Assembly (NCBI GenBank): GCA_963514005.1
Contig: OY740802.1
Location: forward strand, 25,668,001-25,732,000
Direction: 5' to 3'
Source of the DNA: Raja brachyura
Taxonomy: Eukaryota
Length of the DNA stretch: 64,000 nucleotides
Positions within the stretch are counted from its first letter, which is position 1, and each line of letters starts with the position of its first letter. Below are positions 1-64,000 of the stretch, piece after piece. The notes below the pieces were generated by a model, which was not told the origin of the DNA, made no database searches, and worked only from the letters and a program-made list of their open reading frames with translations. A program made the position numbers and the translations under genes.

Positions 1-13964: not shown

Positions 13965-15305
13965 GTTCTCTCTCTCTTTAAAAGAGAACCCAGCAGGAGT
14001 TTTAATGGAGCTCCTTAAAACTAAAGCATGTCTACGACAACATTGTCTCACAGTTGCCAACTGCGCGTTGGCCAAATGAAGATACCTTATGTTTCCTGCT
14101 CAGGTTTAAATCAAGAAGTCGTGTTTATTGTCATAGGCACTGATGCCTGATCTGAAACTCTGCATCTGCACTGGTGCAGGGCTCCCCCGCACTGGACTAG
14201 CCACCCTCGCCTCGGATTTCACGCTCCAATCTCCAGTGTGGACCTCGCACCCACAGCCGGCTGATCAAGAGGTGAGAGTGCCACAATCCTTGCTGCTTGT
14301 TTCATACACCTTCTCTCCACAAGCCCCAGGCACCCGAACACTTCCAGCATTTGCCAAGGTAGACAAACCTGCTGGAGAAACTCCATGGATGCTGCCTCAC
14401 CCGCTGAGTTTCCCCAGCACTTTTGTCTACCTTCGATTTTCCAGTATCTGCAGTTCCTTCTTAAGCAGCATTTGCCAATCCCACTCCTGATTTAGACTTT
14501 ACAGCGTGGAAACAGGCCCTTCGGCCCACCGAGTCCATGCCGACCAACGATCACCCCTTACACTAGCATTATCCTGCACACTGGGGACAGTTTACAATTT
14601 TTACGACTTAAAGACCCAATTACCCAGAAACCTGCATGTCTTTGGAGTGTGGGAGGAAACTGGAGCACCCAGAGAAAACCCACTTGGTCCCTGTGACCGC
14701 GTGGGTTTTCTTCATGTGCTTCGGTTTCCTCGCACACTCCAAAGAAGTGCAGTTTTAAACGTTAATTGACTTCTGTAAATTGTCCCTGGCGTGTGGGATA
14801 GACCTGGCGTATGGGTGACCACTGTTGGGGGCGGACCCGGTGGGCTGAAGGGCCTGTTTCTACACTGTATCTCTAAACTAAACTAAAAGTGCCTTTTGCT
14901 GTTGGTTTGCTCCATGGGCCGAGCCTGCTATTGAGCTTGGAAGCTGGGGGCTTGCCAAATGGGATTAGTTCCTAGCTGAGCCAGAGTTTGGTTACCTGAC
15001 ACTATTCCTAGAACTGTTCTAGCTGGTTCTTGGAGGGCAGACTAACTCTGCGGTTGTTAAGAGAGGGTGTATTATACATCTATAAATAGGGAGTGCCCCT
15101 GAAATTACTAGGAGCACTCTGTACTGGTAGCAACATCCTACCACTGGAAACTGCAGGGGCCTCTTGTGGCTTGTACTGAATAGAAACTTTTCTTACTCTG
15201 TATCCCAGTCTCTGCCAAGTGGTACTTCTAAATCTGAGAGAGAGGGAGAGAGAAATACAGATAGAATGCGAGAGCGAGAATGAGTAAGTGAGAAAAAGAA
15301 TGAGA

Positions 15306-15495
15306 NNNNNNNNNNNNNNNNNNNNNNNNNNNNNNNNNNNNNNNNNNNNNNNNNNNNNNNNNNNNNNNNNNNNNNNNNNNNNNNNNNNNNNNNNNNNNNN
15401 NNNNNNNNNNNNNNNNNNNNNNNNNNNNNNNNNNNNNNNNNNNNNNNNNNNNNNNNNNNNNNNNNNNNNNNNNNNNNNNNNNNNNNNNNNNNNNN
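15306..15495. other. Assembly gap
   Basis: Run of N adjacent to a (GA)n microsatellite. Confidence 0.99.
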
Positions 15496-15885
15496 CCTCA
15501 ACGACCAGTCAGTCAGAATCACACCAACTTACAACCTTTAGACTTCAGACTTTACTGAAACAACATGGAAACAGGCCCTTCAGCCCAGAGTCCTCGACGA
15601 CCAGTGATCGTACACTAACACTATCCTACACACAAGGGACAATGTTACAACTTACTGAAGCTAATTAACCTACAAACCCACACGTCTTTGGAGTGTGGGA
15701 GGAAACCGGAGCACCTGGAGAAAAGCCATGAGGTCACAGGGAGGAAGTACAGTCCGGTGTAGGCAGCGGCTCTACCCGCTGAACCAGTGTGCCGCCCCGG
15801 TGAAGTGCTGCTTGCATTAGTGTAAAGTTGTGGCTCTGCAGGAGATTGGGGTTCGTCAGTGCAATTTAGTGACAATGTTCTGTAC

Positions 15886-15999
15886 CTGTTTGCGGACATA
15901 TTCAACCATCAGCTCCAGCTGTCTTGGGTCCTCACACTGTTTACTGAAGAAGTGTCGCCATAGGGACGCAGCTAACACACGGTCATCCGATAAAATGCC
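15886..15999 (-). CDS. UQCC1: UQCC1 penultimate coding exon ([38 protein letters not shown])
   Basis: 114 nt, phase 0/0. Acceptor ttttgttccttcgatcag|GGC and donor CAG|gtacag. Carries the Cbp3/UQCC1 motif D..LAA.LWR..F...YVR.Q. Confidence 0.96.
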
Positions 16000-16419
16000 C
16001 TGATCGAAGGAACAAAACCAAGAAGACATTATCACACCATTGTACCTGTCCTGTACCTGTGCCTGTGTCTATGACAATAAACACGACTTCTTGACTTAAA
16101 CCTGAACACGATACATAAGGTATCCAAGAGTTTAGTTTAATTTAGATTAAACTAAACTAAACTTGCAGTACTTGGTCTGAGAACCAATTTGAACCTCAAA
16201 GATAAGAGCTCTCACTTGAAATGGAAAACAAGGCTAGTTAAGCTAAGGGGCAATTGTGAATTGTAAAATACATTCAGCACCAGAATGAATAAAGCACTCA
16301 ATGTCCAGCAGATCATAAGGTCATAAGGAATAGGAGTAGAATTAGTCCATTCGGCCCATAAAGTCTACTCTGCCATTCAATGATGCCTGGCCTATCTCTC
16401 CCTCCTAACCCTATTCTCC

Positions 16420-16800
16420 TGCCTGAAGAGCTGGAGGCAAGAAAAGAGCAGGAACAATCAGGGCCGGCCACAAATGTCCTCAGATGCCTGGTGGGTCAAT
16501 TGTTGGCTAGGGAAGGTGTGATCTTAAGAGAAACAATGTGGAGAACTGTGGAATTAATAAAACAACTAGGGTGGGGTAAGGGGGCGTGAAGGGAGTATGA
16601 GATTAAGTTACCTAAAATTAGAGAATTCAATGTTCGTATCGCTGGGTTGTAAATGTGAGGTGCTGTTCCTCCAATTTGCGTGTGGCCTCACTCTGGCAAT
16701 GGAGGAGGCCCAGGACAGAAAGGCCAGTGTGGGAATGGGAAGGGGAGTTGAAATGCTTGGCAACTGGGAGATCCAGTAGGACTAGGCGGACTGAGTAAAT
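16420..16800 (-). mobile_element. Penelope-like element 3' fragment with GIY-YIG endonuclease C-terminus
   Basis: The peptide LPVAKHFNSPSHSHTGLSVLGLLHCQSEATRKLEEQHL is typical of the PLE ORF end. The adjacent sequence is shared with the pLTR family (e.g. 29040-29130). Confidence 0.8.
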
Positions 16801-18776
16801 CGGGCTAGTAAAAATCACCTCTTATACCATCCACTGTTCTGACACCGACTTATGGCAAAGACCCAAATTGCTTCTCAATTGGATCACAACGCCATTCCAC
16901 ACACTGTCCTCAAATCCAATCAGAGATAATTTCAAAGTAGCTGGGAAAGTGGACACTCATTTTGCCTCTGCACAACTCAGTTTATTGAGGCAGGATTCAC
17001 GTAGAAAGTAAGTACGGAAATGTACAAGTGCCTAATGGCATTTCACAGAGATTAATTCCAAACAAAATAAAGCAAATCAGTGCCAAATGATTTTGGTTTA
17101 AAAGCACAGTGTAGGCTTGTTCTTTTGATGGAAGCCGTATTATTTTAATACCTTGTGGATAAAACATATATAAAAGAGTTTTGGCTGCTGGAAAGGTCAG
17201 ATCAGGAGTGAACATCCTAAACCAGGGGCCATCAAGGGGGAGGGAATGCGGACACAAGGAACTGTGGACGCTTGTTTATTTAAAAAAACGACAAAATGCT
17301 GGAGTAACTCAGTGGGTCAGGCAGCATCTCTGGAAAATTATTAATAAGGGTGTCAGGGGTTATGGGGTGAAGGCAGGAGAATGGGGTTTAGAGGGAAAGA
17401 TGGGTGACATTTTAAGTCGGGACCCTTCTTGAGAGAGTTTAGTTTAATTTATTGTCATGTGTACCAAGGTACAGTTAAAGGTTTTTGTTGCATGCCAACC
17501 AGTCAGCGGAAAGACTATACATGATTACAATCAAGCCGTCCACAGTGCACAGAAACTTGATGCAGGGAACAATGTTGAGTGCAAGATAAAGTCCAGTAAA
17601 GTCCAATTAGAGATAGTCTGAGGGTCTCCAATGAGGTGTACAGTAGTTTAGGAACACTCTCTAGTTCTCGATAGGACGGTTCAGTTGCGTGATAACAGTC
17701 AAGAGTTTAATTGTCATAGGTACCGCCAAAGGAACAATGAAATTCTTACTTGCTGCAGCATAACAGTCTCATACATATATATATAAAGCACTTAGATAAT
17801 ATATAATGAACAAAACTTAAGTTCAATGAAATAATAACTACAACACGTGCAAAAACATACTTTTGAGCAACAAGACAATCTATAGAAGTTTTAGAGTTTT
17901 GCGTGGTATCCAATCAGATGGAATACTATAGATAATTCAAGCCAAACTCAGGTACAATAGGTTGAGCAACGGGAGGATACCGAATGCAGCATATAGTTCC
18001 TAGTTTTTAGCGTAGCACAATGTCTTTTGTTCCATAGACAAAGCCCAATGTCCTCAATAGGGTGGAGGTGTTGTGTAGTGTACAAGAGGCTGCTGGTTGT
18101 TGGGATGAAGCTATTTTTCAACATGGGGCCCTTACTAAAAAAGCCAAATAGGAGCTGGGATGTATTTTTACCCGGAGAGTGGTGAGGGTGTGGAACTTGC
18201 TCACCAGGGAGTGATTAAGGCAAAGAGGTGCGACTGGTAAAGCCGTTGCCTCACACCGGCAGGAACCCGGGTTCAATCCTGACCCCGGGTGCCGTCTGTG
18301 TGGACTTTCCACGCTCTACCCGTGACCACGTGGGTTTTCTCCGGGTGCTCCCGTTTCCTCCCACATTCCAAAGACGTGCGCGTGTGTAGGTTAATCGTCT
18401 CTCTAAAATTGTCCCTCGTGTGTAGGGAGTAGATGAGAAAATGGGATAAGGTAGAACTAGTGTGAACGGGTGATCGATTGTCGGCATGAACTTGGTGGGC
18501 TGTATCTGTATCTTTCAATCAATCAATCAATTAATTAATGGCAGCTAGTCAGGGGAGGGGGAATCCATGGCGCCCAAGGTAGTAAGGGAATTTCAAAAGG
18601 GTCTCAGTGAGAGAAGAGAAAGGGCAAGAGTGGATAGGATTAGTGAGTGGAGGGCTGTGTGTTGTGGGACGTCACTGGGCTCAGTGCTCAGTCCCAAACA
18701 CTAATGATTTGGTCTTAAATATCGTTTTGCAAAAGGTAGTCAGAGGTCCAGAAATTCAAAGATAAGAAACACTTAC

Positions 18777-18854
18777 CTCGTCGTACCCGAAAATGGCCGC
18801 GTAGAAGTTTTGCGTCATAATTCGTATGTGTTCCTTCAACACTCCAGATTCAAT
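18777..18854 (-). CDS. UQCC1: UQCC1 coding exon (IESGVLKEHIRIMTQNFYAAIFGYDE)
   Basis: 78 nt, phase 0/0. Acceptor gtgctcctcag|ATT and donor GAG|gtaagt. FYAAI.GYDE motif, in frame with both flanking exons. Confidence 0.95.
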
Positions 18855-21299
18855 CTGAGGAGCACCAACAGAACCGTGAATGAGCATTGTGCAAAAGAGA
18901 GTAGACTGAGAAATGTGGGCCACAGCAAGTTACAAGGGCATCCTTAAGTGGTTTGGTTACCGCCATTAGCCTGGTGACTTATATCATGAAGAAAGATACA
19001 GAGTGCTGCAGTTACTCAGTGGGTCAGGCAGCACCTTTGGAGAACACGGATAGGTGATGTTTCGGGTCAGGACCCTTCTTCGGACTGATTGTGGGGGTGC
19101 AGAGGGGGGGGGGGGGGGGGGAAGGTGGAATCTGGAAGGGAAGACAAGTGATAGGTGGGTACAGCTGAAGGGGTCTGAGTGACAGATGGGTGGACATATG
19201 CTGGAGATGAAAAGACAAAAGGGTGTGAGGTAAGGAATACAATGTGGCGCCAGGAGAAGGGATATAGTTGGAAGGGGATGGGGGTAAAGGAATAGGATTG
19301 TGGGAGAACTGGGTACGCATCCAGGTGGGGCACAGGGAAGAGAGGGGAAGGGGGAAAAGGGTGGAGGCGTTTAATTGTGGGTTACTGTCTTGCATTATAA
19401 ACTGCTCAAACTTGAGCCTGGACCAGTTGGGTAAATGACCTGATTCTGATCAGTATATTTTGTATAATAAAACAAAAAAACCTCACAAAATGCCGGAATA
19501 ACATCAGGACAGCAAAGTGGCGCAGGGGTAGAGTTGCGCCAGAGACCAGGGTCCGATCCTGACCACCCGTGCTGTCTGTATGGTGTTTGTACGTTCTCCC
19601 TGTGACTGTGTGGGTTTCCTCTGGGTGCTCCGGTTTCCTCCCACATTCCAAAGACATGCAGAATTATAGGTTAATTGGCTTCTGTTAATTGTAAATTGTC
19701 CCTAGTACTAGGGTACAGTGTGATCGCTTGTCGGCGTGGACACGGTGGGCCGAAGGACCAGTTGCTGCGCTGTGTCTCTAAAGTCTAACTCAGTGGGTCA
19801 GGCAGCATCTCTGGACAACAAGGACAGGTGACGTTTCGAGTCGTGACTCTTTTTCAACTATTTCATATAATAGTTATTTTTCACTTTATTGCAGCCCTCA
19901 GTCACTTATTTCATCCCCCCCCAACCACTACACCCTGCCCCGGCCCTTTTTCCATTAGGCAAAACAAAGGCACACTTGTGTACTTAACTGGGTGAACTAG
20001 AGAGGCAACACAGAGGTCACAGATGCTTCAGAAATCTGAGTCAACCCAGTTTGCATATATTTCAGACATGGCCAGATGAAAGGTGGTGTTCAGAGTTGAG
20101 CGTAAACGCAGTGAATGAAAGGCTTTTACCATGGAGGGATTGCTACAACGCTCCTCACGGAATGTCTTTTCCTTGCTAGAGGAAAAACAAATGTCAGTGC
20201 TCTTAATCCTTGGATCCATTTCAAATCGGACCAATGTCAGCACCTCCTTGTTTGCCTGCAGATCTTCCATCATTGCTCCCAAGGCTTGTGAGGGATTGTA
20301 AATTAGAGAGACAGTCCTTGGGGATGAGCTGGATGGTGTTGGTGGTTAGCATGCTGACTGCTCCTTGCTGTAATGTGACCTTCCTTTCCCATTGATTTCC
20401 TTTGCCTCATTCTTCACACTTTCCCTCTCTCCAGGATATTAAGCTTCTTGCCCAAGGATTTTTCTCGAGGTAAAAAAACACCCCAGTTTAGTTTAATTTA
20501 CTTTAAACATACAATCGGAAACAGGCCCTTCAGCCCACCGAGTCCGCACCAACCAGTAATCCCACACATGAGGGACCATTTACAATCTTTACCGAAGCCA
20601 ATTGACCTAGATACCTGCATGACTTTGGAGAGTGGGAGGAAACCAAAGCACCCGGACAAAATCCATGCGGTCACAGGGAGAAGGTTCAAACTCCGTACAG
20701 CACCCGTAGTCAGGATCGAACCTGCGTCTGAGGCACTGTAAGGCAGCATCCCCACAGCTGCGCCACAGTTTACAGATAGTTTAGCGATAGTGCAGATAGA
20801 CCCTCCAGCCCACCATTCTGCACTCTGTATCTCACCCTTTGCTCTACCTATTGTACTTTATTGATTTTATTGTACTAGTATATAGTATTATGTGATCTGA
20901 TTGGATAGCATGCAATACAAAACTTTTCACTGCACCCCAGTACATGTGACAATAATAAACCTGAACATAAATAGACATACTTCAGCAGAGAGCGTGTGGA
21001 ATATGTTTCAGGACAAATAGTCATGGGGTTGATACAGTGGTAGGATGTGTAATCTACTGAGCTGTTTGCTAAAGTGCACCAGAACTTTACACAGGGGCTG
21101 GGCTGAGTTAACAGGAAGGAATATAACCAGCTTAGGTTTAGGTTTTCCGTGAATATTGATGCAAAAGAAATATCCGCTTATCAGGCAGCTGAGTGTGATT
21201 TTTGGACTGCTCCCTGTCACCAGGAGGTGCTTCCAGGCTTTCAGAGTGGATGTGGACTGCATTGGTTCAGCAACTGCAAAGTAACTCTCCTGTGTAGGA

Positions 21300-21520
21300 A
21301 GGACATGCAAATGCTGCTTTCCACTGAAGATATAGACACAAAATGCTGGATTAACTCAGCGGTTCAGGCAGCATCTCTGGAGAAAAGGAGTAGGTGACGT
21401 TTCGGGTCAAGACCCTTCTTCAGACTGAGAGTCGGGGGAGACGGAAACGAGAGACAGGGAAATGACAAAGAACAAATGAATGAAAGGAATGCAAAAGGAC
21501 AAATTAAAGCCAGCAACACA
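21300..21520 (-). mobile_element. Penelope-like pLTR, representative of dozens of copies in the window
   Basis: Recurrent unit gacacaaaatgctggagtaactcagcgggtcaggcagcatctctggag...gtgacgtttcgggtcgagacccttcttcagact. Longer copies run toward the PLE ORF end at 13560-13900 and 18995-19390. Many occur as inverted pairs (7045-7430, 22075-22325, 36640-36895, 44585-44880, 56240-56450, 60770-60960). Confidence 0.75.
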
Positions 21521-23373
21521 CTCTCTTATTCCTCTCCAGGCAGTACCATGGGATGTTTTACTTCCATCAGAAAGGCATATTCAATCTCCACAAACTTGTC
21601 CACACCGGCATACACACATGATAATAGGTGGAATTTGTCGCTGGACTTGTGGAGGTAAACATTTTGGACTTTTAGGAAAAGCTGGATGCCTATGTAGCAG
21701 GGAATGGTCGAGGAATCATGCTGGCTGGATTAATTAAGATAACCTTATCGACTTGGGCGGCACAGTGACGCAGGGGTAAAGCTGCTGCCTCACAGCGCCA
21801 GAGATCCGGGTTCGATCTTGACCTTGGGTGCTGTCTGTGTGGATTTTGTACGTTCTCCCTGTTGCCACGTGGGTTTCCACCACGTGCTCCAATTTTCTCC
21901 CACATCACAAAGGTGTGTGGGTTTTGTACGTTATTTGGCCCTTTGTAAGTTGCCTCCAACGTGCAGGGAGTGGGATAGTGTGGTACTAGTGTGCGGGCGA
22001 TCGGTGCAATCAGTGGGCCGATGTGCTTGTTCCCACGCTATATCTCTAAACTAAACTGAACTAGAAACAGAAAGATACACACAAACTTCTGGAGTAACTT
22101 CTGGAGCAGCATCCCTGGAAAAAATGGACAGGTGACATTTTGGGTCGGGACCCTTCTTCAGCGCCAGTACATAGTCTATATTAGTCTAATGTGGACAGAG
22201 AGATCGAGAAGGGCCCTGACCCGAAACCCGAAATGTCACCTGTCCATTTTCTCCAGGGATACTGCCTGACCCGCTGAGTTACTCAAGCATTTGGTGTCTA
22301 ACCTTCGGTATAAACCAGCATCTGAAGAAACAGAAAGAGTTGTTTTTCTATACGTCTATAAGCAGGCTGCCTGCGATGCCCCAGAGTCAAACTCCACTTG
22401 GCCAGTGCTTCAAGGGTAAAACTGCTGCCAATTAAAAGCAGAGCACAAGGCTGAAGCCCTGGCCTCTGGGATGGGTGCTGTGCCTTCTGATGCCGATTGC
22501 AGCAGCTTTTGTCCATCTGTCTGTGAGGGAACATACAGCTTCAGTTCTCCCCTCTCTTCCCCCTCCCCCTCCTTCCATCCCACGTTGCTTGGAGCAAGGG
22601 AGCAGTGGCAGGCTGGAATATATTACAAGCTGAATGCAAGCAGTAGCTAAAGTGCCAGCCTCCAACAAGGAGGAAAAACATTCCCTCATTAAATAAACTG
22701 ACAAAAAAAAGTCGTAGAAATAAAACAACATAGCGCCAGCTCTTAAAAGAGAACCTAATTAAATAACATTCTTTTAACCCCTGCAGTAATTGGTTGAAAT
22801 GATGGCTTTCAGCACTCAACTGAAACATCTAAACCCTTCAGGATGAATGCACTACTGAAGTGATAGAGCTATACTGCCTTTGGCTTTTCAATCAAGTCCC
22901 AGTTTATCCACATTTTATGAGACTGAGGAAAATCGGCATGTCTCCAATGCCTTTTACAGATGCACCATAGAAAGCACACTATCGGGTTGCCTCGCAGCTT
23001 GGTTTGGGAACAGCTCTGCCCAAGACTGCAAGAAATTGGAGAAAGTTGTAGATGTAGCCCAGTGTATCACACAGACCAGACTCCCCACCACTGGCACCAT
23101 CTACACTGCATGCTGCCCTGGGAAAGCAGCCATCAACGACTTGCCCCACCCCAGCCATCTCTTCTTCACCCCGCTGCCATTGGGGAGAAGGTACAGAGGC
23201 TTGAAAGTGGCAGACTCAGGAACAACTTTTTGCTGTTGTCAGACTTCTGTATGTTCGACGTGGACTTGATGGGTCGATGACCATAAGACATAGGAGCAGA
23301 ATAGTAAGATTGAATGAGAACTTACCAAGTTTGAAGGTTGATCTTTATTTCATGAGGAGTTGCGGTGAGGGAT

Positions 23374-23408
23374 TTCGTGAAGAGCCCGCCGGCACGCATG
23401 CGCGACAT
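23374..23408. repeat. DIRS inverted terminal repeat, 3'-end copy (35 bp)
   Basis: ttcgtgaagagcccgccggcacgcatgcgcgacat is the exact reverse complement of 28536-28570. Confidence 0.93.
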
Positions 23409-23523
23409 TCTTCAAAGCAGCGGTGTGGAATCACAGAAACAACAACAGAAATGACTTGGCATAGTAAGATTTAAAGAGACTCTAATTACCAGCTGAAGAT
23501 GATCGAGGGTTGGGAGCGGAGGG

Positions 23524-23637
23524 CACGAAATCCCTCACCGCAACTCCTCATGAAATAAAGATCAACCTTCAAACTTGGTAAGTTCTCGTTCAATCTTACT
23601 ATTTCATTTCGGAGTCACGTGAGTGACTTCGTGAAGA
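23524..23637. repeat. DIRS internal complementary region (ICR)
   Basis: Reverse complement of the left end (23301-23379, 1 mismatch) joined to the reverse complement of the right end (28561-28596). This reproduces the circle-junction sequence caatcttactATTtcatttcgg. Confidence 0.95.
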
Positions 23638-23783
23638 CTTCAAAGCTTCTGTGATTACACGCCCTGGACAACGTCCATGCGGACACACCACTAGCAAGGA
23701 TGGCTTGGAGTAAACAAGTTGATGAAACGAGGTTATACTGAAACAGAAAAAGATTTATTAATAACACCACAAATAACGCCCTT

Positions 23784-24857
23784 TCAATCAGGGACATCCC
23801 CACGTTCACACCCGGCGTTCAGCACGGCCTCTGCAAACTGAAGGGGAGCAGCAACAGGCTTATTATAGAAACGCTGGAACACAGCTTCATTCGCCCATCC
23901 TGCTGTGGCGAGGATATGGTCCATGGGTACCTCCATGACCCTCGCCGCCGACGTAGATGCAGCCCTGGTGGAGTGGGATTTAAACACATTAGTGTCAATA
24001 CCTGCCTTAGCCAGGACGATCCGGAGCCACCTGGATATCGTCTGGACTGTCACTCGATGGTGAGGTCTTTTGTGAGTGACAAGCAGGTACAACTCCATTC
24101 CTCTGATGCTCCTCGTCACCTTGATGTAGTAACGGATGTGAGTGGCTAAACATAGCCGAGCATCTGCAGGGTATGCCGGGAACTTCAGCTGCAGCCCTGT
24201 GCACCCAGGTCTATGCTGCTTAAGTAGCTCATCGATGAAAAAGACTACTTCTCCAGGGGTCTACGTCATCCTGTCAATACGTAGTTTGTGGAGCGTCTGA
24301 ACCCGCTGTGCTGAAGTCAGCGCTAGTAGCATCACCAATTTCATAGTGAGTTGGTCCAGCTGTAACCCTTCCATGGGTGACCACGACCTGAGCAGGGTAA
24401 GTACATCCCTGACATCCCAGGTGAGGTTGTAGCGTGGTGTAGGCGGATTCAGATTGAATATTCCCCGCATAAGCCTGGACACTAGCCTGTTCGATCCTAC
24501 CTCGATGTTGAGGTAGAATGATAGCGCACTCCTGGCGCTGTTGATGGCACTATAACTCAAGTGCTCATCATGGTGCAACCCCGCGAGGAATTCCAGGACG
24601 TCGGCTATGGAGACATCGTCATAGGTGATGTGAGAGCGACTGCAGTAGGCTTCCCACTTGGTGATGTGGGAGAGATATCTCCGCCTGGTTGACTCTCGAC
24701 ATGATGCTCCAATGGTGTTCATGGTCCGGGTGGTAAGGCCATACTGCATCCATGGCCTGGTCAGAACCTGCAAGCCAGTAATTTTAGATACGCATGGTGT
24801 AACTCCCCTGAGACAGGGTGAGAAACCACATGCGGGCAACCCTCTAGAGGGACCCAA
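23784..24857 (-). pseudogene. DIRS ORF3 tyrosine recombinase interrupted by one in-frame TAG (24261-24263)
   Basis: The track ORFs 24261..24857 and 23784..24119 are in the same frame, and the gap between them reads open apart from this TAG. Catalytic motifs are present: AQRVQ (R), LLKQ (K), HSTR (HxxR), AGW, and FQRFY (Y). Confidence 0.93.
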
Positions 24858-26764
24858 GGTTGACTAATCATGTCAGAGACCACCGGATACCAAGGCTGTG
24901 TAGGCCAGTCGGGTATGACAAGAATGCCTCTGGCAGAATCCATCCTGATTTTTTGTAATACCCGACTGATGAGGCAAAACGGGGGGAATGCATAGAAAAA
25001 CCACTTCCCCCAGTCTAGCGAGAATGCATCAATCGCTAATGCCCCAGGGTCTGGTTCCCATGAAACATATGTCGGTACCTGATGGTTCAACCGGGACGCA
25101 AAAAGGTCGATATCCGGTTGGCCAAATTTGGCTGTAATTTGGGCAAATATTTGAGGATGCAGCATCCACTCAATACTATCATTGAATTTGCGTGACCTGG
25201 TGTCTGCCACAGTATTAAGCCTACCTGGCAAATAGGTGGCTGAAATCCAAATATCTCGATCAATACACCAGCACCAAATAGTATTAGCCAATTTGTCACA
25301 AGAGACTGACCTGGTACCGCCCATATGGTTTAAATATGCCACCGCTGTGGTGTTGTCTATTTGGAGACGGACATGAGTACCACTAAGATGAGCACAATAT
25401 GCCCGCAGTCCGTGAAATGCTGCAAGCAGCTCCAAATAGTTAATCCCTTGTATTAGCAACATGCTAGCTTCAAGGGGATCCCACCTGCCTCCACAACTAG
25501 AAGAGCTGTCCGCAGCTCCCCAGCCTAGAGAGCTTGCGTCAGTTTGCAAATATACCACCGGATTGGGCACAACAATGGGTTTGAATGCCCTGCCAATATT
25601 GGACACCCACCATTGTAGCTCAACCTTAGCATCAGAAGGCAGCTCCATAGGTCTGTCAAAATGACCAGCGTTCTTTTTTAACGCAATAATTTTGGCCCTT
25701 TGCAGGTTTTGATAATGCAAAGGCCCAAACCGGGCTGCCGGAAATAAAGCTACGATTTTCCCAATTATCTTAGCTGTATACCGAATAGATGGTATACTGG
25801 CGGATGCGAGATCCTGACATGCAAGGGAGACATCCTCCACCTTGTGAAATGGAATGGTGGACCTCATTTGAATAGAGTCCACCGTGAAACCCAAATAATC
25901 CATAACCTGGGATGGGTGAAACTTCGATTTTTCTGGATGAACTATAAACCCCAGTTGCTGAAATATAGTAACAGTTGCTGAAACAGCGCTTTCAGCTGCT
26001 TCCAGAGTATTGCCAATAATCAGAATATCATCCAAATAAGCCATTACAATATGATGTTCTATGCGTAATTTGGCCATAATAGGTTTAAGTAATTTAGTAA
26101 AGAGCCTAGGGGCAGTAGTAAGCCCATTTGGTAAGGCTCGATATTGCCAGAGCTGATCCATCCAGACAAATTTCAAAAATTTCCGGTGATGTTTCCGGAT
26201 GGACACTGAATAGTATGCATCTTTTAAATCAATACATGCCATAAAGCAACCATGCGAAATCAGTGATTTGGCTGTCTCAAAGGTGTCCATTTTGAAATGT
26301 GTATATGTTACAAAGGTATTCAACTGGGTCAAATCAATAATTACCCGACAACCTCCATCCTTTTTTGGTCTAGTAAATATATTGGAGACGAATTCAATGG
26401 GCTCGTGAATAGTTTTCTCTATCACGCCTTTTTGTTCCAAACGAAAAATTTCAGCCGTGCCTGCTGCCTGCTCAACAGCAGACAGCGTAAACTTCCGTTT
26501 AGGCATATGCTGGGATGGAGGAATGTTGCCGTGAATAAATTCAATAGAATGACCCCGAATATTTTGTAAAACAAATTTATCCGAAGTAACTGATACCCAA
26601 GCTTTAGCAAAGAACCGGAGTCGCCCTCCCACATGTGAGATTAAAGGGGCAGGGGAAAGAAACCCAGACCGCCTTACCTCCATGGTCACCGGCGGTCCCT
26701 GACATACTTGGGTGGCCGAGGAGGTGCTGGGTTGGGCTGACGATAAGATGGCTACATCTTCCAC
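24761..26764 (-). CDS. DIRS ORF2: reverse transcriptase - RNase H - DNA N6-adenine methyltransferase-like domain
   Basis: Intact 667-codon frame. RT motifs IDLKDAY, LPNGL, YLDD; RNase H motifs TDAS, INYLEL, DNTTA, ADTRSR; MT-like motifs DLFAS, DAF, YAFPPF. The first ATG in frame is at 26683. Confidence 0.96.
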   Translation of the reverse strand: MEDVAILSSAQPSTSSATQVCQGPPVTMEVRRSGFLSPAPLISHVGGRLRFFAKAWVSVTSDKFVLQNIRGHSIEFIHGNIPPSQHMPKRKFTLSAVEQAAGTAEIFRLEQKGVIEKTIHEPIEFVSNIFTRPKKDGGCRVIIDLTQLNTFVTYTHFKMDTFETAKSLISHGCFMACIDLKDAYYSVSIRKHHRKFLKFVWMDQLWQYRALPNGLTTAPRLFTKLLKPIMAKLRIEHHIVMAYLDDILIIGNTLEAAESAVSATVTIFQQLGFIVHPEKSKFHPSQVMDYLGFTVDSIQMRSTIPFHKVEDVSLACQDLASASIPSIRYTAKIIGKIVALFPAARFGPLHYQNLQRAKIIALKKNAGHFDRPMELPSDAKVELQWWVSNIGRAFKPIVVPNPVVYLQTDASSLGWGAADSSSSCGGRWDPLEASMLLIQGINYLELLAAFHGLRAYCAHLSGTHVRLQIDNTTAVAYLNHMGGTRSVSCDKLANTIWCWCIDRDIWISATYLPGRLNTVADTRSRKFNDSIEWMLHPQIFAQITAKFGQPDIDLFASRLNHQVPTYVSWEPDPGALAIDAFSLDWGKWFFYAFPPFCLISRVLQKIRMDSARGILVIPDWPTQPWYPVVSDMISQPWVPLEGCPHVVSHPVSGELHHAYLKLLACRF

Positions 26765-28377
26765 TGGGGTCGCTGTGTGCCTGACCCTAAAAAAGACCGC
26801 TGCTGCTGGCCCTGTTGGTAGTAGTGCTGAGTAGTAGCATATGGTCTTGATGCTGATGCGACCGGACCTCGCGGTCGAGCAGGGGGAGCTTTTGGCACCA
26901 TCGGTCTGGGGGCGATCTGAGATCGCATAAGTCCCACCGTTTTGGCTACCTCGTCCAGCTCCTTGACCCTCTTCGGAAGGTCTTCCCCGAAGAGTTGTCG
27001 GGGCGGTGGGGGCGGCGGTGGCTTACACAACCCAGCAAATTTTGGGTTGATAGACGGACGGATGCTGTTCTTCCGGAAATCGTTGATTTCATGCTGGGTG
27101 GCACATAATAGTGCTAACGCATCCTCCTGATCCAATGACAGGTCCGTTCCATCGACCGACCGCGCAAAGGCGGTAATACCGGCCGTGAGGAGTTTGAGGA
27201 TCCGCTGGAGTTTAACCTCCTGATGGCGGACAGCCACGCCGATGTTGCCCCATATGGGCGTATTGACCAGTGGCACGTTGAGGGCATTACAGTTGGACGG
27301 GGCCTTGTGGCGCTGAGTGGCCTGTGAGAGTACTTCCTCCTGCAACCGATGATTCGTGAGAAAGTCCACTGTTGCTGCCAGCTTTGGCTGGAGCGGAAGT
27401 CCAGTTGTAATTGGTGCAGCAAATTTGGCTGCCACGTCCAGTAACTCAGCTGTCGGTGGCTCCGACGGTGTTGGGGTGGGGTCAAACCCTTCTTCCCCTT
27501 GTGGCTCGCTGATGAGGGAAACCGGCGAGGTGGCCCTGTGCCTGACGATATCCGTGGGTGCGTACTGCTGTTGATTATGGAGTACCAGCTCCAGCAGCCG
27601 CTCGATGCGGTCAATACGCCCCCCATCCTGAACACTCGGATGGTCGGAGTCCTCCGGCTCAGAAAACATGCCGGGGCTCCTATCATCGGCCCGCACCTCA
27701 GAGAAGTGATCTCGGTGCCGGAATGGATCGCTTTCGGCCGCCGCAGCGAAACCGTGCGAGTCCCGCGCGGGCAAGGTGTCCAACCGCCTCTTCCTGGCAG
27801 GAGTAGAAGCCGTTGCCACAAAGGGCCCTGACGGCTTGGGGTCGACTCCAGCAGAAGCATGGAGCGACGCCCGCGCGGGCTTGCCGGCTGTCCACAATTT
27901 GGACGGTGCCGACGCATGGTCTCGTCCACCCATCCATGGGGGACTCGGCGACCGAGGCGGGACCGTACCCAAGCCCCCCGTCCCGGCAGCGGGGGTTGGG
28001 AGTTGGATAGCAGACCTTAACGACCCAGGTCCCGCCGTTGCACCAGACCGCTCCATGGCGGCTGGTGGAGCCTTGGCCCGAACCGGGTTAGGCTTACGGG
28101 CTCCTCTGCTGCCTTTTAATGAAGGGCTAGCGGAGGGGGGTCGGGCCGCAGCACGAGACCCCTTCCCCGTTGTCGCCAAAGGCGAACTTGTGGCAGGGTC
28201 CACCCTTTCAGGAGGCACCCCGACGTCCTCCTCCACGCACTCCTCCTCGGAGCTGTGGCGACTCAGCGGGTCCCGACCTGCAGCAGCAGATGGCAATGAT
28301 TTCCCCGCTCTCTTCCCGGCCCCAGGTGTAACCGATGAGGGCGCCGGGCCGGTCAAACGACGACTTCGTCCAGACAT
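26752..28377 (-). CDS. DIRS gag-like ORF1 (~540 aa from ATG 28377)
   Basis: Intact ORF with a low-complexity Pro/Ala/Ser N-terminus. The C-half is DIRS-gag-like (P.NC...VP.VN..IW, DALALL, LFGEDL) and ends SFLG. Confidence 0.8.
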   Translation of the reverse strand: MSGRSRRLTGPAPSSVTPGAGKRAGKSLPSAAAGRDPLSRHSSEEECVEEDVGVPPERVDPATSSPLATTGKGSRAAARPPSASPSLKGSRGARKPNPVRAKAPPAAMERSGATAGPGSLRSAIQLPTPAAGTGGLGTVPPRSPSPPWMGGRDHASAPSKLWTAGKPARASLHASAGVDPKPSGPFVATASTPARKRRLDTLPARDSHGFAAAAESDPFRHRDHFSEVRADDRSPGMFSEPEDSDHPSVQDGGRIDRIERLLELVLHNQQQYAPTDIVRHRATSPVSLISEPQGEEGFDPTPTPSEPPTAELLDVAAKFAAPITTGLPLQPKLAATVDFLTNHRLQEEVLSQATQRHKAPSNCNALNVPLVNTPIWGNIGVAVRHQEVKLQRILKLLTAGITAFARSVDGTDLSLDQEDALALLCATQHEINDFRKNSIRPSINPKFAGLCKPPPPPPPRQLFGEDLPKRVKELDEVAKTVGLMRSQIAPRPMVPKAPPARPRGPVASASRPYATTQHYYQQGQQQRSFLGSGTQRPQWKM

Positions 28378-28535
28378 TTCCAAACACTCCAAACCGCACC
28401 CTTGCTGAAAGACAAAACCGACAGCAAGGGCCAACCAACTTAAGGTTAGTTTAACTTACCTAAGCGGCTCCTTTTGAAGGGCTGGCGAGGAGCGCGCCCC
28501 ACCGCCAGCTGTCGGCAGCAATGCGTTGCGACGAT

Positions 28536-28570
28536 ATGTCGCGCATGCGTGCCGGCGGGCTCTTCACGAA
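28536..28570. repeat. DIRS inverted terminal repeat, 5'-end copy (35 bp)
   Basis: Exact reverse complement of 23374-23408. It contains an NRF1-like GCGCATGCG, and an E-box TCACGTGAC is adjacent. Confidence 0.93.
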
Positions 28571-29844
28571 GTCACTCACGTGACTCCGAAATGAAATTAG
28601 GCCATTCAAGCCATCGAGCCTGCTCCATCTTTGGACTATGGCTGTTTATTTTTCCCTCTCTCTCCTGTCTTACCCCTTTCTCCTGCCTTCTCCCGGTAAC
28701 CTTTTGATACCCTTCCCAATCAAGAAACTATCAATCTCTGTTTTCATAATACCCATTCAGGGTCTGCTTCCATGCTGTATCTCTAACTAACCAACCATAA
28801 ATCCATAATGCCAAGATCTAGAATTAAAGCAAACCTTCACCCAAATCAATGGCACGTCGTCCACAGATCCATCGAACATTCAAACTATGTGTAGGAAAGA
28901 ACTGCAGATGCTGGTTTATACTGAAGATAGACACAAAGTGCTGGAGTAACTCAGCAGGTCAGGCAGCATCTCTGGAGAAAAAGGACGGGTACCATTTTGG
29001 GTCAGAAGCCCATTTTCAGACTGAAAGTAGAGGAGAGGGGGAACTGGAGGTAGGAGAAGGCCAGAACAAATCAGGGCCGGCAACAGATGACCAAGGAAGG
29101 GTGGAGCCCACAATGGCCCATTGTTGGCTGGTTCGCAGCCAGCGATGCAACATTTAAACTATTTGGATTTTAAAGGAAAGGTGTCAAAGGAAAACTGCTT
29201 GTCATGATACATTTTGTTTTGAATGAATGAATGTTATATTAAGGTGGTAGACACAAAGTGCTGGAGTAACTCGGTGGGACAGGCAGCATCTCTGGAGAGA
29301 AGGAATGGGTGACGTTTTGGGTAGAGCCTTCTTCAGACTGATTACTCCAGCATTTTGTCTCCGCTGAGTTACTCCAGCATGTTGTGTGCTGCTGAGTTAC
29401 TCCAGCATCTGCAGTTCTTTCTTATATTAAGGTGGAATTGACCCTTTAAACAGCATCAAGAGCAGTCTGGTAATGCACCTGTTCTGACAGTCAACACGAT
29501 CGCTGTTGTTCTTGGACCTTAATCCCTCCCCTGCCCAATCCAAATATTCCCTGAACATCCAAACGTACATCAACTCAGCCTTGAGTTTAACAGCAGCGTC
29601 CTCAACCCTCAGGGAAAACCATAAAATCTATACAAACCAGCTTTGTCTCCAATCAGTTGCTGGCAAGATCCTGGAACTCATCATTAAATACTTGGTACGA
29701 GCACTTTAGAGTTTTGAGAGATACTGCGCGGAAACAGGTCCTTCAGCCCAGAGTCCGCGCCGACCAGCGATGTGCACTAGCACTATCCAACACACTAGGG
29801 ACAATTTACAATTTTACCAAAGCCAATAATCCTACAAAGCCTTA

Positions 29845-30455
29845 AGGGCCTGACCCACATGGCCGTCACTTACGCGACAGGCCGGTAGTGACTGACGCGC
29901 GACGGTCACGTGCGTCATCATGCGTCCGCTCAGCCCACCGGAGCGCGTGACGTCATTTGAAGATAGACACAAAATGCTGGAGTAACTCAGTGGGACCAGC
30001 AGCATCTCTGGAGAGAAAGAATGGATGATGTTTCGGGTCGAGACAATCTGAAAAAGTGTCTCGACCCGGAACATCACCCATTGCTTCTCTCCAGAGATGC
30101 TGCCGGTCCCGCTGGGTTACTCCTGCATTTTATGTCTATCTCCAATCGTCTTGGCCCCGCTCTGAGGGTAGGATCCGCAACGGCCGTGAGCCCCAGGCCG
30201 AGCTCGGCGATCGCTTGCCTGCTTCTGCTGGAGGCAAGATGTTGTGCCGTGCCAGGGTCTTGGCCATGTCCCACTTTCGCCGTCAGTTACGTGACAGGCC
30301 GGTGGTGCGGGAAGATTTAGTGCAGGACGAAATCCTGGCATGCTGCGCGCAACTCCACTCTCCTCCACGCCACTCCATGCGCCCGTCCCACGCTATCCAC
30401 ACGCTAGCAGGTCGCGTAAATGGCGCGCGAATGATGTCCAAGTGGGACAGGCCTT
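29845..30455. mobile_element. PIF/Harbinger-type MITE nested in a SINE and carrying a pLTR palindrome
   Basis: TIRs AGGGCCTGACCCAC / GTGGGACAGGCCT with TTA/TAA flanks. CpG-rich. Its left end is homologous to the copy at 53092. Confidence 0.75.
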
Positions 30456-32089
30456 TAACGCTTTGGAGCGTGAGATGAAACCGGAGAACATACAAACTCT
30501 GTAAAGACGGCATCTGTAGTTAGGATCAAACCTGGGTCTCCGGTACTGTAAGGCAGCAGCTCTACCGCTGCGCCACTGTGCTGCCGTTCCGCTATGCCAC
30601 GTCTAAATCACAAAACAGTTAGGTAAACGTATTGTAGCTTCACAAAGGAAAGTCTTGTTTGACAATTCTAACGTTGACGTCACACTTCCTGACAAGAATG
30701 AATTTGCATTGAATGCCACCTTTCTCACACTGTCTCCTCCCATTTAATAGTTACCAAGCATTTGCAGAAACAAAGAGCAGTGTAAATTGTGCGAGCAAAA
30801 TCCCACACCCAGCACTAAGGGATGAAGGAGTTCAGTTGAGCGGCAAGACATGAGAAGCTGGGGTTGATTTCCCTGGAGCAGAGAAAGCTACAGAGAAATT
30901 TGTGAATTATGATTAAGGGGTCTAAAACAGAGCAATATAGGGATAAACTATTTCCACTGGCAAGAGGTCTGGTAACTAGAAGATACTTGGAAAATTGTAG
31001 TTTGAAAAAGAGCCACTGAATATTCTTTTATATATTTTTATATAAGCACAGATTTGCTCAAAACCAAGTGCTGGAGGAACTCAGCGGGTCAGGCAGCATC
31101 TATGGAGAGAATGAACACACAACGTTTTAGGTCGGGAAGATAGGGCACAAAGTGCTGGAGTAACTCAGCGGGTCAGGCAGCATCTCTGGAGAAAAAGGAT
31201 ACGTGATTTTTCGGGTAGGACCCTTCTTCAGAATCCTGGAAAGAGCCCAGAGAGGATTTATGAAGGTGTTGCCAGGAGGTTGGGCAGGCTTCGACTTTAT
31301 TACTAGGAGAGCAGGAGAATAACGATGTGGATTTTGGGTCGGGAGACTGAAGTAGGATGAGAAGGCATAAGTCTGAAGAAGGGTCTCGATTCGAAGTGTC
31401 ATCTGTTCATTCCCTCCACAGATACCGCCTGACCCGCCGAGTTCCTCCAGTGCTTTGGGTTTTGTCATGACTGCAGCATCTGCAGTTCCTTGTATCTGTA
31501 GATTTGCTCAGCTGGATAGCACCACCGGAAAGGGCAGCAGGTATGGACGTAGGAGTATATTTCAAAATAAAGACATAAGGAACTGCATATGTTGGAATCT
31601 TGAGCAAAACACAAAGTGTTGGAGTGACTCAGCGGCTGAGGCACCATTGGATAATTGAAACAGTAACTGGCACGTGTACGTTTTATGCTTGCTGGGTTAA
31701 AATATTCAAAAACAAGTTTCTGAGCTGGAGCCAAAAGCAAAGGAGACACAAGTACAGATGCTGGAATCTTGGGCAATACTAAGTGCTGGAGGAACTTAGC
31801 GGGTCAGGTAAGATCTGTGGAGAGTATGAGCATGCAACATTTCTGGTCGAGACCCTTCTTTAGAGTGAGAGGAGCAGGGGGAAGAAAGCTGGAAACAAGA
31901 GGTAGGGGGAGGACAAAGCCTGGCAAGTGATGGGTGGATACAGGTGAGGGCGGCTGATTGGCAAATGAGTGGAGTTAGTGACAAAAGCTAGAGGTGTCAA
32001 GGAGTCAAAAAAGGGCATCAGATAAGGAGAGAAGAGAAGAAATAAAGTGTAAAGCAAGCTAGAGGGAGGGATATGGCTGATTGGGGTCG

Positions 32090-32360
32090 AGGGTCGGGGA
32101 GGTGGGGAATGGGAGAGAGGAAAAGAGAGCACGAAAAAGAGGGGGCGGAATGGAAAAGAAGGGAGCGGGGAGGGAAAAGGGCGGGAAAGAGCGGGGAGGA
32201 AAAGAGGGGATGAAGAGGAAAAGAGGAGGGGGGGAAGGGAACAGGGAAGAATAGAGGGGAGAAAATAGTATGAAAGAGAGGAGAAGAGCAGTGACTGGGA
32301 AGGGGTGGGAGATGGAGGGCAGAAATAGGTGGAAGGGGTAAAACTGGAAAGGGGGCGGGG
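32090..32360. repeat. Polypurine low-complexity tract
   Basis: Almost exclusively G/A on the + strand. Confidence 0.8.
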
Positions 32361-35274
32361 TTAACATTTGAAACAAAACCTCAACGGAAACAAATCGGAT
32401 AAATGACCCAAAGTTATTCTGCAGTCTTGATCAATCTCACAGCTTTCCTTTCTTGAAAAAAATGCGCAGCCTTAATGAAACTTGACTAAAATAGTTGAAA
32501 GCGCTGACTGAGGTCAGGAGCTCTTTGTGGTGTTTACACAGCTGTGTCAATTTTTCGATTCTCAAACTTCAACCAGTTGAGCCCAAGCTCCCCTGATTAA
32601 TTCAAAGACGTGCAAGCAAGAGGGGAGCCTCTTACCAAGAGCTACGGTAAGCGTTTTATCCGCGCCTCAAATCTCCACATTTGATGACCTAAATTCAAAC
32701 AAACATTAGCTATCTAATAATGGTTGCCATATGTGTGCTGTTGAATTGCAGTCTACACTGGCATGAGGGTTTTCACAAGAACGTCTCAGTAAAGAGCAAT
32801 TTGGAAATTTTCTTTTAAAATCCCCACTTTCAAAAGGGTCAGGGCAGCATCACTGGAGATCCTGAACAGGGAACGTTTTGGGCCAGGTCCCTTTTTCAGA
32901 CTCAAGGATCCCGTCAGAGAAAAGGGAGCTTCTTCAATGTAGGCATACCTTGAGGTGATTTCGCAGTGGAGCTGTAAAATTGAGAAACAAGGAACTGCAG
33001 ATACTGGTTTACAAAAAAAGGCACACGGTCCTGCAGTAACCCAGCGGGCCAGGCAGCTTATCTGGGGAATATGGATAGGTGATGGGTTGGGGCCCTTCTT
33101 CAGATTTGATACATCATGTATCCATGTCGTTCAGACATTGCCTGATCAGCATTAATAGGCTGCGGGGATTATTAAGACAGATGACGGCCACAAGAAGCTG
33201 GAGTAAAGCTCAATGGGACAGGCAGCATCTCTGGAGAAAAGGAATAGGTAACGTTTCAGGTCAGCACCCTTCTTCAGTCTGAATGATAGAGATGTCGAGT
33301 TCTGGCCTTATCTACCTTTCAGTCTGAACTAGGGCTCCAATCCGAAATGTCATCTATTCCTTTTCTCAGAGATGCTGCCTGCCCTGACCCGCTGAATGAC
33401 TCCAGCATTTTGTGTCTATCTTCAGTATGAACCTACATCTGCAGTTCCTTCCTAGACAGGTAACTTGGCCATTGTTCTAGGTTTTACAGAGCATCACAAG
33501 GGAGGAGAGGTGGGGCAGATTAAGGAGGGATTGCCAGAGTTTAGAGCTTTGGTTGCAAGTGTGTCAGTGAATATTTGGGATTATTGTACATACATGGGTA
33601 GAATTGAGAGAGTAGAAAGAGGGCATCAGGAGATTAATGAAGTGGGGTGGGAATAAGCTCATGGAGGGAAGATAAGAATTTATGTTTGAACAGGGGGCAG
33701 GGTCTTACTGCCCAGAAACTATCCCTTCGGCCCAACTCATCCATGCCGACCAAGATGCCCCATCTAAGATAGTCCCATTACCCTTGTTTGGCCCATATCC
33801 CTCCAAACCATTCCGAGCCAGGTATTAACGCAACATTTAAGAAACATTTTAGACAGGTACATGGTGGATAGGATAGGTTTAGAGAGATATGGGCCAAAAG
33901 CAGGCAGGTGGGGTTAGTGCAGTTGGGGCATGTTGGTCAGTGCGGGCAGGTTGGGCCAAAGGCCCTGTTTCCATACTATATGACACTATGGCTAGCCATG
34001 TACCTGTTGAAGTGTCTTTTAAATACTAATATAGCATCTGCCTCAACTACTACCTCCTACATTCTTTTTTGTTTTCTCCCCATCTCCTGCCTTTGTCCAG
34101 CGAGCTGCCAATTAACCCCCTCACCTATATCTACCCCACACCTGCCAGTATTTGTTCTGCCCCCAACTTGCTTCTAACTATCTCACCCCACCCCCCCTCC
34201 CGCCATCATTACAATCAGTCTGAAGAAGGGTCCTGACATTAAAATTCATTTATCCATGTTCCCCGGGATGTTGCCTGGCTCGCTAAGTTGCTCTGGCACT
34301 TTATATATTGTCTCAACACCTACATCTTTTTCAGGAGGTGACTGGGGCAGCAGAAATGAGAGTGTTTGGGCACTGGCAGGCACAAGTGAAAAGATTCCTT
34401 TCGCATCTGGGACAATGACTCATATCCAGTTCTGACTAGGGTTGAGGGATCTCCTCTGAGAGCCATAGGAAAGTGATGGAAAGGTAATTCTAATCCAGCT
34501 CCTGTTGGGCATCCGTCCACAAGACTAACTGCCCATAATTTGGCGCCTATGGTCAATTTCACTCAGCGAGGCCATAGAGATGGCTGCTGTGGGAATTGAA
34601 AAACATTCCAGACTTTTTAGACTCACGAATGTGGAGGAATGGAGGGAACATCCAAATTGCATCTGACATTTACTAAGCGTTGCATCAGGGAGTGCTAGAA
34701 CTGAAAATGGAAGTGCGTTCTCTTTTACATCCCTCGGCTGAGTGATACCTAAAATAAATTTGAACAAGTTCACTGCCATTCCAAGTTGGCAGAACAATAA
34801 GCGGCCAAGTTAATGTGGACGTAAATAGTCCCATGTTAAGACAAAGCTGCACTGTTTGGTGCTCGAGGGAAGGAACCATTCAGAATGTCTTGGACCATAT
34901 GCATTTGACCTGCAGCCCAGTGATGGGGATGTTGCAACTGGCCTATGCTCATTTCTGAGCCGTTGAGGCATTGACTTCATATCAATCAAATTAAGTGTCT
35001 CCAGTTTTTTTGCAAAGGCATTTTATTGCCCATGTACACACGTGTATAAACTAACTTAGAGTTGCTTTTTCCAGTGGCACTTGTCAAGTTTTGCTTTATG
35101 TACCTCAAGGCCTCCCAATCCATCGCTCCTTGAACCCACGTCTGTTTACTCAGTTGATTAGAATGGTTGATCAGAAAAGCAATTTGCCAAACAAGTTTGA
35201 GTGGTGTGTAAAGGGAGGTTATTTCTCAGCTGGGGATTGAGGAAAGTATTTGGACCAGAGTCATACTACCTCGC

Positions 35275-35515
35275 CCGGAAGCCTCGTTGGTCGCCGAGAC
35301 CCACCTGACGGTTTGTCCGTCGACGAGACCAGGAACCCGCCTGAAGGCTCGTCGGTGGCGGTACCCACACGAAGGCTCGTCAGACTGGGAACCCGCCCGT
35401 ATGCTCATCAGTCAGTGGGACCGGGAGCGCACTCGAAGGCTCCTCAGACCGCGGACCCACCTGAATGCATGGCAGAGGGCGGGACCAGTAACCTGCTTGA
35501 AGGCTCGTCTGACGG
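35275..35515. repeat. Degenerate GC-rich minisatellite (~27-36 bp units, core acccRcctgaaggctcgtc)
   Basis: About 8 diverged units are visible (gaagcctcgt, gaaggctcgtc x3, gaaggctcctc, etc.). Confidence 0.6.
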
Positions 35516-35569
35516 TGCAACTGGGAGGGAGCTGGAGGTGTCAGTTGCTTGGTGCAAAGGCCGGTAGAT

Positions 35570-35671
35570 GGAAACTCCGGGATTGAAACGCAGAACAGCG
35601 AAGGGAATGCTGACGAAGAAGACACTTCAGGACCAAAATGCTATTATGACAAAACCAAATCATTTTTTGAC
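35570..35671 (+). pseudogene. LSM14 (RAP55)-like gene fragment, FFD-box region
   Basis: Translates as [34 protein letters not shown], versus recalled LSM14[35 protein letters not shown]. Isolated, and followed on the 3' side by a SINE. Confidence 0.8.
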
Positions 35672-35959
35672 ATTCTGTTAACTCACTTTCCCTACACATT
35701 AGGTGCAATTTTCCAATTAACCTACAAACCTGTACATGTTTGGGAAGTGGGAAGAAACTGGAGCATCCGGAGAAAACCCACGTGGTCGCAGGGAGAATGT
35801 GCAAACTCCACACTGACAGCACCCGAGGTTAGGATTGAGCCCGGGTGTTGGGCGCTGCAAGCCAGCGGCTCTACCAACAAAAGCTTTTCTCTGTAGCTCG
35901 GTACACGTGATAGAAAACTAAACTAAACTGCGCCAATCTACATTGGGAAATCACCCTGG

Positions 35960-36266
35960 TTCAGTTTAGACTTTAGAGATACAGTACAAAAACAGGCCCT
36001 TCAGCCCACCAAGTCCATCCTCACCAGCGATCACCCCGTACACCAGCACTATTCTACACACTAGGGGCAATTTACAATTTTGTTTTACAGAAGCCAATTA
36101 ACCTACAAACCTGTACGTCTTTGAAGTGTGGGAGGAAATCGGAACACCCAGTGAAATCCCACGCAGATACAGGGAGAACATGCAAACTCCATACAGACAG
36201 CACCCGTAGTCAGGATCGAACCCGGGTCTCTGGCGCTGGAAGGCAGCAACTCCACCACTGCGCGGC
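35960..36266 (-). mobile_element. HE1-like V-SINE, near full-length
   Basis: The reverse strand shows A-box gcgcagtggtggag, B-box gggttcgatcc, the V-domain and a ctctaaagtctaaact tail. Confidence 0.88.
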
Positions 36267-37522
36267 CTCAGATCAAAAGTTAATGTGAGTATTCAAGGGT
36301 TGCATTGCTTCATTACTCAATCCTGATTTGCCAGACTTCATTGCTCAATCATTAATGCTGATAAGGCCAAGGATGTGAAAATGCATCCAGCAACTGAGTT
36401 GTGCAATACACTGATGTTCATGGGCTGTATTCCCTTCCATGGAAGTTAATCCAAGCAAACTTCAGAAGCAGAAGACAATATGCACGTTTAGCAACAATTT
36501 CTACTCGCAGGTTTCTCTGGACTTCTTGCACCATTCAGTCATCTGTCCGTGGCCATCAGCCCGGCGCCTGCAGTGCTCAAATATTGTTCTTACCCCGTGA
36601 TGGCTTAAAATGTCTGAGAGACACAACACACTAAACAGTGTGTAGAAAGGAACTGCATATGCTGGTTTATACCAAAGATAGACACAGAGCACTGGAGTAA
36701 CTCAGTGGGTCATGCAGCATCTCTGGAGAAAAAGGATGGGTCCCGGCCCCAATTTGTTCTCATCTTGTCCTACCTCCAGTTCCCTTTCCTTTACTTTCAG
36801 TCTGAAGAAAGGTTCTGACCTGAAACATTACCCATCCTATTTCTCCAGAGATGCTGCCTGACCCGCTGAGTTACTCCAGCACTTTGTGTCTATCTCGGTG
36901 CACACTAAACAAGGTTTAAGTCTAGCTTTTTTTTGTCATGAACTGGTGCCAATGACAATACTGGTGTAAGGTTTGAAGGTAACTCAGTCACTGCCTTTCT
37001 GACTTATGTCGGTAATAAAAAGGTTTCTGTGCCGAGTTTCTGTGTGTATGTATAGTCACGCATACCTCCACATTCAGTGACAGATTCTTCCCAGCTGTAC
37101 TGAGGCAACTGAACCGTCCTCTCACCAGCTAGAGAGCGGTTCCGACGTACCTTCTGCCTCATTGGAGATCCTCGGACTATCTTTAATGGGACTTTGTCTT
37201 GTACTAAATGTTATTCCCTTTATCGTGTATCTGCACACAGCGGGCGGCTCGATTATAATCATGTATAATCTTTCCACTGTCTGGCTAGTACACAACAAAA
37301 AGCTTTTCACTGTACCTCGGTACACGCGACAATAAACTTAACTAAACAAGTCTGAAATAAGAGTAAATGCCGGGAAAATGTAAGGACAATGCTTCAAAAC
37401 ATTAGCATCCTCTCCCCCCAACCCTCTACACATTGTGCCTGACAGGCCGATATCTTTGGCCAAGTATTGCAAGAATTGGGATTAGTTTTTTGTCTACAAT
37501 TTCCTAGTCTCTAGCACCTACA

Positions 37523-37876
37523 NNNNNNNNNNNNNNNNNNNNNNNNNNNNNNNNNNNNNNNNNNNNNNNNNNNNNNNNNNNNNNNNNNNNNNNNNNNNNN
37601 NNNNNNNNNNNNNNNNNNNNNNNNNNNNNNNNNNNNNNNNNNNNNNNNNNNNNNNNNNNNNNNNNNNNNNNNNNNNNNNNNNNNNNNNNNNNNNNNNNNN
37701 NNNNNNNNNNNNNNNNNNNNNNNNNNNNNNNNNNNNNNNNNNNNNNNNNNNNNNNNNNNNNNNNNNNNNNNNNNNNNNNNNNNNNNNNNNNNNNNNNNNN
37801 NNNNNNNNNNNNNNNNNNNNNNNNNNNNNNNNNNNNNNNNNNNNNNNNNNNNNNNNNNNNNNNNNNNNNNNNNNNN
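37523..37876. other. Assembly gap
   Basis: Run of N. Confidence 0.99.
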
Positions 37877-39875
37877 CACTTGCATGAAAAGTTGCCGCCT
37901 GACATCACCTCTACATGACTTAAGGCTTCATCCCAGAGCTCTGTAAAATACCCAACCTCAAAGCTGATGATCTCATGGACCCGGGGGAAACTGGTTTGAA
38001 AATTTACGAGCTAGGGTAAAAAACAAATCAAATTAATTCAGCCAGGCACACTTCTGTGGTTATTGCCAGCGAACAATAAAATCCAAGAGGTGTATTTTAT
38101 TTGTGGAGCGAATGTCAGGTAGATGACAGGGTCTGGTCATTCTCTTTACATGCATTTGCAAATAAGTACTTATAGCAGTCTATAATCAGCATGCAATGCC
38201 ATATTTAATCATACAATGTGAATTCTCCTTTTGAGTCTGTTTTGCAAATTCTTCGATATTCTGCGTAGAATCAGAAAATTTTGGTCTTGACAGTTTATTG
38301 TCACATGTACCAAGATGTAGTGAAACTATTTATTTTGCATGCTATCACTGGAGATCATACCATTATACATCACGGTAGTGCAAAAGAGAAAAGGAAACAG
38401 TGCAGAATATTGTGTTATAGTTCCATTGAGAATGTGCAGTTTAGACAAGTGCAAAGATGAGGGGGGGAAGGACAGGGGAGTTTGGGATTACACTCTTGGC
38501 GTATGAGATGTCTGTTTAAGAGTTTGATATCCACAGGGAAGGAGCTGTTCTTGAATCTGGCGGTACGTGCTTCCAAGCCTTTGTATTTCCTACACGACAG
38601 GAATTTAGTTTAGTTTGCTTTAGAGATACAGAGCGGAAACAGGCCCTTCAGCCCACCGAGTCCACGCTGACCAGCGATCACCCTATACACTAGCTCTATC
38701 CTATACACTAATGACTATTTTTTTAAACTTTTACCAAAGCTAAATTAACCTACAAACCTGCACGTCTTTGGAGTATGGGGAGGAAAGCGGAGCACCCGGG
38801 GAAAACCCACGCGTTCACGGGGAGAACGTATAACCTCTGTGCAGACAGCACCCGTAGTCAGGATCAAACCAAGGTCTCTGCCCGTGTAAAACAACAACTC
38901 TACTGCTGCGCTACCATGGCACCCTCTAAGGAGAGAGGGGAAAAGAGAGGATGATCGGGGTGTGAGTGGCCCTTGATTATGTTGGCTGCTTTCCTGAAGC
39001 AGCATGAAGTTAGATGGGGGGAAGACTGGGCTGTGTGATGGACTGGCTACATCTACAACTCTTTACAATTCCTTGCGGTCTTGAGCAGGGCTGTTGGGCT
39101 TCAGCAAGCCAAGCTCCGGTGCATGCCCATGGTGTGCTTTCTTTGGTGCACCGGAAGAAGTTGGTAAGAGTCGTTGGAGACATGCCCATATTTCCTTAGC
39201 CTTTTGTGGAAGTAGAGGGGATGGTGTGCCTTAGTAGAGGAAGTAGAGGGGATTGCGTCAATGTGGTCGGATTAGTAAGTCATTGGTGATATCTGCACAA
39301 AGGAACTCAAAGTTCTCCACCTCGGCAACACCAATGCAGACTGGGGCTGACCTCATCCATATTTCAGTAAAAAATCAGTTCCTTCATTTTGATGACATTG
39401 AGGGCGAGGTTGTTATCTTTACTCCATGCTACTAAACTCTCAATCTTCTTCCTCCACTGTGTGTCATCATTACTTGAGATCTGGCGCAGTAGGGTGGTGA
39501 CTTCAGCCAACTTGTAAGTTGAGTTAGAGCAAAATATGGCTTGTTTAGGGTGGCAATAACGAGTGTATAGGGTGCATAATAAGGGGTCAAGAACGCTGCC
39601 TTTCTGGGCTCAGAGGTTGAGATTTATCGTGGAGATTGCTTTGTTGCTTGTACTTACTGATTGTGACCTATGAACCATTCAAAAATGCAGCTGTGGAGGG
39701 GAGTACTGAGACCTAGATCCAGGTCTAAATTCATAAGCTGTAGGATAGAAATTAGGCCATTCGGCCCATAAAGTCTACTCTGATATTTAATCATAGCTGA
39801 TCTATCTTTCCCTCTCAACCCCATTCTCCAGTCTCCTCCCCATAACCCCTGATGCTTTCTTAATCAAGATTCTGT

Positions 39876-40011
39876 GGTAGGGGATTGGAACCTTCACGTG
39901 GTCCGCTCGGTTTCAAGGAATGCAATCAACCTGGCGTGCACAATCTAATAAGATCAAATAGAACAAGTTGTCCTACAACTTTAGGCTGTGCACGCCATAC
40001 GCAAGAAGAAG
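39876..40011 (+). mobile_element. Short non-LTR retroposon with (GAA)n tail and 14-bp TSD
   Basis: TSD aatcaagattctgt / aatcaagaatctgt. A second copy lies at 50497-50641 on the minus strand. Confidence 0.75.
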
Positions 40012-40848
40012 AATCAAGAATCTGTTAAACTACGCCTTAAAAATAACCATTGACGGCCTCCACAGCCATCTGTGGCAATGAATTCCACAGATTCACCAGT
40101 CGGACTAAAGAAATTCCTCCTCAACTTCTTTCTAAAGGTACGTCCCTTCATTCTGAGGCTATGGCCTCTGGTCCTCTACTCTCCCACTGATGAAAACATC
40201 CTCTCCACGTTGACTCTATCCAGGCCTTTCGCTATTTGGTAAGTTTTAAAGACTCCCCCTCATCCAGCGAGTACAGGCCCAGTGCTTTCAAATGCTCATC
40301 GTATGTTTACCCAATCATTCCTGGGATCATTCTCGTAAATGCCCTCTGGACATTCTCCAACGCTAGCACATCCTTCCTCAGATATCGTGTCCAAAATTGC
40401 TCACAATACTCCAAATACTCTCTGGCCAGTGCCTCATAAAGCCTCAGCATTACGTCTCGTAATAAATGCATTCACCTTCCTTACTAACGTTTCAACTTGC
40501 AAATTGTGGGAATCCTGCACCAGCACTCCCAAGTCCTATTGCACCTCTGATTTCTGAATTCTCCCCCCATTTAAAAAATAGTCTATGCCTTTAGTCCTAC
40601 TACCAAAATGCATGACTCCGCACTTTCCAATGCTTAATTCCATCTGCCACTTCTCAGCCCACTCTGTTAACCTGTCCAAGTCCTTCTGCAGAGCCCCTGC
40701 TTTCTCTACACCACCTGCCCTTCACCTATATTCGTATCATCAGCAAACACTTTACCCTCCACCCCCTACTTTCAGTCTGCCTGAGCCGCTGAGTTACCCC
40801 AGCACTTTGTGGCTACAGTTAGATTGACCTCTGGCATGCAGCCCTTAA

Positions 40849-41421
40849 AGGGCCTGTCCCACCAGCATGCAACTCTATGCGATGAACGCGATCAAACTAG
40901 AAGCGGGGGCCGCGCGGAGGTCGGGTGATCCCCTGTACAGGGCCGTTCCCACCAGCATGCGCCTGCATGCGGCAAGCGCAACCAAACCGGCAGTAGGGGC
41001 CGCGCGGAGGTCGGGTGAGTGGCGCAACACGGCGCAAAGTGAGGAGAACTTGGAGCGAAGTCTAAGGTAAGTTCGCCAGGACAGAGAGGGGCACACAGAG
41101 AGGGCACAGAGGCACACAAACAGGGCCACGGAGCCTCACACATAGAGGGTCACGGAGGCACCCACAGATAGGTTCACGGAGGCACGATGTCGGGGCGGTG
41201 TGTAAACGTTAAGGCGACTGCGAGCCGACAAGCCGTTGCCACGTGGAATTTTTGGACATAGTCAGTTTTTCGGAGCCCCGCGCGGTGTCGGGACGAACTC
41301 CGCACAATTCCGCACGGCTCCGGCGATCGAAGTGGGACCGGCCCCGCGACGCCGGACGGCTCAAGCAACCACGTTAGGTCGCGCTAATCGCATAGAGTTG
41401 CATGCTGGTGGGACAGGCCCT
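40849..41421. mobile_element. PIF/Harbinger-type MITE with perfect 35-bp TIRs and TAA TSD
   Basis: taa|agggcctgtcccaccagcatgcaactctatgcgat ... atcgcatagagttgcatgctggtgggacaggccct|taa. Confidence 0.85.
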
Positions 41422-44400
41422 TAACACTCTCACTGATGGAGCCTGTGTCAGCAGTTGCATGCTCACTTAGATTGACCACGGAGTCTTTGAATATGGGCCA
41501 GTCCACCAACACCAAGCAGTCATGAAGAAGCTGATGGACCCAGATGGTCTATGCTGCACCTGAGCTTCCTTGTGTAACATCAACATATCCATGGATCTTT
41601 CTGTGGAAAGCCACATCCATTTCCCTCTTAAAACACCTCCAACGTGCCCATCATCTCATTCATGCTGCAGGAAAGTCTACATTCCAACTTTTGAGACAAA
41701 GAAGAAAAATTAGATTGAAAAAAGGTCCCAACGTGAAGCGTCACCTGGCCATTCCCTCCACAGATACTGCCTGACCTGCAGAGATTGTCCAGCACTTGGT
41801 GTTTTGCTCTAGCCTTGTGTCTTTCAGGTAAAAAATGTTCCCTTTAATTTTTGACCATCATGGCCTTTCTCGCAAATGGTACAACCTTTGATATATTGAT
41901 TGAAGTGACTGAAAGATTGATTGAAAGAAAAGTACAGCAAGGAAACAGGCTCTGGACCACTCTGCCATCATGAGAGGAATAGATCAGGTAGATGTACAGA
42001 GCCTTTTATCCAGAATAGGGGAATCGGCAGCCTGAGGACACAGGTTTAAGGTGAGGGGGAAACGGTCTAATAGGAACCTGAGAGGCAAATGTTTTTATAC
42101 AAAGGGTGGTAGGTATTTGCCAGAGGAGACAGTTGAGGCAGGTACGATCACAAGGTTTAAGAACTTAAACGATGAGGAGTGGCACAGTGGCAGAGTTGCT
42201 GCCTGTCCGAGAGTCAGGTTCGATCCTGACTATGGCTGCTGTCTGTACGGAGTTTGCATGTTCTCCTTGCGAGGGTTTTCTCTGGGTGATCCAGTTTCTT
42301 CCCACATTCCAAAGACGTGCAAGTCTTTAGGTTAATTGGCTTTTGTAAAATTGTCCGTAGAGTGTGTAGGAGTGTTTGTGTATGGGGATCGCTGGCTGGT
42401 GGGCTGAATGGCCTGCTTCTATGTTGTATGTCTAAAATGTCTAAACATTTAGACAGGTAGATAGATAAGATAGGATAGGTTTATAGGGATATGGGCCAAC
42501 TTCAGGCAGGTGGGACTAGTGTAGATGGGGCATGTTGATCAGCATGGCAAGTTGGGCTGTAGGGCTTGTTTGCATGGTGTGACTCAATGAATCAGTTTGT
42601 GTCCATTTTTGTAAATAAGGGACAGCAACATTGACAATAAAGCAAGCCATTGATAAAGAGTGGAGTGAGGGGTGGGGGGCATATGTGTTGGAAGGAACTG
42701 CAGATGCTGGTTTACACCAAAGATAGACACAAAATGCTGGAGTTACTCAGTGGATCAGGCGGCATCTCTGGAGGAAAGAAATAGGTGATGTTTCAGGTCG
42801 AGACCCTTCATTAGACTGGATATCTCTACCCCGCACCATCAAGTAAACTGCTTTGTAGAAGTGAACACACCACCACCACAGGCTTGCAGAAAGACGCTCT
42901 GAGGCAGATTTAAAACTGAACACCACATAATGGCAAGGCTGCATGAGGTCGCTGGCAAAGGAGTCAGCAGTGGCGAAGGAACCGCTAACACTCAAAGTTT
43001 AATTTGGACCAGCTTATTTGGTTTGCATTTCACAGACCATATTTCAGAATGCTCCGGTATTACTGAAGGGCCCCTATTGTGCTGCCATATTTGAACCAGG
43101 CACTTAAAAGAACGCAAGCTAGTTGAACTGACCTGCATTTTCAGGGAGGACAACTAATCATAGAGAATGCTTTCATGGAAAACTGGCTCCTGTTTTATAA
43201 CTTCTCTTTGCATTCTAGTCAGCCCTGCACAGATGCCAGCCGACAATTTGAATCAAGTTTAAATATTTCCTTAGATCGGAGATTAGAAAGGGTTGTTTGA
43301 AAAGGTGGATGTGGGATCCCACAAAATAATTTTCGGAGGGAGTTGGATGGGTAATGTTGAACAATGATTTACAGGATGTGGAGAAAGGAACTGCAAATGC
43401 TGATTTATAACAAAGTTAGACACAAAGTGCTGGAGTAACTCAGCGGGTCAGGCAGCATCTTTGGAGAAAAAGGATGGGTGACATTTTGGGTTGGGACCCT
43501 GCTTCAGAGTGATGCTGTTATAGGATAAATGGGCAAAAGCAGAGAAGTTGCACGAGTGTGATTGCTGTCAAACATGCGGTGGTGATGGCACAATGGTCTG
43601 AATGGCAATTTTTTTAGAGCCGTTGCCTCACAGCGCCAGAGACCTGGGTTCAATCCTGACCTCGGGTGCTGTCTGTCTGTGTGGAGTTCGTATGTTCTCC
43701 ATGTGACCGCGTGCATTTCCTCCAGCTGCTCTGATTTTCTCCCACATGCCAAAGATGTGCGGGTTTGTAAATTAGACTTTAGAGATACAGCGTGGAAACA
43801 GGCCCTTCGGCCCACCGAGTCCGCTCCGACCACGATCACCCCATACACTAGCACTAGCACTATCCTTCACGCTAGGGATGTGGTCACAGGGAGAACGTAC
43901 AAACTCCGTACAGACAGCACCCATAGTCAGGATTGAACCCGGGTCAAACCCGGGCACTGAAAGGCAGTAACTCTACCGCTGCGCCACTGTATCATTCATC
44001 ACACAGGCTACTGTTTATTTAATCATCTCTGCACGTCGCCTCAAACAAACCAAAGGGTTGATTTTCCACAGTGGCATTGGCTGCAGTACAATTAGGGTAA
44101 GAATGGTTGATAGTTGACGTGGACTCTTGACTAGTTCTATGCTGTACCTCACAATGTTATCAAAAGCGTTGAAAGTATTTTGGTGCCATTCATTCATGGA
44201 TTGTAGAGTCATACAGCATGGAATAGGCTCTTCAGTGCAACTCTTCCATGCCAACCAAAATGCCTGATCTAAGCTCATCCCATTTGGCTGCGTTTGGCCC
44301 ATACATCCCTCTAAACCTTTCCTGTGCATGTACCTGTCCATGAGTTTTTTTACACCTCTATAAGATCACACATTAGCCTCCTGTGCTCCAAGGAATAAAA

Positions 44401-47377
44401 TGCCAGCTTTCCCTACAGCTCAGGCCCTCGAGTCTTGGCAACATCTTATTGACACAGAGCGGCGCACTATTCTTTATCAAATAAAGATGGAATTTATAAA
44501 TTGAAGACATGTACTCCAAAGAGTCGATTGCAAAAATTACAAAGTTGGTTTTTGGTAAGTTGAGGAATATCTGTAAAAGAAAAGGTCACAAAGTGCTGGA
44601 GTTACTTGGGTCAGGCAGCATCTCTGGGGAACATGGATTGGCAAAGTTTCAGGTAGGGACTCTTCTCCAGTCTAAAGACTTACCAGGCTTTGTCCCCCCC
44701 CCCCCCCGACCTCCACCCACCTCTTTCTAGCTTTCTCATCCTCGACCACAATCAGCCTGAAGAAAGTCCCAACCCGAAACGTCACCTATCCATATCCTCC
44801 AGAGATGCTGCCTGACCTGCTGAGTCAGTCCAGCACTTTGTGTCCTTTTGTGTAAACCAGCATCTGTTGTTCCTTGTGTCAACATGAGGAATATCAGTAC
44901 ACATGTTTAATTTTACCTGGGTTTTATCAATTCCCAGATTTATCATGAAATTACTTCCATGTTGGGGAGATTTGTCAGATATCTCTTTGAAATGAAGCAA
45001 GCTACGAGTATTTAGAGCAGAAGAGTGACCTTTTGTGCACTGGTTCCAGTCCCCAAGTTGACTGCTCAGAGAGAACAAACCCTTCATTCAGCTGCAGAGA
45101 GTTGCTGGGTTTTACACTTGTGCTTGCCAGCTTGTGAGGGTGCCTCTCTCTGCCTTCAGCGCACTGACTGGGCAAAGGTGGAAACGCCCGGCCAAAACCT
45201 GACAACTTTCTGACCGGCAGAAGTATATAAAATTACAAGATGCATGGATAGGCTAGTCAGTCAGAACCCCTTTCCCTGGGTGGAAATATCAAAGACTAGA
45301 GGACATTGCTTTAAGGTAAAAGGAGCAAAATTTAAAGGAGATGCACGAGGCCATTTAAAAAAAAAGTAGAAAGTAGTAGTTGCTGGGTGTGGTGGTGGAG
45401 GCAGATACAATAGTGGTGCTTAAGAGGCGTTTAGATAGGCACATGGATCTGCAGGAATGGAGGAATCTGGATCATATGCAGGCAGAGGTGATCAGTGTAG
45501 CTTGGCATCATGTCCGACACGGATATTGTGGGCTGAAGGGCCTGCTCCTGTGGACAGGACATGGAGAATACATCTTGCCTACAAGCAGCTGTCCAAGATA
45601 AATAAGCCCTGAAAATGAACATTCATGAGGCTATCAACAAAGGAATAAGAAATCAGGCTTGGCAGTTTGGATTTGTATCTCTTAAGAGTTTAGAAGAATA
45701 AGGCGTAATCTTATTCAAGCACATAAGAGTACAAGATTCTTGTATCCACAGATACAAGAAACTGCAGATTCTGGTTTACAAAAACAGTGGCAAAGTGTGG
45801 GAGTAACTCAGCGGATCAGGCAGCATCTCTGGAGAGTCTGGCTAGCTGCTGTTTCAGATCAGAACACATTTCAGTCTGTAGAAGGGTCCGGACCCGAAAC
45901 GTCGCCTGTCCATGTTCTCCAGACATGCTGCCCGACCCGCTGAGTTACTCCAGCAGTTAAGGGTGCAGAAAAGATTTACAAGGGAAAGGTTGAGCCGGGT
46001 AGGACTTTATTCGACGGAGTGCAGGTTTGCAAAAAGGCACAACATTCTGAAGTGAGTCAGGCAGCATCTCTGGAGAACATGGATAGGCGGTTTCAGGTCA
46101 TGATCCTAGTTCACTTTGCTCCCTGTCTCTTCCCTCTGCCCCACCTGGATGCGCGCCCATTTCTCCCTTCCCCTCGTTTACCACCTATATTTCTTCCTCT
46201 GGCTGCAAATTTCACGCTTTTTCTAGCCTTATCTCCTTATCTCCTATATTTTGTCTTTTCATATCAGGCCTTTGTCCAACCATCTGCTAATCAAATCGCC
46301 CCTGACCTGTATCCGCCTATCAGTTGTGTGGGAAGGAACTGCAGATGGTGGTTCAAACTGAAGATGGATACAAAATGCTGGAATAACTCAGCAGGCCAGG
46401 CAGCATCTCTGGGTTACGGGTGAAGAATGATCTCGACCCGAAACATCACCCATTCCTTCTCGCCAGAGTTGCTGCCTGTCTTGCTGAGTTTTTCCAGCAT
46501 CTTTTGTCTATTTTCCACCTATCAGTTGCCAAACCGCATCTTGCCCCTCCTGTCTTCCAGCTTTCTCCTCTCCACTACAATCAATCTGAAGATGGGTCCT
46601 GACCCAAAACACCTATCCATGTCCTCCAGAGATGCTGGTGGACCCGCTGAGTTACTCCAGTACTTTGTTGATGCTGGCGTACACAGGAAATACATAGTGA
46701 CACAGCCCGAAAGCTGCTGCGTTACAGCACCAGAGACCCGGGTTTGATCCTCACCATGGCTTTCAACGTTTGCACTGCTACTGCTCGGGTTTGCATCGGT
46801 TTCCTGCCACATTCCAAAGACCTGCAGGTTTGTATGTTTATTGGCTTTGTTAAAAATTGTCCTTCGTGTGTGTAGGATAGAACCAGTGTACGGGTGATTG
46901 CTGGTCGGGGCGGACACCGAGGGCCAAAGGCCCTGCTTCCACGCTGCATCTTAAACTAAACTAACTAAACAAGCTTTCAAATAAAGGAATAAAAGGACAT
47001 ACCTTTAGAAAGGAGACGGGAGGAATTTCTTTAGTCCGAGAGAGGCGAATCTGAGAAGTTTATTGCCACAGACTCTTGATTTATACGGGTCAGGTGTTTA
47101 TAGGGAGAAGGCAGGAGAATACGGTTGAGAAGGAAAGATAGATCAGCCATGATTGAATGGTGGAGTAGGCTTGATGGGCCAAATGACCTAATTCTGCTCA
47201 CAGAGCTCATGAAATTATGAACAAATGCAGGACGGGATCCCAACGTCCATTGTCAATTATTTTCTTGATTAATTTCACACTGGTTCGCATGAACTGCGTA
47301 CTCTGAGGTGTCATGCGATGCTTCTTATACATCTGTTATACATCAGGAGAAACCATCTTGCAGAATTGCTGACTTAC

Positions 47378-47486
47378 CCTCATTACTTTGCCCCGTTGCT
47401 CCAGGTCTTCCCACATAGAGTGCACAATGTACTTGCACATATACTTGCCCTCTCGGCCTTCCTGCTTCATGCGTACCAACGACATC
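47378..47486 (-). CDS. UQCC1: UQCC1 coding exon ((W)MSLVRMKQEGREGKYMCKYIVHSMWEDLEQRGKVMR)
   Basis: 109 nt, phase 2/0. Acceptor tgttgtgcttgcag|G and donor AGG|gtaagt. Matches the recalled LVRMKQEGR.GKYMC..IVH.MWED..QRG.VM. No upstream exons were found within the window. Confidence 0.96.
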
Positions 47487-48589
47487 CTGCAAGCACAACA
47501 GCAAAGTTTGACTCATCGGCACATCTATCATCCTCCCATCTCCGTCAATCCTTCTTCTCCCTGCTCCTGTCCGGCAGAAGGTACAGAAGCTTAAAAGCAC
47601 GCACGACCGGACTTGGGAACAGCTTAGAGCCGCAGTGTCATACAGTGTGGAAACACTTGTGGCCTTCAGTCCAACTTGCCTACGCCAACCAACATGCCCC
47701 ATCTACACTTGTCCCACCTGCCTGTGTTTGGCCCTCTAAACTTGTCCAAATGTTTCTTAAACATTGTGATAGTACCTGCCTCAACTATCTCCTCTGGCAA
47801 CTCGTTCCAAACACCTACCACCCTTTGTGGACTAGTGTAGATGGGGCATGTTAGTCGGCGAGGGCAAGTTGTGCCGAAGGGCCTGTTCCAAGCTGCATGA
47901 CACTAAGACTCCATCCTATCGTATACACGGCCCCAGGATGCCCATTCACAAATGTAGTTAAATACACAGGTAAAGATGCAAAGAGGATGGGGGAAGATCT
48001 TGATCGATCTGAGTTTCTTGAATGAAATCTCATCATGAAGTGGGGCATTTCACAGCACAGGAGAGACCTTGCACACCTCGGGACCCCTTTCCATTGAACC
48101 TAGCAGTCTCAGCATTGCCACGCTCTCCGGGGACCCAGGTCCGTGGCACACAGCGGCCAGCCAAACTGCCTGCACTTGGGATTTCTCAGCCAGTTTTTTA
48201 TGTAACTACCTGCATAATGTAACACCTCATTTACTAATTTGAAGCTGCAACTGGGAACTTGCAGACAGTGACTTCACAATCTGGAGCATTCACCTGCGGA
48301 ACCAGCCCCCGTAGTGCGTCCATGACCTCACTCCCACATTCAGTGTTACATGATGTCACCATTCAGAGCCCATATTTCACGAATGGCTCACACTAACATG
48401 CCTGCGGTGCCCGTGTTGACAGAGTTTATACTTTAAAGTAAAGGAAACAGCACCATTTATGATGGGCACAAAATGCTGGAGTAATTCAGCGGGTCAGGTA
48501 GTGTCCCTGGAGAAAAGGAATAGGTAACGTTTTGGGTTAGAACCCTTCGTCAGACTTTCCAATCTCAAAACGTCACATTTTCCTTTTTT

Positions 48590-49520
48590 CATAGAAACAT
48601 AGAAACATAGAAATTAGGTGCAGGAGTAGGCCATTCGGCCCTTCAAGCCTGCACCGCCATTCAATATGATCATGGCTGATCATCCAACTCAGTATCCCGT
48701 ACCTGCCTTCTCTCCATACCCTCTGATCCCCTTAGCCACAAGGGCCACATCTAACTCCCTCTTAAATATAGCCAATGAACTGGCCTCAACTACCTCTGTG
48801 GCAGAGAGTTCCAGAGACCCACCACTCTCTATGTGAAAAAAATCCTTCTCATCTCGGTCCTAAAGGATTTCCCCCTTATCTTTAAGCTGTGACCCCTTGT
48901 CCTGGACCTCCCCAACATCGGGAACAATCTTCCTGCATCTAGCCTGTCCAACCCCTTCAGAATTTTGTAAGTTTCTATAAGATCCCCTCTCAATCTCCTA
49001 AATTCTAGAGAGTATAAACCGAGTCTATGCAGTCTTTCTTCATAAGACAGTCCTGACATCCCAGGAATCAGTCTGGTGAACCTTCTCTGCACTCCCTCTA
49101 TGGCAATAATGTCCTTCCTCAGATTTGGAGACCAGAACTGTACGCAATACTCCAGGTGTGGCCTCACCAAGACCCTATACAACTGAAGTAGAACCTCCCT
49201 GCTCCTATACTCAAATCCTTTTGCTATGAAAGCTAACATACCATTCGCTTTCTTCACTGCCTGCTGTACCTGCATGCCTACTTTCAATGACTGGTGTACC
49301 ATGACACCCAGGTCGCGCTGCAGCTCCCCTTTTCCTAATCGGCCTCCATTTAGGTAATAGTCTGTTTTCCTATTTTTGCAACCAAAGTGGATAACCTCAT
49401 ATTTATCCACATTATACTGCATCTGCCAAACATTTGCCCACTCACCCAGCCTATCCAAGTCACCTTGCAGTCTCCTAGCATCCTCCTCACAGCTAACACT
49501 GCCCCCCAGCTTAGTGTCAT
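48590..49520 (-). mobile_element. Young 5'-truncated CR1/HER1-type LINE inserted into a Penelope pLTR palindrome
   Basis: 209-aa CR1 ORF2 C-terminus (RPHLEYCVQFWSP, LERRRLRGDL-like) and an (ATAGAAAC)n 8-bp tail. The flanks rejoin as a pLTR. Confidence 0.92.
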
Positions 49521-50151
49521 TTTCCAGAGATGCTGCCTGACCCGCTGAATTATTCCAGCATTTTGTGTCTATCTTTGGTATGAACCAGCATCTGCAATTC
49601 TTTCCTACACACTCAGTTATGTTGACTAGCTACACGATGGCACTTTGGACTATTTCAGTGTGGTGGCACGGTGGCACAGCGGTTAGAGCACCTCAGGTGC
49701 CATCTGCACGGAGTTTGTGTGTTCTCCCTGTGACCGCAAGGGTTTTTCCTCCAGATGCTACGGTTTCCTTCCACAACCCAGAGCCGTGCGGGTTTGCAGG
49801 TTAATTGAACCTCTGTCAATTTGCCCCTATTGTGTAGGGATTGGAAAAGGTGGAACTAGTGCGAACAGGTGATTGATGGTCAGTGTGGAATTGGTGGACC
49901 AAAGGGCCTGCCATCATGCTCATAAGTTCTAGGAGCAGAATTAGGCCATTCGGCCAATCAAGTCTACTCTGCCATTCAATCATGGTTAACCTATTGTCCC
50001 CTCTCAACCCCATTGCCCTGCTTTCTCGCCATAACCCCCGACGCCCTTACTACTCAAGAATATGTTAATCTCCACCTTAAAGATATCCATTGACTTGCCC
50101 TCCACAGCTGTTTGTGATGCTGCATCATTCAATCAATCGGTCAGTACCAAT

Positions 50152-50396
50152 TTTCACACAGAGAGTGGTGAATCTGTGGCATTCTCTGCCACAGAAGGTA
50201 GTTGTGGCCAGTTCATTGGCTATATTTAAGAGGGAGTTAGATGTGGCCCTTGTGGCTAAAGGAATCACGAGGTATGGAGATAAGGCAGGTACAGGATACT
50301 GAGTTGGATGATCAGCCATGATCATATTGAATGGCGGTGCAGGCTTGAAGGGCCGAATGGCCTACTCCTGCACCTATTTTCTATGTTTCTATGTTT
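50152..50396 (+). mobile_element. CR1/HER1 LINE 3' fragment
   Basis: FTQRVVNLWHSLPQKVV peptide and a (TTCTATGT)n tail. Near-identical to the copies at 48590 and 50714. Confidence 0.88.
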
Positions 50397-50496
50397 ACCC
50401 CTCTTCCCAACTTGAATGAATAACATCAACACTCTGATAATTATTCCCCTAACATTTTCAGGTCTTTGCTATTTGGTAATTGGTTTCACATGTACC

Positions 50497-50641
50497 TTCT
50501 TCTTCTTGTGTATGGCGTGTACAACCTAAAGTTGTAGGACAACTTGTTCTATTTGATCTTATTTGATTATGCACGCCAGGTTGATTGCATTCGTTGAAAC
50601 AGGGTGGACCACGTGAAGGTTGCAATCTCCCACCCCAATCC
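50497..50641 (-). mobile_element. Short non-LTR retroposon with (GAA)n tail, second copy
   Basis: Homologous to 39876-40011, with TSD catgtacc. Confidence 0.72.
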
Positions 50642-50713
50642 CATGTACCCATACTACACCACGTTCCAAACTAAAGTCCTTCATTGGTTGCACAATGCTT
50701 TGGCCACCCTTAA

Positions 50714-51102
50714 CATAGAAACATAGAAACATAGAAAATAGGTGCAGGAGTAGGCCATTCGGCCCTTCGAGCCTGCACCGCCATTCAATGTGATCATGGC
50801 TGATCATCCAACTCAGTATCCCGTACCTGCCTTCTCTCCATACCCCCTGATCCCTTTAGCCACAAGTGCCACATCTAACGCCCTCTTAAATATAGCCAAT
50901 GAACTGGCCTCAACTACCTTCTGTGGCAGAGAATTCCAGAGACTCACCACTCTCTGTGTAAAGAATGTTTTCCTCATTTCGGTCCTAAAGGAATTCCCCC
51001 TTATCCTTAGACTGTGACCCCTTGTTCTGGACTCCCCCAACATCGGGAACAATCTTCCAGCATCTAGCTTGTCCAACCCCTTAAGAATTTTGTAGGTTTC
51101 TT
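50714..51102 (-). mobile_element. CR1/HER1 LINE 3' fragment
   Basis: RTRGHSLRIRG...FFTQRVVSLWNSLP peptide and a tandem catagaaa tail. Older CR1 fragments lie at about 2230-2650, 3975-4305, 6255-6595, 11075-11640, 39740-40745, 51355-51800, 58280-58710 and 63075-63540. Confidence 0.88.
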
Positions 51103-53091
51103 AAGTCAGAAGAGGTGCTACAGCAATGTAGCACAAAGGAGAAGTTGCATTGACAACGTTGATATACATCAGATGGGATGGCAACATAGATCTCCCGACA
51201 GGGGTGGACTTTACCGATCTATTGACAACATCTGAGAAAAGGATATTGATCCCAATATGCACCCACAATTATTATCAGTCAAAAACAACAACTGTAGATC
51301 TTTCTACATTCAAACTGATTGCTATCTAAAGATAACAAATCCAAAAATAAAGAAATTAGCTACAGGGGAGAGGGTGGACAGACTGGGATTGTTTTCTTGA
51401 GAGGGTGAGAAGTTGAGGGGAGACCTGATAGATGTATATAAAGTTATGAATGACATAGATAGGGTAGACAGTCAGAACCTTTTTTCCCAGGGTGGAAATG
51501 TGAAATATTATAGGGCATAGTTTTAAGATGAGAGGGGTAAAGTTTAAAGGAGATAGTTTTTTTTTGTTCATACACAGGGTGGTGGATGTCTAGAAAGCAT
51601 TGCCATGGGTGGTGGTGCAGGCAGATACGATAGCGGTGTTTAAGAGGCTTTTAGGCAGGCACAGGCATATGCAGGGGGTGGAGGGATATGGATCACGTGC
51701 AGGCAGAGGAGATTAGTTTAAAGGCATCATATTCCGCATGTACATTGTGGGCTGCAGGGCCTGTTCCTGTGCTGAACTCTTCCATTTCTATGTTCTATTT
51801 GAGAATTTGAGATATTGAGATAATGATCCTAGTGTCCATCTACAATAAGCATCAGCCAAAAGCAGAACACTGCAGTTGAAGATAGATACAACATGCTGGA
51901 GATATCAGCGGGTCAAGCAGGAAAAGGATGAGTGACGTTTCAGGTCGGAACCCTTCTTCAGACATTAAATGTCACCTATCCTTTTTCTCCAGAGATGCTG
52001 CCTGACCCGCTTTGCTGCTCCAGCACTTGCGTCTATCTTCGGTATAAATCAGCACCTGCAATTCCTTTCCACACTGCAATTGAAGAGCTTTCTACATTCA
52101 AATCAGTGGCTGATTTGCTGAAAAAGCATTCCACAGATAATCAAGAGTGGGAAAAATCAAAATTAATCTGTTGGAACAAATTTGTGAGTGGTCCGAACTC
52201 ACAATAGACAATAGGTGCAGGAGTAGGCCATTCGGCCCTTCGAGCCAGCACTGCCATTCAATGTGATCATGGCTGATCATCCACAATCAGTACCCTGTTC
52301 CTGCCCTCTCCCCATATCCCCTGACTCCGCTATAGGCTTGCTGTGGGCACGGTGTTAGCAGCTTGTGAAGGAGTGATGAATTTCAGACAGTAACGTTCTG
52401 ATATCTAGTGTTAAGTTCCCCAGTCCCTCTATCACTATGCATCCAAAGCAGCTGCTTCAAGAGAGGAATTATACATACACATATCTTTTTGTGAATTATG
52501 TCCTATATCCCACCTATCATAAAAACTGTCTGGTGCCTTATTTATGTTTGACTTTAGCCATTCTCGCTGTTCTTAAAGCTACAGCTGGAGGGACTGAACG
52601 AGACTGAATTTTGTAACGTCAGTAGAGGGAGCCATTTACCACCTGCAACACTGCTGCATGCTGAGCATGCACTGGTGCCTTGCTGCATCCATTCAGGTGG
52701 ACATTGGCAGTGTGCATATCTTCCAGGAATAGCACTCAGGGCTGCGGTTCCAGGGACTGAGTTAAGCCTCACTACAGAAGCTGGAGAATTAAAATTGAAT
52801 TCATTAAATAAATCAACAATAAAAATCAGCTCTGCCCGATCCATTTTACCACTCCACTGCAAAATCTACTCAAGATGTGCCTACTTTGAACAAGTTCTGC
52901 TTTTCTCATCAATCCATTTTACTTATCCACTGCAAAATCTCTTCAGGGTATATCTACTTTGTAAAAGGTACACTAAGTGCTGCAGTAACTCAGCAGGACA
53001 GGCAGGCTACATCTCTGGAGAATATGGATAAGTGACGTGTTAGGTTGAGACCCTTTGCTTCTCCAGAGAGTTGCGTGCCTTGCTGATTTAC

Positions 53092-53674
53092 GGGGCCTGT
53101 CCCACTTGGGCGTCAGTTATGCGACAGGCCAGTAGTGACTGTCGCACGAAAATCGTTTAGCAGTACGACAGTCGCGTGCCAAGTGCTCTTGAGGGCCCTG
53201 CTTCTTTTGGGAGCCATTTACAATGTCGTTCGTACTTAGTCCGATCTCTGTGGCAAGGATTTTCCCAGTGAAAATCAAAGATACTATGGTGAAAATGTTT
53301 CAAAACTAGGCGCGCTTTATACCCGGGTGGTCACGTGGTGCAGCGCGCAAATGACACACAAATGGCGCGCCGACAGCGTACAGGCGGCGCATGGTTACGG
53401 CCGGTGACGCATAATAAATTAGCATAGGCAATGTTCGTGCGTCACTGTGCGCAACCACGCAAACACGTATGCCGTCAGCACGTCAGCGTACGCCAACAGT
53501 ACGTCAGCTTGCGCAAGGGATACGTCATGCCAGGTGGCGTGCGAGGATTTTGAGCACTGCAAAATCCTGGGACGCCGCACATTACTGCACACGCCATCAC
53601 GCCATACGCGCGTCACGACGTGCCAACCAATTTTTAGGATGTCGCCTAAATGACGCCCAAGTGGGACAGGCCCT
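53092..53674. mobile_element. PIF/Harbinger-type MITE inserted in a pLTR
   Basis: TIRs gggcctgtcccacttgggcgtca / tgacgcccaagtgggacaggccc. CpG-rich interior. The flanks rejoin as gctga.ttactc.agcact. Confidence 0.8.
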
Positions 53675-56600
53675 TAACTCTAGCACTTGATGTCCTTTTG
53701 TGTATTAACTAGCGTCAGCAGTTCTTTGTTCCTATTTTGAAGACATTTTCCTCTTCTCTTCAAGTCTGAAGAAAGGGTCCAGACCCAAAATGTCACCCAG
53801 CCATGTCCTGCACAGATGCTGCCTGACCTGCTGAGTTACTCGAGCACTTTGTGTCCTTTATTTTCCAAAGTAGACATACCCTGAGCAGATTTTGCAGTGG
53901 ATCAGTAAAACAGAATGGAGAGAAAGTCATTGAGTCGTACAACTAAGAAACAGGCCTTTCAGCCCATCTAGCCAACATGACCCATCTAGTCCCACCTGCC
54001 TAAGCTTGACCCATAACCCTCTATACATATCCTATCCACATACCTGTCCAAATGTCTCTTAAACGTCACAGACATTTGAGCGTTACTCAGGCACTTTGTA
54101 TTCTACTCCAGATTCCAGCAGCTACAGTTCCTTGACATTCAATAATAAAAAGCTCTCTGAATGACTAATGTTTTTTATGGGTGAAGTCTGCCTTGGTTAG
54201 TCACCCGGGCTACACATGACTTCTGACCAACAGCACCAAGGCTGCTCTCTGAAACTGGCCAGCAAAGCATCAAAAGTGTTGCCTCCTGCAAGACCATCTG
54301 CATCACATAGATTGCCATGATTCAAGGTGAAGCTCAAAACCAACTTCTCACGGATTCAGAGGAATTGTCCAGCCATGCTGGGCTTGCCAGTGTCTCTGAA
54401 GCCAGAAATGGGAAAACAAAATTATTCCCAGGATTTTATACGGCAACTGATTTGCTACTCGGTCATACAGCGTGGAAACAGGTCGTTCGGCCCAACTTTC
54501 CCACACGGACCAACATGTCCCATCAACATTAGTCTCATCTGCCCGTGTTTGGCCCATATCCTTCTAAACCTATCCTGTCCATGCACCTGTCTAAATGTTT
54601 CTTAATAGTTGCCTAAACTACCTCCTCCAGCAGCTTGTTCCATACACCCACCATCCTTTGTGTAAACCCATCGGCCCATCAAGTCTACTCCGCCAATCAA
54701 TCATGGCTGATCTATCTCTCCCTCCCAACCCCATTCTCCTGCATTGTCCCCATAACCTCTGACACCCATACTAATCAAGTATCTATTCCTGCCTTAAAAA
54801 TATCCACTGACTGCCTCCAGAGCCTTCTGCGGCAAAGAATTCCACAGATTCACCACCCTCTGACTAAATAAATTCCTCCTCATCTTCCTAAAAGAACGTT
54901 CTTTAATTCTGAGGCTATGACCTCTAGTCCTAGACTCTCCCACTAGTAGAAACATCCTCTCCATCTCCCCCCACCCCCTGACCTGTAATACTGTGCTGGA
55001 AAAAGTATAATGCTGTAGAATACCATAAATATAATGCTATAAAGCACCATACACAAGTGGCACAATTAATTGTCCTTGCCTCATCAAATGATTTAACATA
55101 ATGGTACAATGGACAGCACAATGGCGCAGCGGTAGAGTTGCTGCCTAACAGCGCCAGAGACCTGGGTTCGATCCAGACTACAGATACAGCCTGTGCTGGG
55201 TTTGCATGTTTTCCTGCCTCTGTGTGGGCTTCCTTCGCGTGCTCTGGATTCCTCCCACATCCCCAAAACATGCAAATTTGTAGTTTAATTGGCTCCTGTC
55301 ATGTAGGTTTGTAGGTGAAGTGGCCTCTGTAAATTGCCCCTAGTCTGTAGGGAGTGGATGCAAATGTGGGATAACATGGAAATAGTATGAACAGATGATC
55401 GAATGAGGGGCCTATTTCCATGCTGTGTCTTTCAAACAATAAAGTGTCACAAAGCAAGACTGAAGTCCAAAACTGAAGACCTACATTTTAAACACCTACA
55501 TTTAAATTGAGTAACACAACTATTGATAGCACAAAGTCACTGCAAGCAAAATCATTGATGGCAAACGATATGAGAAATTAGCAAAGAAAACGAGTTTGGA
55601 AGACAAAAATAATGAGAAAGTAATCAGTTAATATTCGTCATCCCTGATCAACATTATGGTACTCGACTTTCTCACCATCTGAGACTTCTGCTCCCAGTAT
55701 TTAGATGGTGCTATCACCCTTGAATGACTATCCCACTCCAAAATCAGGCATATTTTCAGACTCTCACTTTAAAAAGCCATGAGCTCCGAAATCGCTCCCA
55801 AAACTGCTTTTCCACTGAAAAATTCCATGGTTATTAGCTTCCTTTTCTAATTCAATTTTTAAAAATGGTTACAATGGTACTTTATTTCTTGCAGTGAAAT
55901 TCATTTTTGTACAGTTCAAGTATCACTATACATAATCACTAAGCTACATCTTAGATAAGCATCTCAGATACAGTACAAGCGTATAGCAGTAATGCACTGA
56001 GACAGTGTACAGTTGCCAGTTTGGCGCCATTTTCAAGTCCCGGTTAAATGTGCAGGGTTTCTGCACCATTATTTTAATAGTTCCTGTGAAGCACCTTGAA
56101 GTGTTCAATCTTGACAAAGATGCTACATTAATTCATGTTTAACTAGTGTGTTGTTCTTGCAATTAAATTATTTTATCACACGGGGCTTTTATCAGTTTAT
56201 TATCATATACTCAGGTACAGTGAGGTATAGGTACAGTTAATGCTGAAGTAACACAGCGGGTCGGACAACATCTCTGAAGAAAAGGAATAGGCGACGTTTC
56301 AGGTCGAGACCCTTCTTCAGACTGAAGATGGGTCTCGACTCGAAATCCCTCAGACTGAAGAAGAGGCTCGACTCGAAACGTCACCCATCCTTTTTCTTCA
56401 GAGATGCTACCAGACCCGCTGTGTTACTCCAGCATTTTGTGTCTATCTTCGGCATATCTTCGGTGTCTATCTTCCTACACTAAAACATAAATCCTACGAA
56501 AATTATACATGATATTGAAAAGAAAGACTGCAAAAATATTAATGCAATTAGAAAATTAGCCTATCGTAGCTTTCCATTATTGAGGAAGAATTAGTGTTGT

Positions 56601-59600
56601 GCAGGTCAGTTCAAGAACCTGTAGAAAAATAGCTGTTCCTGAACCTGGTGGTGTGGGGCTTCAGGCTTCTGTACCTCCTGCCCGGCAGTGGCAACAAGAA
56701 GATCCTTGGAGTTTGATGTCACCTTCTTGAGGCAACGCCTCATGGAGATGCTTTTGATGGTGGGGAGGGCTGTGCTCGTGATGGGCAGGCACCACTCAAC
56801 CAGGCTTTTGATCGCTCTCCTGTATGCTGCCTCATCACCCCCTGTAATTCGGCCAACAGCAATGTCCGTTGTTGATGAATTTTGTTGGTGAATTGGAGGT
56901 GCGCTTAGCTGCACAGTCATTGGTATAATGAGGGTAGAGCTAACTGTGCAACCTTGAGGTGCAGCTGCATTTATGATGAGCGAGGGGAAGACGCTGTTTT
57001 TCAATCGTCACTGAATGAGGAATGCTGAATGCCGAGCTGCAGGGTATGAACAGCAAGCGGACATAAGTAATCCCGTGGTGCAGAATGGAGTAAGATAACA
57101 TCTGCTGTTGAGGTGGTGAGCAAATCAAACCAGATCCAGGTCATTCTTGAGGCAGAAGTTGATTTCTACCATAACCAAATTCTCTTTAGACTTCAGACTT
57201 CAGAGTTACAGCGTGGAAACAGGCCCTTCAGCCCATCGAGTCCACGCCAACCAGCGATCACCCCGTACATGAACATTACCCTACACACTAAGGACAATTT
57301 CCAATTTTTCACCGAAGCCAATTAACCTATCTTTTTGGAGTGTTCTTCCCCCATCCCAAAGATATGCGGGTTTGTAGGTTAATTGGCCTCTGTAAATTGT
57401 TCCGTAGAGTTGGGACTGGGAACATGAGATAACATAGAACCAATGTGATCGGCGTAGACTTGGTGGGTCGAAGGGCCTGCTTCCCCACTGTATCTATATA
57501 CAAAATGGACTATAAATTAATCCCACATCTCAGCTCTTTGACCATAAATAGCTCTGCAAGTTCTGCTCTTCGAGTGCCTTAACTGAGCTAAAAATGCACC
57601 TCCCTCTAAGATTATATACTTCAAAGCACAGAAGGACATCAGTTGACCCACTGCGGTTGTTCCAGCACTTGGGTAGTACTGGTATTTTGTCTCAACCCTG
57701 CATAGCCCGATCCACACGCAGTGAATCACAATGCCCTTGCTCCAGAAAGCAGCTGGCATGCCCCAGGTTCCGTTTGAGTCAGAAATACCATGCTTATTAG
57801 TCATCATTTCTTAACCAGGTTTGGTGACTGGAACTCGAACAAGAGGGGAACCATCTGGCCAAAAAGGTTCCAGTTACAAAGACCGGTTGCATAGAGCTTG
57901 GCGGCATTTCCCTTGCAGACAGAAGGTTAAGTGATGATCTAATTGGGATGGTTAGGACTTGCAATTGGATGGAGATAAAATATTTATTCTGGTGTGCAGG
58001 GGTTTGATCCAGGGCCCTGAACAAGGAAGGAAAAACCTTAAAATTAGAGCCAGCTGGACCCCTTCTCAAATATATCTGGAACACTTTCCAAAATAAAACT
58101 GGAGACTGCAGCTCACTAGGGAGTTTCTGAAGTGAGATTGATAGACTTTTGTTAGGCAAGGGTATTAAGGAATCTAGGTGGATAGATGGTGTTAACATGT
58201 TATGGGTGGTGGAACTGGGTTAAGGGAATTTATAGGTCACTGCTGCTTCCAAAGAGCAATACACCATATAGACACATATGCTCATAAGTCATAGGAGCAG
58301 AATTAGGCCATTCGGTTCATCGAATCAACCCTGCCATTCAATCATGGCTGACCCATCTTTTCCAACCTCATTCTCCTGCCTTTTCCCCATAACCCTTGAT
58401 ACCCTTACTAATCAGGAATATGTCAACCTCCGTCTTAAAAATACCCAATGACATGGACTCCACAACCGTCTCTGGCAATGAATTCCACAGATTCATTGAT
58501 TAAAGAAATTCCTCCTCATCTACTTTCTAAAAGGCACGTCCTTCAATGTTGAGGCTATGCTCTCTGGTCCTAGACTCTCCCACTAGTGGAAACATCCTCT
58601 CCACATCCACTCGATCCAGGCCTTTCACTATTTGGTTAGTTTCAATTAGATCCCTCCATCATTCTTCTAAACTCCAGCGAGTACAGGCCCAGTGCTGTCA
58701 AATGTTCATCAATATGTTGGTTAGAAGGAACTGCAGTTGCTGGTTTACCAGAACAAAAAGTGCTGATTAACTTTGGTTACTTCTGGTAACCTGACATTCA
58801 GGTTTGTAGGTTAATTCATTTCTGTAAATTGCCCCTGAGATGCTGCCTGACTGGGTTTAGAGATACAGCATGGAAATAAGCCCTTCGCTCCAGGCCAGCC
58901 ATCGATCGCCCACACACTAGTTCCATGTAATTTAATTTTCCCATCCTCCACACTGGGGGTAATTCATAGAAGCCAATTAACCTGCAAACCTGCACGTCTT
59001 CGTAATGTGGGAGGAAACGGGAGCACCCGGAGAAAACCCACGCGGTCACAGGGAGAGCTAACAAACTCCACACACAGAGAGCACACGTAGTCAGGATGGA
59101 ACCCGGGTCCGTGGTGCTGCGAGGCAGCAGCTCTACCACTGCGTTACTGTGTCGCCACCGCCCTGTGTGTTTTCGCTCAAGATTCCAGCATCTGCAGTTC
59201 CTTATGTCTGCTATAAATCTGCTGTAACTGGATCATAAATACCCCGAAATATCCCTGGGGTTTACTGCCAAAAAAAAGCACAAGAGGGACTAGTGGAAAT
59301 TCAATCGTGTTAACAATACAAAAATTCTGAATCGTCTTACTCGATTACAGATTAATGAGAAAACAACATTTCAAAATAAACAAAAAGTTATTGCCAACGG
59401 GAATATTCACACAGGAAAAGGCACCTGGAATTCCAGGGTTCTTCTCATAAAGTTATCCAAACCACCCGATTAGATTACACCTAGTAATCACTCCCAGCTA
59501 TCCATTATTCCACCACTAGTAATGTTTTTCCTTAAGTCACTCATCTCAACAACAATCACCAAGCCTGCTGTGCAAAAGTTCTGAAAAGAAACAGATTTTC

Positions 59601-61322
59601 CCCAATCATTCATTAAAGTGCATGGATGATATAAAAAAGGACACATGGGAGGGAGGAGGGAGGATTAAAAGGCAATCATAAGATCACTGCTAACAAGCAA
59701 AGACTGATGAAAACTCCCAACCTAACAGCCTCACCAGACTTGGAAAGTGAAGTTTTAACTCACTTGCAGGTGCATAGTTTAGAAGGATTTTTTTTTTTAA
59801 AACACACTTGTGTATTGCAAGAGCGAAGTGGAAACGATTCAGAGAAGTTAAAAAAAAAATGCACTTAAGTAGTCACGGAGAGAAAATAAACAATTATGGC
59901 CCACTCAATCGTCCTTTACTGCTCCGTGGATTTGAAGGACTTTTAAAAACAGCAAGATCCAATCTCTTTGGAGAACGGGGCCTGATACTGTGGTGGAGCT
60001 GAAATAACACACTTAAGGTGAGCCCCATTAGATTAATGGCCATTTCTCTCATGTTAACTTAGCTCCCTTCCTGTTATTGCCAGACTCTAGCACACACTGG
60101 TACCTCCAATGACATCGCTACTCAGCGTTTCCATAAAATATCCACAATGCTGTAGTGGGCAGAATAAAGAAATCCTTCATTCAGACCATCACCCTCTGTA
60201 ATGAATTACTTTTTTTTTTTATATAAAGAGGGTTCGCTGATGATAAGGGGCATACAGTGGGTGCTCACTGTGTTTCTCTACATTACTGCAGCAACTATAC
60301 TTCAAAAGTACCTCACTGGCTGTAAAGTGGTTTGCAACATCCAGGGATCACAAGCAGTACTGCATTACTGTGCACCCTTCATAACACTGAGACACATCCT
60401 TTTATTGGAAAATAAACCAAATTCAGGCCTTGGAGACTAAACACCTTTGGCAAGGTGGTGCAGCGGTCATGTTGCTGCCGTACAGTGTCACAGACCCGGG
60501 TTCAATCCTGACTACGGGCACTGTCTGGAAGGCATTGTATATTCTCCCCGTGACACGCGTGGCTTTTCTCTGGTTTCCTTCCACAGTCCAAAGACGTGCA
60601 GGTTTGTAGGTTAATTTGCTTCTGTAAAATTGTAAATTATCTCTAGTGTGTGCGTGTTGGACAGTGTTACTTTGCGGGGATCGCTGATCAGTGCGGTCTT
60701 AGTGGGCAGAAGAACCTGTTTCCGCACTGCATCGCAACCAAAAAACAAATGTCTCCATCAAAAAATAGATGCACTGCTGGAGTAACTCAGCAGATCAGGC
60801 AGCATATCTGGAAAACATGGATTGACAACGTTTCGAGTCGGGATCCTCCTTCTGAAATGTCACCTATCCAAGTTCTCCAGGGATGCTGCCTAGACCACGG
60901 AGTTACTTCAGCACATTGGGTCTTTTGTTGTAAACCAGCATCTGCAGTTCCTTGTATCTTCACCTTTTTCCATCTGTTCCTTTCCCGCCAATCCTTATCC
61001 TAGCCTCTCCAGAAGAGCACAATTTGTTTAATTAGTTTAAAATACAACATATAAAATAGACCCTTCAGCCCACCAAGTCCATGCCGACAATCGATCACCC
61101 GTTCACTAGTTTTATGCTATCCCACTTTCTCATCCACTCCCTACACACTCGGGGCAATTTTACAGAGGGCCAATTAACCCTCAAACCCACACACCTTTGG
61201 GATGTGGGAGGAAACCAGAGCACCTGGAGGAAACCCTCGTGGTTACAGGGAAAACGTGCAAATTCCACACGGACAGCACTTGAGGTTTGCTTTGGACCAG
61301 CAAAAGTCATGTAACAATGATA

Positions 61323-61615
61323 CAATGCAAACTCGGTCTCGGATGTCGGCTATGGGAAGGGATCTGCCAGCTCTGGCCAGGCGGGAGCGCCAGAGCCCCA
61401 GCTGCAGGGGGCAAATTCGAGCCACTGATCGGCCGCGGAAGTCACGATGAGGTAAAGATCGGCCACCTCACCCAACATAGGCGTCACATTTTTGGGGGGG
61501 GACTACGGCGGGGGGTGGGAGATTTCAAGTTCCCTCTCGTAATTGTTTCTGGATGAAAAGAGGTGCCGCGCCACCCAATTGCCGGAGGGAAAAAAAAAAA
61601 TCAGTGGTGGACCTG
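61323..61615 (-). mobile_element. Tc1/mariner-pogo-like DNA transposon fragment, same family as 9660
   Basis: aaatcagtggtggacctg|TA terminus, with shared internal blocks ggccgatcag, ggctctggc and ggcagatcc. Confidence 0.55.
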
Positions 61616-64000
61616 TATTTAGGATGATTAGCAACGAAAAGACTTTGAACACACTTTAAAAGAAACCGCAGTGGAGCCATTTCACCAGCTCAGTCCCCAC
61701 CATCCACTTTCCCCCTGGGTTGTGTCATTCCCGAATAAATCACGTCAGTCATACAAAATGTTCTCACCCACAGCAGTCCACTCACTTGACATAATGCACA
61801 GCTTTAGCCTCATTAATCAGAGATTACGGGAGGGTGAGGTAATAAGGCCGACCATTTTCCTTTTTAAACTGCTGCCGTTTATTATGGTGACTGTCACAGG
61901 TTTCTCCTTGCATTAACTGCTCTGCACGCCTAACGTATTGTGGCACTGATTAAAAGAAACACTCACACAGTGGTCAATTGTCACCAAAACACTCGACTGA
62001 AAATACTCCCTTTCTCAAAAAAAACGTTAAGTCAACAATTAAATTAAAAGGAAAACATTCAGAACCTTAATCAAAGCCATTAAAGCAACCACATCAAACC
62101 AAATCACTGCTGATTGACCAAAGATGTTTCATACAGTTTGGTATTTGGGCAAAGACTTGCTATAGGAATTAGTGGTTATGGCACTGCCAGAGAATACTGC
62201 AAAGAGACCTTCATGGAGTTCACTTACTGCCTTATGAAGGGCTCTTTTGATGATCTAGGTTTGGCTAAAGTCGGTCATTGCTTGACTTTAGAGGGGGTTT
62301 GTGTTTCTGCCTCCGTCACAGTTCTTGCAAAACCCTTTGACTCTCCACTCCTTCCCCTCGACTTCCCATCCCAACTGTGTTTAACTATACCACCAAACTT
62401 GGCTATGGCTATGTATACTTTTATAGATGTGGAGATTAACATTCAAACAACTTTACAAAGCTGTTTTGAGCAGCAATGTGTTTATCCTCGAGCCACATTT
62501 CATTACTCTTTGAAATAAAGGCGCTCAGATTTAGCAAAGTGACTATTAGCAGACACGCATGAAATACCCTTGTCTGTTTTTTTTTTTACAGACAAAGTGA
62601 TGACCTGTTGGCTCAGGCACCTTGATTAAAATAATGGATGCTCAAATGTTATCCAGTAAACCAAGACCGCAGATCCACGACACGAAGGGACGAAGCTGCT
62701 GCCTTACAGTGCCAGACCCGGGTTCCATCCTGTCTGCGGGTGCCGTCTGTACAGAGTTTGTATGTTCTCCCTGTGACCGTGTGGGTTTTCTCTGGGAGCT
62801 CCGGTTTCATCCTACACACCAAACCGACAGGTTTGTAGGTTAATTGGTTTTGGTAAAATTGTCACTAGTATTTAAGATAGTGCTAATTACGGGGATCGCT
62901 GGTCGGTGCAGACTCGGTGGGCCGAAGGCCCTGTCTCTCTCAAGTCAAGTAAACTAAAGCAACTTTCCCCCCTCTATAGCACATTCTAATTTCCTCCATC
63001 AATGAAACTCTTGAAGCTACTCCCTAAACTTCTTCATCTCTTCCTGCTCCTCTCAATCAGTTGTTAAAACCTACTTGTTATTGGAAAGATGTTGTCAAGC
63101 TGGAAAGAGTGCAGAATATTTACGAGGGTGTTGCAAGGTTTCGAGGGCCTGAGCTATAGGGAAAGGTTGAGCAGGCGAGGATTTTATTTCTTGGAGCGCA
63201 GGAGGATGAGGGGTTAACAGAGGTGTACAAAATCATGAGAGGAATCAATCTGGTAAATACAGAGTCTTTTCATCCAGATCCAGAGTAGGGGAATCGAGAA
63301 CCAGGTTTAAGGTGAGGGGGGAAAGATTTAATAGGAACCCCAGGGTGTCTTTTTTTTTTCATAAAGTGAGGTGGGTGTTTGGAGCGAGCTACTGGAGGAG
63401 GTAGATGAGGCCGGTACTATTGCAACATTTAAGAAACATTTAGACAGGTACATGGATAGGACAGGTTTAGCGGCTAAACGCGGGCAGGTGGGAAAGTTGG
63501 ACAGAAGGGCCTGTTTCCACGCTGTATGACTATGACTCTGCCACTTTTATCAAGCCTTTATCCCCATCCGTCCCATCAGCTCTCACATATGTTGGTCAAA
63601 ATTAGTCACGTAATGTTCCAGAGAGGCACTTTGGTGTTACAATGTTAAGGTGTTGTTGAAGCCTAACTTTGTTGTTCCTTCATGAATGAAAAGCCTATAA
63701 TCACACAAACGAAGCGCTGGTGATATAATTATTATAGCTCTTCCATTTCCCAATGGCGAGCTTGCTTTAAATCTGTTCGGAACACCAGTGCCCAGAGGAC
63801 CAAGATAAATAAAGAAATCCATTATTCCAAGGCAATTCCAGACATGAGAATTGTGACCAGATTATATGACTGAATGTTGCCTTTGGTTCGGCTCCAGTTT
63901 TCCAAATAAGACTGGGGTCAGAATAGTCAGGGTAACAAGTGACTAGTCATTGACAATATCAAGCAAGGAAAAATCGAACCAATTTACAAGCGCTGTAGCT

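Follow-up and report, generated by a model that had tools for sequence, protein, structure and literature searches.

Evidence for an optional intron spanning the reverse transcriptase frame, and for a putative frameshift leader, in a DIRS1-like element of Raja brachyura

The window (the whole 64,000-nt stretch of Raja brachyura DNA analysed here) contains a DIRS1-like element in which the pol frame is very probably spliced out as an intron, as argued by splice sites that keep their phase across diverged families and by genomic copies joined exactly at the predicted junction. A leader produced by a -1 frameshift from gag is likely to lead into both enzymes, the reverse transcriptase (RT) and the tyrosine recombinase. 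We consider the best explanation to be the combination of the two, and hold it to be fairly probable: removal of pol would yield the recombinase, and both enzymes would be reached from gag by the -1 frameshift, not from an ATG.

Architecture of the element and state of the window copy

The element measures ~5.3 kb and lies on the minus strand (28597-23300), its ends having been set by alignment with 20 sister copies (98.5-99.6% identity), which were fetched from the 40 best matches. In the aligned copies ATT is present at both element ends, and the flanks vary from copy to copy. It belongs to family A, which is young and has matching places in the genome at n=629; seven further families (B-H; 60 loci, RT roughly 55-80% identical) were recovered from the genome with protein queries. 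The main features are as follows.

23300..28597, minus strand: whole DIRS1-like element
28536..28597, minus strand: left inverted terminal repeat, inverted match to 23347-23408 (87%)
23347..23408, minus strand: right inverted terminal repeat, partner of 28536..28597
23524..23637, minus strand: two internal complementary regions (ICRs), with a 3-nt overlap at 23601-23603
28405..28459, minus strand: candidate 5' UTR intron of 55 nt with donor AG/GTAAGT, predicted from sequence only
26686..28377, minus strand: gag-like frame (intact sisters have 563 codons)
23784..24767, minus strand: tyrosine recombinase exon, 327 codons, interrupted in the window copy by an early stop (24261-24263)

The ICR at 23601-23637 pairs with the 5' end of the element at 100%, and the ICR at 23524-23603 pairs with the 3' end at 98.75%; a separate repeat search gave a pair at 99%. 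Searches against Pfam placed RVT_1 (PF00078, E 9.5e-21) in pol, together with a Dam methyltransferase match at the pol end that is below the cut-off (PF05869, E 0.0054); close homologues have PF05869 or PF12237. The downstream frame contains Phage_int_SAM_4 (PF13495, E 5.6e-07, above the cut-off) and a weak match to Phage_integrase that is below the cut-off (PF00589, E 0.001), a domain present in most of the 120 homologues listed. The element thus has a tyrosine recombinase in place of a DDE integrase, and by its repeats and domains it is a DIRS1-like member. Elements of this type are described as having gag, RT/RNase H/methyltransferase (RT/RH/MT) and recombinase frames, inverted terminal repeats, two ICRs with a 3-bp overlap and ATT ends (PMC3266345). 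Split direct repeats, a trait of Ngaro and PAT elements, were not found, the terminal repeats being inverted. In the 5' UTR of families A-G a GTAAG donor is found at a comparable position, and a probe of family D found no copies without the 5' UTR intron.

In the sister copies gag reads past 26754 and ends 2 nt upstream of the ATG at 26683. The window copy itself is dead, with premature stops in gag (26752-26754) and in the recombinase (24261-24263); the same positions are open in 20/20 and 19/20 sisters, respectively. This inactivity had been missed in the original prediction made on this DNA.

Splice sites around pol and intron-less copies

The proposed excision of pol depends on the following sites.

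26672..26680, minus strand: 5' splice site GAG/GTAAGG, phase 0, GT at 26677
24768..24787, minus strand: 3' splice site ...TTGCAG/G, in phase 0 with the recombinase and lying across the final pol codons (A-C-R-F-stop)
24768..26677, minus strand: predicted optional intron of 1910 nt that takes in almost the whole of pol (RT, RNase H and a putative Dam-like methyltransferase)
24966..25000, minus strand: competing pyrimidine-rich AG behind a P-P-F motif, in phase, with a stop 33 codons later

The original prediction had proposed a donor directly behind the first ATG of the RT frame (ATG GAG/GTAAGG) and an acceptor just before the RT stop, both in phase 0, and these are indeed present: the ATG is at 26683, the GT at 26677, and the acceptor reads ...CTAAAATTACTGGCTTGCAG/GTT with its AG at 24769-24768, the pol frame ending at 24761. 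The recombinase beginning MEVLTRPWMQY, which had been claimed to follow from removal of ~1.9 kb, was reproduced upon in silico excision of the 1910 nt, and keeping this segment leaves a 640-codon RT frame whose first Met is the ATG at 26683. The pyrimidine tract of the window acceptor is modest, and the rival AG upstream of it (24966..25000) falls in the stretch that houses the acceptor of other families. Among the 20 sisters the donor is kept in 20/20 and the acceptor in 19/20, with a joined frame of 329 codons in 17/20; since these copies are ~99.5% alike, their conservation was not counted as evidence, and diverged families were therefore examined.

All eight families of this genome have YTGCAG/R at the same spot at the pol end, and a phase-0 AG/GT donor some 11-18 codons upstream of the first conserved RT motif. 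A search of public collections with an RT alignment returned 85 loci in 47 clusters, the recombinase alignment being too loose for scanning collections; viral contigs gave no match when scanned with one protein, and one locus, which has no recombinase match, when scanned with an alignment. The donor was tested in 37 families (the eight own-genome families and 29 clusters, with 18 truncated or anchor-less clusters left out), and splice sites were scored by simple match to the consensus. The best donor was confined to a single phase in 30 families and was in phase 0 in 27/30, compared with 177/480 (37%) for phase-0 best donors in control windows inside RT; of the three exceptions, one is a copy with a frameshift, one has a tandem donor and one is a locus in which no recombinase was matched. 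A phase-0 donor matching at least 7/9 consensus positions was found in the linker of 31/37 families versus 39/681 RT control windows. The linker in which the donor sits is unalignable, and the phase is nonetheless kept.

For the acceptor, 39 families were tested (family G and 15 clusters were dropped), and a phase-0 acceptor with an open recombinase frame behind it was found in 39/39, having been relocated three times. The conservation check across related families that the original prediction had called for came out in favour of its intron reading for both sites. In 23/39 families the AG is located directly behind the methyltransferase P-P-F motif; with this type of acceptor no stop interrupts the recombinase frame along the 91-94 codons up to the first conserved motif (23/23), and the Ser at the P-P-F site is coded AGY in 23/25 cases versus 24% in the rest of RT. 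In 15 of the remaining 16 families that stretch is interrupted by stops, and in 14 of the 16 a phase-0 CAG occupies the downstream position used in the window; in the last two the acceptor moved separately, by three codons in one and to 48 codons before the motif in the other, both in phase 0. The families with the downstream-type acceptor form one clade in a quick tree, the input of which includes the few trait columns (SH-aLRT 100), and therefore count as one switch. All p-values for donor and acceptor are overstated because the families are related by descent, and those for the acceptor contingencies also because there was one switch event, because Ser AGY codons change slowly and because the F-P-P-F codons impose a pyrimidine tract. 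The observation that the frame opens exactly at the acceptor in 9/9 TAG-type sites was tautological and was discarded. The rival upstream acceptor is present in five families, and in 11/43 families the open recombinase frame has no Met before its first conserved motif.

A degenerate probe for the joined junction of families A-D matched 89 places in the genome (control 0), all of family D type, for which there are 1411 intact, intron-bearing places; when the spacer was left free over 0-60 nt, the joins were exact in 53/53, with 0 near misses. The joined junction of the window's own family A was found at 0 places versus 629 intact ones, none of the 89 was of family B or C type, and a probe for families E and F found none. 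In seven contig sets aligned to the element no joint at 24767/26678 was present among the joints listed; these contigs look like DNA and carry no information on splicing. In the copies that were fetched (40/89), gag is joined to the recombinase at the predicted junction; 39/40 extend to the family 3' terminus, 4/40 retain the 328-329 codon frame from the ATG, and the 5' UTR donor is still there in both copies that could be read to their 5' end. Two copies, L219 and L220, group by diagnostic sites with intron-bearing copies and not with the main intron-less lineage: upstream 63 sites favour the former and 0 the latter, the last of them being 3 nt from the junction, and downstream the counts are 5 and 1. 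On the downstream tree a single clade of intron-less copies was rejected (p-AU 0.011); the corresponding test upstream was at odds with itself, with a likelihood 327 lower but a p-AU of 0.452, and one further copy (L250) looks recombinant. Two origins of the intron-less D copies are thus probable from these comparisons.

Donor and acceptor have AGGT in common, a 4-nt junction microhomology, and a template-switch deletion would therefore give the same junction. Such 4-mers occur at 22/3600 nearby position pairs, and these copies often carry internal deletions. The presence of two lineages with one predicted junction and no near miss leads us to favour splicing over template switching. In keeping with the first of these, DIRS-1 reporter RNA that has been spliced is reported to be reverse transcribed and integrated, with RT working in trans (PMC7192593).

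The gag-pol boundary and alternative readings

Three features at the end of gag bear on how the two enzymes may be reached.

26788..26794, minus strand: slippery heptamer U UUU UUA, in frame with gag; slipping back by one nucleotide here would lead into pol
26678..26794, minus strand: transframe segment of 39 codons in the pol frame, ending M-E, predicted leader of RT and recombinase
26681..26683, minus strand: ATG set in ACC ATG G, either a Met within the protein or a secondary initiation codon

The U UUU UUA run is located 37 codons upstream of the ATG, and the pol frame is open from there. An in-frame heptamer ahead of pol was found in 29/37 families, with the pol frame open from the heptamer in 28/29 (for families B and G an alternative copy was scored, the first having a local indel); with respect to frame, the heptamers were in the gag frame in 29 and in other frames in 4 (n=33). 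The forms seen are U UUU UUA/C and A AAA AAC; most are U UUU UUA, and four are A AAA AAC. No hairpin beginning 5 nt past the family A heptamer exceeds shuffles in strength (z 0.2), which counts against the frameshift, and over the 29 families z averaged -1.7 and was at or below -2.5 in 13/29 (mononucleotide shuffles). In families E, F and H gag and pol share a single frame, the heptamer is absent and the donor is kept. The same holds for a D subfamily: there, and in the intron-less copies derived from it, the U-run has two bases fewer, and gag is thereby placed directly in the frame of pol or recombinase. Use of the U-rich site as a second acceptor is unlikely, as UUUUUUA is followed by G in only 17/29 families and the heptamers of the other 12 are not of this form, so that the motif is not simply an acceptor; a probe for the 5' donor joined to the U-rich site found no genomic copy, which is a weak negative.

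The original prediction had combined the intron with a single start codon serving both enzymes. The intron part stands, with its conserved phase and 89 exact joins, and the start codon part is weaker and fails as a general rule: an ATG two codons ahead of the donor is confined to families A-D of this genome, which are one tree branch, the B/C-type motif has TTG in 311 places versus ATG in 2132, and the transframe segment from slippery site to donor contains a Met in 9/29 families and none in 20/29. Conservation of the motif TRA-CC-ATG-G in four families hints that the ATG is used to some extent, maybe by re-initiation. From these patterns a shared leader consisting of Gag plus a short transframe segment appears more likely than an ATG start, with the shared-ATG arrangement probably a local feature. 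The ATG would then be an internal Met, serving in families A-D as a secondary start at best. The Met at 24749 was also considered as a general start of the recombinase and was rejected, being specific to family A and absent in the other seven own-genome families.

The splice might be real and both RT and recombinase nevertheless start at the ATG at 26683, reached either when ribosomes restart behind the gag stop, 2 nt before it, or on another spliced RNA, in which case the products would be free proteins beginning M-E-V-R and M-E-V-L. Such starts fit the optimal ACC ATG G right behind the gag stop in families A-D, the retention of the ATG in 629, 2132 and 1411 places, and the 329-codon joined frame running from it in 17/20 sisters, and they could coexist with the frameshift route. 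They are difficult to reconcile with the 311 places with TTG, with families E-H, which have no such ATG, with the 20/29 families without a Met between heptamer and donor, and with the donor being retained where gag and pol are in one frame; the missing join of the 5' donor to the U-rich site weighs in the same direction, if weakly. We therefore regard the ATG as an unlikely general entry point for the two enzymes.

Very improbable is the possibility that there is no functional splicing, with translation of the recombinase beginning at its own Met or following a frameshift at the pol end, the sites maintained by protein constraint and the intron-less copies arising as microhomology deletions. 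The Met of family A, 7 codons past the acceptor and 11 nt behind the pol stop, would suit this, as would the 4-nt microhomology and the frameshifting proposed for the Ngaro recombinase (Poulter and Butler 2015, quoted in PMC13003380). That Met is private to family A, however, and 11/43 families lack any; donor phase is kept in a linker that cannot be aligned, and two separate intron-less lineages share one junction without near misses. Equally doubtful, and perhaps slightly more so, is a splice that mainly lowers RT output, as self-limitation or host control, with the recombinase fusion incidental and the enzyme made otherwise. Splicing would indeed take out nearly all of pol, and the rival upstream acceptor of five families would yield a dead-end product, but an off-switch needs no frame, whereas phase 0 and the open recombinase frame have survived three relocations of the acceptor.

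Expression model and comparison with known systems

In the preferred reading, with pol removed by splicing and gag left by frameshifting, one promoter would give rise to both unspliced and spliced RNA. The unspliced RNA would be the genome template and encode Gag and a Gag-transframe-RT/RNaseH/MT protein, and the spliced RNA would be translated into Gag and a Gag-transframe-recombinase. Because it keeps both ends and the ICR, spliced RNA may sometimes be reverse transcribed in trans, and could in this way found non-autonomous families.

Retroviruses express pol by a gag-pol -1 frameshift, at U UUU UUA in HIV-1 and at A AAA AAC in MMTV-type sites; their Pol includes the integrase, and gag too is lost when env is spliced. 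The DIRS1-like families resemble them in that gag ends with heptamers of these two types, in a predicted transframe peptide and in a pol that would be removed as an intron for the benefit of a downstream gene; they differ in that gag, upstream of the donor, would stay in the message, that the downstream gene is the integration enzyme, and that the element is without env. In the Ty1/Copia elements EVADE and BARE1 a spliced subgenomic RNA yields short Gag (PMC12786077). The likeness lies in the single promoter, with unspliced RNA as genome and pol message and spliced RNA for a second product, whereas in the element described here the splice would swap the RT cassette for the recombinase behind the same leader. 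In Ngaro the recombinase frame likewise overlaps the pol end in the -1 frame and needs a special access route, for which a frameshift within the overlap has been proposed; the route suggested here is splicing plus a frameshift at the gag/pol boundary, and the inverted terminal repeats of the window element contrast with the split direct repeats of Ngaro.

The DIRS1-like elements of PMC3266345 likewise have a pol/recombinase overlap, and share other architectural traits with the window element, but the available text of that paper describes no pol-removing splice, gag-pol slippery site or intron-less derivatives, and contains neither 'intron' nor 'translat'. Overlapping frames are described in PMC9210276 and PMC3783388, with no mention of 'intron' in the available portions, and those of PMC9341512, PMC8226300 and bioRxiv 10.64898/2026.05.21.726589 held nothing further on the topic. 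The literature check recommended in the original prediction thus returned no report of DIRS pol splicing in the literature searched; an earlier remark in the main reviews or in Repbase is possible.

The DIRS recombinase overlaps pol, often without a start codon, and the route of its expression is unsettled in the literature searched, where frameshifting in Ngaro was the sole proposal found for such a recombinase in the texts available. A conserved splice that drops RT would be an answer that is testable with existing RNA-seq. On balance we lean, by a narrow preference, towards a two-switch code across animal DIRS1-like elements, in which frameshifting would set Gag versus Gag fusion and splicing RT versus recombinase; the recombinase would be a Gag fusion, the ~90-codon overlap of pol and recombinase would mark the acceptor, and RT-less families would be fossils of the spliced message. 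The model predicts a Gag-recombinase fusion, would change the annotation of the abundant DIRS elements, would account for a class of RT-less copies, and would give the host a splicing handle on the balance between RT and recombinase.

A candidate intron in the 5′ UTR

Upstream of the gag ATG, the element in the window carries a further candidate intron:

28405-28459, minus strand: candidate short intron with a strong donor, AG|GTAAG

The strong AG|GTAAG donor was present in families A-G (L063-L118), 110-145 nt from the 5′ end of the element, and in families E, F and G it is doubled, with two donors in tandem. A probe based on family D found no copy lacking this candidate intron.

Subfamilies varying at the gag/pol boundary

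In a family D subfamily of intron-bearing copies (L264, L265, L269 and L272), the U-run is shortened, which places gag and pol in a single frame; a downstream acceptor was not found in these four fetched copies by the motif used. The ATG before the donor is replaced by TTG in a young subfamily of family C (L075-L078), detected by motif at 311 places.

Insertion sites and genomic arrangement

Several young sister copies (L038, L039, L045-L048 and others) had similar flanks, with a GGTGAGTCTCTGGA-like sequence before and a CACAGAAGG-like sequence after the element, which suggests a preferred target within another repeat. The flanks of the window's element (18000-34000) are dense in a dispersed SINE-like repeat, with 13 copies of a 71-nt core. 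Regularly spaced DIRS copies on contigs C901 (L002-L005), C14 (44.58-45.05 Mb) and C1 (0.73-0.76 Mb) of the genome under study probably sit inside tandem or segmental duplications. DIRS-type RT loci were also seen on bacterial MAG contigs (L202-L207), most likely as contamination from the host animal.

An RT-less family of intron-less copies

The intron-less copies constitute an RT-less, non-autonomous family with at least 89 members in the genome (for example on contigs C1, C2 and C5). One of the 40 sampled copies (L218-L257), L235, also lacks nearly all of gag, through a second deletion with ends not located at splice sites. Most sampled copies share a premature stop in the recombinase, and hence the RT-less family kept spreading without enzymes of its own.
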